A stretch of 63,857 bases of DNA, filler included, from Reticulomyxa filosa (lineage: Eukaryota > Protista > Foraminifera), in assembly GCA_000512085.1 (NCBI GenBank). It is 21 parts of 21 records of this genome, joined end to end, with 100 filler letters (N's around TTAATTAATTAA, not from the genome) between each part and the next. Parts side by side here need not be neighbours in the genome. Positions count along the whole stretch, not along the records: positions 57,086 to 58,573 come from ASPP01022977.1; 20 more parts are not named here. One strand, written 5' to 3'. This document shows positions 1 to 63,857 of this stretch, one piece after another. The stretch's first letter is position 1. Each line of letters starts with the position of its first letter. The notes under the pieces were generated by a model. The model was not told the DNA's origin and searched no databases. It saw only the letters and a program-made list of their open reading frames with translations. The translations under genes were made by a program, and so were the position numbers.

Positions 1-2597
1 TGGTCAAAACAGTATAATGATATTTTAGACTCAATAATTGATTACTAGACGATGTCATAATCTAATTCAACCAATATGTAAATTGTTGTTGTGTGGTGAC
101 ATTTGGATTGACGACGATGACATTTGGGAATCTTGCTGTCGATGTGCATGTACTGTGCAAAGTATATTTTCTACTGCAGAATAGTGATATTGATGTTAAT
201 GCGAGACACTGTATGTATTATCTGAACATTCGCAAATACGAATCGAATCTATTATAGACTTTATGTATCTTAGAACAAGTCCATTTCTACTGATAGAATG
301 CAGTATATCCTTTTGGCTGAATATTTTGAACGTGCAGCATTTGTTTCTAATTGTTGTGCGCATGTCGCGAATATTGTCAGCTTGAATGAATGTTTCGACA
401 AGCTCTTTCCTGGTTTTGTCTGCAGATTTGTCTCAATGTTCCAACGCCCCTTTCTTGAGTTTCTTCAACTTTCGATGAACTAAGCGAAAGTCTTTTAGAT
501 TTCATCAAGAGTTTTCATTGTAAGAGCTACAGTAATGAGCGTACTTCATTTTCAATTTGATCAGTTGTTTGTAATATCTGCATCAATATACCAAATGCCT
601 TTTGTTACAAAGCACCTGATTCAAAAAAAATTCAATTAAAACATCAAAAAAAAAAAAAATACACTAAAGTTATGTTGTAAAACATTATGTTTTAATCGAT
701 CAATTGCCAACATTTATCAAATTAATTTTATCATTTTTTTCAATTCTTGCGATATACGACGTCCAAAGGCAAAAAATTTTGTATATTCCACTTGTATTCA
801 CGACAGAAACTGATGTTTGTTCGAATTAAGAATCATAGTCTTCAAATTGAAGAATTTTCTTTTGGGTCATAATCTTCATGGTCTTCTTTGTAGTCTTCAT
901 ACGTACAATCTTTTTTTTCTTTTTGAAAGTCCGTCATGAAACTCGGCAGACTGATAACTATGTTTTGTGTATAATGACTATATATGCACTAGTAGCTTAG
1001 CGACTGCTTTGTTATAACTGTTATAAAACTTTTTCGATTTGTTGGTACATATATACAATTTATCTATAGACTGCATAAACTTTGTAAAGCTTTGTTCGCA
1101 TAATACAATTTTTTAGTCCAATTTTGTCAACATTTTTTCTATTAAAAAAAAATACATATATACATATGTATGATATGTACATATTCTTTTTGAAAAGTTT
1201 TGAAAAATGTAAAAAAAAAATTAGTACTTTTTTTTTTGCTTCTTATGAAAGTATTTGTATTGAACTTTGATTTGAACCAATTGCTGATGATTGGTTTATC
1301 CTTCGTCAATAAACAATTGTTTGAATCGATCAGTCAACTTGGAAATAATGAAAAAGATTTCTATTTCCAATTAGTCATCATCTTCGTCTTTGCTTTTGTG
1401 CAAATGTCGTTGCGACAAATTATGTTTCTGCTCGATACTAATTTATTCGGAGGTAAAGTCATAGTTTTTGTTGGAGACATCATTTTCTTTACCAATTGAC
1501 ACATTGACCGCTTCGAATCAGGATGACTTGTCTTAAAGTTTATGTCCAGTTGACTATTTGTCGGGCGCAAAGCACTTGGATTTATCTTATGTGTCGACAG
1601 ATACAGACAATGTCGCGGGCTCAAATTGCGGTGTTTTATCTTCTTGCTCTTGCGATATTGACAATGTGACACTGTAGAATCTTTCATCTATTTTCTTTCC
1701 TTGAGAAAGGGATATCACTTGTGGTCAACTTGTCTTCTTTGTCATTTGTGTTGCATTTGATGTGGTTATGTGCATGACATACATATTACTTTCACAACTT
1801 AGTACCAACAGCAAAAAAAAAATTCCAATTTTGGATAAGTATATCATTTACTTCCAAAAGAAAATGCATGTCTCTTCTTACTAGACGGACAACTTGCTTC
1901 TTTAAAAGGTGTAACAACATATTAGACTCATTCAGATTTCTCATCAGAGTTGAAGGATGACTGCTTATCTTCCAGATCCAATACTGTTAACATCTTCACA
2001 ATTTCGAACAAATTCTCACGTGCATCCACTACAATTTTTATTTTTTTTTAAAGTACCTAATCGATTCAAATGTTTTTGTAATAATTTTGCATAAATACAT
2101 ATATTATACTTATTGTATGTATAAAAATCTGAAATGAAATATAACTTAACGAAGTTGTTCTATGCTCGCTTGAGTTTTATGCAATGTTGATGCCTTTGGT
2201 CCTTACTTTCGTTCGTCTGCACTGCAGTATCGTGAAGAGATTGTGTGCGATTGCAGATGGCGATGTCATGATCATGAAGAATTAACTGTATAATGAGCTT
2301 GACAAAAATTTATTGTTTCCAACTGGGCGGCCCCTTCGTAGAGCAGTTGTCGATAATAATCGATCAGTCGATAGTCTTACGCAAAAGATTGCTTTTTCTT
2401 GCCGCATTCACTGACTTAAATTTCTCTTCATCTATTAACTAGCCAAGTGCAATAGTCTTTAATGCCGGTTACACTAGTCACCGACATTGTTACATGTCAA
2501 CGTTTTTTTGCAATGCGACGAAAATTTGACAATTTGTGTGACAGTAATATTCGCTACACCACTGGTGGACGGACAAAGTGGTGTTGCCAAAGATGAT

Positions 2598-3414
2598 TTA
2601 TGACTTTTTGACTATCGCAACGGCGGTGATTCCAACCCAAGTCTTGCTAGTTCTACATGATAAAACGATTAGTCCGGAACGAACCCTGACATTGACAAAC
2701 ATTTTCATATAGCGATTTTTCTTAGTACGGTGTTTCGCAATTGGTTTCAATGTCATCTTCAAATTTGGTAAATGTTTATCCCCGTGAAAGTCGTAATCTT
2801 CCACACATTGATATTTCAATTCCTTGTTGCAACGTTCGCGGACTTGTTCGATTTTCAATTGGCTTATTTCAAATGATACTACTTCTTCTGTTAATCACCC
2901 ATCTTCAATATCATCACCTGATCCTCCTTTTCCATCAAATGATCCTGCATTCAATACTTCCAATACCATTGTTGCGTAACACCAATTCTGCTTCTTCTCC
3001 AATCCTGCAATATCCACTTCTTCGAGTGATATCTTTTCCACAATCAATCATCACTCGTCCGTTTTCATGTCTGCCGACTTGATCATCGCTTCATAACAAA
3101 AAATAACGTCCATTCTTCAATCCTATGTACAACTCGTTCTTTGGCAGTCTATCCAATCTGCTTATCAAATCGCTCATTCGCAATCCCACTGACAACGCTG
3201 AGTACAGAGAATAACTCGTTATCTTGTACTCGTGGATCAAGTGTGGCTGGCACACTGGCTCTGCTATCGCCACTAAGAAATCGTACGCGGTGTGCCAAAG
3301 AGGCGAAAAGGTTTCTGAAAATATATGCCCATCTGAACACACGCATAATGGTCCCTTCTCATGATCAGGCTTCAATATCAACTTGTTAAAGTTTCGAAAT
3401 GCATCCACTGTCAT
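2598..3414 (-). pseudogene. XPB: TFIIH helicase XPB (ERCC3/SSL2) pseudogene
   Basis: LKPDHEKGPLCVCSDGHIFSETFSPLWHTAYDFLVAIAEPVCQPHLIHEYKITSYSLYSALSVGL matches the XPB N-terminal domain. EDYDFHGDKHLPNLKMTLKP...KMFVNVRVRSGLIVLSCRTSKT matches EEYDF...[22 protein letters not shown] with Walker A destroyed. In-frame stops and internal deletion. Confidence 0.85.
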
Positions 3415-3789
3415 TTTTATTCAGATATTTATGGTAGCTAAGTTTGTCCTGATTCACAGTCCTCAGTCTATCCCGAGTTTCCAGTTTTTAACCAAATACA
3501 ACTGTTTCACATCTCTCTTCCTTTGCTAGTGCTCTATCAAGAAGATTTTTTTTTTATTGTATGCAAAGAGCGCGTTTACTGACTATTCAAAAAAATTATT
3601 TTTTTACATGTGATACTTTTATTATACCACAAATAATCAAATCAACACATTTTTTATTGGACCAAGTGATCGATTTCCTTTTTTTAAAAATTGGAAAAGA
3701 AAACGAAAGTTACACTAGTTTCACACAAAAACTGAAAACGTTAAGCTTTGAAGAGTTTTTAATTGTTCCTCATTTCTTGTATTGAAGAA

Positions 3790-5095
3790 ATGTTAGAGGT
3801 ACTAAATCCTTGGCAAATCTTTGCTATTTGCTGGACGATTGTGACATATCTTTTTGTCATCCCTTTCTTTTTGTTCGAGTTTTATCGATATTGGAAGCAA
3901 AAAGAAAATTTTTTTTTTGCTGGGAGGCACGCTCCACTTGCAATGGCATCATTTTCGGTTACCTTATCACAAAACGGAGGTACAAAAAAGAAGCTTAGAC
4001 ACAAGAGAAAAAACAACTTTTTTTTTTTTTTTTTTCCTTTGAAACAGGGCATATGTCCTACCATACATTAAAAAATGAGCAGAGGAGAGAAGGATACAAA
4101 TAAGCCAAATTCAACTGCTTTAAAAAAAAAAAAAAAAAAAGAAAGAAATTGATAATAACATACGAAATGCACAGTAACGTTTTGTGGAATATTATTGTGT
4201 AAGGTATTTGTGGGAACTTTTGATTTTTGGAAGATGACAGAGACATTCACCACAGCGATATTACTGTCTATTGCGTTCTTGCGATGTTGGCACGTATACT
4301 CAAAATACAGCTACATGAAGTATCGCGCAGAGCAATTGTGGGTCGAAAGTGTCACAGAAGCAGACAGTACTCCACCTTTTATTATACGTCATTATACTGT
4401 GCTCGGAGATATCAGGGTGACATGTAAAATTGTGGTGATCATATTCATCTTCGTATTGATCATATCTTTGTTAATTTTTTATTTATTTTCCTTTTTTTCC
4501 TCTCTTTTAACAAAAAAAAAAAAAGTACTATGTATACGTCAATCTGATACATACATATATGGACATACTATGTGCCAAGAGGGATTAATGTGCGACATTA
4601 TGTATGTGGGGGGGGGGGACGGGACGTACAACAACAACAAAAGATTGTTGTGGATGCAAAACAAGTTCTACGTCGATGCATTAATGTTTGGAATAGCATC
4701 GGTATTAGTATCATGTACGATATTTATAATAACAAAGATTTCAACGATTCATGATTTGATATCATTAAGAGAAGAAGCATTTCTGTACATGCTGTGTTTA
4801 ATAGCAGTGTTTATAATATACTTGGTATTGATCGTGCTGATAAACGTGAATCCCAAGCTCCATCAATTAAACTCAATAGTAGGGGGATTCGTGATACTGC
4901 GCTCACTGTGTTATTATGTGTTCCTATTAATTGGAACGACGTGGGTGTTGCATCAAAAGAAGCGACTGTATAGTGACACGGAAGAAATCTCGTTTACCAC
5001 AAATGATTCATTACTAACGAAAAGTCAGTTATCCAAACATAGTGATAACCAACTCAATTACCCATCCCTTGTGCCAGACAGTGGCAGTATCAAGG

Positions 5096-5152
<57 letters not shown>

Positions 5153-5732
5153 GTAATAGCAATAAAAATATAAACCAATTGGCCATGGCCATTACATATG
5201 GAAGTCAATCTTCTTCTTCTTGTCAAGACACATTGGACCATCCCGACGTCGACAAAAAGGACGACGCGGTCAAATTGACAGCAGCACCGATCATACAACA
5301 GCGTGGATATGGCAATGATGCTGCAGAATTGACAATCAGTCGCACGTCTGTCGACTATCAATCTCCATTGTACCTTTCGGATCGAGTCCGCTCTGTCTCG
5401 CCCGACCAGCAAGTGGAACATGTTCATAGCCAATTCACGACCACTGCTGCTACAACGACAGCAACAACAGCAACAATAACTACTACTATTACTACTACTA
5501 CTTTTACTAGTAATGACAATAGAATTTCTATTCCAAACAACAATAGCAATCATGACAACAAAGATAACAAGAGCGTGCGAAAGCTGTCCCAAGAAAATTC
5601 AAAGAAACATGCTGCAGACAACAGACAACCGCAGTCCCTTTTGAAACACAAGAAATTCGACCTCGACTTTGGCCAACATCAGATCAATCACAACGTCGTT
5701 TATTCCATTTTCGATTTTATTACCGACAAAGA
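3790..5732 (+). CDS. Multi-exon 7TM-like membrane protein, possibly 7TM-RGS type; 3' truncated
   Basis: About 7 hydrophobic segments over several exons; FFAGRHAPL after TM1; ISTIHDLISLREEAFL before TM6; long N/T/S-rich tail reaching the contig end. Confidence 0.6.
5096..5165 (+). repeat. (AAT)n coding microsatellite (poly-Asn)
   Basis: Direct tandem AAT run inside the 7TM ORF. Confidence 0.95.
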
Positions 5733-5832
5733 NNNNNNNNNNNNNNNNNNNNNNNNNNNNNNNNNNNNNNNNNNNNTTAATTAATTAANNNNNNNNNNNN
5801 NNNNNNNNNNNNNNNNNNNNNNNNNNNNNNNN
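5733..5832. other. Artificial contig spacer N44-TTAATTAATTAA-N44 (first of 20; others start at 6833, 16141, 18342, 26298, 28824, 30153, 32318, 33418, 35228, 38168, 39752, 41395, 42557, 46845, 55508, 56986, 58574, 60646, 62181)
   Basis: Identical 100-nt block each time; the core has stop codons in all six frames; ORFs are cut at these points. Confidence 0.98.
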
Positions 5833-6830
5833 TTTTTAAAAAAAATTTTTTTTTAAAAAAAAAAAAAAAAAAAAAAGTGCAAAAGGTGTTTGCCCAGACA
5901 CACACACACACGCACACACATGGAATGCAATAAACGTGAAAAATGAAAAATTATGCAAAACTCAATGCAAGACAAATGGAAGATGGCATAACATTTGGAA
6001 CAAGCCCAAATCTTGCTTTTCCGAAAAATTTGACGTTGACAAATCATGCAATCATAAGTTTCGTCGAGCATTTGCTTTGCCATGGTTTTTGCTCGACTTG
6101 ACAAGTTGATGTCATTTTCCAACATCGCCTCCTCTTGTTCTCTGCTGAGGTAGTGGTCATATTCTCTGGGACGATATCTCCCATCTCCTCGTCCTCTGCC
6201 CCCTTTTCGTCGGAATGAAGGTCCGTTTTTATTTTTGTTTTTGTATTCGTATTTGTTTTCGTATTTGTTTTCGTATTTGTTTTCGTATTTGTTTTCGTGT
6301 CCACGTTCATGTTGCTCGTGTTGTTCATGCTCGTATTCATTGTTATGTGAGACTTCATTTTCTTCATTGCTTTTTTTTTGTTGTGCTCGAGGTGGTCTGA
6401 TACTTTTGGTCGTTGTGGAATGATCGAAAGAAGCTGGGAAAAAAGATTGACTTGGACCGTCACTTCGCTGTTGAGACACTTCATTATTCGTTGTCGACGC
6501 TGTGTTGTCATTTATGCCCTCCATTGCTCTGCTTGTGTCTTCCATTATTGCCTTTGGCTGCTCTTGCTCTTCGCTCTTATTACTGTGCTTTGGCACATAC
6601 ATCACATTTGGCCGTGACTGGAACCTTCTCTCGTATTGACCTCCATTATTACCACGCCTTTGATGGTATTTGCCTGCGTTTTCTCTGTAATGATTGTCTG
6701 CTCTATGATAGCCTCCTCCTCTATCGTGCCTTTTTGGATGCGAAGAGTAACGTTGCTTTTCACTATATCTTTGTCTCTTTTCACTTTGATTGCTTTCTGT
6801 CATTTGTGAATAGGGTCGATTTTCTGTCAC
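5833..6830 (-). CDS. NF-X1-type zinc finger protein, N-terminal part (RG-rich region plus start of RING-like domain)
   Basis: YDCMICQRQIFRKSKIWACSKCYAIFHLSCI matches the NFX1/FAP1 pattern YECMIC...IWSC..C..IFHL.CI; includes a 12-bp (ENKY)n repeat at about 6240-6298. Confidence 0.8.
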
Positions 6831-8975
6831 ATNNNNNNNNNNNNNNNNNNNNNNNNNNNNNNNNNNNNNNNNNNNNTTAATTAATTAANNNNNNNNNNNN
6901 NNNNNNNNNNNNNNNNNNNNNNNNNNNNNNNNATCAAAAAAGAACAAATTGCATTGCGACTGAAAACCTATTGTAACACACAAGCATTATACAAAAAAAA
7001 AAAATATATAAACATACAAAAACATCTATTTATCCTTTCTGATAATGAGTTAGTTTCTACAGATTTTTTCTTTTTCTTTTTTTTTGTTGTGTGGATGATG
7101 TGTCAAAATATCGTAACGATGTTTGATTGAGGAGGAAATTATATGTCACAAAATACACAACATATAAATATATTTTTTAAAAAAGAAAAGATTAAACAAA
7201 CACGAAGCTATCCTTTCGAAGACATTGTGTCGTTCTACTACGTGTTATTTTTGTTCATCAACGTATTGCACTATATAAAAAGACTATCGTTTATAAAAAA
7301 ATAGACAAAAATAAACTTAGTTAAAAGTGTTTAGCTTCATTTTATCGTGGCAATATTCGCTGTGGCTATTGCCTTTATTAAACTCGAAACATCCGTCCAA
7401 CTCATTATCGCCGTCGTCATCAGATGCATTCAAGTGCAGACAACAATAACATACACGACTTTTTGCATATATAACATTTTTGTGTACACAGTCAAATATA
7501 TGTTATCATAATGTCAAATGTTTTTATACATTTTTTTAATATAAAAAAAAGTATGTACATATACTCATTTGTTTGTTTATACATATTATAATAATCAATA
7601 ACGTATATAACAAAAAAAAAGAACAATTTGTACCTGTTGGTGACTTTGACACATTGAAATTATACTATTATTTTGTAAATGACATTGTGAAATTGATGAT
7701 ATTTATCACTTTATAGAATATATTGTAGTCTTTAATGTGAGTTTATTGGAGTATTGAATCAGCTTCGGAAAGTGTTGTTGCTATGAGACTATACTTCTGG
7801 AATATCATTAGTATTTCAATCATTTACAATTTTTTAATTGTTTATGGCGAAACTATCTACAAACGAACTATACAAACTCTTCAATTGCTTATTGTTTTCG
7901 GCCACTCAATCATATTATATTTTTTGTTTGTATTCTTTACCATTCTTATCTAGAATGACTCTCAAAACACTTATTCATTTTGATGATAACTAATTTGAGC
8001 ATCGCTGCTTGCTTTCTACGTTAGCTAATGTGCTAATAGTCTATTATATGTTCCACAAGTCAAATGTAATCTTTAATTGTTGCACTAGCAAAATCACGAT
8101 CGAATTTCAACAAAATATCATAATTTCTTTTTTAGTGATAAGCTTTTGTTCATTGAATCCTCAAGTTTCTATCGTTATATCGATTTTGCGCTATGTCGTT
8201 CCTAAGTTATGCTGTTTCGTTTTTTTGACTTGAAATGTTTTATGTTATTTTTTTTGGAGGAAAAACTGACTGATTGATGAACAACTTATTGCTTATAGCA
8301 AGTATATGTGATGAAAAATGTATATATTAACGGCATATGTATTGATGAACAATTTATGTTGGATGAACAACGTATATGTAATGAAAAACTTATTGTGCTA
8401 ATTCAATAAATTCGCCTGAATTGACTGAACGTTCTTTTTGCATTGATATCTGTAAACAGTTATTTCAAACATGAATTTGCACATATACATATCGCAAACA
8501 CAAGTTATTCAATTCAAAAAAAAAAAGTATTATCTTCCTCCAAAAAAAATATATATTGCAATACTAGTAATGGACATAGACTGCGATTATATGATTCGCT
8601 TACTCTTGACCAGATCTCTGTTCGATTTAATCCATTTTTTCTTCATTACGACTGGCACAATGCTCTTTTTTTGGTTTGCCCATACTGCTTTGCTCACTGG
8701 TCACATCAGGACAATTTTACTCCTGTCATCCTCTGTGCTGCCCATTGCTCCTCTATCCAATTAATTTCAATCAACAACGAAGCTAATAAGATGGAGTCTT
8801 TGTTTGTTCAGAAATAAAAAAGGATACTTTTCTCCGTTCTTAATGCATACAATCTAAAATGTTCTTAGTTTCATATCGTTCAATTTTTTGAATGCTATTG
8901 AATTAAATTTGGCATATGTAAAATAGAAAAACATCATTTTTTTAGCACTTAAAAAAGAAAGTTTATAGTCATCTT

Positions 8976-10318
8976 CTAAAGTATTGATTTATTTTTGTTC
9001 CACATGCACACGCAAACACGAGAGTCATCACCCCCACTGGCCATTAAAGAAGCACCGAAAGTGTGTAGAACAGAGGCAGCCAAGCAAGTAACTTTTGAGG
9101 TATGTGGTGAAGAAATTTCAAAATGTCGGAAATGATGTCCGCACATGTGTAAGATCAACGTACAAAGGTGCCTACAGAGATCTGTTTTGACATGTAATTG
9201 TACACGATCAATGGAGTGTAAACATTGCATCAGAGCATCAATAAATACTTTGCTTTCGCAATAACGAATGATTTCAACCCCCAACAAAGAAGTAGTACGT
9301 TTGTCCTTCAATGAAAACACACAACAAAGATCGTTGACCCAACAAACATCCGTTATGCCTTCTTCACACGAAGGCCCGATTGCAGACAAATCAAGTTGCG
9401 ACAATTGTGTGCAATCATTTTGAAACTCATAAATACAACAATTGCCTTTTCCGTTGCCACCACACGCCAAATACTTATCATTTGGCGAAATGCAAATACG
9501 TCCAAACTTATTCCCGGCTTCTCCACAAATAGTTTGCAAATGTTTGTACTGCATATTGCTGTCACTCCCTGCACCACTGGCTCCAAACCTCAGAAATTGA
9601 ATTGTCCCTTCACCTGTCACAAACAAGCATTTGGATTTATCTTGGCACAAACGTGCGTCCGCCAATGCCGTTTGGCCACAGTCAATTGCTGCCAAACATT
9701 CACTTGTCCAGTAGTCAAATACGTAGAGTAGTGCACTTCCACTTCCACCACAACAAATGCGATTTGTACCGTCACTGAAAAATTCCACAAATTGAATGTG
9801 CCACTTGGCTTTGTTAATTCTCCTCCATGGATGCCGGGTACTTGCATTTCTCCCTGCAAACAGATAAATGCTTACCGTGTTATCTAGCCCTCCGCATGCT
9901 ACTAAGTCATTTCTTTTATGTAGATTAAGTGTGGTTACCCATTGACTGTTTATTATATTTTGCAAACAAAAAAAAAAATTTTGAGAATTGAAGGAAGATA
10001 ATATCGTCTTTTTTTCTTTTTTGGGATGAAAGGAGGGAAGGAGTACAAGGATGATGCATTCTTTAACCTTCTTAAAAAAATTGAATATGTTGGAAAATTG
10101 GATTCAGTATTCACTTTGTTTTCCAATATATCGTTCCTGTTAATGTCGTAAATGTAAAGTTTTCCATCTTCACTGACACTTGCAACTCGAATCTCCTCGT
10201 TGTTGTGCGGATTTAAGCACATGTCAACAGCACCTACTTTATTCGCATGATTGCGCAATGTCACTCGTTTGATATTCTCCTCAGTGAACGAAATGTCGTT
10301 CACAGCCAAATTTTCCAT
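8976..10318 (-). CDS. Divergent heterotrimeric G-protein beta-like WD40 protein (2 exons; intron 9946-10067)
   Basis: Splicing AG|gttaaag...aacag|T gives YSIFLRSQWVTT (G-beta HAIPLRSSWVMT). Also TLRNHANKV, VASVSEDGKLYIYD, LVACGGLDNTVSIY and C-terminal PHTSKVTCL...ASGGDDSRV. Confidence 0.8.
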
Positions 10319-10927
10319 GTTAAATCTGAAAATTGATCCACAACTTTTTTAAAAAGGCTTGAAATGGTTCAGAAATTCCAAGCCGGAACAAAATCAGTTT
10401 ACAAATGAGAATTAAAACCTTTCATTTAATAGTAATGTTTAAGATTTATGTCGAAGATGTAGTGTTTTGCAATTAACTAAGTTACTAAAACCAATTCGCA
10501 TTTAACAAAGACAATAATAATTTTAAAAATCTAAAAACATGTCCATCTAAACGGGAGACTGGTAGAGTTCCCAACACGCACAATAAAAGTTGATACATGA
10601 AAAAATCATGTTCGACCAGCGAAAAAAACCAAGTTGTTTTTTCAAATGGATTGTTAGTTTTGAAACATTGTTTATCTTATTTTTTTTGAAGGTTAATAAT
10701 TAATGAAGTAAAACAGAGAGAGGAAGCACAGGGAAAAAAAAATAAATAGCAAAGCAAATAACACCAACACTTTATTTCTTTTTTTTTTCTCTTGTCCTAC
10801 TAAATTAAAAAAGGAAGGGACTAAACCGATACGCAAACTTTACCTTTCTGATCGTGCAGGATCGGTTTGAAGATTGGAGTCTCCACCTCTTTCCTTTTTT
10901 TTTCTTCGATTTTCCTAATTTGGAGAT

Positions 10928-12370
10928 TCAAACAAAAAAAGAAGATGAGAAAATGGCAATGGAGAAAACAACAAGTTTAACTTTATCGATGTTGTCAAGC
11001 TCATCATTTTGGATTTCCAACATAGTATTTAATTTTTGGATTTCTTCTTCATACTCATTAATATCTCTATCAACTTTATCTTTTCCTGCCATCAAAGTGT
11101 TAATCTTGGCTTGTTGGGTTTGTAAAATGGAACGTTGTTGGTCACATTCCGTTATTTTGGCGTCGAGCATGGTCTTTTGAGTGTCGATTTCGGCTTTTAG
11201 GTTGTTAATCGTTTGTCTATCTGTTCGGATGATATCCTCCAACTCTCTAACTTTCTTTTGCAGCACTGGTGCACCTGCTGGATTGACAGAATTGGCATCG
11301 CTATTGGCATCTCCGTCTTCAGGTACTTTGGCTTCTTGTTGTCGTGAGAGTTTCAATAGCTCTTGGTTTATGTTGTTCATTTGTTTTACAAGCGCCTGGC
11401 GTTCGTTGTATAAGTTCTCGATCACCTTTTCCGCATTGTTCGAGTGCGTTCCATGAAACGATGGGATCCCATGACTCACGGATATTTCATTCAAAGCGTC
11501 TTTGTCTGTCCACATTTCAAATTAGAATTAATTTACTAGAGCCCCCAATTTTTTTTTTTTTTTAAAGTTCATTCCACTTGCTAAAAAAATAAAAAAATAA
11601 AATTACAAAACTGGTTCGAGCAAACTCAGGGGGCTCCTTTTTCTGATTGTGATAGGCAACATATTTTCCAATGCTCACTAACTTCAATAATATAATTACA
11701 AAGCCAATCGTCCATAGTCCTAATACTATCCAAGATCTCGTATATGCTGGTAAATCATGTTTTGTCTGTTCATCCTGTTATTAATTATTGTCATCATTGT
11801 CATTGTCGTGCACACTTTCAGAAAAGAAAAAAGGGAGGATCTTGTATAAAAAAACTTGTTTCAACTTTTTTAAAACTGTTTGCAAGCATGTATGTACATG
11901 GACTTAACGTGCAAAGTGAAACAATAAAAAGTGAAAATGAAAACAAAATAAATGCTCGTGATCCCGAAATTTTCGCTAACGATAGTGCTAATGATTTCGA
12001 AAAAATTCATGTATCCCTCTGTCCTCATGGCAACGGCTTCATTGAAAAAGTAATAGCACACTCCTGCGTTTGCCAAGTACACTACAAATGGCAAAAAAAT
12101 ACTCGCGACTTGGGACACGGTCGATGCCCCCTTGTCGTCGTCCAAGGCGGTCAAAAACCACATTATTCCCAAACATACCGACGTGAAGATGGCTACTCCA
12201 ATATTCATGTTTACTCGACCACCCGAAACCGCTCGAAATGCGCTCCCCGTATGCAAAGGCTTGTATGTATTTACCTTGCCACTCGACGGTAATTCTTCGG
12301 CTTGGTGGTACCTATTCGAGGTCCAAGCGTTCTCTTCATTCTGTGGAAATGTCATTATTCCTGATTCCAA
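10928..12370 (-). CDS. Multi-exon membrane protein with C-terminal coiled coil, unknown function (ends approximate)
   Basis: Three to four hydrophobic segments in 11650-12370, then a heptad-rich coiled-coil exon 10928-11515. Confidence 0.55.
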
Positions 12371-12837
12371 TGTCTCTTCTTCTGGATTTTCGTTTCCATT
12401 GTATACCGTGTAGTCTGTATGCGTGTGTGAACACAGTGTATTTTTCGCTTCGGCTGCCTACCACTCCTCAAATAAATTGGATTGCTATCGGAAAATTCGC
12501 ACCCTCTCTTGTCAAGTGCTTTTTTTTATTTTTTATTATGGAGATACTTGTTTTTCCATTTAGAAGTGCTTGTTGCATGGTGGTATCTGCCTCTAATATC
12601 ACTACTATAATCACAAATCTGCTGTATAGATGCTTTATGGAAGTTTACTCCTGTTGAGAACTGCTTTTTTTAACTTTCAATCAATATCATAAAATTTAAC
12701 AAGCGATCAACCGAATTGGACAGAACAAGTGGTGTGATATATTATATGAAACGAAAATGTGTTTGATACTAGAGTAAATATGTAGATGATCTTAGGCGAA
12801 CAAAATATCTATCAGTATCAGTCGAACACTATAAACA

Positions 12838-13115
12838 TTTGCAATTTTATTCGAAAAATTAACATTTAAAATTTTTTTAATGATGTACACTAGAGGATCT
12901 AAAAATATCTAAGTTTTTAATAAAAGTGTGGAAATGAGAAAATAGTTCATATTTTGTTTCTTTTTGAAAATTTTGATAAAATTAAAGCTAAAAGTTAACA
13001 ATTTTTCACATTGTATACACTTTTATTAAAAACTAATATATTTTTAGATTCTCAAGTGTGTATATCATTTTAAAAATTTTAAAAAATGTTCATTTTTAGT
13101 GAATAAAATTGCAAA
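12838..13115. mobile_element. Foldback / MITE-like long imperfect inverted repeat
   Basis: Left arm TTTGCAATTTTATTC...GATCTAAAAATAT...GTTTTTAATAAAAGTGT is the imperfect reverse complement of the right arm ACACTTTTATTAAAAACT...ATATTTTTAGAT...GAATAAAATTGCAAA; arms about 100 bp; non-coding. Confidence 0.65.
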
Positions 13116-13759
13116 CATTTGCACTAGTTCATTTTATCGTGATCTTTTTTTGCAATCGAGTATGTGTAAATTGATACTACAATAGAGGAAAGAATTGCCA
13201 ATGTTCACCCGGATTGCCCTTTATGAAGCAGTAACAAAGTTATAGTACAACCTCATGACATAGTGTTGTACGGTTCAAATCAACATTTGTTCTGTATTAA
13301 AACACTAGCAACAATGACTCAATACACGCTGTGTGCCAAACAATAAAGATTCAAACGAATGTCTGTCATAAATTATATTACAAAAAAAAGCTGAAATACA
13401 AACTAAGCAACAACGCAAAATTTAAACAATAACTTTTTTGCTTTTCCAAATTCAAATCAAAAACCAGACAAATATTTTTATTATTTGTAATAAAAGAAAT
13501 ACGAATCAATTGTAGAGCACACTTTGAGAGTGGAGTCTCCAGATCAACTATTTCAATGTTTTTTAAAGAACACATTCACACTGCATCAACTTTTAATGCC
13601 AACACAGGCCCGACAAACTTTGAGATGGCCTAAAAAGTTGTTAGCGTGAAGGCTAGGTAAGAAAATATAAATGTGACAAAATTTCAATCAACTAACTTTA
13701 CAAAAAGTGTACTTCCAAACAAAGACAAAAAAAAGAACGTCCATGGCAGCAATCTATGG

Positions 13760-16106
13760 TCATTGTTTATTATCACCTTTTGATTCAATCAAAGAGGTAT
13801 CGAAATCGATGTCAACACCATGTTTGCTATCACTGGGAGGAATGAAGCGTTCTGGGAATTTATCCAAATTTGTTTGGCTTTCCTTGGGTGTATTTTGCAT
13901 CGGCAAATTATCTTTTTTTTGGCGCTCATCGAACTTGTTTTCATCGTTATCTTCAGCGGAATACATGACTGGAGACTGAGACTGTGATTGTGGCAAGAAA
14001 TAGGGACGATGAAGGGAGGATGTATTCCTGGAAGGACGCTGTTGCAATCGTGTCAAAATGAACTTGGTAGCCCGATCTTGAAGGGATTGATTGTTATATA
14101 AGTGAAGAGAAGGAAAAGTGGTAGTGATCGTTGTGGTGGAGATCCCTTCCATAATGCGTTTACGTATCCTACTCTGCGCAAACTTTTTTAAAATTTTTAA
14201 GTTGGTAACGTCCAATTCTTGAACAGAGGAAGCGGTATCTTCTTTTGCAGACTCCTCAATTTTGAACTTGGTGTGTTCCAAGACAACAACAGGCGCTTTG
14301 ACAAGTGAACGACACTGTTCGATAAACAAAGTGATGTTGTTATCGACGTGGAATTGTTTGACATGGTTCCGGTAAGATTGCAAGAACCGATCAATAGCCA
14401 AGCATTGACTTTCGGTGGAAAAGACATAGCGAAATAAAATAATTTGAATAGCATGAATACGATAGCGCTCATGTCGAATAAAATCCACGACGACTTTGGC
14501 TTGAAGTGCATCCTTGTCGTGTAGTTTTTGTGTTAATTGAACTTGTAGCTTGTCTCGATTTTGTTCTTCCACCGACAATCTTTCGTTATTAGCTTGTAAA
14601 TCTTTGCGCAATTGTTCCGTCGATTTTTTGAATAATTTGAATTTAGTTTTGCGTTTTTCAGGTTCATTGCCATCATTGCTCTGTGTGTTTTTTTTTTTCT
14701 TCTTTTCGTTTCTTTGATGTAATTTATTTTCCAAAGCTGTCACAATGCCTTTCAATTTGTTCACTTCATAATTGGACTTGTTCAATGACGTTTCCAAATG
14801 GTTAAATTCCGTGCTGCATTCGCTTACTACATTTTGGCTGGTGAAGTGGAATTCTTTGAGCGTTTGTCGGACGTCGTTCAACAAAGGTTCAATGTCTCCG
14901 TGGATGCGTCCGCACCAGTCACTGGTGACCGTCGACAACGAAGATGTGGCCATGTCAACCAAGCCTTGCAAAACATCGTTCAGTCGAAATCCGAATGGAT
15001 TAGTCAGCAAATTTCCTTCCCATTCGTGTTTTTTTTTAAGATATAGCTTGGATACTTCCTCCTCTACGGCATGTCTGACAGTGAAAAAGTCGATCAACTG
15101 TTTGATGGCGTTGATACCTCGTTCGTTGTAACTCCACGTCATTTGCACACTCTTTTCGTTCCATTTAAGTCCCTCTTGTTGCACATAGGCAGCAAGGTCC
15201 ATTTTGCCTTTGGTGATAAGTGTTTTTTTAAAGCAAGTCAAAATGAACTTGTCCATTTCGTCATCGCATTGGATTTCATTGGCACTGGCAAACAGCTGTT
15301 CATTGGATTTGTGAATTTTGACAATGGCCATACATAGCATTTCAATGATCTGCGCAATGACTTTAATCACTTGGCATTGTCGTTCCATCTCTTTGGTTCG
15401 AAATGTGTCCAACATCACTCCATTGCACAAGTCTTCTTTCTTACTCACCGCTTTCAACAGCTGCTTGCTCGTCTCCCATTTCTCTTCACTTCGTCGGTAG
15501 TGGTATTCCGTTTCTTGCACTTGTGCCAAGAGCGGACGCAGCACATCTTCGGCCGAGGTCTGTTGCACGGACTGCTTCCAAGCGCTTTGGGCATTGCGAT
15601 AAAGTTTTAAGCATTGTGTTCTTTCGTCATTACATTGCTCTACATTTTTCGTTGCAAATTGAACTTCATTGGCCAATTCATTTTTTTTACGTTGCAACAA
15701 ACGAGTAATGTTGCGCAGCTCTCCTTTCATTATCTTCAATGCAGTCGATATATCTTTGACCTCTGTCGCACACGTGCGATACGCGTTACATTGTGTCTCT
15801 GTCAAGCTCCGCAATTGCGTCCAACATAACTGCTCGCAATTCGTCGATTGGATAAATGGCTTTGTTTGTGTCAAGCATGTCTGTAGCTTCTTGCTGTAGC
15901 TATCCCAAAGCGCTGACAAGTCTTCCAACATCTTGTTCATATGTTTTATTTGCTCTCTGCCATCCTCGCTCTGTTTCAACACCGTCTCAAACGCATCCGC
16001 TCCCCACATATTGTCCGAGTAGTGATTCACAGTCACTCTTCCTTCGTTTTTTCCTTTGCACTCTGATTCCGAAAGTAATAGCGACATTGCGCGCGGTTTG
16101 ATTACC

Positions 16107-16140
<34 letters not shown>
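13760..16140 (-). CDS. Protein with two tandem F-BAR (FCH)-like domains; probably 5' truncated
   Basis: 775-aa uninterrupted helical ORF. FCH-like starts YSDNMWGADAFETVLKQSEDGREQIKHMNKML...YSKKL and WNEKSVQMTWSYNERGINAIKQLIDFFTVRHAVEEEVSK. Frame stays open through a poly-Asp (CAT)n run at the contig edge. Confidence 0.7.
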
Positions 16141-16240
16141 NNNNNNNNNNNNNNNNNNNNNNNNNNNNNNNNNNNNNNNNNNNNTTAATTAATTAANNNN
16201 NNNNNNNNNNNNNNNNNNNNNNNNNNNNNNNNNNNNNNNN

Positions 16241-18341
16241 ATCTCGTAAGGACACCATTGCAACATCTTGCAATTTGGTACGCAGAAATGTTTGTGATTT
16301 GCAAATTTGTTTGACAATACCGGACACCTCATTGTCAAACATAATTTGAAGGGATTTCTTCAGTTCTTTTTTTCGATTTTTGATCATTTCAAAAATGTAT
16401 TGACGTTCATCTAATTCAGACAATGATCCAAACTGCCAAAGATGTACTTTCACAGTTTCACATAAAGGAAGTACTCGATATGCGTACTGGGCTAATTGAT
16501 CTCTGCTAAACCATTCTTTCTCTTGTTCACTGAGTTTACGCTTGCGATAGGGATTACATGCAGCAAGGATTTTAATTTCATCTGGTATTTTGACTCCATC
16601 AAGAGAACGATTACAAATTAATTCATTGAACCAGCCAATATCAGGTGAAGTATTGAATTCATCCAAGAAAAGCCAAATTTCTTTCGGATTACGTTGAAAT
16701 TCATTTTCTTTCGATTCAACCGTGCTTTCCATTGGTCTTAATCTCTCTTTGCACTTCTCTACAATTTCATGGATATGAGTTCTCTCAATACCTCCATGGA
16801 TATCAACAGCTTCCAATTCAGTGTCAGTTGCACAAGCAAGATATCTTATTAATGCTGTCTTTCCACATCCTGTTTCTCCCATCAACACAGTTGGAAGATT
16901 GGATCGAATATTGAATAGGATAGCTGCCATTTTCAAAATATTGTCATAAGTCAACACATAATGTTCAAATTCCCCTTCACACAATTTCTTTGTTATTGCG
17001 TCCTTCTTTGCTTCTGGTACTCCTACTGCTCGACATAATACTTTAATTCGTTTCTTTTTTTCTTCGATAATCGCCTCGTTGGATGGAAGCTTGGTCTTTG
17101 ACGACTATTACATTTGTAATTTACATGTATTTGTTTTTATTTGTTTATTCGAAAACAAATATATTCACCATTATCCATGCCGATAATTGTTGTAATTTGC
17201 TCATGTCTTCTTTCCAACAAAGTAGGACAAACTTTGCATTTTTCAAAAACTCACGCTCTTCATCATTCACGTCATTTTCATTGGAAATCATTAATGAGAT
17301 GGATCCTTTTTCACATCACATATTCTTCAATTTTTTAAAAAGAAATATTAGCATATCAGAGATTATTTAGTTACCATCTTGGTTAATCAGAAAGAATTTG
17401 GAATATTGCCATTTTTTGCACAAGCAAAATTGGAGATCTTTTTCCTTGGCACTTGCATCTGTAAAAAATAATTCTTTGGCAATTTCGATTGCATTTTTGG
17501 TTGCTTCGTGCTTGTATTGAATGGGATGATTGTAAACGCGTCTATTTACAAGCGATTTGGAATCGACCAATATTTTAAATTGTGTGAATAAGAACTTGAA
17601 GAATATGGTATATTGTAAAGGATTTTGCCCTATCGATGGTGTCAATTGGTTGAAAAAGGATTTCATAAAATCATTACAATTTGTAGCGGGTAAGTCATTT
17701 ATTGTATCTGGATTAGTGTTGGGTGTCTCAGACGAGGAATAAGTCCGCCTTAACAAACCCGGCTTTATAAGCCTGTTGAAGGAAAAGAAAAAAAATGTAA
17801 TAAATATTCAGTACAAAAAAGATTTCAATAAATTCTCTACACCTTAGGTTGCCTGCCTGAAATTCTTTGATCCATTTAATGCAATATTGTTCCTCTTTTC
17901 CAAGTTGAAATGGGTTGTTGGTCTCGTTTACATCAACTGTTAGAAATTTTGGTCTAGGAAATAAAGTGTACAAAATGTCTGAAGCTTTTGAAAATAAATC
18001 AAATTTGGATGGAATTTCAATGAAGAATGCCATATTTGGATTCACATGGAAACTGCAACCATCGGTGTCAATGTGTTGTAAATACAATAATTGGAATAAG
18101 AAATCATTCATCTCTTTGCCCACACAAGATGATATATCCAAATGATATACCACCAAATCATCTTTCGTTCTCTTTTTCTTTGTTACTATTTCTTGATTAT
18201 CCATTTTCAAATCGTTATTGAATTGACATGGATGATGTTGCCAAAATGCGTTGACAGTGGAATCCCAATCAATTGTACTACTGTTGAATCTCACATAAAT
18301 CCTTTCTAATTTTTGTTCTTTCTCAATATCATGTTTAATTT
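16241..18341 (-). CDS. RNF213 (mysterin)-like AAA+ ATPase, internal multi-exon fragment
   Basis: YVLTYDNILKMAAIL...PTVLMGETGCGKTALIRYL (Walker A), DIHGG, WLFLDEFNT (Walker B), ILAACNPYR, AYRVLPL, VSLRD, and upstream YHLDISS...FLFQLLYL...FFIEIP; all typical of RNF213-type AAA modules. Confidence 0.85.
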
Positions 18342-19313
18342 NNNNNNNNNNNNNNNNNNNNNNNNNNNNNNNNNNNNNNNNNNNNTTAATTAATTAANNN
18401 NNNNNNNNNNNNNNNNNNNNNNNNNNNNNNNNNNNNNNNNNAAAGTTAGTTTGAGTTTTTAATGAATAAACACGATAAAAAAGACCAAAATCGCATTAAT
18501 GTTTGCTCAACTATTATCCAAAATGTTTTCCTCAATAATATTTTGCATTTTGGAACTGATAAGACTAGACATTCATTTTATCACAAACAAGTTTAGAATG
18601 AACATGATAAAAAGAACAAAAAATACAGTTCTTGTGAAATCATCCTTTCATGTTATTGTTTCTACTTCTGCATCCTAATATATTCAAAAAACATTACATA
18701 TTTCAAATGATAGTTATAAAATAACTCAAATTGCAAATTAATAAATTTGTTCTAAATCAATAACTTTCCAAATAAATGATCAAAAGCAATCTAGGAAATT
18801 AAGGTAGTTTTTTTCACTATACTTTTGGTTGAAAGTGTTAAAAAAACTCCATTTTTTTTGGAGTCTATCCATAAAAGGCTTTATCCGAGGAAATGGCAGC
18901 ATTTAACATGACAACAAAGTTATTTAGGTTGATGGATTTTTGAATTAAACAATTAGTTTGCATTAATACAATTCGAGTGCATCGCAAAAGACTAGAGCAA
19001 TAAGATTGGTCCAACGTGCAAAAGTTTGTTTGATTGTCGTAGAAAGTAAAAAATAGGTATTTATTGGATATGCTGTTGATCATTGCGGCGTTTCAGGACA
19101 AGTAATTGTGGGAAACAAAAAAGGATCTTCTAAATTTAAACTATTATTGTTCTTTTTTAAATTTATACTTTATCTAATTTATTTCAATGTTTTTAGATTA
19201 CACAAATATATTTTTATTCAAATTTATATTGCTTGATATTGTCTAAATCATCTTCAGTTTCTTTTGATGTTTTAAATAATACCTTTGCCTCCATAACAAT
19301 AAATTTTTGTTTA

Positions 19314-20742
19314 CTAATATATAATTATGTACTTCTTTACGTTTGCATTGTATTTACACATCAAATGGGCCAATGAAGAGGATATCTCATAGCTGAACAA
19401 ATCCACAAAGATCAGCATTTTGGCCACCACCACGTTGGGACATTGGAATGCGCTGAAATGTAATTGCAGCATTTCAATTTGCGCTTCGTCTTTGAAAAGG
19501 ATCAAATCACGCAAGCTATGATCACTTTATACATCTTCTGGCAATATGTGTCGGATATACATTTACCTTAACTGTTGCAACGAATGAAGTCCCAATTTTT
19601 TGGCAATTATAAAACAATATTTCAGGAACAGCGTATCAAAGTGTGAACATTTAATGATAATGTTCTTTTGGAACGCAATTTGTTCTTGAAGAAATTTTCA
19701 AAATTGTTGTTAAATCTTCTTGTCACGTAGTGATTATAGCAATTGGCGTGCACTCAATCAAACATCACTTTCGGGTTGATTTTGATTATTAATGCAAGTA
19801 CGATTTTCATCTGTTCCTATTTGAATAGAGTCGTTTCGTTATTGATTTCCAGTTGTTCGTACAATGACAAAATTAGTTCTTGCGCTTCGGGCTTTGGAAT
19901 AGCTTTTGTGTCGATGTCTCTTGAGCGATTTCCTCGTTCGAATACTATCGTTTTAAACAATGCTTTCCATTGATCTTTTAAGCTTTCTTTTGAGTGTTTG
20001 TCATCCTCTTCGTCTTCCGTTTCATTTGCATTATTCTGTTCGGTTATGTCTTTCTCTTTGGTTGTAACTGCTATTTTCGGACCCTTTTAAAAACAACACT
20101 TTCAAAAATGTATCTCTGTCAATGCATATCCGGCAAATCCATTATGGATCTGTCTTGCTTTTTTTCAATGACTTGTCGTTCTCATGCTCGATTAATACAT
20201 CCCAGTTGTTGGTGTTAATTTCTTCGGTGACTGTAGAAGTCGACATCGCATGAGTACTGCCCTCTTGACATCCTTCCAGTCTCCAATTGTGCAATGCATC
20301 GCGGTCACTGTATAAATAATACCGCAATTTGTAATAAGAAGGACAGATCAGTCTTTTATCAAAGTCGATAGCCACATAACTATCGGATTTCGATTTGGTG
20401 ACGCCGCGAATGGCAGGTCTGCTATTGGAAGATAAGGTCTTCATTCGAACATGTACTAATCAATCATCCATTGTGTTCTTCCAAGTGTCTGCTTTTCCAT
20501 TGATTTGTGTTATCTTTGCATCACTTAACACGCCCAAAAACAAAATATTCATTTGCTCATGCGATTTTTCCGATGGACGATAAAACATCAAGTTTTGATT
20601 GTCGAATATCTGTTAGAACTGCAAAGAGGGAATCAAACGCAAATGCATATTTATATATGTGTATGTAAGTTATATGTATACGTATTTCTTTTAAATAATT
20701 GAAAGTATCTTTGACAAACAAAAACTTGATTCTTTCAGCCAA
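19314..20742 (-). pseudogene. Decayed gene containing a HECTD1/F5-8C-type galactose-binding-like domain
   Basis: SYVAIDFDKRLICPSYYKLRYYLYSDRDALHNWRLEG...WDVLIEHENDKSL resembles the HECTD1 segment WFAIDLG..PSAYTLRH..ALRNW..W..L..H..D.SL; flanking frames have several stops. Confidence 0.55.
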
Positions 20743-22149
20743 TTTGATCTCGGTTTAAAGTATATTCTCCCTTTTTTTTTATATTGCAACTGTGCAAATT
20801 TAAAAAAAAAGGAAGCTCGAGTAGAAATAAATGGAAGTGATGTAACTGTCACGCATGTGATTGTTTGTGTTTTTCTCTTCCAATAGTATCATCGCTCATT
20901 TCTTACTTTCGTTCGCACTTTGTTCTTTCTTTTGTCGCTAATTGCACCGCTCTCAAACATTGTCATGCAATTTTCCACTTGTCTCAAATATTCGATTATA
21001 TCTTTTTTTCCATACCACCTTCATTTTTTTGTTTTTATAAAAAAAAAGCAATTTATTGTTATTCATTTTTTTATAATAATAACAATAATAATAAAAGACA
21101 ACCTTTTAAATTGTGGAGAGACCATATCCACGAAATGCAGTAGAGCAAACGGTGAAATATGTTTATAAAAGGGCAAGTACTCAAAGATCAGCTGGATCCA
21201 CGCGCTTGCAATTAAGATTTCCATTGTCTCACTAATGGCCTTGCACAAGCTCAATGCGCTCGATTTGGCCGCTTTCACCACCGATTCGGTTGGGCTTAAA
21301 TGATACAATTCATTCGCCCGTGGCAGAAATATCATCTTTTTTTTTTACATTTTATGTTTTATTTGGTTTTATACATTTACAATGTTCGTTACAATATCTT
21401 TTGTCTATTCCTTCCTATCCTCCTCATTCCCTTCTTCATTTAACTAGCACTTGCTGCCAATTCAAATCGTCCACATATTTTATCTGTTGTCTTTGATTCC
21501 GCTTTTTGGTTTGCAACAGTTTGTTGGATTGAACTATGTGCACCCTCCTTTCTTCTATAAAAACAGTATATACATACATATGTGTATCAAATCTTAGGTA
21601 TTGATAGTCAGACTTGGTCACCAACTTGGAGGCAATACGTCCCCACAGATAAAGTTCCGTTGGGACTACATCCTTTGTGGGTCCTCTCCTAACAGCACCT
21701 CTATATTCGATCGACAACAGATAAACAACTGGAACGGCATGTGCTGGCTTTGGCTTTTCTTCTCACGGCTTTCGCTTTCGTCATGTTTGTGCCTTCACAT
21801 CGACGTTCTTTTTTACACGCATTAGCTTTGAGCTTTTGCGGCTTCTATAAGACTTGTGATGGTTGGAAGTGGTTGATTTGCCACTATCATGTGGAGTTTT
21901 CGACCGCGGAGATTGCTTCTCAGTCATTATCTTCAAATTTAAAAGGGTTAGTCTCAAATTTTTTTTTAACTAAGCCAAAAGCTCAACGTACCAAATTTCA
22001 AACAAAACCAAAATATTTTTATCACTTTTTTTTTGTTAAGCACATGTTCTCAAGCTATTATTTTTTCTTTTTTTTTTTTAACAACTTCAACTTATATACT
22101 CACTTGCCCAAACACATAATCATCAATAAAAACAAAAAAATAGAAAAAA

Positions 22150-23690
22150 AAGAAGAGTTAAAAGCGCAAAATGGTGTGGAAGAAAATCAATTGGAAGCAG
22201 TAACAAAACTACTTCGCGAACAGCTGGAAATAAAAGATCGTGAATGGTACCCAACAACATACAAAACATGTTTTGTGTAGTGAAGCAGTGAGCTCATGTG
22301 TAGCAAAGACACGCAAGCAAGTAGTGAAACTTGTGGATTTGATGCTGCGGCGAACGTCTTTGGCCACGTGACAAAAGACCACAGCTCCAAAGATGATAAC
22401 TTGTACTATCGTTTTGTAATGAACGAAGTCAGCCAAGGCAAAAAAGAGAAAAACGATGAAACCTCACAAGATTGGAGCTGGGGAGACTTGGTTCCCGAGC
22501 TGTTTCGAATCTAGCAACGAATCAACTTGCAGGCCAAAGTCAAAGACTTGTCGTTGGCATTTGGAAATGCTAAACTTACTGAAAACGACACGTTTGGTAT
22601 TTGGTCTATCGACAAGACAATCAAGAGTTGTTAAATAATGTACATCCAGTCAAATGGATTTCCATTAAGCCAAAGGACAAATCGATATTGTCGCCATTGG
22701 TATTTTAATATTTTTTTTTAATTGAAAAAAAAACCTTTTTGTATACGTATTTTTTTTTTAAATTGATTGGTTTATTTAGTGCAGCTGGCGCAGCAGGTTT
22801 AGGAGCCAAAGCGGCGATCATCAAAGAGCATCTGTTCGCTGGGAACTGCCTGAACAGTGGCTGTGTCAAAAGAAAAGTTACTATCGACTTCCCGAAGGTG
22901 ATGGAAAGAATGCGAAAAATAAGATTCATTTTTCTTTTTAATAAAGAAAAAAGAAAATTATAAATAATAATTTATACTTACTCTAAGTATTTTACAAATA
23001 TATATGTATATTATATAAACATACCACACAAGAAGTGAATACTTTTGAATGAAAGGGACAGGTGTTACAATACAATGTGAATAGATCAGATATATTTCAT
23101 CAAGATGCTTGTGGACGATTCACGAGATTGTATATAATGGACGTGTTTTTGGGGAGTGTAAAATTTATATCGAAAAATAAGATAAAGGTGGCGATAATGT
23201 ATTGGAGTTTGCACGTGCATTGGTTGCGACCCGAGGAATAGAGGATTACGAGACTGCCTAAGTGGTAAGGGAATCGATGGAATCTTGTGTGTACATTTTA
23301 TGCTTGTGGTATCGTATACGTCGATCCGACCAAAGGAAAGGCGGGTGGCATTAAAATTATCGTTGAATTTGCGAAAGAAAAAAAAGTAGAAGAATTCATC
23401 GTCGACAAAGTGCTGATCGCGTCATGGAGAAAAATATGGGATTGGAAAAGGCATGTGTTAAATTTGATGTTTATAGAGGAGTTGAAGTAAATGACTATTT
23501 GCAAACTTCCAATAGCAATTTATACACCGTTGGCGATTGCTGCACGAGATATCAGCACTAATATTGCCGATGCAATGGCCAGAATGGTCATTCGTAATGT
23601 TCTGTTTTTTGGTCGTGCCAAATGCAGTGATTTTGTTATCCCGTGGCGCACGTGCACATTTCAGGAAGTGGCACATGTGGGTTGTACGAA
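22150..23690 (+). pseudogene. DEP domain fused to a pyridine nucleotide-disulfide oxidoreductase (mercuric reductase/LPD-like); disrupted
   Basis: DEP: LREQLEIKDREWYPTTYKTCFV*...FGHVTKDHSSKDDNLYYRF. Reductase: LLNNVHPVKW, SAAGAAGLGAKAAIIKEHLFAGNCLNSGCV (redox CxxxxC), IDFPKVMERMRKIR, IADAMARMVIRNVLFFGRAK..FVIPW....EVAHVG. Stops, frameshifts and deletions. Confidence 0.75.
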
Positions 23691-23734
23691 GTATATATAC
23701 AAATCAGTCTCATCGACTATGACATAAGCAAAAA

Positions 23735-24426
23735 ATGGCAATAAAAGTGATTAGTAAAGAAATTAAAAAATGCAATTTTATAAGTACAGTTTGCACAGAA
23801 GTGAAGGCATTAAAGATGCTACATCATTACAGACACTTGATCCGTTTGCTAGAAGTGTTGGAAAGCAAATGTTATATATTGTGTTGGAATTTGTCAAAGG
23901 TGGAGAATTGTTCAACAAAATAAGTTGATTTAAAATAATTACAAACACAACTACGTGTGTTCAATTCCATTTAATCAAAATGTGTTTGTTTTTTTACTGT
24001 ATGTAAAAAGTGGTTTTTTTTGACTGATCGAAAAAAACAACAAAACAGAATAAAATGGTAAGCTAAATGTAGACTTAGCAAGAATGTATTTCCAGCAACT
24101 GATAAACGGTGTTTAATTTATGCATAAGCAAAAATATATCACAGATATTTGAATATAGATTATTTGTTAAAAAGTTCAATACATATATCAACTATATGTT
24201 ATATACAATGTGTATATGTTTATATGCAACATTGGTGCATGTAGAGTTAAAAGCATGTTATAAACTTTGTATACTCTTTTGCCTGGGTGTTTTGTTCTAT
24301 TTGTTTTTGTTTTTTTTAATGTCCACTTTTTTAAAAAAAAACTTAGGCTTGCTATTTGACGAGCGAACACTACATTGTTATTTCAGAAAATTTGCAACTA
24401 AGATTTTTGGGACTTTGTGCGAATGA
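23735..24426 (+). pseudogene. CAMK-group (SNF1/CIPK-like) Ser/Thr kinase pseudogene
   Basis: AIKVISK...EVKALKML.H..LIRLLEVLES, then frameshifted IVLEFVKGGELFNKI and ARMYFQQLINGV*FMH; HRD and DFG degenerate. Confidence 0.75.
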
Positions 24427-26397
24427 CCTTGGATTCTTCATATGCAAATAGGTTTCATTTGTTTTCGACTCTTTTTCTTGTTTCGAGTCAGAGGAATATC
24501 TTTGCATTGTGGTGACCAGTGCATCATCTGCACGTTTGAACATCGAATCTCGTGGTAACGACATATCTGCCAAATCGTCTTTGTGGAAAAGAGGCCAAAC
24601 AATAGCAATAGCGATCTTGTTTTCTTCTTTTTTCATGATGCTCTTTCGTTGCTTTTGAATCATTATCAGTAATTATCTCTTGTGACTGCGATATGCAAAT
24701 TTCCAATATCTTGTTTTTACAGCTGCAATGATATCGGACAAAAATTTCAATTTATTTTTGAACAATCGATACATAACATCAAATGCACGAAATAATGTTT
24801 CAATGACCTGTTCGTTCAATCCGTTTCTTCATTTTCCTACACAAAAATCAATGACTCCAAATGTGTCTTCACATTTCACATGTGAACCCACTGCCTCTTG
24901 TTTTGTTAATTGCTACCACTTATGCGTCCGTCATTTCCTCCGTCTTTTTTGATCAGAATTAGTGGGGCCAGTCTTTGTTTTTTTCTTTTTCTTTTTGCTT
25001 TTTTCGGACATCTGCTTGCTCGACTTCTTGTTGAATGGCATAATGTATTTGTTAGATGGTCATGTGTTTATACTTGGCAAAGTCTTTGTCTTGATTCCAC
25101 TGTGCGTTTTCAAAGACGATTCCAAAGGCTTCCAAATGCATTGCTGTCAGTATGTTGTTTGTGTTTGCGTAGTTTGTCATTTTTGAATCCACTGCGGACT
25201 GTAAAGCTTACCGTTGCATTACGCCCCACTCCGCGAATGCAACCGTGTGAAAAACACAATACGCAGTTTATTTCATTAGCTTTGATCTTTTCCTTTGTCA
25301 AATCGTTTATACAATTTCGACAACGATACCTTTATCTTGTTTTTATTCTTTGTCTTCTTGTCTTTTCCTTCCGTCAATTCGCTTACGTATTTCGTCAGAT
25401 TATTTACTACCGTTGTCACACTTACCACATTCCATCGGGGATGCGCTTCAGTATCAATACATTTGCAATCGCTGTCAAAACATTTTCAGTGGTAACTTAG
25501 TGTCTTTCACCAATAGTGTATTTGTTAAATGTGTGTCATATAAGTCTAATTTAATACATCTTTGTTTTTCATTATTATTTTCATTATTATTATTATCATG
25601 TTCTTGTGCTTGTTTCTGTTCTTTTTACCGTTTCTGCTCTTGCTCGAGAAGGAAATCTTTATCATTTTCTTCCTCCAGACGATTTTCATTCTCCGTTTCA
25701 GTTGCAAAGATATCTTTGGATGAGTTGTGTCGATTTGCTCTTTTTGGATACTGACTTTGCAGCATTTGTCGGTGACAAAAATTTGTTATGATAGTGGATA
25801 CCCACAATCCGACAAAACAAAAACTTGGTTTGTTCGTGAGTGTCTGTCCGATACTCACCATATTCTTTGACCAACTTCTTTATTTGTGTTATTTCATTCT
25901 CCAGCCTCGTTCATTTCTTCTCCCTTCCCCCTTTCTTTTTTTTCAAAACAAAAAGTCTTTTTTTTTTAACTGAACTTGATCACTCCCACAGCTCAAAAAG
26001 GACTTTGTGGCGTTGCATGTTGCTCCGTTCGCGTATTTGATCGTCTATTTTCCGGTTGTTGCAGTTGTCGTTGTTGTTCTTTTGTCCTTTCATTACGTTA
26101 CCGCTGGTTCCGTACGGATAGCTGTCAGCACACGGTGTGCTTCTGTTTACCATGACGACATTGTCACTGATGACAACGACAATTTGTAGCTACCGCTCAT
26201 ATAAGTGCAACTTTGGACTAATACTCCTTTAACTAGTATACAAAAGCCAATAAAATATTGAATTGCAAGCAACATCTTTAAGATGGTGAGTTTTTGANNN
26301 NNNNNNNNNNNNNNNNNNNNNNNNNNNNNNNNNNNNNNNNNTTAATTAATTAANNNNNNNNNNNNNNNNNNNNNNNNNNNNNNNNNNNNNNNNNNNN

Positions 26398-27246
26398 GTC
26401 GTAGAACCTTACAATGCGTTGTTGGCGACTCATTGGTTATTAGACCACACAGAAGTTTCATTACTGTTGGACAACGAGGCCATTTATGGAATTTGCCAAA
26501 AGCAATTGAGAATTGCCAAACCAGATGTGGATAACTTAAATAAATTAATTTCGAAAGTTATCTCCGCCATGACCGCGTCTTTGCGATTTAGCGGTGAATT
26601 AAATGTAGATTTGAACGAGTTTCAAACGAACTTAGTCCCTTTCCCTCGTTTACATTTCATGACTACCGGAATGAGCCCAATTATTCCGAAAGTAGATGTA
26701 TCAACCGCGCCAAACGATATCCAAAAAATTACAGACGACTGTTTTAAGCCAGCGAACTGGTTTGTGAAATACACCGAATTTGACCCCGCTGAAGACAAAT
26801 ACATGGCCATTTCCTTGAACTACCGTGGTGACATAAAATCAAAAGAAGCGAACGCAACTGTGCAGTGGTTGAAATCAAATAACAAAATTGCTTTAGTCGA
26901 ATGGTGTCCAACAGGATTTAAAATCGGATTAAACGAAGTACCAGCGGTAACGTTAGAATCAGATGATATTGGTGCATTTAGCAAAAACGCTGTGATGATA
27001 GCCAACAACACGGGCATTTCGCGTGTGTTCAGTAAACGCATTGCCCAAAAGTACGACATTATGTACTCCCAACGAGCTTTTGTTCATTGGTACGTAGGAG
27101 AAGGAATGGAAGAAGGAGAATTTGCTGAAGCTCGTGAAGACTTAGGCTTCTTAGAAAAGGATTACTTGGATGTTTTGAGTGAACAGCCAACTGATGATGT
27201 GGGAGGTGATAACGCTGGCGACGATGCAGGTGACAATGACAATTGA
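26398..27246 (+). CDS. Divergent alpha-tubulin (Retaria alpha2-like), 5' truncated
   Basis: VVEPYN, LDNEAIY, TASLRFSGELNVDLNEFQTNLVPFPRLHF, WCPTGFKIG, RAFVHWYVGEGMEEGEFAEAREDL; many substitutions in otherwise conserved segments. Confidence 0.95.
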   Translation, partial: VVEPYNALLATHWLLDHTEVSLLLDNEAIYGICQKQLRIAKPDVDNLNKLISKVISAMTASLRFSGELNVDLNEFQTNLVPFPRLHFMTTGMSPIIPKVDVSTAPNDIQKITDDCFKPANWFVKYTEFDPAEDKYMAISLNYRGDIKSKEANATVQWLKSNNKIALVEWCPTGFKIGLNEVPAVTLESDDIGAFSKNAVMIANNTGISRVFSKRIAQKYDIMYSQRAFVHWYVGEGMEEGEFAEAREDLGFLEKDYLDVLSEQPTDDVGGDNAGDDAGDNDN

Positions 27247-28068
27247 AACTTTTTGGATGTGAGTGAACGGTGTAAAATGAATTGTACAAATATTTTTTGA
27301 AGCCATGAGCCAAATGAATTGGCCAGGTTCTTTTAAATTGAGCCTTTCGAATCCAAAGTTTTAATGAAATTTTTTCGCAACATTTTCAAAAGTGACCAGT
27401 TTTTATTTTCTTGAAATATTAGAATATTTATGTATTTTTTAAAAATCGTTAAGCGCTGACTTTTTGTAAAATACTATTGAATTAATATATATACGTTATC
27501 CTTTCTAAAAAAAAAAACTTTAAACGAATAAAATTATACGTATCGATTGTTTTTTCTTTTTCCATAATCATCAAAAAAATAATAATTGCGAAACAAAGTG
27601 TTACTTCATTTATTGTTGGATTTAAAGAAAAAAGGAAATTGGTGAATTTGAGTAGCATTTTGTTAGCTATTGCAACTTTTCTCCATAAATGTATTTGCGT
27701 TTTTATTGTTGGATATCCCTCGCTGAGGTGAGTCCTTATCACAATCACCTAAAAAAAAGATCATATAAAAACTGAAATATCTTACTAGTTAAATCTCACG
27801 TGCTAGTTTCACTTTACCAAATAGCATTTATATCGCAGCATTTTCAACATTGCACAAAAACAAAAAAAATTTTGTTTACCAATACAATACGAGGAAGAAG
27901 GGAAGTACTGAGAAAAAGTTTTTTTTAAAAAAAATGATACATGTAAACGTCCTCCAACAATTATGCATATTGCTGTGTAGTTAGATTAGAAAATAGCGAA
28001 ATTAAAACTTAAAAGGCATTTGTCATTGACGCCATTTAAGTAAATTATTATTTGTGTTTTATTTTTGA

Positions 28069-28779
28069 ATGGCCCCTTCACATCATCAAGCGACCGGGAA
28101 CGATGGAAATCCACGCGGTCATCATCAATCCCAGCACTTTATGTTTTCAACAGTGCAGCCACCAACAATGTTGGTTAACGAGAATAGCTACAATAACCAG
28201 CAGTACCATCACTCTCATCCGGGCATGATGTCACGAACAGGAGGAGGGGGAGGGACAGGGAGTAGCAGCACAGGCGAGCAAAAGCCGGGAACGCTGGGAA
28301 TATCCGAATCAGCGAATGTGAATACGAATACAAATGGAGGTGGAAATAAGCATATTAGAACATTGAGTACAAATAGCCCTCAGAGCAGTGGAACAAATCA
28401 ATACCGAGTAGGAACGATGTCGATGAATGTAAGAAACGCGGACATGAAAGAAAACGAGAGCAAGAAAAGCGGAACGAATTACTCGCACGTGATAGCAGAA
28501 AGCAATACTTCATGCACCGACGACGAAGACGAATTGTTCGTGGAAACAAATCTGCAAAATTCGACATATACTACAGTTGTGGTCAGTCCAAACCAACAAC
28601 GACGACCGCAGTTTACGACGAAACAGCCGATTGAAGATATCAAGCGAAATCGAGCCCATCACAGCACTTCGCAGTCTACGATTTTGTATTATCCGACTGC
28701 AAACAACTACTCGTCCATTTCTAAAATGGATGGATCAAATATGAGTCCCAATGCCTCTCCGTTCCGTCCCGTCCCCCAT

Positions 28780-28820
<41 letters not shown>

Positions 28821-28823
28821 ACA
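28069..28823 (+). CDS. Low-complexity N-terminal region of an unknown protein, ending in poly-Gln (CAACAG)n; 3' truncated
   Basis: About 250 open codons, more GC-rich than flanks, S/N/T/Q/H-rich. Confidence 0.6.
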
Positions 28824-29499
28824 NNNNNNNNNNNNNNNNNNNNNNNNNNNNNNNNNNNNNNNNNNNNTTAATTAATTAANNNNNNNNNNNNNNNNNNNNN
28901 NNNNNNNNNNNNNNNNNNNNNNNTCACAAAGTTATTCATGAAAGGACAGTCTGCTAATTGCAATATGAAAACATGTCCAAATAATTCACACCGATCAAAT
29001 GCATACAGTGAGCATAACTAAATTCTGTATGCATTTCACAAACTCAATCAAATAACTTGAAAATTCTTTCATTTGTGAATCTCTTTGCTATACATTGTAA
29101 AAGAATTTGTTTTTCAATCATTACGTGCAAGGAACAATACATATTCCACTATTTTGCAATGATAACTTATCTCTGTGTCCATGTTTAAATTCAACTGTAG
29201 AACCAGTCCTCCATTGTGATACTCCTTCTTTTAATCGCTGTTCCAAAATGAATGACATACATTACAGAAACATATATAAAAATACTCAATTTACTTAATA
29301 TCTCTTCTAAATTAATAGCGCATATATATTTCCATTTTTTCCATCCTTTTTTAATTTGCAAATCAAATTCTTGTTTCTCTAAAAAAAAAAAGCGTTTCAG
29401 AGAATATTTTCGTATTACACTTTGTATCTTAAAGTAGCAGTTGGACACTTACACTGGGCACATTTAAAATTTGAAAAAGAAATGAGTGATGGTATTCAA

Positions 29500-29726
29500 T
29501 CTACTTAAAAAAATACCGAAAAAGTAAATCGAGAAGATATATTCGTCACAACAAGTTGTGATCGGACAACCACTGATATAATAAAACACTTTCTGCCGTA
29601 AACAACTACCAGTGGATTGGACTATTTGATTTGTATGTGGATCCACTCACTCATTGGAGATGAAAACATTAAGACATATCAAGTTTTGGTAGATTTGCAA
29701 GGAAAAGGCAAAATTAAATCCATTGG
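29500..29726 (+). pseudogene. Aldo-keto reductase fragment, frameshifted
   Basis: Reading across frames: VNREDIFVTT, GLDYL/DLY..IHS, KTYQVLVDLQGKGKIKSIG followed by a gtaagt donor; these are AKR signature segments. Confidence 0.6.
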
Positions 29727-30612
29727 TAAGTCGTAAGATTAACTTATTGTTTATATATGATAATTTATTCAATTTGATAAAGAATTTATACTTACAACAA
29801 AAATATTACGTCACTAACTTGGGAAAAAAAACTTAAATGGCTAGTGTTTTATTTCTTTCTCTGTTATAAATTGACAGTGTCTAAGATAAATTTTGGTGTT
29901 GACAACACCTGAAGAATTTTTTATCGATTTGGTGCAATAGCAAGTTTTCTTATTTTAAACTTTGTCAACAAAAAATTTTTTAAAAAGTGCTGAATTGTTT
30001 ATTATCAACATACTGAAGTAAATGGAACGCTTGAACATCTGCAGATAACGTTTAAAAAAATTGCGAAACTGTCAATTTCTTATATAAAAGTCAAATTTTG
30101 ATAGTTATGGATGAAATACATGTTTTTATACCTAAGAGATTGTGCAGTTAGANNNNNNNNNNNNNNNNNNNNNNNNNNNNNNNNNNNNNNNNNNNNTTAA
30201 TTAATTAANNNNNNNNNNNNNNNNNNNNNNNNNNNNNNNNNNNNNNNNNNNNGCTGATATCGATTAGTATTACCAATGCATTTTATTCAATTCAATAATA
30301 TTATTCATCATATCAATCAATTGCAATTTTAAGTTTTCCAAACAATAGTAAGTTTGGCGAAGAAGTTCTCCAAATGACAATTTCTTCATGTTATAACTTT
30401 TTTCTATTACCACTATTTTATATTTGTTATCGTAATTTGGAGAAAAAACAATTGTTAAAGATTACATATTATTAATTAACTTACTCTCTTTATTTTTTGA
30501 TTAGTTTTAATAAATTCAAGGTAAGAATCAATGAAAAACGAATATAAGCATTCATTTAATAATCATACACCAAATTGTTCATTTAACATTGTTTTAAATT
30601 TTTGAATGATCT

Positions 30613-31776
30613 ATGTTTTATCCTTTTGTACTCTTTCATTCAGTTGTTGGTGAGAATTGCTTGAAAGATTTTTTTAAAAATAACGGCAATATCTGCCCAA
30701 TCATGAAACATTGTGATTGTAAATACTCAAAAGCGAATTTCTTAAATCAATTAATTGGAAATTTGCCAGTTATGTGTATTAGGCAATTTGAACATAATTT
30801 AAATGGAAGTAAATGTAATTTTAATGGGAGATTAAAAGATTTACAATATCATTTGGACAATGACTGTCCTTTCAATTTAACTGATTGTTGGTTCAAACCT
30901 TTTGGATGCAATCACGTATGTCACAAACGAGATTTAAATGGTCATTTAGTTTCGAGAATAAAATTTCATTTTGAACTGGTTATGAAATTATTTAAATCGA
31001 TGAAACAAGACATACAATTATATAAAGTTTTGTTTTTATTTTTTTATTTTATCTATAAAATAACAATAAAAATAAAAAAAAAACATTGAAAAAGATGAAA
31101 ATAGATGATTTAAATTTTGAGATAAGTGCATTAAATGAAGATTTAACATATAAAATTGAAAATCTTCAAAAAGAATTGCTAAAATCTAAAGAAATGCTAT
31201 CAGAATATCAAACGAAAATTAAATTTTTAGAAGAAAATAATTCTAAATTACCACAAGATTATCAAAGATTAACTAATAAAAAAATAACAACTGATTTTGA
31301 TATATTTCGTTCATCAAGTAAATTACTTAAAACTATTGATGGACATACTGGTTTTGTTTTGAGTATTGATTATTCAACATTTGATCAACTAATTTGTTCT
31401 GGATCAAATGATAAAACAATTCGTGTATGGAATGTAATGACATCAAAACAAATTGGATTATTCAAACACTGTGTCATGTGTAAAATTTTCATCATATCAT
31501 TATCATAATTATTCTCGTAATGTTATTTGTTCTTCATCAAAAGATAAAACTATTCGTTTTTGGGATTTTAAACATAATCAACAACTTCAAAAATTCAATG
31601 AACATACTGATGCAATTTGTGGAATTGAATTGTCACCATTTAATAATGGTAAATATTTGTGTTCTGGATCATTTGACAAAACTGTTCGATTATGGGATAT
31701 TAATATATCTAAATCTTTATATGTTTTCAGTGGACATACAAATACTGTTTGTTGTGTTGATTTTTCACCTTTGCAA

Positions 31777-31813
<37 letters not shown>

Positions 31814-32270
31814 TTGGTGTGATTGGTGGAAATGGATATAAAATTTGTTCTGGATCATTTGATAATACCATTCGTATATGGGATATTGAAACAACCAAAC
31901 AATTCAATGTGTTTGAAGGACATAAAGGACGTGTGCATAGTGTAAGATATGGATTAAAAAATGGTGGTAATGTGGATACAATATTATCTGGATCAAGCGA
32001 TGCAAGTGTTGGTTTATGGGATATTCGATCTGGTCAACAAATTCAAGCATTCTATGGACATAAAGATTATGTGCATGCTGTCGAATATTCACCATTTGTA
32101 ATAAAGAATGATATTAATGTTGGTGGTGATTCAAGTGTTATATGTTCTGGATCAAAAGATAACATGATTCGTTTTTGGGATATTCGATCAAATAAGCAGT
32201 AGTTGTGTATGATCAAAGGAAATAAAGAAGATAATGGAATATTATGTTTTAAATTTCTCCATTAGAAGAT
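30613..32270 (+). pseudogene. TRAF-type zinc finger + coiled coil + WD40 repeat gene, disrupted
   Basis: CNFNGRLKDLQYHLDNDCP...CWFKPFGCNHVC...H zinc finger; repeated ICSGSxDxTIRxWD; frameshift/deletion near 31460; premature TAG at 32199 with homology continuing (LCMIKGNKEDNGILC). Confidence 0.85.
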
Positions 32271-33560
32271 AGAACAGTATCAATGAAAGTAATTGATTAG
32301 GCCAAATTGGATTAGTTNNNNNNNNNNNNNNNNNNNNNNNNNNNNNNNNNNNNNNNNNNNNTTAATTAATTAANNNNNNNNNNNNNNNNNNNNNNNNNNN
32401 NNNNNNNNNNNNNNNNNGACGGAAGTTATCGCGAACGTCTGACCCAATTAGTGGAGCTTATATACGAACTAAATTCGATAGACATGGCCAAATTAATTAA
32501 CGTCGTTGAAATGAAATACCCCTTTTGTACTCAATGATTTTATCGACAAAGAGTACAAAATCAACAATCCTGAAGAAGAATGCCTGGATATCGAAATTAC
32601 CAATATCCCCATCAACATATGCACAGAATTAATCAATTTTTTTTTCAGGCTTGTATTGCCAATTATCCTCAAAATAGCTCCACGAATATCAATACTGTCG
32701 CTGCTAACACCAAAATCGTAGACAATGCCCCCTTTAATGACAACATCTGCTGTGCAAATTGAACAAGACCAACCACCAGAACAAAGAGTCAAAGAAGAGA
32801 TTAAACCCGAACCGAAAATGTCTGGATCGAGCAGAAATCAACATGAAAACAATCCTATCCACAACATCGACACAATAAAAAATGAAGAGTCCATGCTTCA
32901 AACAGCCTCGCTGGATAATCCTCATGCATTTGATGTTGAAATGAGAGAAGTAAATCCGACAAACAACGCCATTCGGACTGAAGAAACTAACCGTTCTTAT
33001 GACACAAACCAAACGATGGTTGATTAAGAAAAGCAAACGAGTAGAGAAAATTTGAAAGTGAAAGGAGATAGAAAATCTACCAACTTTTTTTTGGATAAAT
33101 TAAAACTGTACTTTCTGCAGAATCAATTCATATTTTGCACAGTCGACGCTTAAGCGTCGCTCTTTTGGAGCACTTGATGTTTTTTTTTCTGGCACCAACT
33201 CTAACCACATAAGAAGGGTCTATTGCATATTATCACATGAAATCCAATTATTGTTTTTTCAAAGATCAGATCTATCTGCATATTTGATTTTCTTTTAGAT
33301 TAAAATACTAAAATCAGAAATATTCAGAAATTTTTTATAATGAACACAATTTGACAATATCAGGTAAGCTGGAGAAATGTCAAATTATTATTAAAAAAAT
33401 CACAATTGGAATAAAAGNNNNNNNNNNNNNNNNNNNNNNNNNNNNNNNNNNNNNNNNNNNNTTAATTAATTAANNNNNNNNNNNNNNNNNNNNNNNNNNN
33501 NNNNNNNNNNNNNNNNNAGTGTTAGAGTATGCCATAAAAAAAAAAAAAAAAAGAGAAACG

Positions 33561-33855
33561 TCAATCAAAACGAGTTACTTGGACATCAGGACGCGACTCG
33601 AGTATTTCCAACAAAGAGTTGACTTGGTCTTCTTCAATCTTGACGGCCTCAGGTCCAGTCTTGGACTCGAGCACTGGATTCAGAAGGATATTGCTTTGCA
33701 TCGTTCGAAGCTTTGTTCCGTCGGCTGTCAGTTTGGCTTTCATCGCGCGACGACGACAAGCGGCACAACGACATTCATCTTGACAAGAGGGACAGATAAA
33801 TCTTTTTTTTTTTTTTTTTATTTTTTTTGATGTTAGCATCACACTACTTAAACCC

Positions 33856-33886
<31 letters not shown>

Positions 33887-34281
33887 TGGAACTTTTGTGC
33901 GTCAATGTCCGCCAGATACTGTGGAGCATAAAATGTTCGAATGCAATGTAAACAGTATTTCTTTACACATGCACGCTTACGCTTTCGACTATTGCCGCCT
34001 TTCAGTGCGCCGTCGTTACTGCATCGCACCATATCTTGCAGTGGTGTCCTTTTCTTACAATGGTGACAACTCGTCCCTTCGCCACGCTTCTTCCCGGAAA
34101 GGTTGTGACTCGCACTACTCGAGTTGCTGCTACCCAACCCATTGTGTGCATTATTCGCAGTCTCCATTGACTCCAACTGCACGAAATTTGCACTCTTTGT
34201 CAGCTGTGACAAGCCAAATGTTGGCATCATCAGTGGTGTGTCCATGTCTGGGGATCTTATAATGTTTTTTTTTTTTTTCAA
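33561..34281 (-). CDS. zf-4CXXC_R1 (CDCA7/JMJ-like) zinc finger protein, multi-exon
   Basis: GTSCHHCKKRT...C...CVKKYCLHCIRTFY [intron] FICPSCQDECRCAACRRR. Confidence 0.8.
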
Positions 34282-35327
34282 AGAAACTCAAAACGAGCAA
34301 ACCTTCTGCTGGCATGTTCGCTCCCTCTTCCTTTCTTCTTTCACACCCCTCCGGAATTAATAACTTATTTTGTTCTTTGTTCATCTTGAGTTCGTTAAAC
34401 ACATTTTTATTTCCAGTCAAGAAGTAAAAACAAACCATTTGACATTTTGCAGTTTCTATATTGAGTTTTTCATGTTACACATCCCTAATCCACGAGAAAA
34501 AAAGTAACTGTTGACACTACCACTTACAGTGAGAGTACGTTTTTTTTGACAAAGGAGAAAAAAAAAGGTAAAAGTTCGGTTAATTATCTACAGATGAGCT
34601 TATTAATTGTTAGTCTGGACAAAGTTATAAAAGAGTTAGATGATACCTATTTTCTAAATTATGGTTATTATGCTCAGGAACCAAAAGAACTGGCCAAGTT
34701 TTCATACAAGGACCCTTCCCGGTTTGGCCACTTGACATTTAACCAAATTCAAGGGCAGTGGCTGGTAGTGGTATCGAGCCGTGGGGATGGGACTCAGGTT
34801 AAATGGATATAAAAGAGGGCAAGAGAAGGACCCAAGCACATGCTAAAATGACAATATCAATAATAAACAACAACCTACTCTGTTTTTTTGTTGTTTTTTT
34901 TCCCCCCTCTTCCGTTCCTTCCCTTCCTCTTCAATATTGTAATAAAATCAACTTGCAAAATAGAAATCCTCAACATCAACCAAGTCACACAAATCAAGTG
35001 ATTGTTGGGAATGGCAGGTGTACATTCACTTAGAACCTTATATATATGTATATACATGCACATACACACGTATATGACGGTAACATTACAACGTATACGT
35101 ATTTTTTTTTTTTTTTTAATTGCATGTTTCAAACCAACTAAATTATTCTTATGCTTTGAATGAGAATGAAAATAACACTTGATTTTTTTTTTTTTTTTTA
35201 TTTTTTTAGAAAGAATGAAAACGGCAANNNNNNNNNNNNNNNNNNNNNNNNNNNNNNNNNNNNNNNNNNNNTTAATTAATTAANNNNNNNNNNNNNNNNN
35301 NNNNNNNNNNNNNNNNNNNNNNNNNNN

Positions 35328-35549
35328 TGGTCAACTACAAAAGGACATCGAGTAGCTGACTTGTCATTATTGAGTGAATGTATGAAAAGTGTTGTCACAT
35401 CAACATATAAAAGTGGTTATCCATTTAAGCAAATGTTGCAAGATATTAGAACAGAAATTCGAAATAATAAAAATAGTGAATGGTATTGTGTAGAAAGTCA
35501 AGACACTACTGATTATGACATCATTTTTCAACAAAGAAAGTCGGTGTAA
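35328..35549 (+). CDS. C-terminus of a caspase-like (C14, p10-like) protein, 5' truncated
   Basis: Open from the contig edge: WSTTKGHRVADLSLLSECMKSVV...FKQMLQDIRTEI...YCVESQDTTDYDIIF, resembling p10 topology (STxxG...). Catalytic p20 not in window. Confidence 0.45.
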   Translation, partial: WSTTKGHRVADLSLLSECMKSVVTSTYKSGYPFKQMLQDIRTEIRNNKNSEWYCVESQDTTDYDIIFQQRKSV

Positions 35550-35896
35550 AATTTCACTTTCATTTTTTTTTTTTTTGTAAAAAAATAAGTAAGTTGCTTA
35601 TTTGAGACTTTTTCTAAATTGGCATTCTTTGTATATGCTTAACATAAGTCTTAAATGGTTGGAAACATGCCACAAGCGTTAATTAATTACTTTGTTTGTT
35701 GAATCACAAAAATTTTTACATCTTCATTAATGGCAAATTTTTTTTAAAAATTTTGGCTACTCTTAAAATGCTTATACTTATACAAAATAAATGATTCAAT
35801 ATTCAAAAAACCGCATCAATTTAAATTTATTTTCACATTTCTAATTCAAATAAAACAATGGTCTCGAACTAAGACAGCATTTTGATTTTTTTTGTA

Positions 35897-36120
35897 ACTC
35901 ATTTGCCCTGGATCAAGGGATAATGCAGTTCGTGTATGGGATGTTGATAACAGCAAACAAATTCAATCATTCAATGGACATTCAAGTAGTGCATTTTGTG
36001 TGAAACTTTCGTCATATCATAATCATAATCATCGTCAAAATGTCATTTATTCTTCATCAGATGACAAAACCATTCGTTTTTGGGATTTCAAACATAATAA
36101 ACAATTACAAATATTCAAGA
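35897..36120 (+). pseudogene. Isolated WD40 fragment of the same family as 30613-32270
   Basis: LICPGSRDNAVRVWDVDNSKQIQSFNGHSS...SSYHNHNHRQNVIYSSSDDKTIRFWDFKHNKQLQIF; closely similar to about 31390-31600; no flanking ORF. Confidence 0.8.
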
Positions 36121-37786
36121 ACAATTCATTTGTGAATTTATGAATAAGTTACTTGATGTCTCAAATGATTGAAAAAATCAATTATTTGCGAATGTCTTTT
36201 TTTGTATATCGATCCAATTGGAAAGAGAATAAATTATTTTTTTATGTTTCGCACAAGTTATGATATCAAAAAAATGACAAGTTTTAAATTTTGATGAATG
36301 TAAAAACATCTACTTCAATTTTACATTATTTTTAAAAAAATGAATTAACAAATTTTTAATAAATTCAATGCACTCCATGTTTCAAAAGATTACAATTCAA
36401 TTGTTTCTTTTCATATTTCTTAATATTAAATGAACACCAATTGTTTAGTTTACTTTAAAATTCATCAAATTGTGCATAATCTAAGCAAACGTGATTTTTT
36501 GGATATCATCCTTATGTTTAACGAAATTGGCAATCCATTGGCGATAACGTTGCATCATTTTGTTGTTTCTTTTGAAGACTGTAAAATTTGATTTTTGCAA
36601 TTAGAGATAGATGTTTCTTTAAATAATATTTTCCATTCATTATCATATTTACCATCTTTGATTACGTAACATTTATTTGTAAACAATGAAAAATTCAGAC
36701 TGGATAAATGATAAATATTTGCATTATACATTAAATATCATTTTGTATTGTATCCCAAACAAGACAAATGAATACAAATAACAGATAATCGTCCAAACGT
36801 GGCCGAGTTAATGTTGTATACGAATACTAGTCTGAATTTTTAATAGGGAAAGAGCATATATTCAAAATAATGTGGACGAACATTCTAAAGGTTTGTCATT
36901 TTTTTGGTTTTGACAGAAAGACAAGATTTACTATCGATTTAGAAAATCGATTGAAATGAATGCATAATATCAAATGATAAATAGTTTTTGGAGAACAATA
37001 ATGCCATCAAAGTTTAAATAAAATTACATTTTTTCTTTGGCACCTTTTTTTAAACTAACATATTTTGAAAACTTAACACATAATTTGATTAGACTGAAGA
37101 TGTAATCCAACGAACATGCTAAAGCTGTAGGAGGTATGCAAAGTGAATCAGAATTGCTTCAATTAGTTTGCAAAAAAATATTTTTGAATAATTTAATAGT
37201 ATATTCCAGTGACTAAATTGTTTTGTATAAAGAACTTTTATTTTGACTTGACTTTGTATCAAAATCAGATAATGGACAAATGATGAAAATAAATCAAAAA
37301 AAGACAGTTCAATCAAAGGCCCAATTTATGTTCGGGATGAAAATATGTGAATAAAGCTTTTTGATTTATCTTCATTAAAACTATCATGTTGCCAAAAACG
37401 TAAGGACTGAATGTAACGGATTCTTAAAATAATACTTTTCAAAGTCTTTGTTTTTAGAGTGATGTAAATGGATATAGAATATGATATCACGAAGGATATA
37501 TTCGCTTTGCTACAGCCACAGCTTAGAGAGAACTATCTTAAGATATAATATTCCTGAGATTAAAAGGATTTTTTTATCTGATTGATATTTGATATAAGTC
37601 TTATTTATTATGCTTTTAAATTCTTTTAAAAACATTGAATGAGATTTTTTCAACCTTTTTAAATAACAAAGTAAGATAGAACACATCTTTTAATGCTTGC
37701 ATTCAATCAAATCAAACAAGTTTAATATCAAATTTTCTTTTAATCAAACAAAAACACTTTCATTTCTTATTCGATCAAAAAGTAAA

Positions 37787-38167
37787 TTATCCCCAAATAC
37801 GAATGGGACCTTTGTTTGAACCATAACACAAATTCAAATCATATTTAACATTATTTGTCTTCTCTTTCTTTTTCAATACAATAAACTTAAGACAAATTAT
37901 TCCATTATCTTCTTTCTTATCTCCTTTTATTACATACAATTGATTTTTATTTGATCGAATATCCCAAAAATGAATTGTATTATCAAATGATCCAGAACAT
38001 ATCACATTTGAATTACCAATACTATTCTTTATTACAAGTGGTGAATATTCAACAGATAATACAATACTTGAATGTCCATCAAACACTTGAATTTGTTTAC
38101 CAGATCGAATATCCCACAAACGAACGCTGTTATCATCTGATCCAGATAATATTGTATTTAATAATTC
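37787..38167 (-). CDS. WD40 repeat protein C-terminus (same family), 5' truncated
   Basis: ILSGSDDNSVRLWDIRSGKQIQVFDGHS...ICSGSFDNTIHFWDIRS...LCYGSNKGPIRIWG*. Confidence 0.88.
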   Translation of the reverse strand, partial: ELLNTILSGSDDNSVRLWDIRSGKQIQVFDGHSSIVLSVEYSPLVIKNSIGNSNVICSGSFDNTIHFWDIRSNKNQLYVIKGDKKEDNGIICLKFIVLKKKEKTNNVKYDLNLCYGSNKGPIRIWG

Positions 38168-39937
38168 NNNNNNNNNNNNNNNNNNNNNNNNNNNNNNNNN
38201 NNNNNNNNNNNTTAATTAATTAANNNNNNNNNNNNNNNNNNNNNNNNNNNNNNNNNNNNNNNNNNNNAAGAAAAGAGACTAGAATATGGCGATCATTATC
38301 TTTTCCATGGATATGTGACAATAATATTGATTGCTTCGAACGTTACTCGATTTGTTGTTTTGGTCACTATCTCATGCAAGTGATCTAAGTCGAGATAATC
38401 ATTTTCAACATGATTTTTAGTCACAACAAAACTATAGTGACAATGGAGCAAAAGGAAACTAAAATAAAAGGCGAATCATTGACTTATCGTGATCGTTTCT
38501 ACAAAATCTTTTTGAAAACTCAATCAAACTGCAGTCATTGACTGTAATTAGATCAAGAAAAAAGTGAAATGAAAAAAATGTGACTATCATTCGATCTTAG
38601 TAATGTCTTTCGTTTTTTTATAAAAAATCTTTGCAATCAATTTTTTTAATAAGAAATCTGAAAAATTTTGTAGAATTTTTCAATTAATTAATTATATTTG
38701 ATTAACGGCATTAGTCTCAAAACTTGGTAATCCGCTTTTTCACTTAACTTTCAACTAGCTTCCGCTGTGCGGGCCCAGTGTTTTAAATATTTATTTATTT
38801 TTAAGTTTAGCAAAGCAATATCTTGAAATTGTGTTTGTTTTTTTCTCAATGAAAACACCAGACTCAAACACCTACAAACAACAAAGCAATGCTTTTTTTT
38901 GTGCACAAAAAAAGAAAAAAATAGACTGAAATAAAATAAAAAAAATCAAAGAAAAACTAAAACAGAAGAAAAAAAGAAGAAAAAATTATGAAAAAAAACA
39001 TGAGATGAAAAACTAAATTGAAAAAAAAAAACAATATTGAAAATGGCAGACCTTTTTTCATGCCCTGGTGAGAATACAAACTAAGTATTTCACATTTCAA
39101 TATCCTCAAAAACTCTGTGAAAGCTGACAACGTCGGTTGGGAGAAATCACGAAGATGAGAAAAACTCTAACACATTATTTTTGGAACATTACTTTTCTCA
39201 TTGTGACATAAACAGCTCTTTTTGTTTTGGAGACTTGAACAAAGCAAACAAAGTGAATCCCTTTGGTTCATCTCCTTAGTCTTTGAAAATGTCAGCCAAC
39301 TTCAGTTGGCGTAGTGATCACATCGACAATGGTGCTTGGGTGCATTCATTGGGTTCACAAGAGTTTATCTTGAACACCTATCACAATGAGATGAAATGGG
39401 AAGACATTCCCAAACATGTGACGGACCCTAAACACGCTTCCAGTGGAAATCGAAAATCCCAACAAGAAAGTGGCATTGCGTGGTCACAAAAGGACAAAGC
39501 CGAGGAAACTTCAGGTCTTTTTTTAAATTTTCTTTCGTTTTATTTTATCCAATTTATCCATTTGCCCCTTTTCACATTACAAAAAAAAAAAAAAAAAAAA
39601 AATTTTAAAAAATGCAAGCAGTAGAATCAGGGGATGAAGAAGAAGTGAATTCAAATCAAGTGTCAGGTAACAATGAGGCCAATGCAAATGAAAATCTATC
39701 TCTTCACATGTTACATTCAAGCAAAGAAATGGAACAAAGTGTTTTGGACGANNNNNNNNNNNNNNNNNNNNNNNNNNNNNNNNNNNNNNNNNNNNTTAAT
39801 TAATTAANNNNNNNNNNNNNNNNNNNNNNNNNNNNNNNNNNNNNNNNNNNNGAGAAAGTCTCAAATTTTGTAGTTTGTTTTAGTCTAAAAACTGTACATA
39901 GACAAAAAAAAAAAATCCCGCATACTAATGTTCTATT

Positions 39938-41260
39938 CTATTTGGTTTTTTGATTTTTGGAGTTTTGGCCAACAAGGTCAGCCAGCATATCTAAATGCTC
40001 TTCTTGTACATTTTGTTGCTCTTTCCATTCTTTTAAAAGTAATGATTGATAATCGTGTTTGATTTGATATTGATAGCCAATCTGGAGTGTTACCAATAAA
40101 AAATTTTTGATTTTTTTTTTCTTTGTGAACAAAGAAAGTTCTTAACTTGTTTGTATCGAACAAAGCGCTCTGCACGTTCAACCAACAGTTGTAATTTTTT
40201 TCGATTGATTGAGCCGTCACTCAATTGGTAATCTTGAGACTCTTCAATTTTAAAAAATTGAGCACAAAACAGTGGCAAATAAGGGATGGCAGGTGATTCA
40301 CATCGCTCCTGCATATCAATCACGCCTCTTTTTTCCAGTCAAACAATCCTTGAAATTCTTCCCATGCTTGCCGTTGATAACTTCGTAATCCTTCCCACTT
40401 TGTTTTTTTTAAATGTTTATACAGTCTAAAAAAAAGCTGTATATTTTTTGACAAATAAATTAAAGAAATGTATGCACAAACATAAGTATATATTAATATG
40501 TATGCGTATATAAAAATAAGCGTACGGGCAATCGAACGATTCTGGTCGCAATTAAAGCGGAGTGAATAGCAGCCAAGGTATTGAAATTACGAATTTCCTG
40601 GCATTTTCTGGCAATTTCGATATATTTCATCAAAAAGCGAATGCGTCGTGAGGGTTTTTTTTCTTGTAATAGTGTAGTCTGAACCCATCTGGCTTCAGTA
40701 TTGAATTGATTAATCATTTTCACCAAATTGGGGGACGTTTTCCAGCAATTAGCTTTTTTCCAGCCCTAAAAAGAACATATACATATACGTACCACTGGAT
40801 CTATTCTATCAGAAGAGGGAAAAAAAAAAGGAAGAGAAGAGAAAGGGAGGGATAGGATAGGTACATAGGAGGGAAAAAAAAAAGAATAAGAATAGGATAA
40901 GAAAACTTTTCTGAAAAATTCTCTGGGCTGAATTTTGTTGAAAATTTGATAATTCATCAAAGTGATCTGATAAGCCAATTCTTCAGCAGACAATAAAATG
41001 GCAACAAACTTATTTGGAAAGCAAGGTTCGTACGGTTTCAAATACAGCCAGCGATGTCTTAGGTCATCAACGGGAATGACATTACCCCCCCAACTGTGAC
41101 TGTAAGTATTTTTGCCTCCGTCTTCATTGGCTAAAGCGGGATCGACTAGTTTGGGTTTGCGTATTCCAGATTCGTCTTGAGTTGGTTTTTGTCCAACACG
41201 TGCGGGGCCAGAGAGGGGTCAGTGCCACTGGCTGCAAGCTCTGCGGACCCATCAGTAGGT
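39938..41260 (-). CDS. RasGEF (CDC25 domain) protein, multi-exon, partial
   Basis: AEELAYQITLMNYQIFNKIQPREF; PNLVKMINQFN...WVQTTLL...RIRFLMKYIEIARKCQEIRNFNTLAAIHSAL; PAIPYL; GSINRKK. Confidence 0.9.
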
Positions 41261-41945
41261 ATAATATCTTTGTGACTTTGATCAGTCGCGAGAGTAAAAA
41301 AAAAAAAAAATTATAGATAAAAAAAAAAATGGATCACATTTGCTATTATTTTTTTGTTTTTTTTTTGGAATAGTTACACAAAAAAAAAAAAAAANNNNNN
41401 NNNNNNNNNNNNNNNNNNNNNNNNNNNNNNNNNNNNNNTTAATTAATTAANNNNNNNNNNNNNNNNNNNNNNNNNNNNNNNNNNNNNNNNNNNNATATAT
41501 ATTATATATATTATATATACATATATGTATATATTATATTTAACATTTTTATTATTTATTATTATATCTGCAACATCTGAACTCATATTCATTAATATTT
41601 GTGCTTGATTTAATCGATAACTTTGACGAATTTTTCCAATTTCTTCAATTGTGTCTTCATTTTTTAATTCTTCCATTTTTTCAATCCACTCCTTTTCTCT
41701 TTTTTTCTTTTTCATACTTCATTTATTTCGTCATTTTTAACTCAACATGACAACTGCACATTAATGGCAAATTCGTAGGATTAATAGACAAATATTTTAT
41801 TTCACCAAGATTGTAACGTTTGTTGCACTGTTTTAAATTTTTAAAAGTTTGTTGAGTCTTTGAGTGAGCAAATCATTAATTTTTTTTGAAGTTCTTAAAA
41901 CTTGTGATATTTTGAGGTTACTTATTTCCTAGCATTATTTGTGCC

Positions 41946-42556
41946 ATGGCCGAAGCGAGGATTCAAGCCCTTCCGGTGGTATGGCAATTTTTGGAAACTG
42001 ATACCGAATGGAATTCCTTTCCGTCGTACCTCTGTTACATGATTGAAAAAGCCTTCCAAGAAAAAAAAAAATTACTAAAATTACCCAATGACGAAGGGAC
42101 AATAGATTTTTCCACTGACCCAAACTTTTCTCTTATGGGTATGGACTGGCTCAAGCCCGTAAGAAGAGTAGATGTTAAGAGTAACTCGCAAATTTTTTTT
42201 GTTCTTTCTCGTTTTTCCAAATGAAGTGTGGACAAGGCATGCTTTTGTCATGTGACACAAGACATTTTTTGGAAAAGTAATAAAAGTATGCAGATTTGAA
42301 GGATTTGTAGAATTTCCTCAAGAACAACGAAGCTGTCTAAAATTTCGAGGTTCCCAAGGGATTTATTTTTCACTCAATGATTGCGAGAACCCGGATAAAA
42401 TGACTGTAGACACTTATGTGAGCTTCAAAATAAAAAGGGGGGCTAATCAATCTCGTGCAGTTGAAGTATGTATTCAGCCACAACCACAGTCACAGTCACA
42501 GGCACAGCCTCGACAAAGGAGCTTATGGCAATCCAAAAATGTATATTCAAGAGCAA
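41946..42556 (+). CDS. WWE domain followed by a cold-shock-like OB domain; 3' truncated
   Basis: VVWQFLETDTEWNSF...IEKAFQEK...IDF...KPVRRV (WWE). Next exon FFGKVIKVCRFEGFVEF...IYFSLND...VSFKIKRGANQSRAVEV (CSD-like). Confidence 0.6.
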
Positions 42557-43954
42557 NNNNNNNNNNNNNNNNNNNNNNNNNNNNNNNNNNNNNNNNNNNN
42601 TTAATTAATTAANNNNNNNNNNNNNNNNNNNNNNNNNNNNNNNNNNNNNNNNNNNNAGATATTTTTAAAAAAATTTTGATTAAATGTTGTTTTTTCATGG
42701 GTAAACACAATAATCTCTATAATGTGCATTTTATGTGTCAACTTTCTTTTTTATCCTACTGTACTATAGTTGTACCAATACAATACAAACTGACAAAATT
42801 AAAAAATTATATTGATAATGATACTAGCAAATGGAAAAATAAAAAGGTATAAAAAGTAAATATAAAATTTTTTTAAAAATATATATAAAGATAACATCAA
42901 GTCATTAAGACCAAACTAGTAGTTGATGGAGATTTTGAGATAAAGTGTGATATATGACATCGTCTTACATCTATAGACATGTTGAACATGTCAGTAATCT
43001 CGACATGTGTGATTAAAAATAGAACAATCGAAGTTCAATCAAGAAAAATATGCTGCAGTCCAAAAATAAAAAAAGAAAAGAAACACTTAGTGTAGTCTTC
43101 ACCTGATGACATCAACCAATAGCCACCTGATGCTTATAAATAAAAAAAACAAAGCATTTTACACATATTGTATAATCTATTTTTGGTTTAATTTAATTAA
43201 TATTTTATTTTTCGAATTATTTTAAATTTTTCATGACATATGAAGTCAAAATAGTTGCAGATGCTAGACCAAAGCATGATGAAGAATATACATCATATCA
43301 CATATTGTGGTACTCACAATGATTAGGCCTCTTTCACCTTTTGCTATTATCTATATTGAATTCTTTTTTAAGTTTTATTAAATTAATTATTGTTTATCTT
43401 AATCAATAAATTGTGTTTGCTATGATAAGTGTAATGCATTTTTTACAATTTGTTTCTTTTTATTTTGGTTTTTTAGCGCTATGTCCTTTTTGGATAAGGC
43501 TGATAAACTGTTTTCGCAAATTTAGCGCTAATATATAACTTGCATTCTCTAAAAAAAAATATTTTTTGAACTACTTGACATGCGAATTATCGACATTGCC
43601 AAAGGTGTACAAAATAAAAACTAAAAAACTATTCATATTACACAATGGTCTCATTTGCTATAAAATTTTTGGTGTGGTGTTTGTTTTGCTCAAAGAGCGA
43701 AGTAGTTTGGACTATTTGTAAAGTGCATTTTATAAACACAGAAGCACATAAGAAAAAATTTTTGCAAAATCAACAGCTATCCAAATAAACACGAACTAGA
43801 AAATTTAAACTTCTACTGTCTAAGTGATAAGAAAAATGAATTGTATATTATCGGTTTTTCTGCAGCTACTTTTCTGTTGGAAGAATTTTTGTTCTCCTAA
43901 AAAAAACTTTTGAAGTTACACTCTCAAAGACTTCAGTTGATCACATTTTGAAAA

Positions 43955-45208
43955 ATGTCTTTAACGTCCAAAGAAAATAATGAAAAAACTGAAAAAAATT
44001 TAGACCAAATTAATCCAAAAACTGATGCAGGCAATGAATCCGAAGAAGACGTTCCAGAACAGATTTTCATTCTGAGCCAATTTTTGAAACTTCATGTGCA
44101 GACACTCAGCGCGAAGTATGATCTTCCTATTGGCTGCAGTACCTACACAAATCCTGAGATTGCTCACTCAGTCCGTGACCTCTTGTTTAAAGCGCGAGCA
44201 GGTCTCACCAAATCGAACGCATTTACTAATGAATTGCTACCGTTTGTTTGCCAAGGTATAAAAAAAGAAAAAAGCAATGGCATAAGCAGCTTTTTTCCCC
44301 CCCCCCCCTTTCTCTCCTATTTCTTACTTACAATATACTTAATCAGCCCTATACGGTCCTTACACTGCTGTCTTTCGAGTATTTAGTGCAGGAATGGAGA
44401 CAATAAGGATCGAAGTTGTGGATGACGAATTGAAGATGAAGAAGAAAATGAGAACGACAAACAAGACCAAACCAGTAAAAAGGTCGAAAAAGACAAAGAA
44501 CACCAAAAGGATAAAAAGGAAAAAGATAACGCAAATGAAGAGCCTCAGTCGGACAAGCCCTCCAAAAAGGATTCAAAACCGAAAAAGGAGCCTGTCTCGC
44601 GATTCATTGATGGTTAACATGTTTTTCAAGAAGATGCAATTTTTTTCTGCCTCCACCATTTATACAAATTCAATAAAAAAATTTTAAAAAACGAGTTGTC
44701 AATGTGACAAAGTTACAAAAATGGTGTTTTTTTTTTATGATTTGTTAAAGCCATTTTGACAGACGATTTTTTGAATCAAGACTTCCTGAGCAATTTAATT
44801 CTTCAGTCATCGGTGACTTATATCAATAATTGCTGGCGTGATTATCATAAGCGATCAGATAACTTTATCGTTACCACGTTTGATACTTTGAAACAAGCAG
44901 GACAGATTCACAGGAATGCCTGTGTTTTTAATTGGGTGTGGCAAACCTTAAAAATGCTTATTGACAGTGTCTCTGATTGTATCTCAAATCAGTCCTTTCC
45001 AAATGTGGCAGTGCAAGATGCAGATGAATTTCGTGCGTATATGATCAGCATTGTCTCCATTTGTGCTGAAGAAATGAGGGAAAGCTTAAGTGAGGCCACT
45101 AAAAATGTTAAATGTGATCCAAACTGTCCAGAAGATGCATTTGATGGAAGTGATTTCATTTCAATGACGACGAAACCTCAACCCAAAAAAAAAGGAAAAA
45201 CGGGTTGA
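43955..45208 (+). CDS. Multi-exon protein of unknown function with a charged K/D/E/Q linker
   Basis: Three coding-like segments on the + strand separated by AT-rich intron-like gaps. Confidence 0.5.
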
Positions 45209-45565
45209 ATAAAACTAAAAAGTGTTGCATTTACTTGTTGTGTCTCTAAAAGTTCAATACAATTTTATATTTTGTAAGGCGTTTAAAATGCCTTCAGTTT
45301 ATATTAACTCTTTTGACATTACTTTCTCACAACATCAGGAATTCAACTCTGATGAACCCCCTTTTTAATAGAATCAATGCTGCAGCTGTAGTGATAAATG
45401 CACATTTGTTAATGGCTAATATTTTGATTATCTTATTGGATTTTTTTGTTAAAAAAAAGCGATTCGGACGTTTTAATTTTTATTTTTTCAATTATATTAC
45501 TCGGCCATTGGTTTGGCAAAAGGTAACATATTACTTAAAAGTGATAAAAAAAAAGAATGCAAATA

Positions 45566-46844
45566 TTACAACTCAAAAGTTTCCCTTCTAAAATGGCATC
45601 CAAACTCGTATGCTACTGCCTTGGCATCAACAATGAGAGGCTCGGGTCCGCAAGCATACACCAGTGCCCGACATCCATAATTTTCCAAGAAAGCCAAGTC
45701 CTTTTTTAAATTCGGTCTGGCTTGTTTCCAGCGCAGTCCTGAAACTTCATCACATACTTCATTGCCACTGCTGTGTTTTCCGCCGCGAGTGGCGTACAGC
45801 ATTAATTCCATGTTAGGCACACGGTGTTGATTTATGTCATCGAGAGTTCTTTGGAACATGGCAAATGTTTCAGGGAATCTTTTATGGTGTTTTTTTTTTG
45901 ACATAACAAGGTGTGATTATCAAACTTGTATTATCCAAATGCATAATCAATGCACACACTACATATGCATATATAAATATACATGTGCATGTGTAACAAG
46001 AGGGGGGGGGGGATATACCTGACAACCCATAACAAAACCATTTCAGGTGTTTTTGTAGCATTGCCTGCAACAATTTCGTCATGCATTGTTGCAAACACAT
46101 TGTGCATAGGAGTGCTATAATTTCGACAAGAAAGCAAAGATATTGAGTTTAAAGAAAAGCAGCAAAGTGAAAGACAAGAACAGATATACACATATACATA
46201 TATAGCATACATGCCAATGCCCCCTGCAATCAAAACCACTTTTTCATAAGCTAGAAAATCACAGTCCACTCCGTAAGGCCCTGTGTTTGATACAAACAAC
46301 GCAGTAAAAAAAAAAAAAAAAAAATTTACAATTGACACATACAAATAACAGTGGCCACACACACACACAAAACAAAAATAAAATCAAACCTTCAATGATC
46401 ACAGACAGTTGGGATGCAAGCGCTTGTTTGCCCTCAATAGCAATAGCCACATCTCTCAAACGTCGAGTGAAAAAGCCTGAGCCGACATGCGTTTTTTTGT
46501 CATTTTCGACCGTGTTTCTTCGGCCGAGTTCACTCTTCATATCTTTGATCAAGAATTCGGTGGATGTGTGGTTTAGGCTGTTGGAAACGGAGAAAGGATG
46601 AAATTGAAACGGGTCGATGTTTGGCAAGCTAACAAAGCAGTATCCGGCCAGTTTGGTGGCATGATGATCTGTTCGAAGCGATATGGTCAGCTTGGTGATA
46701 TCCTCCGACACCTGTTCCAACTGTTCCACTTTCACAATTTGGCTTGACTTCCACAAGCGAACAAGCCGCTCGAAAAACTGTAACAAGACTCCTGGCATCA
46801 TATAGAACCTTTCATATACAAAAAAAAAAACAGGTTGCATTGAT
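45566..46844 (-). CDS. Ferric reductase / NADPH-oxidase-like flavoprotein, FAD- and NAD-binding C-terminal half; multi-exon, 5' truncated
   Basis: FQFHPFSVSNS, IIEG|PYG, VVLIAGGIG..TP, LLWVVR, RPNL, VYACGPEPL, FRRETFEL*. Confidence 0.88.
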
Positions 46845-47477
46845 NNNNNNNNNNNNNNNNNNNNNNNNNNNNNNNNNNNNNNNNNNNNTTAATTAATTAA
46901 NNNNNNNNNNNNNNNNNNNNNNNNNNNNNNNNNNNNNNNNNNNNGATATATTTACATTTTACGAGAAATGATGTAGAGAGATGCAAGAAAGATTATTTTC
47001 TAGAGATTGTGTTAGATAAAAGTGAATTACAACTCTGACCAAGAATTCACTGATAACAACGGTTACCCAAACCATACGGATTTTTACTAGCCAAGAAAAG
47101 TAGAGGTAATACGATGTAAAAAAGTCACAACCAAATTTTCTCAAATCAGAAGCTTTTTAAAAAATTTGGACCAGGGAGAAAATGCTTTAGTAAACAAAAT
47201 TAAATCACTCAAATCAATCATCCCCATAGCCCTTGACAGAGCAAAAACAAAAACCAAAAAAAAACTATCTCCTTTGTGTGTCGTGAAAGTTCCTAATATG
47301 ACGCAATAAATTGCTCTTTGAAACAAATTTTTTATCGCACTGCTCACAACTAAATTTTTTATTTTGAAGATGTGTCCGCTGGTGAATTTCCAACGAATAT
47401 TTTCTGTGTGTATATACGCACGTCATTCTTCGTAAAATTTTATTTACTTTTTTTTGAAGATCTCCAACACAAAATTC

Positions 47478-48209
47478 TCATTTTACTCTCCCCTGATGGA
47501 TAAACATTATGTGCCCATACCTGCTAAATTTCTTGTGACAATGAGTGCATGCAAAAGGCTTTAGCCCAGTATGATGAGCGTTCATGTGTTTACTGAGGCT
47601 ACTTGAGTCAACAAAAGAGCTCAGACAGCACGGACATGTCTTGGATCCAGTGGAGAGGAGGGTTTTGAAATGAGTTCGATAATGATTTTGCATGTCCCAT
47701 CCGGTGCCAAATGTTTTGTTACATCCAACAAACAAACATGAAAAAGGTTTGACATGAACTTTCCGGATATGACATGTTAATCGATTTTTTGTGCTGAAGG
47801 CTTTGTCGCAATTACTACATTTATGGGCTAAGGAGATTTTTTTTTTTGATTTGCGACATTTCGACTTGTGCAATGAAAATTCTTCTGAGGTTAAGAAAAG
47901 TGACCAACACTTTCGGCACGTGATTACTATTCATTCCATATTTTACAAACGATTGTACAAATCCAAATATATTACATACAAACATGGCAGAAAAAGATGT
48001 GCTTTGCTCGAGATACAGAGACAAGTGAGCATAATTTTCAAGTTTTGTTTGGACTTACAAGAAAATAGACAGCTCCTTTCGTGAAAACGGATAGAGCCTG
48101 GGTTGTTTGGGAAAATAGCGCCACATCCTGGGCATTGCGTGGTGCTTTTGACGGCGTCACAAGTGTGGCCAGACCCGTTGAAAACACAGCTTAGGAGGAT
48201 CGAACCCAA
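47478..48209 (-). CDS. C2H2 zinc finger protein (four or more fingers); structure approximate
   Basis: HKCSNCDKAF...H...H; KPFSCLFVGCNKTF...HYRTH; CPCC...HMNAHHTGLKPFACTHCHKKF. Confidence 0.85.
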
Positions 48210-48747
48210 AATTGAAGATAAAGGTCGATAATTGCTTATGATTACCTTTTGACATAGAATAACCAGTATGATTTATATCTGTACGAGTTGCCGGGCCTGC
48301 CACGGGGAAAATACCTTGTGTGAAAAGCGCACAAGTAACTCACTTACAGGGAACCTGTTTTTGGATATTTTTGTTTCATAGAAAAATATCTACAGAAAAA
48401 AAATCATGTTATGATAACATAAACACTTAAAGACTTGTTTAAAAATACATTGTTTTGCCGAGGATAAAATTAATTAGTTATGGTTGGATAATTGAAAAGT
48501 AAATTGAAAAAATTAAAGGCACCAGAAAAGATACCAAAACAAAGCAGACAATAATTTTTCGTTGTTTTTCTTTCCAAAACTAAATTCTATTTCACAAAAC
48601 AAGGGATAACTTTTTTTTGTGTATATCATTTTGGTAAAGATTCACTAACGAAAAGCGCAAATTTTTGAAAGTTCTAAAACGTATTTTTTATTTTTATTTT
48701 TTTTTGTGGTTTTAGATAGTTTGAACAACACATTAAAAGATTTTTTT

Positions 48748-50528
48748 TTACAAGTAAGCGCTGCATGTATTATTGATTTCATTTGAAGCGTTGGCATTCT
48801 CGGTTTGAATAAATTCGGCGTCATCTTCATTTATGGAATTACTGCTCGTTGGTTCGTTTTCTAACATCCACATTTCCACATCGCTAATTTCACCACCACC
48901 TTGACCATGGATCAAATCTTGTTGTTCTCCATGGAAATGCCAATCATCATTTCCACCTCGCCAATACTCGCTATCGCACTCACTGTTAGCTTCGTATTGA
49001 TTAAACGGAAAAACGTCACAATGGAACCGTCCAGGTGTCGTCGGAAGAAACGGGCTGTTAGCGTCCTCTCCAGGGTCAAAATCTGGAGACGACTCACGAT
49101 CCCGATCAGCAGCATAACCGTTGGCATCAAGATTAGCCATAGCCTGGCCATGTTGTTCTTCGTCCCGTGATTTTTCTTGTGTCTCGTCGCCACTGCTTGC
49201 GCACGCAAATGGATGCACCGTAATCTCTTCGCTTCGTTGGTTGTTTGGCCAAACGCTATTAAGCTCGTGTTTCCCCTGGTTTTCCTTTTCGTTTTCGTTT
49301 TCACATTTGTGTTTGTCAGATACACTTCTTCCCAGGCTTGAACGTGACACGTACGTTCTCTTGCTTCCTTTATTGTTTCGGTTGTTCTGTTGCCGTTGTC
49401 CAGAGGGGAGTTCAGATCTTCCTTTTATTGTCTTTCTTTGTGTATACGTAGGAGAATTAGGGCGACACATGTCAAGTTCAACTTTCCCCTTTCTTTGTCA
49501 TCCTTTTTTTTCTTATTATTATTACTATTTTTCTTTTTCTTTTCCTCCTGTGTACAATCTCTATTGGCAGTAGGGAAGCACTTTAAACACACAAAAGAGT
49601 GTCTCTTGTGATACACGTTATCCAAATGGCTAACAACATGAGCACAAGCCCCTTGTTTTCCAATCATCGAGACTTTTTTCATGCCCTCCATCACTCCTCT
49701 TCTGCGATTGTCTCGCATCTCCATCCTTTTGACCCTTTCCCGCCCAAAACCACAGAAGACGCATGAAGGGTCAGAAGGGTAACAAGACACACTTCTCATA
49801 CCTCCACTCTTCACCTCCTCACTGTTCGTGAGGCGGTGTTCTTGTCCTCGTTGTCCTTCTTTTTCTTTGTCTTCTTTTCCCTTTCTTTCTGCACTGCGTT
49901 TCATGTCCTCAGGTCGATCAACGTCGTGTTTATCCCGTGCTACGGTCGTCTTGAATTCCAAGCTGTCCGACTTTCTCATATTCCGACCGTGATTTGTCAC
50001 GAACCAGCCGCATTTCTGCAGTTTTCCGCCATTGCGCGAAAAATACATCCTTGGTCTATCCATTCTTGCCAAAGGCGAGTTTTTGGTTTGCCAACCGCAA
50101 CGAGGTATTTGCCACAACAGCAACTTTTGCTTTTGCAACTTCTTTTTCTTCTCTTCTTCTTTCTCCGTTTTTATCATTGCTTTCGCTGCTGATGACGGTT
50201 TGAAGGCAGCCTGCTTCGAACTTTCGTTGCTGCGGTCTGGTCTAGATATCATCGATACTACTAGTTGGTCGTCTTTTGGAATGCGATACGTATGGAATTG
50301 CTCACTTGCTGACCATAGTTGAGATTTGCCACTACTCTCCTTTTTTGCCATTGACAGGCGCATTTTCGCAAGCGACACAAATCCTTTCAACACTTCGTAC
50401 CGCCAACGTAAAAGATGCTTGGAAACACGTCCCGTCTTCTTATCTCTTGGAGACATTTTGTAACGACGTCCGTCATTGCAAATTAAATGATACTTGCACA
50501 TTCTTGCTGATTTCGTAATAATAGACAT
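48748..50528 (-). CDS. Unknown basic/low-complexity protein with Cys/His clusters (probably two exons)
   Basis: Two long overlapping minus-strand ORFs (367 and 240 aa) with CVFC...C.H...H...CLKC. Confidence 0.5.
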
Positions 50529-51243
50529 TTTTTTTTTTTTTTACGATATTTAAAAAATTTTTAACTTTAGTCTAAGACCCCAAAATTTTGTGTAGTTATT
50601 GAAGAGCTTCGTGAGAAAAACAAAAAGCTAACTGTTGCACTGAAATCACACGCATGATAATGTTTTTATGCTTTTCTTAAAAAAAACATCACCAAATTAA
50701 GATGCAAAGCAAGATTTGCAACAAACCGAACCCGACCAACAAATAATCCAAAAAAACAACAGAAATACAAATTACTGCAAAACAAAATCCACCAGTTTCT
50801 GATCATTGGCCTCTTTTTACTTTTTCTTAATCATAGGGACTTGTCTTTATGGTGGGCAACTAAGACACCCAAGGAAAAAGAACCAGACAAAACACGGAAA
50901 AAAAAACAAGAAAAACAAAATCAGCTGTCGCATTTAATTATGCACTTTGAGTGGTCGGTTTTTCCGTGTTTTTTGTTTGATTTCAAATGAAACCAGTTAT
51001 GCCCAAATTCAACACAGCAATTTTTTCTTTTATGTTTTAAAAAAAATTTAGTTTTGAGGTCAAAACTAAAATGAGCAAAAATCAAATAATGACACCAAAG
51101 AAAAAGTTAAAACAAAAACACGAAAATTAGAGAAAAAAAACTCATATGTTTTTTATTTCTTGTTGCTAGCTTTTTTTAAAATTGCTCTTGCTTTTTTTTT
51201 TTTAAGTTATTCCTTCCTTCAATTTTGTGAATGTTGGAATAAA

Positions 51244-54200
51244 TCATGCCTTTAATGCTTGTTCGATGTTTTCGGAAGTCAATTCGTGGAATTCACTTTT
51301 ACAATCCCGTTCAATAAGATCAAATAGTGAGATCTTATTCTTTAGGACCAAAGAGATCACATGCACAGGAGCACTAGTCACACCAGTGCAAGCCATACGT
51401 TTCGAATATTGATGTGGATAATCCAAGGTATAATTTATTATCACATGGGCTTGTGTTTTCCACAATTCGTGCGTCTGTTCCCGTCATTGATACAACATTG
51501 TTGATTTGTTTAATTTCTTGAGTTTTATTGTTTAAACAAAGAGATAAAAAAAAAGCTTTAACTGGAGCTCTCTCACTGCAGATGAGGTATTCAAGCTTTC
51601 CTGAAACAAAGTTTGCAATTAATTGACTTGATTCTCTGGAAAATGATCGATCGTGTAGTATTTGAACACGGAACTTACCACGCAAACTCTCATACAATTC
51701 AAGAGCCTTGTTATTGTCGATGCATTGTGTTGTGTTGTGTTGTGTTGTGAAATAATAAAAATCAAGCCTTTATTTATTTATTTTTAGAAAAAAGATTAGC
51801 AAAAGAATGTAAAATGCACATACCTCGGAAGAGCCGCACCAAATCAAACCAGACTTGTGTGGATTCAGTTGACAAATCAAGGCAAGTATTTCCTTTTTGT
51901 CATCTAGAGGCTTCAAAGGAACAAACCAATGCGAAAACTTTTGTCCTTGTCGGAAATCAACAACAGTTGGCGATGACACAATGACGTTAGCTGTTTGACT
52001 CACTGATTGACACCACGAATTCGAAAACAATGCACACGCAATTCCTTCTGGAATTTTTTGAAACGCAGTTTTGGTGAAGTTTGCATCCTCTCCCAATAGT
52101 CCATCGCAGCCCAATAAGTATACCGCCACTATGTTTGGGATTAGATCTCTCTCTCCTTTGTCCAGCAGCATTCGTATCGGACGTGGTTTTCCTGTAATAA
52201 AACAAAACAAAAAAAAATTCATGTTTTAAATTTTTTAAAAAAATGAAGATGGATATGATACATATACATATATGCCATATATGTACATATATGTAATGTT
52301 GCATTATAAATGAACAATATGTAATATATACTTAACCAATGAAAACATTTCGACCACGCGAAAAGCCGTCTCGGTAGTTATCAACTTTTCGCTCGTCAAG
52401 CACTCGAACTTTCAAATCAGGGGTTTGCTGGCCAATCTTTTCGAGTAATTGATAGATATAACTGCAGTGATCATCATTGGAACATATGACAATGACATGC
52501 GCAGGGTCTTTTCTCACATATAGTCGGTACAAAGCTGCAATCACCAACAGCGTGGATTTGCCGCTACCAGCAGGTGACAATATAATTGCATCTTTTCCCA
52601 AAGTCAGCAATGGCAATGCTTCCTCTTGCATCTTGTGCCACTTTTCAATGCCTTGTGCCTGCAGTCCCGAGACCAAAAATGCGGACAATTTTTTTGATAT
52701 CTGTGATTGCTTCTGCGGGATACGACATGCCTGCATGTTCGGATATTGGTCCCCAGAATTTGCTGCTTTGACTTTCATCTCGGCCCCTGTTATCTCGGTC
52801 CCTGTTATCTCTACGGCCTCCCCAAGAAGAACCAGTATCTTTGTCTCCCTCTCGAGGGGTTCTCCTTCGGTCTGAGTCTCTTCCAAATCTTCCTTCCGAT
52901 CCTCTTCCTCTTCTTCCAAAGCCTTTTTCACGACTGTCTTTTTCGTCTTCAAATCTCTCTCGACCACTCGTCTGTCGTCCGTCGCGAGAGCCACGCAAGC
53001 TGTCATTGCCTCGGCCTCGGGGTGCCCCTTCCACAAACAGTGTACGACGACCCCCACCTGTGGGGACACCGTTCACATCTCTTGTACGTAAAGGCGACTC
53101 ACGTGACGTCGTTTCCGCCAGTCTGCGGCTTGGCTGGTAGTAATTCTTGCGCGCCGCGTTGGAAATTGCGTCTTTCAGCAACTGTTCCACTTTGCTCTCC
53201 GATGTTCTTATAGACAAAAAGTGGAAGAATTTGATCCAATCCGAGCATTTGACAATGTTCAAGCACGCATTCTATTGATATCCCAATATGGAATACATCA
53301 TTTCCAATACAATAATTACAAAAAAAAAAAAAATATGAACCATACAAAGTCTCAATTTGATTTTCTTTCAAAGAAGATTCTCTCTCTCTCTCTCACACCT
53401 GCAAAAGGGATGGCGCCTTGCCGGTAAATCCTCCATAATTGTGATTGTAGTTTTCCAAGGTTTTGTGGATGACAACCTCCGGAGGACGGCCAAATTCGTG
53501 CAAAAATGTGTATTGCAGCATCACACGGATACGCGACTTTTCGGTGGCGCCAAAGGTCAGATCCAGGCGCTCTTTCGTGGACAATTGCAAGTCTTCCAGC
53601 TGCTTGTGCGTGGCAACGCAGGTGGCAGCGTCTCGACAAAAGAGCTCTTCAAAGAATGGCTTGCTCACCGAATGCCAGTCGTACGAAGGCGTCAACAACA
53701 AGTGCATCAACACTTTGCCCAAATTCGGCAGATTTTCACGGTCGCGTGCCTCGCTGTCGCTTGCGGTGAAAACACGGATTTGTGCCTCTGCAAATTGGGT
53801 CATCTGAGGAACCTTTGAGTGCAAAAATAATAACAAATGGTGTAAGCAAGACCAAACCGAGAGTGAGTGAAGCAGTTGCTCCCTTGGCGGAATTTTGTCT
53901 CCTGAAAAATGATTGCTCAGTGCTTCCACATTTCTGTTTTGTGTATATGTATGATATAAATACACAACAAACAAGACACGTCATCATAAGTATTTCAAAG
54001 TGTCTAATTTTCTTTGGATTTTTTTTTTTTTTTGGTAAACAAAAATGAATTAAATAAAAATGAGCTAGGAATATAAATTCATTCGGACAACTCAACGCAT
54101 TAAGCAGTTCACAAATCGTTTCCAGGGCGGCCTTTGGTGTAAAGGTCCCCTCTGGTGCTAACAAGGCAAGATACTTTTCGATTTCTGGAAGTGCATTGTT

Positions 54201-55507
54201 GCCGTGAGTGGTGTTAATGACTAAAGGCAGAAAATGAGTAAACTCCTCCTTGGTGGAATCGACTCGAATGTTGAGTTTTGCCCACGATGGCAAGGAAATG
54301 TAATCTGACGAAACACGGAACTTTGAAATTTGCCGTTTTTTGAACTATCGGTAGTGTCCTTTTTTTTGGAGGATCTTGCTTTAAATTCAACCTGAAGCAT
54401 CATTCCTATTATGTCTTGCGAAAATGTTTTTTTGGAGTGATAGCATTTCAATCGATTCGAACGAATTATTGCTCCCTTTTTCAGGATGAAATTCCAAAGG
54501 TCACAGACACGATCTATAATGGGTAAAGTGTTATGTATGTGCGTTACAATCCTCATGCCTCTTTTGATCTTTTTTTTTTTTTTTTTAAAGTGATGTCTTT
54601 GGGCCAGAATTAAGTTAGGTTATTTACAATAACAACAACAACAGAACAAAACACATACGGCATTGGGCTAATTCTTGTGTCGTCAAGTGTTCGAATATTT
54701 TCAAGACATAATTATGGAGACGATTGACGTGAGCATCTTTGGACGGAATACCATATTTAAACAACACGTTCCATTCCACTCCTCCACAAATGTCCCACAA
54801 ATACTGTTCTTTATTTTGCGTGGAATACTCTTCAATAGTCAAATAGTTGTCCAATTGTGGCACGGGATGTTTTAAGTTGCTAAAGTTCAATTTCACGTGT
54901 CCCGACTATTAATGTGCATTTTGTATTTTATATTTATATGCGTTGTGTATATAATAAATATTATTCCACTTTGCACTTTGCATCTCACAATGTGTTTTCC
55001 CTCACATACACACACTCTCTTTCTCTGATCCTTTGCCCTTTGTATATTCAAATAACATAACATGCACATATCATATAAGCGACTGTTCATTTGTGCATGT
55101 AGCAAAGTAAGTAGTTCATACCGCAAGTCCAACAATAGGAATCAACACTTCGTCTCGAAAGGACGGAGGCATCGGATGAGATGTACTTTCGGCACCATTA
55201 ACAAAAAATCGCAAGACCCCATCATCGAAATCGGCCGCACAAACCACGTAATCTCCGTCAGCAAAGCCCTGAGGAAATTCGTGAGTAAACACCAACTCGT
55301 AAGGTCGTTTGTGAATTAATAGCGCCGTCACCGAGTCTGCCGAGTACCGATTTCCCAGCGCCATAAACTCGCACTCACCACTAATGCGTTCATAAGTACT
55401 TTTCACGCACCATCCCACACGCACACCTGTCAAACTATTTGCAGATAAGTTAATTTTCACTATTTCTGCTTCAAAATACACTCTCGCGAAACTACATTCT
55501 ATTTTCC
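51244..55507 (-). CDS. Multidomain gene: SPRY - F-box - uncharacterised helical domain - RGG-rich linker - degenerate DEAD-box helicase fold; 5' truncated
   Basis: Phase-compatible GT-AG introns join the exons, e.g. GLA|SGHVKLNF, AQC|HRVCDLW, LLQ|NACLNIV (intron 53272-53398), FI|GKPRP (intron 52192-52336), ERAP|THELW. One frameshift at a T7 run (52689-52695) and one frameshift or 47-nt intron near 54340 must be assumed. Confidence 0.7.
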
Positions 55508-57614
55508 NNNNNNNNNNNNNNNNNNNNNNNNNNNNNNNNNNNNNNNNNNNNTTAATTAATTAANNNNNNNNNNNNNNNNNNNNNNNNNNNNNNNNNNNNN
55601 NNNNNNNACAAACTCAAAGTCGGTGCTTGGTACGCTGAGCCTGGCAAATGCGTTTTTCATTGCATCACCTTGTTTGCTTTGTTTGTTCATCTGTTTTTAA
55701 ATGACCACTTGAACGGAACTCAGTTGAAACAAACTAACTTTCTTGAAACTGTGTTAGGATTAATTTTATAATAATAGGCTGTTTTCTTTTTTTTTTTGCT
55801 TTGTATATGCACAATTATTATTTGTTCGCAGATTATTCAAATTAAATTGTTGTCTTTCATTGAACATACTCTTATCTAGAGTTTGAATAAAAAACTGCTT
55901 TCATTAAATTCTATTCTCTTTCTATTTCTGGGGAAAATAACCTTTTGCGGACGTAATGATCATCCAAAATTTCATACATCACTTTTTTTCTTTTTTTTTT
56001 AAAGAGAAGACAATAAAATTTTTTTATTCTTAAAAATACATTTGTGTTGCGATAGAAGTATCAGATGATTTTTTTTCTAATCAAAGTGTTAGAAATATGG
56101 ATATATAATAATATATAAATGTGGGAAAACATTAAAATAAAACTCAAGTTGAAACTGTGCTTATACAAACGTGTTAGTAATATTGCACGACAAAAAAAAA
56201 CAAATAGAATTATTAAAAAAATAATCATTCATTCAAAAGTTTGTGTCAATTTTTTTGTTCTCACTTGTATTCTACTGACACAACTTTTCTCAATATAATT
56301 ATTAGTTCGAGCTATTCGTCCTATAATAATAATTATAACGATACAATATAAGTTATTATTATTTGACATTAATTTGTAAAAAAAATATACAGTTAAGTAT
56401 TGTTAAAACAATTACTTCAATTATTTGGTATTACTGTTCTATCAGTGGCAATAATACCAAGTATAATGCCACCATCACAAATATTCATGATCTGTAGAAT
56501 ATTTTACAACAGGACAATCAACAACAAAAAAATGTCCGTTTCATAATATAGACAAAGTATCTGACGATTTCCAATGCACAATATATTGCTGTCTCTGTTA
56601 AAACATTCCTCGATTTTTCTCAGACAAGTCTTTTTTGGTTTGATTTTTCAGTTTCGCCAAAGACTTATAGTTTGTTTTTGTGTTTGTTTTTTTTAACAGT
56701 CCTTTACTTTGAATCGATCCAAATATAGTCGCAGCATCTTGTGCTAGTTGAGATGCGGATGCATTGTTGAACTTGGAAACTGTATTTCGATTGCTTAAAA
56801 GTGACTTTCAATTGGACAATATCTACCGCTGCAAAAGTGAGTGCAGTTGATGGTGGGAGACACAATAACTTGGCAAAGTCATTATCTTCGTTTGGATCAA
56901 TTGGAAGATTGCAGACAACAAATTTCTGCTCTTTGATGATTTCATGCAAGTCCCCATGGAATGATAGACTAAACACATCACTGAGNNNNNNNNNNNNNNN
57001 NNNNNNNNNNNNNNNNNNNNNNNNNNNNNTTAATTAATTAANNNNNNNNNNNNNNNNNNNNNNNNNNNNNNNNNNNNNNNNNNNNTAGTTCCTTGGCTTG
57101 CAAGAAATTAAAAAAATGCTCGCTTATGCTTTGAAGACAGCCAAAACGATCCCATGATGACAAATAAAAAAAAAAAAAAGTGAACCAGGGCATATTTCAG
57201 TGGGCTTTTGGAATCGACAGTATTTTTTATTGTCTATTTGATTTTGCTATGCTATTGAGTTGATGATTATACTTTCCTTTTTCCTTTTTGGTGTTTGATT
57301 TTCAAAAAAAGGTTAAAAACCACTGACTTTTAGTATTTAATGGAAAAACTTAACACTTGTTCATCATATAGCATTTTTTTTACGTTTTGTACAAACAGCT
57401 TATGAATTCTTTGCAATTGTGTTTGTGCCTTTTTTTTTTTAGTCCATTTGCGATTCAATATGGACATTGCAAAAAAAAGTAGTTTTCAATTTTAAAACAT
57501 AAAAAAAAGAGTCAATAAATTTGGTATTGAAAATACATACATTTTTTAAAAGCTGAATTTATAAACTCTAGTCCAATTTTTTTAAAATTTGTCTTTTTTT
57601 GCAATTTCACAAGA

Positions 57615-57735
57615 TGCACATCAAAAAAAAAACAAGGTATAAAAATCCGGAAAGAGACGAAAGCAATCCATCAAAGAAGGCCTTTGATGAGTTTGTTTGA
57701 CTTCTTTCCATCACAGATACATTGTTTGACATGCA
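57615..57735 (-). promoter_or_regulatory. Candidate eukaryotic SECIS element in the deiodinase 3'UTR
   Basis: mRNA fold by hand: helix I AAACAA-U-GUAU/AUAC-C-UUGUUU; core GUGAU (57714-57710)/GGAU (57648-57645); helix II GGAAAGA/UCUUUCC; AAA 11 nt after the core; apical stem CAUCAAAG/CUUUGAUG. Confidence 0.75.
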
Positions 57736-57769
57736 AGATCCAGAGAATGCAAGAAAAGAAAGCTTCTTT

Positions 57770-58573
57770 CTAATAATAATAATAAGAAGAAGAAGAAGAA
57801 AAAGTGCGTGTTAAGTGCAAAGACAAATCGCTGAGATCATAATATCCAGGCGATTTGGGTTGCAAAATGAATTGAATGACATCATTTTGAAAAACGAAGG
57901 CACGCAGAGGCCACGCAGCATACGTGGTTTGAAAGAGATTGTCCATCGTGTCAACATAAACAGGTATGTTGAGTTTGTATTGTCGCGTAAGGGACAGCGC
58001 AACATGACAGCGTTGTTGCAAGGTTTGATGCTGTTTGATGCGCAATTGCGACGCGGTGCGAATTGGCCATTCGTCATCGGCATGTGCTTCCAAAATGTAC
58101 ACACAAAAGAAGTCGCATGCATGGCCAAAGGCATCCGCCAAGGCGTTCAAATACCCGACGTTGACACGAAATGGGGGTCAGGTCACACTCCCACTGATTA
58201 CGACTTTGGCTTTTTCATTGTTATCGCTTCCAAGAATGCGACGCAAAGTCGTCTCTTGTCCGTGGCACGTCATCAATGTGACATCTTGCCAGGGGTCCCC
58301 TACGTGCAATGCTCCCACACATGCTCGGTTGTACTTGCGATAAAACGTCGCATTTGCTATTTCGACATCGTTTGGATATAAGCTTTCAGCCGCCCGCAAA
58401 TAGTCCATCGCATATGCAACTTCCTCTTCGCTTTCGTATCCAAACTCTTTTACCACTTTGCTTTGCCATTTCGTAATGCTACACGGTACGTATACGTCAC
58501 TCTTCGCCTTCGTCGTTGCCGTTGCCGTTGTCCATAACGACGTAGCACTATTATTATTATTACTATTATTATT
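57770..58573 (-). CDS. Iodothyronine deiodinase-like selenoprotein (Sec UGA at 58178-58180), 5' truncated
   Basis: ORFs 58178-58456 and 57770-58150 are in the same frame with one TGA between them: VVISGSVT-U-PPF...DFFCVYILEAHADDEW...HQTLQQR...VDTMDN...YAAWPLRAFV, matching deiodinase GSCT-U-PPF, YIEEAH..DGW, DTM.N..Y.A..ER. Confidence 0.93.
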
Positions 58574-58673
58574 NNNNNNNNNNNNNNNNNNNNNNNNNNN
58601 NNNNNNNNNNNNNNNNNTTAATTAATTAANNNNNNNNNNNNNNNNNNNNNNNNNNNNNNNNNNNNNNNNNNNN

Positions 58674-58950
58674 TCCGGTTTTAATGCTTGACAATGTCCG
58701 CACCTTTTTCAAATACAATCAATTAAACAAATACTTTTTAAAAGTTGTTATTGTTGTTGTTGTTGTTGTTGTTAGCTCTTACAAACCATGGCGCATAAAA
58801 TTCCATGACCGACACGTCATACTCCCCTGCCCCCACCAACTCGTCAAAATTATCTGCGTCTACTTCCAACACTCCAGATGAACCGCCATAAAATGAGCCT
58901 TTTACTGCCCCGACCCAAGCTAATAACCAGAAACACAACAACATCTTCAT
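58674..58950 (-). CDS. Protein disulfide isomerase (PDIA6/P5-like) N-terminus; intron 58704-58786; 3' truncated
   Basis: Signal peptide, then VLEVDADNFDELV...MEFYAPW; splicing TG|gt...ag|G restores WCGHCQALKP. Confidence 0.92.
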
Positions 58951-59632
58951 CGCTTTTTTAAAGTTGAAAGAAAGGCTGTCTTAAAAAAAAAACCTACTCC
59001 CCCTTTTTCTTTTTTTTTACAGTACTAAAACTGTGTTGTAAACGAAAAACGTGACGTCTGTCCATTTGTAAGTGAGAGTTTCAGTACGATTTATTGTTCA
59101 CGTTTCTGAGGCTGTAACACTTCGATGAGAAATAAAAAAAGTAGCCAAATTATAGTTGTCAATCAAACACCATTTTTCCTGGTAGATTTATACTTTCGCT
59201 AGTTTAAAAAGTTTCGGTGACTGTACGATTATTACGGAGGATCATGACAAACAAAGCATGACACCTGAGGAATTATTATTGCAGTGTTCATGCTACAACA
59301 ACCAAAAAGTACTCAAAAGAGGAAAGAAAAAATCGAAAATCACGCATTGAGACCCTTCATGTCATTTGAGTATAAACTTATAATTTTTGTGAATAACAGT
59401 AAGATCATTTCAGTAATGATTTTTTCTCCCTTTTTGTTTATTCCAAATTCTGCAACAGTTCTTCAACAGGTATCGAAGAGAAGAGCAGCTCAGAAAAGGC
59501 AAGAGCGCCATCCCAACAAAGACTGTATTATGCGGTTTTGGCAATGGTATCTGCGTCATTTTTATCAACATTTGTAAGATTTGTCGAACCGTTCATCGTT
59601 TCGTTGTTAGGGCTGTTTTATGGGTTTCACAT

Positions 59633-60529
59633 TTAAAATCGTATATTGATAACATAAAAAAAAAAAAAAAAAATAGTGCATAACTGGTGTCCGATGCGCA
59701 ATTCCAAATTGAAATCTGAGGTTGACACATGATAGTTGAAATTATCACTGCTATTGTCATTATTGTTGTCATTATTATTGTTACTATTGTTATCAGTGTT
59801 TGTGATAATATTATTATTGTTATTGTTATTATTATCATTATTATTGTTATTATTATTATTGTTATTGTTATTGCTCATGTGATCATTATTATTATTACTA
59901 TCATTGTTATTATTATTATTATTATTACTATTGTTGATAGTAGTGGTATTATAATTATTGACGCTTTTACTGGTTTCGTGTATTTCCAAAGCCAATTCTT
60001 TTTGTATTTCGGCTATGTCTTGTGCGGAGGAAAGTGGCTTTTGCGGCAATGCTTTGTTATTTGGCTCATTAAAGATGAATGGCCGATCCGACTTTTGTCC
60101 CGCCAAATGTAGTGAGTCCGAGGATTGACCAAGGGTGTGGACATTGTTGGTAGAAGTGGCTTTATTTCGAAGAATTCGGTTTTTTTCCAGTCTGGTGCGA
60201 TCGACCACCTCTTCGTCATAAATACGTACTCGCTGTCTCTTCTTTATTGCGGCGGCTTGGTTATGAGCAGGCTTGGCTTTGGGGAACGTTGCTACGGGAT
60301 CGTCCACCTTCGATCGTTGCAACAAGTGTTTCAAGTCTTTTCTAGCATAATACGACGCATTCATAGTGGTCGTTTGTTTTTTCACTGGTTTTTTTTCGTT
60401 CTTATACACAAAGATATTCCGATCTGAATAATTTTCTTCCGTCACTTTTTGGAGAATAAATTGTTGGTGATCGGAATTACTCACATACGCCCGATTGATC
60501 TCTTCCAACACATCATTTTCATTCAACAC
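59633..60529 (-). CDS. Unknown protein exon with a long poly-Asn tract
   Basis: 298-aa ORF; AAT/AAC microsatellite at about 59760-59940. Confidence 0.55.
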   Translation of the reverse strand: MLNENDVLEEINRAYVSNSDHQQFILQKVTEENYSDRNIFVYKNEKKPVKKQTTTMNASYYARKDLKHLLQRSKVDDPVATFPKAKPAHNQAAAIKKRQRVRIYDEEVVDRTRLEKNRILRNKATSTNNVHTLGQSSDSLHLAGQKSDRPFIFNEPNNKALPQKPLSSAQDIAEIQKELALEIHETSKSVNNYNTTTINNSNNNNNNNNDSNNNNDHMSNNNNNNNNNNNNDNNNNNNNNIITNTDNNSNNNNDNNNDNSSDNFNYHVSTSDFNLELRIGHQLCTIFFFFFYVINIRF

Positions 60530-60604
60530 ATAAAATTCGCATGGTTCTTCACATTTTATTGTAAATTGAGCTTTATTCGATCCTGTGTCCCTCGCCTGTC
60601 GAAA

Positions 60605-60645
<41 letters not shown>

Positions 60646-62280
60646 NNNNNNNNNNNNNNNNNNNNNNNNNNNNNNNNNNNNNNNNNNNNTTAATTAATTA
60701 ANNNNNNNNNNNNNNNNNNNNNNNNNNNNNNNNNNNNNNNNNNNNTTTGTTAGTCAACAAAAGCCACTCTTTCTTGAAGCATTCAGAAACGGGAAATGTT
60801 TCTTTTTGACTTTCCAACTTTTTCTCTTCACTTTCGACATTCAAATGCAACATTTCTTTTCTTAATGAAGTTGTAGTTTTTTTTTGAAAAGACTCCGGCT
60901 CAGTCTAAAAGGGGCTAAACACAAAAGTCGAGGAATTACAGGCATATTTATTATTTTTGGTATTACTTGAATCATCAATTCCAATAGTAATGATTTAAAC
61001 AGAACGATAAAAACATAATTGAATAAGATAGGCAGATTTTTCTTGAAATGTTATTCAAAATATTGATAAGTTTTTATTTTATTTGTGCCTTTTTTGAATT
61101 GTTGTTATTGGAATAATCTTTTAAACAAATTTGTTTAATTGCCTTATCCCAGTTTTAATAAATGCTTGTGATATATACATGTCTTTTTCCAACTAAATTA
61201 AAAAACTTCACTTTTATAATCAATGTGATTACCACATCTTTATCCATACAGAAACTTTTTTTGCAATAATCTTGTAAATTAATTCCCGATTTCATTTCTT
61301 CAACTTATCCACTTTCTTTAATCTTTTTTGAAGAATACATTAAATCTGCTTTCTTCTTTTTCTAATGAATATAATATACACTCTTGATTTAATTCATCAA
61401 TTTGGATATATTTTTCAAATGACAAGAGATACTTTGCCATTGTTATCACCACATAATCTCGGTGTTCTACTTTCTTTATCCATAGCAGACTTATTGTGTA
61501 ATAGATTAACTGGTTGTTAAATTTATTGTATGTCTTTTGTAATTGGGTCAGTCAAAAAAAAATGTGTGTTTAATATAAAATACATTCTATCTTTATAATC
61601 AAAAGTAATGAATTGTTATTTAAAATAAAAATTCAAACGTTGCTAGAATATTAACGAAAATAACATTCATTGAAATTTACTTTATTTAACTCATCAGCTT
61701 CAATATCATTTATGACAAATGATGAATACTCAGTATCTGTATGTCCATAGAAATACTTCATATACAAATAATTTTATCCCACGATTCAGAACAAATTGTA
61801 TATCCACTAATGTTATCCATACACAAACGTTTTCCAGAACAAATGAACTTGTAAATAATTAACACTGTTTTTACACCACTCTTAGCTTTAAAATAATTGA
61901 AAATATATTATTCTTTTAAATAAAAAAAATAAAATAAATTCATTTAAAGTTGTTTTTTTTATAGAAAATTACAGGACCTTCGTTTGAAGCTCATCGTCAA
62001 AACCCTTTTCAAACTAAAGTTTTTAGAGTGAAAAAAAAAAAAACTTGCTAGAATATTTCTAAAATTAGACTAATGTTGTTAATTGAAGCAAAAGAAAGAG
62101 AAGAAGAAAGTAAAGAAAACAAAAGGACAATCTTTTCCTTTTCTGATTGTCACAGTAAAGATTGGGTTTCGTTGACAAATNNNNNNNNNNNNNNNNNNNN
62201 NNNNNNNNNNNNNNNNNNNNNNNNTTAATTAATTAANNNNNNNNNNNNNNNNNNNNNNNNNNNNNNNNNNNNNNNNNNNN

Positions 62281-63477
62281 GTTTATGGCAAGGCAGACGA
62301 GAAAACTTTGGTATTTGACATACTTATGCTCATACAAAGGTACTCATAAAAGACGATTGGAACGTATACAAAGGATTGCAATGTGCCGCATTCTTGGTAT
62401 AATGAACCAGACTGCTTATGACACAGTGTATCAAATGGTCAGGTCGATTCAATGATCAAATCTTGTGTTGGCATACAAGATTTGGAATGAATCAAGACCA
62501 AAGACATCTTTGAATTATATCTCATGGATTGGTAAATTGTCGACATTATCCCGTGGCTGTATTCATGCAGCTGAAGCTGGTGTCCAAATCCTGGTATTGG
62601 AGGCGCAGGACTTGTAATCAAGATCCAAGTATGCCAATGGTTGGAATATCCAATCAATGGCATTACGACCAATATTGGAGCAGAGACTGAAGCAATGAGA
62701 CTTGCATTGAAGTATGTCGGTAATCATTACATATTTCATGGTGGAAGAGGATTATCCTGACTGATTGCACGTTTGTGATCAATGCGTTATTCAACAAATG
62801 GAATTCTGACATCTATTAAGTGCCAATTATGGATTGTCAAAAGATCCTAAAATCATTTAATGAAGAGAATGTTCCAGAGATCTATTGGATTAAAGGTCAT
62901 TCAATGATAAAGTGGATCTTGTTGCAAATAATTCTCGCAGGAAAGCGTTGTAATTGCAACCAGATCTGATCCCACAACATAGATCAGCGGTATCCCTAAA
63001 TAATCACGGATTGAATCCCTATTTCACAGATCAATGGAACAGATATTGGATATGTGAAGGAGTGGATAATCCAAGACATGTAATGACACGATATTTTCTA
63101 TCTAACCTGATGGAAGATCAATCTTTTGAGAAGATTGTCATGCATTCATTGACATTTAGTGAACGCAGAATCATTTGTCGGTTGATTACTGGCAAAGTTG
63201 GATTAAATGATTATTTATACAACATCAAAAGATCAGACTCTCCTGATTGTATTTGGTGTGAAGAAGAAGAGACTGTCGAGTATTTCCTGATGGAATGTTT
63301 GCGGTACGTGAATTACGTCGCAATTGGTGGACAAATGTCCAGACATTGCTTCCAGATATTAATGTATTGTCCCTATCGATGAAATATTTCATTATTGGAG
63401 ACCGAGCATGGAAACCAGACATTAGAACCAAAGCTGTCAAGGCAGCAGCCGTAATCTATACCAAGAGAAAGATTTGA
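62281..63477 (+). mobile_element. Degenerate non-LTR retrotransposon 3' part (RT C-terminus, RNase H, Cys-rich knuckle)
   Basis: RLERIQRIAMCRILG; RNase H PNPGIGGAG...TNIGAETEAMRLAL...LTDC...YWIKGHS; IICRLITGKVGLNDYLYNIKRSDSPDCIWCEEEETVEYFLMEC; several stops and frameshifts. Confidence 0.85.
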
Positions 63478-63604
63478 ACAATTTTCAAGCTTTTCATTTT
63501 AAATCTCAATTTAACTGGAATAACTTTATTGTTTTTCTTTTGAAATTAAAATGTATCAAAATCAACAATATCAGTCACTACTCACAAAATTAAAATAGAC
63601 TATT

Positions 63605-63713
63605 GCCTTCGCGTACTTTTGGCGTGTGGTTTAGCATCAGCGCATGTTAATGAGATGCCTATCCACGACGAGGGGAATATTTTGGCATTTCTGCCACTCC
63701 CTTTCGCGCCGGC
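63605..63713. other. GC-rich, potentially structured non-coding element (three-way junction)
   Basis: On the minus strand: GGCG/CGCC base, GGGAG-TGGCA-GAAA-TGCCA-..-TTCCC arm, GTGG..GGCATC..GATGCT..CCAC arm, within AT-rich flanks. Confidence 0.35.
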
Positions 63714-63857
63714 ATTTATGAAAGCGAGTTCAAAAATCAAAGAACAGATTTCGTAAACAAAGAACACCAAGGAACCTGATGATGTATAAGAGAGCAGGAA
63801 ATTGCAATTAGAAAAGCATTAACATATGGTAAACAGCATTAATTTGCTGCATGAAGG

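What the first reader, a model, noticed from the sequence alone, without database searches (positions are those of the whole stretch)
51244..55507. Apparent single gene fusing SPRY, F-box, an orphan helical domain, RGG linker and a DEAD-box fold
Seen: minus-strand exons splice in phase from a SPRY domain (YFEAEI..GVRVGW..GDYVVCAADFDDG.LRFFVNG..VKLNF) to an intron-split F-box (LHNYVLKIFEHLTTQELAQC|HRVCDLW). A helical domain of about 300 aa follows (LKCYHSK..IIG, FTHFLPLVI..H, HHLLL, PNLG, RLDLTF, WIKFF..LKDAI..YY), then an RG/RD-rich linker and two RecA-like lobes. From memory the helical domain resembles an uncharacterised region found beside UBC domains in fungi and protists (unverified). Inference: an SCF-type substrate receptor physically tied to RNA-binding modules, possibly RNA/RNP-guided ubiquitylation. 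I know of no described protein with this architecture.
Basis: partly seen in the sequence, partly recalled or inferred. Interest (0 to 1): 0.8.

Follow-up and report, generated by a model that had tools for sequence, protein, structure and literature searches.

The report
Foraminiferal SPRY–F-box–UBR-like–dead-helicase fusion gene
This is one real gene of the foraminiferan Reticulomyxa filosa that joins a SPRY domain, an F-box, a ubiquitin-ligase module shaped like that of UBR4, an arginine/glycine-rich linker and a catalytically degenerate DEAD-box fold; the same fusion occurs as a single protein in other foraminifera, and I found no publication describing it.

Summary
The piece is a whole 8,563-bp contig of Reticulomyxa filosa, and it cuts the gene at its 5' end. 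Nine minus-strand exons with GT..AG introns join in phase:
- SPRY
- an intron-split F-box
- a module of about 380 aa
- an RG/RD-rich linker
- a two-lobe DEAD-box-like core

The frame change at 52689-52695 is a 1-nt length difference in an A7 run. It is neither an intron nor a gene boundary, because three R. filosa paralogues read straight through it in one ORF.

Transcript-derived proteins of Elphidium margaritaceum, Nonionella stella and marine metatranscriptomes (1,350-1,600 aa) carry the same order in one ORF, preceded by a UBC (E2) domain. The contig edge hides that part here.

The "orphan helical domain" is not a new fold. Models of two relatives match the UBR4 hemiRING-UZI E3 module (Z 21) and yeast Ubr1 (Z 12.8).

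In this subfamily the E2 lacks its catalytic Cys. The helicase keeps only the P-loop.

The wider family (231 representatives) is mostly UBC-F-box-module, with varied add-ons (SPRY, S1, VWA, WD40). The RNA-linked SCF-receptor mechanism remains an inference. No publication on this architecture was found.

The parts
55122..55505 (-). Exon 1 (5' end cut by the contig edge at 55507): SPRY domain
   Evidence: Pfam SPRY E 8.5e-8. Aligns to P0154 residues 272-403. 59% identical to paralogues L001 and L002. Donor GTATGA at 55121.
54659..54905 (-). Exon 2: last SPRY strand (VKLNF), spacer, first two F-box helices (ends ..ELAQC, phase 1)
   Evidence: Aligns to P0154 407-497. The intron 54658-54514 splits the F-box; the paralogue L001 also has an interruption in its F-box, position not compared precisely.
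54392..54513 (-). Exon 3: third F-box helix (RVCDLW) and start of the hemiRING-like subdomain, with the family-invariant Cys (LKCYHSK)
   Evidence: Aligns to P0154 500-541. The invariant Cys column is kept. In two models the Cys lies about 5 residues after the point that aligns to the start of the UBR4 chain (4832/4833), near zinc ligand C4838.
54321..54391 (-). Ambiguous stretch: either a 71-nt GT..AG intron, or a coding surface loop with a 1-nt length difference in the A6 run 54336-54341
   Evidence: GTTGAA...AAAG, phase 0. In L001 the equivalent stretch is continuous coding, and both window frames resemble it on either side of the A6 run. It corresponds to a low-confidence loop in the model.
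54097..54320 (-). Exon 4: hemiRING-like beta-subdomain (FTHFLPLVINTTH) and first UZI-like helix
   Evidence: 64% identical to L001 and L002. Conserved P and H columns are kept. Donor GC|GTTGAG at 54096 gives ..ELLNA|NVEAL.., which fits the family consensus.
53399..53933 (-). Exon 5: UZI-like helical bundle (HHLLL, PNLG, W, E..F.R, RLDLTF)
   Evidence: phmmer against 1.84 billion representatives: 231 hits at E<=1e-3. Relatives' models match UBR4 8btl_A at Z 21.1 and Ubr1 7mey_A at Z 12.8, and 8b5w at Z 21.4.
53125..53271 (-). Exon 6, first part: last UZI-like helices (..DWIKFF..LKDAI..KNYY)
   Evidence: Aligns to the C-terminal family columns W..FF and GYH. It is continuous with the linker in the same exon and frame.
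52746..53124 (-). Exon 6, middle: RG/RD-rich low-complexity linker (126 aa)
   Evidence: 23% Arg, 17.5% Gly, 16 RG/GR dipeptides. Equivalent RGG-rich linkers occur in P0154 and P0160. RG-rich tails follow the module in P0044 and P0076.
52689..52695 (-). A7 homopolymer where the reading frame jumps by one base
   Evidence: Window..SEHAGMSYPAEAITDIKK in one frame, then LSAFLVSGLQ.. in the next. L001, L002 and L003 read ..SEHAAMSYP..QLP(V/I)FLQSGL.. in one frame, and the spacing is the same in L001.
52337..52745 (-). Exon 6, last part: DEAD-box-like N-lobe, first half (Q-motif region; motif I SPAGSGKS)
   Evidence: Pfam DEAD E 1.6e-8. DDX6 E 4e-6. 57-61% identical to three paralogues. Donor G|GTTAAG.
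51824..52191 (-). Exon 7: rest of the N-lobe (GKPRP in place of GTPGR; LGCD in place of DEAD; SNS in place of SAT) and start of the C-lobe (..GLIWCGSSE)
   Evidence: Aligns to P0154 1298-1414 and P0102 538-637. Motif table. No direct PDB sequence hit.
51563..51706 (-). Exon 8: C-lobe middle (..ILHD..; ..FVSGKLEYLICSERAP)
   Evidence: Aligns to P0154 1448-1471 and to L001. The pattern matches motifs IV-V of DEAD-box proteins, but the RG.D part of motif V is lost.
51244..51474 (-). Exon 9: C-lobe end (VIINYTLDYP; KRMACTGV in place of HRIGRTGR) and stop codon TGA 51246-51244
   Evidence: Aligns to P0154 1484-1548 and to L001 at 55%. P0154's equivalent part aligns to DDX6 and eIF4A up to their C-termini.
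52787..52832 (-). 46-nt 'intron' used by the GenBank model RFI_27062 (ETO10317.1) to change frame; judged an annotation artefact
   Evidence: P0001 reads ..GDKDTG|AEMKVKAAN... The skipped stretch and the frame-1 text after it are homologous to continuous coding sequence in three paralogues and in P0154. The frame the model switches into has no counterpart.

Best explanation
Shown: positions 55505-51244(-) are the 3' ~1,060 codons of one R. filosa gene. It belongs to a foraminiferal subfamily with this order: E2-like domain without catalytic Cys, CxxCGH motif, SPRY, F-box, a module predicted to fold like the UBR4/Ubr1 (hemi)RING-UZI E3 module, an RG-rich disordered linker, and an eIF4A/DDX6-type DEAD-box core. 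The core keeps the P-loop but has lost DEAD, SAT and the motif VI arginines. The E2-like and CxxCGH parts lie beyond the contig edge here. The frame jump at the A7 run is a 1-nt indel.

Not resolved: I favour an assembly error for that indel (about 0.7) over a real mutation. I cannot decide this, because no reads were available.

Inferred mechanism (about 0.35):
- The protein is a non-catalytic adaptor.
- The F-box docks Skp1, and through it a cullin-RING ligase.
- SPRY, together with the RG linker and the ATPase-dead helicase fold, holds protein/RNP clients.
- The pseudo-E2 packed on the UBR-like module is a rigid core inherited from an ancestral tethered E2-E3 enzyme, possibly still a ubiquitin or E2 docking surface.
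- The helicase fold cannot unwind RNA. At most it clamps RNA or nucleotide, or serves as a protein interface.
For: One gene:
- All ten window exon pieces tested (nine exons; exon 6 in two) have collinear, same-strand counterparts in locus L001; nine recur in L002 (exon 8 not detected) and three on the 2-kb contig L003.
- In those three loci the end of the module, the linker and the DEAD N-lobe are one ORF.
- The first ~45 residues of that exon belong to the family module in unrelated organisms.

Single transcript elsewhere:
- P0160 (Elphidium margaritaceum, MMETSP1385), P0159 and P0161 (Nonionella stella), P0154, P0157 and P0158 (JGI and Tara), and P0166 all show UQ_con, SPRY, F-box, DEAD in that order.
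- P0154 is one ORF, 310-4977, on a 5,549-nt contig with UTR-like flanks.
- Window exons map in order along P0154.

Selection: pN 0.26-0.30 against saturated pS 0.74-0.85 for both halves versus the paralogues, so dN/dS is about 0.1.

Fold:
- AF2 models have pLDDT 90-92 and pTM 0.90-0.91.
- UBR4 scores Z 21.1 and 21.4 over 301-312 residues, and Ubr1 Z 12.8. The next rows are at Z 5.6 or below and are mostly Skp1-bound F-boxes on residues 1-46. Foldseek gives E 4.9e-5.

F-box.

Pseudo-enzymes:
- The E2 site reads ICLD in UBC-only members, but VHLD, VNLD, LVLD or VKL(P/Q) in this subfamily.
- DEAD motif table. P0154's core aligns full-length to DDX6 (E 1e-11) and eIF4A.
Against: - No RNA or DNA reads could be laid (none was listed), so splicing and the A7 length in R. 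filosa itself are unverified.
- The window copy carries one, possibly two, homopolymer frame problems. L002 has a 1-nt frameshift in its last exon. Some copies may therefore be decaying.
- The GenBank annotation splits the paralogues into separate genes.
- The UBR4 likeness rests on predicted structures of relatives (P0154, P0004), not of the window protein. Sequence searches find no UBR4 match.
- The UBR4 CxxC..HxxC zinc ligands are not all present (one invariant Cys, one near-invariant His).
- Skp1 binding, RNA binding and any ligase activity are untested.
- Most canonical RNA-contact motifs of the DEAD fold are lost.
Confidence: 0.78

Rival explanations
1. This particular copy is a young pseudogene. 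The A7 frame jump (and perhaps the A6 one) is real, so the locus would make at most a truncated SPRY-F-box-module-RG protein ending at 52645, while paralogues supply the full-length protein.
For: There is a stop at 52645 in the upstream frame. A second possible frame problem lies at the A6 run 54336-54341. Another paralogue (L002) has a non-homopolymer 1-nt frameshift in its last exon. The family has at least four copies in this genome.
Against: There are no in-frame stops or other lesions in about 1,060 codons. The exons downstream of the jump show the same strong purifying signal as the upstream ones (dN/dS about 0.1). Both suspect sites are homopolymers in a very fragmented draft assembly (N50 3.6 kb; PMC13746701). 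Removing one A restores the same spacing as in L001.
Confidence: 0.25
2. Two independent genes: an F-box/SPRY protein ending at the 52645 stop, and a separately transcribed helicase-like gene that starts at a Met in the other frame.
For: Both frames are open over 53069-52645, and the downstream frame contains Met codons. GenBank calls separate genes at the paralogous loci.
Against: Three paralogues have a single ORF across the junction. Seven transcript- or metatranscript-derived proteins from other organisms are single polypeptides with the same order. The alternative frame upstream of the A7 run has no homologue.
Confidence: 0.04
3. Same gene, different mechanism: a self-contained UBR-like E3 rather than an SCF receptor. 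The hemiRING/UZI-like module would recruit and activate a free Rad6-type E2 as UBR4 and Ubr1 do. The pseudo-E2 would act as a regulator or ubiquitin binder, and the F-box helices would be a structural or Skp1-only element.
For: The module matches the E2-binding, E2-activating module of UBR4 and Ubr1. In catalytically intact relatives a UBC domain is tethered to it, and Rad6/UBE2A-type structures head the UBC structural matches, though they tie within 1 Z unit with other E2s. pTM 0.90 for the whole of P0004 implies a fixed E2-module arrangement.
Against: The F-box is conserved at sequence level across the family, which argues for real Skp1 binding. The zinc-ligand set of the hemiRING is incomplete. 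No activity data exist.
Confidence: 0.3
4. The GenBank model is right: a real 46-nt intron (52832-52787) changes frame, and the A7 run is correct as assembled.
For: GT..AG ends are present. The model ETO10317.1 (P0001) uses this intron.
Against: It removes sequence, and then reads a frame, with no counterpart in the paralogues or P0154. The rejected frame carries the conserved ..SEHA(G/A)MSYP.. block. 46 nt is shorter than every other intron of the gene (71-216 nt). The same model also reads through true introns.
Confidence: 0.03

Closest known systems
UBR4 hemiRING-UZI E3 module (PDB 8B5W, 8BTL) and the RING plus cap-helical (UZI) region of yeast Ubr1 (7MEY)
   Same: Predicted fold of the beta-subdomain plus a helical bundle like UBR4's 11-helix UZI: Z 21.1-21.4, 301-312 residues aligned, covering UBR4 4832-5183. 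Ubr1 gives Z 12.8. In UBR4 this module binds and allosterically activates UBE2A/B (PMC10873205). In the wider family here a UBC domain is fused to it.
   Different: There is no detectable sequence similarity. The C2HC zinc-ligand set is not conserved. An F-box precedes the module. There is no UBR box. The proteins are 600-1,600 aa, not giant N-recognins.
F-box/SPRY receptors FBXO45 / Fsn (FSN-1), and SPRY-SOCS Gustavus, which target the RGG-DEAD-box protein Vasa (from my own knowledge, not checked here)
   Same: An F-box and a SPRY domain in one cullin-RING receptor. There is a functional link between SPRY receptors and an RGG-plus-DEAD-box protein.
   Different: The order is reversed (SPRY before F-box). 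Here the RG linker and the DEAD-like fold are part of the same polypeptide, not a substrate. The extra pseudo-E2 and UBR-like module are absent from FBXO45.
FBH1 (FBXO18), the F-box DNA helicase
   Same: It is the one well-known F-box protein that carries a helicase fold in the same chain. Its F-box appears among the structural matches (9xzj_F, Z 5.0).
   Different: FBH1 is an active SF1 UvrD-type DNA helicase. Here the fold is an SF2 eIF4A/DDX6-type core with its catalytic motifs lost.
E2-E3 chimeras UBE2O and BIRC6, and inactive E2 variants (UEV: Mms2, TSG101)
   Same: A UBC fold is built into a large multidomain ubiquitylation protein. In this subfamily the UBC fold lacks the catalytic Cys, as UEV domains do.
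   Different: The partner domains differ (F-box, UBR-like module, SPRY, DEAD-like). Relatedness beyond the UBC fold was not examined.
Minimal DEAD-box proteins eIF4A, eIF4A-III and DDX6/Dhh1; DDX1 (DEAD-box with an inserted SPRY)
   Same: Two RecA lobes align end to end with DDX6 (E 1e-11) and eIF4A (8e-10) in the orthologue P0154. DDX1 shows that SPRY and DEAD can coexist in one protein.
   Different: Motif II is LGCD, VDGD, LDCD, FDAD or LEAD. Motif III is SNS or TSS. The motif VI arginines are absent, and Ia and V are degenerate. SPRY is not inserted in the helicase core.

Membership tests
SPRY domain (PF00622) | Match to the family profile above its curated cut-off | tested here: met
   32.8 bits against 26.3, E 8.5e-8, profile positions 1-108 of 121 on exon 1. 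The remaining strand (VKLNF) is in exon 2.
F-box proteins (SCF substrate receptors) | F-box motif of about 40 aa forming three helices | tested here: met
   The window's F-box is intron-split and was not joined. Its halves align to the F-box of P0154, which passes the Pfam cut-offs (F-box-like 27.7 against 24.3; F-box 22.1 against 20.5). All nine PDB hits of the family profile are F-boxes. Model residues 1-46 superpose on Skp1-bound F-boxes at Z 4-5.4.
F-box proteins (SCF substrate receptors) | Binds Skp1 and assembles with Cul1-Rbx1 | not testable with these tools
   Needs pull-down or co-expression. No complex prediction tool was available.
DEAD-box RNA helicases (SF2) | Two RecA-like lobes with DEAD-box topology | tested here: met
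   The N-lobe is detected directly. Both lobes are shown through P0154's full-length alignment to DDX6 and eIF4A and the collinear homology of window exons 6-9 to it.
DEAD-box RNA helicases (SF2) | Motif I (Walker A, A-x-x-G-x-GKT) | tested here: met
   SPAGSGKS in the window, in three paralogues and in P0154.
DEAD-box RNA helicases (SF2) | Motif II D-E-A-D, motif III S-A-T, motif VI H-R-x-G-R-x-G-R | tested here: not met
   The window has LGCD, SNS and KRMACTGV. The loss is shared by paralogues and orthologues. It should therefore be filed as DEAD-box-like, not as a helicase.
UBR-type (hemi)RING-UZI E3 module | Fold: a RING-like beta/zinc subdomain packed on an 11-helix UZI bundle | tested here: met
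   Two independent AF2 models of relatives: Z 21.1 (8btl_A) and 21.4 (8b5w), with Ubr1 at Z 12.8, far above the next rows. The window exons map onto the whole module, with 18 of 28 columns that are at least 90% conserved identical. The window protein itself was not folded, because exons were not joined.
UBR-type (hemi)RING-UZI E3 module | C2HC zinc site (UBR4 C4838, C4841, H4887, C4890) | tested here: inconclusive
   There is one invariant Cys (window LKCYHSK) near the C4838 position, and the +3 residue is Ser or Thr. There is one near-invariant His (..INTTH). An upstream CxxCGH motif might contribute, but it lies outside the window, and no model coordinates were available.
UBR-type (hemi)RING-UZI E3 module | Binds and activates a Rad6-type E2 | not testable with these tools
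   Biochemical property (PMC10873205).
UBC (E2) enzymes | UBC fold with HPN motif and catalytic Cys | tested here: not met
   This part is not in the window because of the contig edge. In paralogues and orthologues the fold is present (UQ_con E 1e-15 to 1e-16), but the Cys is replaced by His, Asn, Val or Lys.

The most novel reading that the evidence does not exclude
The module behind the F-box defines an undescribed, widespread eukaryotic class of tethered E2-E3 ligases: an E2 domain fused through an F-box to a UBR4/Ubr1-type hemiRING-UZI module. The tethered E2's best structural matches include Rad6-type E2s, but these tie with other E2s. Lineages have repeatedly equipped this scaffold with nucleic-acid-binding parts (S1 repeats, RG tails, a LigT/2H domain, DEAD-like cores). 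The foraminiferal branch, including this gene, would be a catalytically silenced derivative that couples RNP recognition to cullin-based ubiquitylation. A further twist is that in the R. filosa paralogues the E2 active-site Cys is Lys, the substitution that biochemists use to trap a stable E2-ubiquitin isopeptide.
Probability: 0.25. Interest if true: 0.8.

Novelty: new variant of a known kind. Interest (0 to 1): 0.62.

Why it matters
It corrects a fragmented annotation: at four R. filosa loci one long gene is called as two to five 'hypothetical proteins' or as one distorted partial model.

More broadly, it gives a fold-level identity to a domain that Pfam does not cover and that occurs in at least 231 sequence clusters, among them foraminifera, an amoebozoan (Copromyxa), a diatom (Seminavis) and chytrid fungi (Gaertneriomyces). 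That domain resembles the E2-binding E3 module of UBR4 and Ubr1, until now described only in UBR N-recognins.

If the intact members are active, they are a new kind of E2-E3 chimera that could be tested directly in vitro. The foraminiferal subfamily shows how such an enzyme can be turned into a multi-pseudoenzyme scaffold (dead E2 plus dead helicase), possibly linking RNP recognition to SCF ligases.

Tried and rejected
(1) RNA evidence. The look-up of sequencing runs (kind rna) listed no run, so read laying was not used and splicing is inferred only.

(3) The ESM-Atlas feature search suggested RIH (RyR/IP3R) domains for exon 5 (score 0.94, but recognition below the reliable range). I rejected this. 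The structure searches put UBR4 and Ubr1 far ahead, and a ryanodine receptor appears only at Foldseek E 0.33.

(4) Direct PDB sequence searches with exons 7, 8 and 9 found nothing meaningful; the neuropilin, uL16 and other hits at E>0.01 are chance. The window SPRY has only a marginal RyR1-SPRY hit.

(5) Pfam at E up to 10 finds no family, and in particular no UBR4 family, for the module beyond the F-box. The profile-against-PDB sequence search likewise finds none.

(6) A word-based protein search with the module of P0010 returned only 3 hits and no informative names.

(7) A tiny-intron explanation for the frame jump (14-nt GT..AG around 52725-52712) was considered and dropped as implausibly short and unnecessary. 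An in-frame 45-nt candidate intron with a strong donor at 53102 was left open.

(8) Seven literature searches found no description of a UBC/F-box/UZI or SPRY/F-box/DEAD protein. The library lacks most subscription journals, so this is weak evidence of absence.

The spliced protein was never assembled, searched or folded. Exons were searched one by one by reference, and transcript-derived relatives stood in for the whole protein.

Full report
**Source and setting**

The piece 46945-55507 is an entire 8,563-bp contig of the draft genome of the naked foraminiferan Reticulomyxa filosa (GCA_000512085.1). A phmmer search of exon 5 against 1.84 billion representatives returned a 98%-identical protein, P0001. 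The cluster look-up identifies it as ETO10317.1, 'hypothetical protein RFI_27062, partial', on a contig of exactly 8,563 bp.

The assembly is very fragmented: 50,809 scaffolds, N50 3.6 kb, mean intron 87 bp (PMC13746701). The contig edge at 55507 cuts the gene's 5' end.

**The observation**

Pfam finds two domains on the minus strand:
- SPRY on 55119-55505 (E 8.5e-8, above the curated cut-off).
- DEAD on the ORF 52335-53069 (E 1.6e-8).

The DEAD N-lobe matches DDX6, DDX39B, DDX19 and eIF4A chains in the PDB (best E 4e-6).

I derived a nine-exon model. All eight introns are GT..AG, 71-216 nt and 66-81% A+T, against G+C-richer exons. All exon phases agree. The exons are:
- 55505-55122
- 54905-54659
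- 54513-54392
- 54320-54097
- 53933-53399
- 53271-52337
- 52191-51824
- 51706-51563
- 51474-51244

- The 53398-53272 intron is exactly the one proposed.
- The F-box is split after ..ELAQC (phase 1) and resumes ..RVCDLW.

Each was used by reference.

**The frame change at 52689-52695**

This is an A7 run, not a junction. Upstream, the frame reads ..SEHAGMSYPAEAITDIKK. The next frame then reads LSAFLVSGLQAQGIEKW.., and the old frame stops at 52645.

Three paralogous loci of the same genome read the equivalent text in one frame (..SEHAAMSYP..QLP(V/I)FLQSGL..). The spacing is identical in L001 if the window's run is one A shorter.
- In L001 a single 437-codon ORF (8016-9329) covers the last helices of the module, the RG-rich linker and the DEAD N-lobe.
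- L002 and L003 likewise keep the linker and N-lobe in one frame.

The 46-nt 'intron' 52832-52787 in the GenBank model is therefore a device to get round the indel. The frame it switches into has no homologue.

A second ambiguous spot is 54391-54321. It is either a 71-nt intron or a coding loop with a 1-nt difference in the A6 run 54336-54341. In L001 this stretch is continuous coding.

From memory, and unverified, the assembly included 454 reads, which miscount homopolymers. No sequencing run was listed, so I cannot decide between assembly error and real mutation.

**One gene or two**

Three lines of evidence point to one gene.

- Collinear paralogues. The ten window exon pieces tested (exon 6 was searched in two parts) all have collinear, same-strand counterparts in L001; nine recur in L002 (exon 8 not detected) and three on the short contig L003, at 33-65% identity.
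- Purifying selection. Both halves have evolved under similar purifying selection. pN is 0.26-0.30 against saturated pS of 0.74-0.85, so dN/dS is about 0.1.
- Single-ORF orthologues. The same order occurs in single ORFs from other organisms:
  - P0154: 1,555 aa, one ORF with UTR-like flanks on a 5.5-kb JGI contig. Tara transcript assemblies sit in the same 90% cluster.
  - P0160 from the Elphidium margaritaceum transcriptome MMETSP1385.
  - P0159 and P0161 from Nonionella stella.
  - P0157 and P0158.
  - P0166 from a more distant lineage.

  Each of these proteins scanned shows UQ_con, SPRY, F-box, DEAD in that order; P0157 carries the same domains but no SPRY in its precomputed list.

Window exons align in order along P0154 (272-403, 407-497, 500-541, 579-606, 669-831, 1158-1283, 1298-1414, 1448-1471, 1484-1548).

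**The 'orphan helical domain'**

Exon 5 has 231 relatives at E<=1e-3. Among 67 longer members:
- 41 carry an N-terminal UBC domain.
- 13 have a detectable F-box-like match.
- 6 have SPRY, 4 have S1 RNA-binding repeats and 3 have VWA.
- Single cases carry a LigT/2H domain or DEAD plus Helicase_C.
- Longer proteins add WD40 or CLU-LRR.

Members named by their sources include an amoebozoan (Copromyxa), a diatom (Seminavis) and chytrids (Gaertneriomyces).

The conserved unit is about 380-420 aa: F-box, then a beta-rich subdomain with an invariant Cys, then a helical bundle.

AlphaFold2 models are confident:
- A UBC-type member (P0004, 67-sequence alignment): pLDDT 92, pTM 0.90.
- The module of P0154 (72 sequences): pLDDT 90.4, pTM 0.91.

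Both models match the crystal structure of the UBR4 E3 module (hemiRING plus UZI):
- Z 21.1 and 21.4, rmsd 4.3-4.5 over 301-312 residues, spanning UBR4 4832-5183.
- Yeast Ubr1 1218-1653 follows at Z 12.8.
- Everything else is at Z 5.6 or below.
- Foldseek agrees (E 4.9e-5, TM 0.51/0.60).

The remaining top rows are mostly Skp1-bound F-boxes on model residues 1-46. The family profile's only PDB sequence hits are F-boxes.

In UBR4 this module binds UBE2A/B through a one-zinc hemiRING, and the UZI bundle helps activate E2~Ub. UBR1-3 are predicted to share the UZI bundle (PMC10873205).

The similarity here is in fold only:
- There is no sequence-level UBR4 match.
- The C2HC ligand set is incomplete. 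There is one invariant Cys near the C4838 position and one near-invariant His. An upstream CxxCGH motif might contribute.

The window keeps 18 of the 28 columns that are at least 90% conserved.

**Pseudo-enzymes at both ends**

E2 end. In UBC-only members the E2 active site reads ..ICLD.. In every member of the SPRY-DEAD subfamily the Cys is replaced:
- His in P0154, P0158 and P0161.
- Asn in Elphidium.
- Val in P0166.
- Lys in the R. filosa paralogues L001 and L002.

The window's own E2 part lies beyond the contig edge.

Helicase end. The core is of the minimal eIF4A/DDX6 type. P0154's C-terminus aligns over both lobes (E 1e-11 and 8e-10). Motif by motif:
- Motif I survives (SPAGSGKS).
- DEAD is LGCD in the window (VDGD, LDCD, FDAD or LEAD elsewhere).
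- SAT is SNS.
- Motif VI is KRMACTGV.
- Ia and V are degenerate.

ATP hydrolysis and unwinding are therefore not expected, and canonical RNA contacts are doubtful.

The linker is 23% Arg and 17.5% Gly, with 16 RG/GR dipeptides. Orthologues have true RGG repeats. RG-rich tails also follow the module in Copromyxa and another member that lack the helicase.

**How it most likely works**

Shown: the gene structure, the domain order, the conservation, the predicted folds and the loss of catalytic residues.

Inferred, at about 0.35: the protein is a non-catalytic adaptor.
- Its F-box docks Skp1 and so a cullin-RING ligase.
- SPRY, together with the RG linker and the dead helicase fold, holds protein or RNP clients.
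- The pseudo-E2 packed on the UBR-like module is a rigid remnant of a tethered E2-E3 enzyme, possibly a ubiquitin or E2 docking surface.

The repeated fusion of S1, RG, LigT and DEAD-like parts to this scaffold gives circumstantial support to an RNA/RNP connection.

The main mechanistic rival, also at about 0.3, is an autonomous UBR-like E3 that recruits a free Rad6-type E2. Rad6/UBE2A structures head the UBC matches but tie with other E2s.

**Novelty**

The sequence is already in GenBank, but as a distorted partial model. Its paralogues are split into two to five 'hypothetical proteins' each. Seven full-text searches found no description of this architecture or of a UBC/F-box/UZI family. This is limited evidence, since most subscription journals are not held.

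All the component domain types are known. The combination, and the fold assignment of the module, are new to my knowledge. I therefore rate it a new variant of a known kind.

**What I could not do**
- Lay reads, because none was listed.
- Read earlier findings, because they were not open.
- Inspect model coordinates for a zinc site.
- Fold or search the joined window protein, which was left out by instruction.
- Test any binding or activity.

Noticed in passing
window 47268-47873 (-): The neighbouring ORFs encode classical C2H2 zinc fingers (zf-C2H2 E 4e-10 and 8e-9). This is probably a separate multi-exon gene downstream of the finding.
   Followed up: partly
window 48751-50528 (-): Two long overlapping ORFs (240 and 367 aa) rich in K, E, R and S have no Pfam match. 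They lie in a relatively G+C-rich stretch (0.41-0.49). Their nature is unknown.
   Followed up: partly
window 54336-54341 (-), within 54391-54321: A second possible homopolymer (A6) frame problem, or else a 71-nt intron. Both window frames resemble the continuous coding sequence of paralogue L001 on either side of the run.
   Followed up: partly
window 53058-53102 (-): A strong donor-like site (CAC|GTGAGT) and an AG 45 nt downstream would remove 15 codons in frame from the start of the linker. There is no evidence either way.
   Followed up: no
L001 4599-4799 and L002 8596-8796: In the R. filosa paralogues the E2 active-site Cys position is Lys (..VKLP../..VKLQ..), and HPN is HPY or HPL. Cys-to-Lys is the laboratory substitution that yields a stable E2-ubiquitin isopeptide, so a natural case may be worth testing.
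   Followed up: partly
L002 13215-13235: Paralogue L002 has a 1-nt frameshift in its last exon that is not in a long homopolymer. This is either an assembly error or decay of that copy.
   Followed up: partly
L001, L002, L003 (GenBank gene calls): At each paralogous locus the one long gene is annotated as two to five separate 'hypothetical protein' genes. P0002 (RFI_20824) starts inside the UBC domain and ends by reading into an intron.
   Followed up: yes
family members P0119, P0045, P0050, P0114, P0079: The UBC-F-box-module scaffold occurs with very different add-ons: two S1 domains inserted before the F-box; VWA before the UBC plus WD40 after the module; CLU/eIF3-p135 plus LRR before the UBC; VWA after the module.
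   Followed up: partly
model of P0004: The tethered UBC domain's best structural matches are Rad6/UBE2A-type E2s, the E2s that partner UBR4 and Ubr1. They are within 1 Z unit of UBE2G2 and UbcH5, so this is only suggestive.
   Followed up: no

What the first reader, a model, noticed from the sequence alone, without database searches (positions are those of the whole stretch)
57770..58573. Hidden selenoprotein: deiodinase-like enzyme recoded through an in-frame UGA in a probable foraminiferan
Seen: the ORF track splits this gene in two, but both halves are in frame and the only interruption is TGA (58178-58180) in GGG AGT GTG ACC TGA CCC CCA TTT = GSVT-U-PPF. Known: vertebrate deiodinases have catalytic Sec in GSCT-U-PPF, followed by YIEEAH..DGW, H...R and DTM.N..Y; all have counterparts here. 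Inference: this protist has Sec insertion and a thioredoxin-fold dehalogenase, although it has no thyroid, so the substrate may be iodinated or brominated organics. The visible upstream region (VKEFGY...YPNDVEI...FYRKYNRA) is soluble and unlike the vertebrate membrane anchor, suggesting a distinct subfamily; the true N-terminus is off-contig.
Basis: partly seen in the sequence, partly recalled or inferred. Interest (0 to 1): 0.88.

Follow-up and report, generated by a model that had tools for sequence, protein, structure and literature searches.

The report
Hidden foraminiferal deiodinase-like selenoprotein gene
This is a real selenocysteine-encoding gene of the deiodinase enzyme family in a Reticulomyxa-like protist, with its own decoding signal (SECIS) in the 3' UTR; such genes are already known in other protists, but this clade has an unusual long soluble N-terminus and is wrongly modelled in the public Reticulomyxa annotation.

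Summary
A minus-strand ORF (58573..57770, cut at its 5' end by the piece edge) is interrupted only by TGA at 58180-58178, in GSVT-TGA-PPF. The half after the TGA matches Pfam T4_deiodinase (E=5e-20), starting right after the Sec column. TGA sits at this column in 76 of 79 readable metagenomic relatives, in 13 further fetched loci, and in two Reticulomyxa filosa genomic paralogs whose public gene models splice the active site out. A form-2 SECIS lies 55 nt after the TAG stop (57630-57727, minus): GUGA/GA quartet, 8-bp helix II, AAA 12 nt after the quartet, long mini-stem. A covariance model built only from six relatives finds it (E=5.6e-4). Helix II covaries in those relatives (6 of 9 pairs with two-sided changes). 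The deiodinase proton-relay residues are all present; the vertebrate proximal and distal Cys and the membrane anchor are not. Full-length relatives are about 420-430 aa, with a soluble N-terminal extension of about 240 aa. Deiodinase-like selenoproteins are known in Dictyostelium and bacteria, so this is a new member of a known kind. Substrate, reads and Sec machinery could not be tested.

The parts
58181..58573 (-). CDS part 1: the last 131 codons before the Sec codon, cut at the 5' end by the piece edge. It holds a low-complexity linker (NNNSNNNN..), a helical module (VKEFGY..LYPNDVEI..FYRKYNR), then the N-terminal beta-hairpin and beta1 strand of the Prx/Trx-like fold, ending in VVISGSVT.
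   Evidence: Translation. 52-56% identity to R. filosa P0044 and P0046. A family profile of the last 70 aa hits the N-terminal modules of peroxiredoxins, Dio3 and Dio2. The AF2 model of relative L089 shows helices at the homologous segment.
58178..58180 (-). In-frame TGA = selenocysteine codon, the catalytic residue in G-S-V-T-U-P-P-F.
   Evidence: TGA is at the same column in 76 of 79 readable loci, in L001-L006, in L087-L093 and in R. filosa L094 and L095.
57773..58177 (-). CDS part 2: 135 codons after Sec, forming the deiodinase catalytic core. It has the relay and stacking residues Y27, E30, H32, W37 and H50, the DTMDN motif, the K108 clamp position and a low-complexity tail SSSSSYYYY.
   Evidence: Pfam PF00837 E=5.4e-20. 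PDB 4tr3 Dio3 E=2.5e-10 and 9h48 Dio2 E=9e-10. Column conservation in 53 loci.
57770..57772 (-). True stop codon, TAG.
57630..57727 (-). Form-2 SECIS element in the 3' UTR. Helix I is AAACAA.GUAU / AUAC.UUGUUU. The 5' quartet GUGA is at 57714-57711. Helix II is UGGAAAGA (57710-57703) paired with UCUUUCCG (57655-57648). The unpaired AAA is at 57698-57696, 12 nt after the quartet. The mini-helix CAUCAAAG-GCCUU-CUUUGAUG is at 57689-57669. The 3' GA is at 57647-57646.
   Evidence: MFE -25.9 kcal/mol, z=-3.1. Covariance models built without the window find it as the top hit: R1 E=0.038, R2 25.3 bits, E=5.6e-4. Helix II covariation in relatives is shown.
57086..57629 (-). Rest of the 3' UTR or intergenic DNA: AT-rich with homopolymer runs. 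No convincing ORF, tRNA or RNA family was found.

Best explanation
The piece carries the 3' two-thirds of a nuclear gene for a selenocysteine-containing enzyme of the iodothyronine-deiodinase family (a peroxiredoxin-like thioredoxin fold). The organism is a foraminiferan close to, or identical with, Reticulomyxa filosa. The UGA at 58180-58178 is decoded as Sec because the mRNA has a form-2 SECIS element 55 nt after the TAG stop and 466 nt after the UGA. That element would recruit SBP2, eEFSec and Sec-tRNA (inferred from the standard eukaryotic mechanism). The product (about 420-430 aa in full-length relatives) is soluble: a tentatively PH-like N-terminal module, helical modules, then the catalytic domain with Sec at the peroxidatic position. 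By analogy with Dio2 and Dio3, the selenolate abstracts a halogen as X+ from an aromatic substrate, and the conserved Ser/Thr/Tyr/Glu/His/His relay protonates the ring. The Se-X or Se-OH intermediate would be reduced by an external thiol, because the vertebrate proximal and distal cysteines are absent. What is shown: the gene structure, the conserved Sec codon, the SECIS and the conserved catalytic residues. What is inferred: Sec insertion itself, and the chemistry. I put reductive dehalogenation at about 45% and a peroxidase or other thiol-redox role at about 45%. The substrate is unknown.
For: The TGA, its context and the single open frame are confirmed. PF00837 scores 72 bits, starting at the column after Sec. 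The C-half matches Dio3 and Dio2 structures. TGA sits at the same column in 76 of 79 metagenome loci spanning GC 31-75%, with 100-400 open codons upstream, in L001-L006 and L087-L093, and in two R. filosa genomic paralogs. Four independent assemblies of one orthologue (L001-L004) all carry TGA. The SECIS has a canonical layout with z=-3.1, a shared [A/G]UGA-UG[G/A]AA..UU[C/U]CG-GAU core in eight lineages, and helix II covariation of 92.6% paired against 73.5% shuffled, 6 of 9 pairs changed on both sides, with slid registers collapsing. Models that exclude the window find it at E=0.038 and 5.6e-4. GUGA cores, long mini-stems and AAA bulges are documented in real SECIS elements (PMC3473315; PMC2375036). 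Ser-3, Tyr27, Glu30, His32, Asp35, Trp37, Arg56 and Asp76 are invariant in 53 loci and map onto the Dio proton relay (PMC11592359). The profile of the upstream 70 aa hits Prx, Trx and Dio N-terminal modules.
Against: There is no read-level or RNA evidence for this organism, because no sequencing run was listed. Sec machinery cannot be checked from a 1.5-kb piece. Rfam's SECIS model gives no hit, but it also misses canonical-looking SECIS elements in distant relatives, so this is uninformative. The AA(R) motif is missing from the homologous elements of L001, L005, L087 and L094, so the clade's SECIS is not fully canonical. The first quartet base is G, not A. The 5' end of the gene is missing. 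No biochemical data exist for any member of this clade.
Confidence: 0.9

Rival explanations
1. The gene is a pseudogene, or the TGA is a sequencing or assembly error for a Cys (TGT/TGC) or Trp (TGG) codon.
For: Only one assembly of this piece is available, and no reads could be laid.
Against: The same codon at the same column is TGA in 76 of 79 readable relatives and in 13 further loci, including four independent assemblies of one orthologue and two R. filosa genomic paralogs. No Cys form was seen at the column. Both halves are conserved at 52-70% amino-acid identity with no other stop or frameshift. A conserved SECIS lies downstream.
Confidence: 0.03
2. UGA is read as an ordinary amino acid (Cys or Trp), by a variant genetic code or near-cognate read-through, without selenocysteine.
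For: Some protists reassign UGA, and Sec machinery was not checked here.
Against: TGA occurs only at the catalytic column in the 266 visible codons, and likewise in the relatives' ORFs. Distant family members use TGA as their terminal stop. A SECIS-type K-turn element with covarying helix II is conserved in the 3' UTRs, which has no role under plain reassignment. The family is a known Sec family (PMC2375036).
Confidence: 0.03
3. Translation stops at the UGA, and only the N-terminal protein is made. The downstream deiodinase half would then be a separate or untranslated relic.
For: Gene callers annotate two ORFs. Sec decoding is usually inefficient, so some truncated product is expected anyway.
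Against: The downstream half has no conserved start: relatives' callers begin at an internal Met 12 codons in, while PPFRVNV..LN before it is conserved. The upstream half ends in the beta-strand of the same Prx-like fold. Catalytic residues downstream are invariant, which requires that this half is translated.
Confidence: 0.04

Closest known systems
Dictyostelium discoideum deiodinase-like selenoprotein (Lobanov et al. 2007, PMC2375036; dio3 of Singh et al. 2014)
   Same: It is a protist deiodinase-family selenoprotein in an organism without thyroid hormone. Its SECIS is type II with an unusually long mini-stem, an unpaired AAA and a UGUA shortly before the core. The window has AAUGUAUCU-GUGA, an AAA and an 8-bp mini-stem.
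   Different: The window's SECIS core is GUGA. Its clade has a conserved soluble N-terminal extension of about 240 aa. Sequence relatedness to the Dictyostelium protein was not measured here, because no reference sequence was available.
Vertebrate iodothyronine deiodinases Dio1-3 (PDB 4tr3, 9h48; Pfam PF00837)
   Same: It shares the Prx-like Trx fold and has Sec in G-S-x-T-U-P-P-F. It keeps the Ser/Thr/Tyr/Glu/His/His relay, the Trp stacking residue, the loop-D insertion, DTMxN and a basic residue at the Arg275/Lys241 clamp position.
   Different: There is no N-terminal transmembrane anchor. The proximal Cys is Val, and the column is essentially never Cys in 53 loci. The distal Cys (Dio3 Cys239) is Ile, and Dio3 Glu259 is Leu. 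Identity is only about 30%. The substrate is unlikely to be a thyronine.
Reticulomyxa filosa RFI_36155 (P0044) and annotated 'deiodinase' (P0046), assembly GCA_000512085.1
   Same: They belong to the same clade (99/99 support) and share the N-terminal extension. Identity is 52-64%. Their genomic DNA has TGA at the same column.
   Different: The public models remove the SVT-U-PPFRVNV..LNA segment as a false intron. P0044 also translates its own SECIS as a C-terminal tail. The window's gene is a different paralogue or orthologue and is not in the protein database.
Bacterial deiodinase-like selenoproteins
   Same: They have the same TGA column and the GS[YWF]T-U-PPFRR motif, on long high-GC contigs such as L066 (179 kb).
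   Different: They are decoded by a bacterial SECIS inside the CDS, not by a 3' UTR K-turn element. They lack the eukaryotic N-terminal extension. Identity is 33-41%.

Membership tests
Iodothyronine deiodinase family (Pfam PF00837 T4_deiodinase) | Profile match above the curated threshold | tested here: met
   The C-half scores 72.1 bits against a cut-off of 27, E=5.4e-20, profile positions 115-235 of 237. The N-half alone gives no Pfam hit, but its family profile hits Prx and Dio N-terminal modules weakly.
Iodothyronine deiodinase family (Pfam PF00837 T4_deiodinase) | Catalytic Sec (or Cys) in G-S-x-T-[U/C]-P-P-F at the start of helix alpha1 | tested here: met
   The window reads GSVT-TGA-PPF. 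Ser-3 is invariant in 53 of 53 loci and position -1 is always Thr or Ser.
Iodothyronine deiodinase family (Pfam PF00837 T4_deiodinase) | Proton relay and loop-D edge residues (Dio2 Ser127, Thr129, Tyr157, Glu160, His162, Trp167, His182) | tested here: met
   Window S-3, T-1, Y27, E30, H32, W37 and H50 align to them (residue list from PMC11592359). All are invariant in 53 loci except H50, which is His in 34 of 53.
Iodothyronine deiodinase family (Pfam PF00837 T4_deiodinase) | Vertebrate-type N-terminal transmembrane anchor | tested here: not met
   The maximum 19-aa Kyte-Doolittle mean is 0.55-1.39 in the window halves and in four full-length N-termini of relatives, below the level typical of a membrane helix. 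The AF2 model shows soluble modules.
Iodothyronine deiodinase family (Pfam PF00837 T4_deiodinase) | Proximal (GSCTU) and distal (Dio3 Cys239) resolving cysteines | tested here: not met
   Position -2 is Val, and Tyr, Val, Ile, Trp and Leu lead the counts across 53 loci. The Cys239 column is Ile. A different Cys (C57) is conserved in the close clade.
Iodothyronine deiodinase family (Pfam PF00837 T4_deiodinase) | Reductive deiodination of iodothyronines | not testable with these tools
   This needs an enzyme assay.
Eukaryotic SECIS-dependent selenoprotein gene | In-frame UGA aligned with Sec in homologues, with conserved coding sequence on both sides | tested here: met
Eukaryotic SECIS-dependent selenoprotein gene | 3' UTR SECIS: helix I, internal loop, (A/G)UGA..GA sheared quartet, helix II, unpaired AA(R) about 10-13 nt after the quartet, apical loop or mini-helix | tested here: met
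   All of these elements are present at 57630-57727. Models that exclude the window find it. Helix II covaries in relatives. Caveats: the core is GUGA (a documented variant), Rfam gives no hit, and the AA(R) is missing in several relatives.
Eukaryotic SECIS-dependent selenoprotein gene | Sec machinery in the genome (tRNA-Sec, eEFSec, SBP2, PSTK, SepSecS, SPS2) | not testable with these tools
   Only a 1.5-kb piece is available. It holds no tRNA. The searchable literature has nothing on foraminiferal Sec usage.
Eukaryotic SECIS-dependent selenoprotein gene | Selenium actually incorporated (75Se labelling or mass spectrometry) | not testable with these tools
   This needs an experiment.

The most novel reading that the evidence does not exclude
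Foraminifera (Reticulomyxa and relatives) use selenocysteine and carry a multi-paralogue, lineage-specific subfamily of soluble deiodinase-type selenoenzymes. These would combine a PH-like module, helical modules and a Prx-like Sec domain without resolving cysteines. They would be decoded by a clade-specific SECIS ([A/G]UGA-UGGAAA..UUUCCG-GAU) that often lacks the canonical apical AA(R). The enzyme would dehalogenate non-thyronine halogenated aromatics, or act in signalling, and so inform the ancestral function of deiodinases.
Probability: 0.25. Interest if true: 0.6.

Novelty: new member of a known kind. Interest (0 to 1): 0.4.

Why it matters
It adds Foraminifera to the lineages with evidence of selenocysteine use; I found no paper on this in the searchable library. 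It shows that the two public Reticulomyxa filosa gene models of this family are wrong, with the active site spliced out and, in one case, the SECIS translated as protein. It defines a soluble, multi-domain branch of the deiodinase family that keeps the full catalytic relay but lacks the vertebrate resolving cysteines and membrane anchor. That branch is useful for asking what deiodinases did before thyroid hormones existed. The clade's SECIS (GUGA or AUGA core, AA(R) often absent) is a natural test set for the sequence requirements of SECIS recognition. The basic phenomenon, a protist deiodinase-like selenoprotein, has been known since 2007.

Tried and rejected
- **Rfam:** cmscan on the piece found no SECIS at E<=10, nor on relatives. 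I rejected this as evidence, because canonical-looking SECIS elements in L014, L015 and L035 are missed too.
- **First SECIS scan:** my first regex scan required AA and perfect first pairs, and so missed the relatives.
- **Reads:** The look-up of sequencing runs listed no run, so read laying could not be used and the TGA could not be checked in reads or RNA.
- **Alignments:** MAFFT alignments A3 and A4 misaligned L005 and L087, so A5 was used as the seed.
- **Model coverage:** model R1 did not hit the R. filosa paralogues. L094's element was found by eye (first pair C.U), and L095's is cut by the contig end.
- **N-terminal region:** Pfam on the N-terminal half and on full N-terminal extensions found nothing. 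The protein atlas gave no usable hit. Foldseek against the PDB gave only weak PH-domain matches.
- **Organism names:** The listing of cluster members returned none.
- **Clamp residue:** I first thought the Dio3 Arg275 clamp was absent. After reading PMC11592359 (Arg275 = Dio2 Lys241 in GG[R/K]GP), the window has Lys at that column.

Full report
**Observation.** The only real sequence is the piece 57086-58573. On the minus strand a single reading frame runs from the piece edge (58573) to TAG at 57772-57770. It is interrupted only by TGA at 58180-58178, in GGG AGT GTG ACC TGA CCC CCA TTT, which reads GSVT-stop-PPF. A mechanical ORF list splits it into two pieces.

**What the two halves are.** The 135 codons after the TGA match Pfam T4_deiodinase at 72 bits (E=5.4e-20). 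The match covers profile positions 115-235 of 237, so it starts at the column right after the catalytic Sec. They also align to the crystal structures of mouse Dio3 (4tr3, E=2.5e-10) and Dio2 (9h48, E=9e-10). The 131 codons before the TGA have no Pfam hit on their own. A profile of the last 70 residues from 37 family members hits 21 solved structures. Twenty of these are peroxiredoxin or thioredoxin-fold proteins, matched at their N-terminal hairpin plus the strand leading to the catalytic residue; Dio3 (18-56) and Dio2 (34-60) are among them. The TGA therefore lies at the catalytic position inside one Prx-like domain, not between two genes.

**Is the TGA a Sec codon? Comparative evidence.**
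- A protein search with the C-half found 23 relatives. Most are about 115 aa and sit on contigs of 1-1.6 kb, the signature of gene callers restarting after an unrecognised UGA.
- In six fetched loci the upstream ORF ends exactly 37 nt before the called fragment. The junction codon is TGA each time, with conserved flanks: VIISGSVT-TGA-PPFRVNV, and VIMAVSIS-TGA-PPLRRNV in the 42%-identical L006.
- A scan of metagenome contigs returned 80 loci. In 76 of the 79 that could be read, the codon before query residue 1 is TGA, with 20-400 open codons upstream. These loci span GC 31-75% and contigs up to 180 kb. The three exceptions are alignment offsets; L061, for instance, has the stop one codon away.
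- Seven more loci all have TGA.
- Four independent assemblies of one orthologue (L001-L004) agree.
- No Cys form was seen at the column. A nonsense mutation or a sequencing error can be excluded for practical purposes.

**The SECIS element.**
- *Location and layout.* A eukaryotic selenoprotein needs a SECIS in its 3' UTR. The minimum-free-energy fold of 57630-57728 (minus strand), starting 55 nt after the TAG, shows the form-2 layout (-25.9 kcal/mol, z=-3.1; coordinates):
  - Helix I is AAACAA.GUAU / AUAC.UUGUUU.
  - An internal loop has GUGA (57714-57711) opposite GAUU (57647-57644), the sheared G.A quartet.
  - An 8-bp helix II is UGGAAAGA / UCUUUCCG.
  - An AAA lies 12 nt after the quartet (57698-57696).
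  - An 8-bp mini-helix is capped by GCCUU.
- *Conservation.* The same core, [A/G]UGA-UG[G/A]AA..UU[C/U]CG-GAU, lies 55-254 nt after the stop codon in seven other lineages: L001-4, L005, L009/L092, L010, L087/88, L093 and R. filosa L094.
- *Covariation.* On a model-made alignment of the six non-window lineages, helix II is 92.6% paired against 73.5% in shuffles (0 of 500 reach it). Six of nine pairs have changes on both sides (1 of 500). Every slid register drops to 28-67% paired.
- *Independent detection.* Covariance models built without the window find the window's element as the best hit in the piece. R1 (four lineages) gives E=0.038. R2 (six lineages) gives 25.3 bits and E=5.6e-4, with the runner-up at E=0.17.
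- *Rfam.* Rfam's SECIS model is silent on the window. It is equally silent on textbook-looking elements in distant relatives such as L014, L015 and L035, so that negative carries no weight.
- *Literature.* GUGA_AA cores are documented in green algae and sponges (PMC3473315). The Dictyostelium deiodinase-like gene has a type II SECIS with an extremely long mini-stem, an unpaired AAA and a UGUA before the core (PMC2375036). All of these resemble the window's element.
- *Unexplained point.* The AA(R) motif at canonical spacing is present in the window and L093 (borderline in L010) but absent in L001, L005, L087 and L094.

**Organism and public annotation.** A search with a full-length N-terminal region found two named proteins from Reticulomyxa filosa: RFI_36155 (480 aa) and an annotated 'deiodinase' (270 aa). 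Both models jump over the active site, reading ..VVISG|NVFGDV.. and ..REQDS|FNFVF... Their genomic DNA (ASPP01038724.1 and ASPP01010533.1) reads VVISGSVT-TGA-PPFRVNV and VLISGSIT-TGA-PPFRVNV in an uninterrupted frame. The predictor therefore invented introns to avoid the TGA. The tail of RFI_36155 is in fact its SECIS read as protein.

The window's halves are 52-64% identical to these proteins. In a maximum-likelihood tree the window falls in a 99/99 clade containing both R. filosa paralogues, and groups (87/99) with L087, L008 and the R. filosa 'deiodinase'. 'Probable foraminiferan' is thus supported. Whether the piece is R. filosa itself (a third paralogue) or a relative cannot be decided here.

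**Architecture.** Four relatives reach a start of the form MSALE../MAALE.., 285-305 residues before the Sec. The protein is therefore about 420-430 aa, and the window lacks about 170 N-terminal codons. The extension has no Pfam family and no atlas relative.

An AF2 model of L089's extension (mean pLDDT 70) shows four parts:
- A beta module capped by a helix (residues 14-92, pLDDT 80-92).
- A helical hairpin (136-169).
- A helical bundle (189-233). This is the VKEFGY..LFPND segment present in the window.
- A low-confidence hairpin leading into the Trx fold.

The only high-probability Foldseek matches are PH-like domains, at weak E-values, so 'PH-like' is tentative. No 19-residue window approaches transmembrane hydrophobicity.

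**Mechanism.** I used the residue list from the Dio2/Dio3 structure paper (PMC11592359) and the alignments.
- The window keeps the whole proposed proton relay (Ser-3, Thr-1, Tyr27, Glu30, His32, His50), the stacking Trp37, and a Lys at the Arg275/Lys241 clamp position.
- Ser-3, Tyr27, Glu30, His32, Asp35, Trp37, Arg56 and Asp76 are invariant in 53 TGA-bearing loci.
- Three vertebrate features are not kept. The proximal Cys is Val, and that column is essentially never Cys in the family. The distal Cys239 is Ile. Glu259 is Leu.

The most likely chemistry is therefore that of a deiodinase. The selenolate takes the halogen, the relay protonates the ring, and the enzyme is regenerated by an external thiol or by the clade-conserved Cys57. 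The family's Prx-like ancestry and the lack of any thyronine in such organisms leave a peroxidase or thiol-redox role about equally likely. This step is inference, and no tool here can test it.

**Novelty.** Deiodinase-homologue selenoproteins in thyroid-less protists were reported for Dictyostelium in 2007 and verified there by 75Se labelling of the selenoproteome. A developmental phenotype of its knockout was published in 2014 (the reference is seen; its content is from my own knowledge). The bacterial-looking high-GC contigs with the same TGA fit bacterial deiodinase-like selenoproteins described previously (my own knowledge). I found no paper linking Foraminifera or Reticulomyxa with selenoproteins in the searchable library. 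That library is incomplete. The finding is a solid new member of a known kind, with a clade-specific architecture and SECIS flavour.

**Not done.** The following could not be run:
- A read or cDNA check, because no run was listed.
- A search for the Sec machinery.
- Any tool call on a protein read through the stop, since the tools do not accept this. The two halves were searched separately. They were joined with X only inside the tree script.

Noticed in passing
L094:3580 (ASPP01038724.1) and L095:3008 (ASPP01010533.1): The public Reticulomyxa filosa gene models RFI_36155 and 'deiodinase' splice out the Sec-containing active-site segment as a false intron. RFI_36155's C-terminal tail (..YKMTEIHLCGVFPEPFKKK) is its SECIS (AUGA at L094:4054) translated as protein, and an insert of about 25 aa near MNGRINFDF looks like a retained intron.
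   Followed up: yes
L089:12-869 (also L007, L008, L090); off-contig for the window: The family has a conserved soluble N-terminal extension of about 240 aa with no Pfam family. The AF2 model shows a beta module plus helix (residues 14-92) whose only high-probability Foldseek matches are PH-like domains (SSRP1/Pob3, ARAP3, REC114, Osh3, FERM F3), followed by helical modules.
   Followed up: partly
L001:1275-1314, L005:1472-1505, L087:1262-1333, L094:4054-4088: The homologous SECIS elements of these relatives keep the UGA..GA quartet and a covarying helix II, but have no AA(R) at the canonical 10-13 nt spacing. The A-U pairs 4-6 of helix II (GGAAA/UUUCC) are almost invariant instead, which suggests a clade-specific recognition feature.
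   Followed up: partly
L024 and L027 (metagenome contigs, GC 31-34%): A variant active site, GSYT-TGA-LPFC, has a Cys three residues after the Sec (U-x-x-C). This resembles a thioredoxin-like redox motif and is unlike the PPF of all other members.
   Followed up: no
L033, L036-L041, L048, L062, L066 (179-kb contig), L067, L069, L086 and others: Long, high-GC (56-75%) contigs, evidently bacterial, carry GS[YWF]T-TGA-PPFRR at the same column. Sec is therefore the rule across bacterial members of the family as well, and no Cys form appeared among the 79 loci.
   Followed up: no
L010, near nt 743: This close relative shows a frame shift inside the catalytic domain: the frame changes within ..DRCLMAKSLT... 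It may be an assembly error or an intron. Its SECIS (AUGA at 1074) is intact.
   Followed up: no
L089 and L090, 3' ends: No SECIS-like core is visible in the 178 nt and 107 nt of 3' UTR held for these two relatives, and L090 ends in an A-run. Either the element lies further downstream or the contigs are cut short.
   Followed up: no
window 57773-57811 and 58550-58573 (minus strand): There are low-complexity coding runs specific to the window's gene: a C-terminal tail SSSSSYYYY and an asparagine-rich linker NNNSNNNN. The linker sits in the position of the acidic, variable linker of relatives.
   Followed up: no
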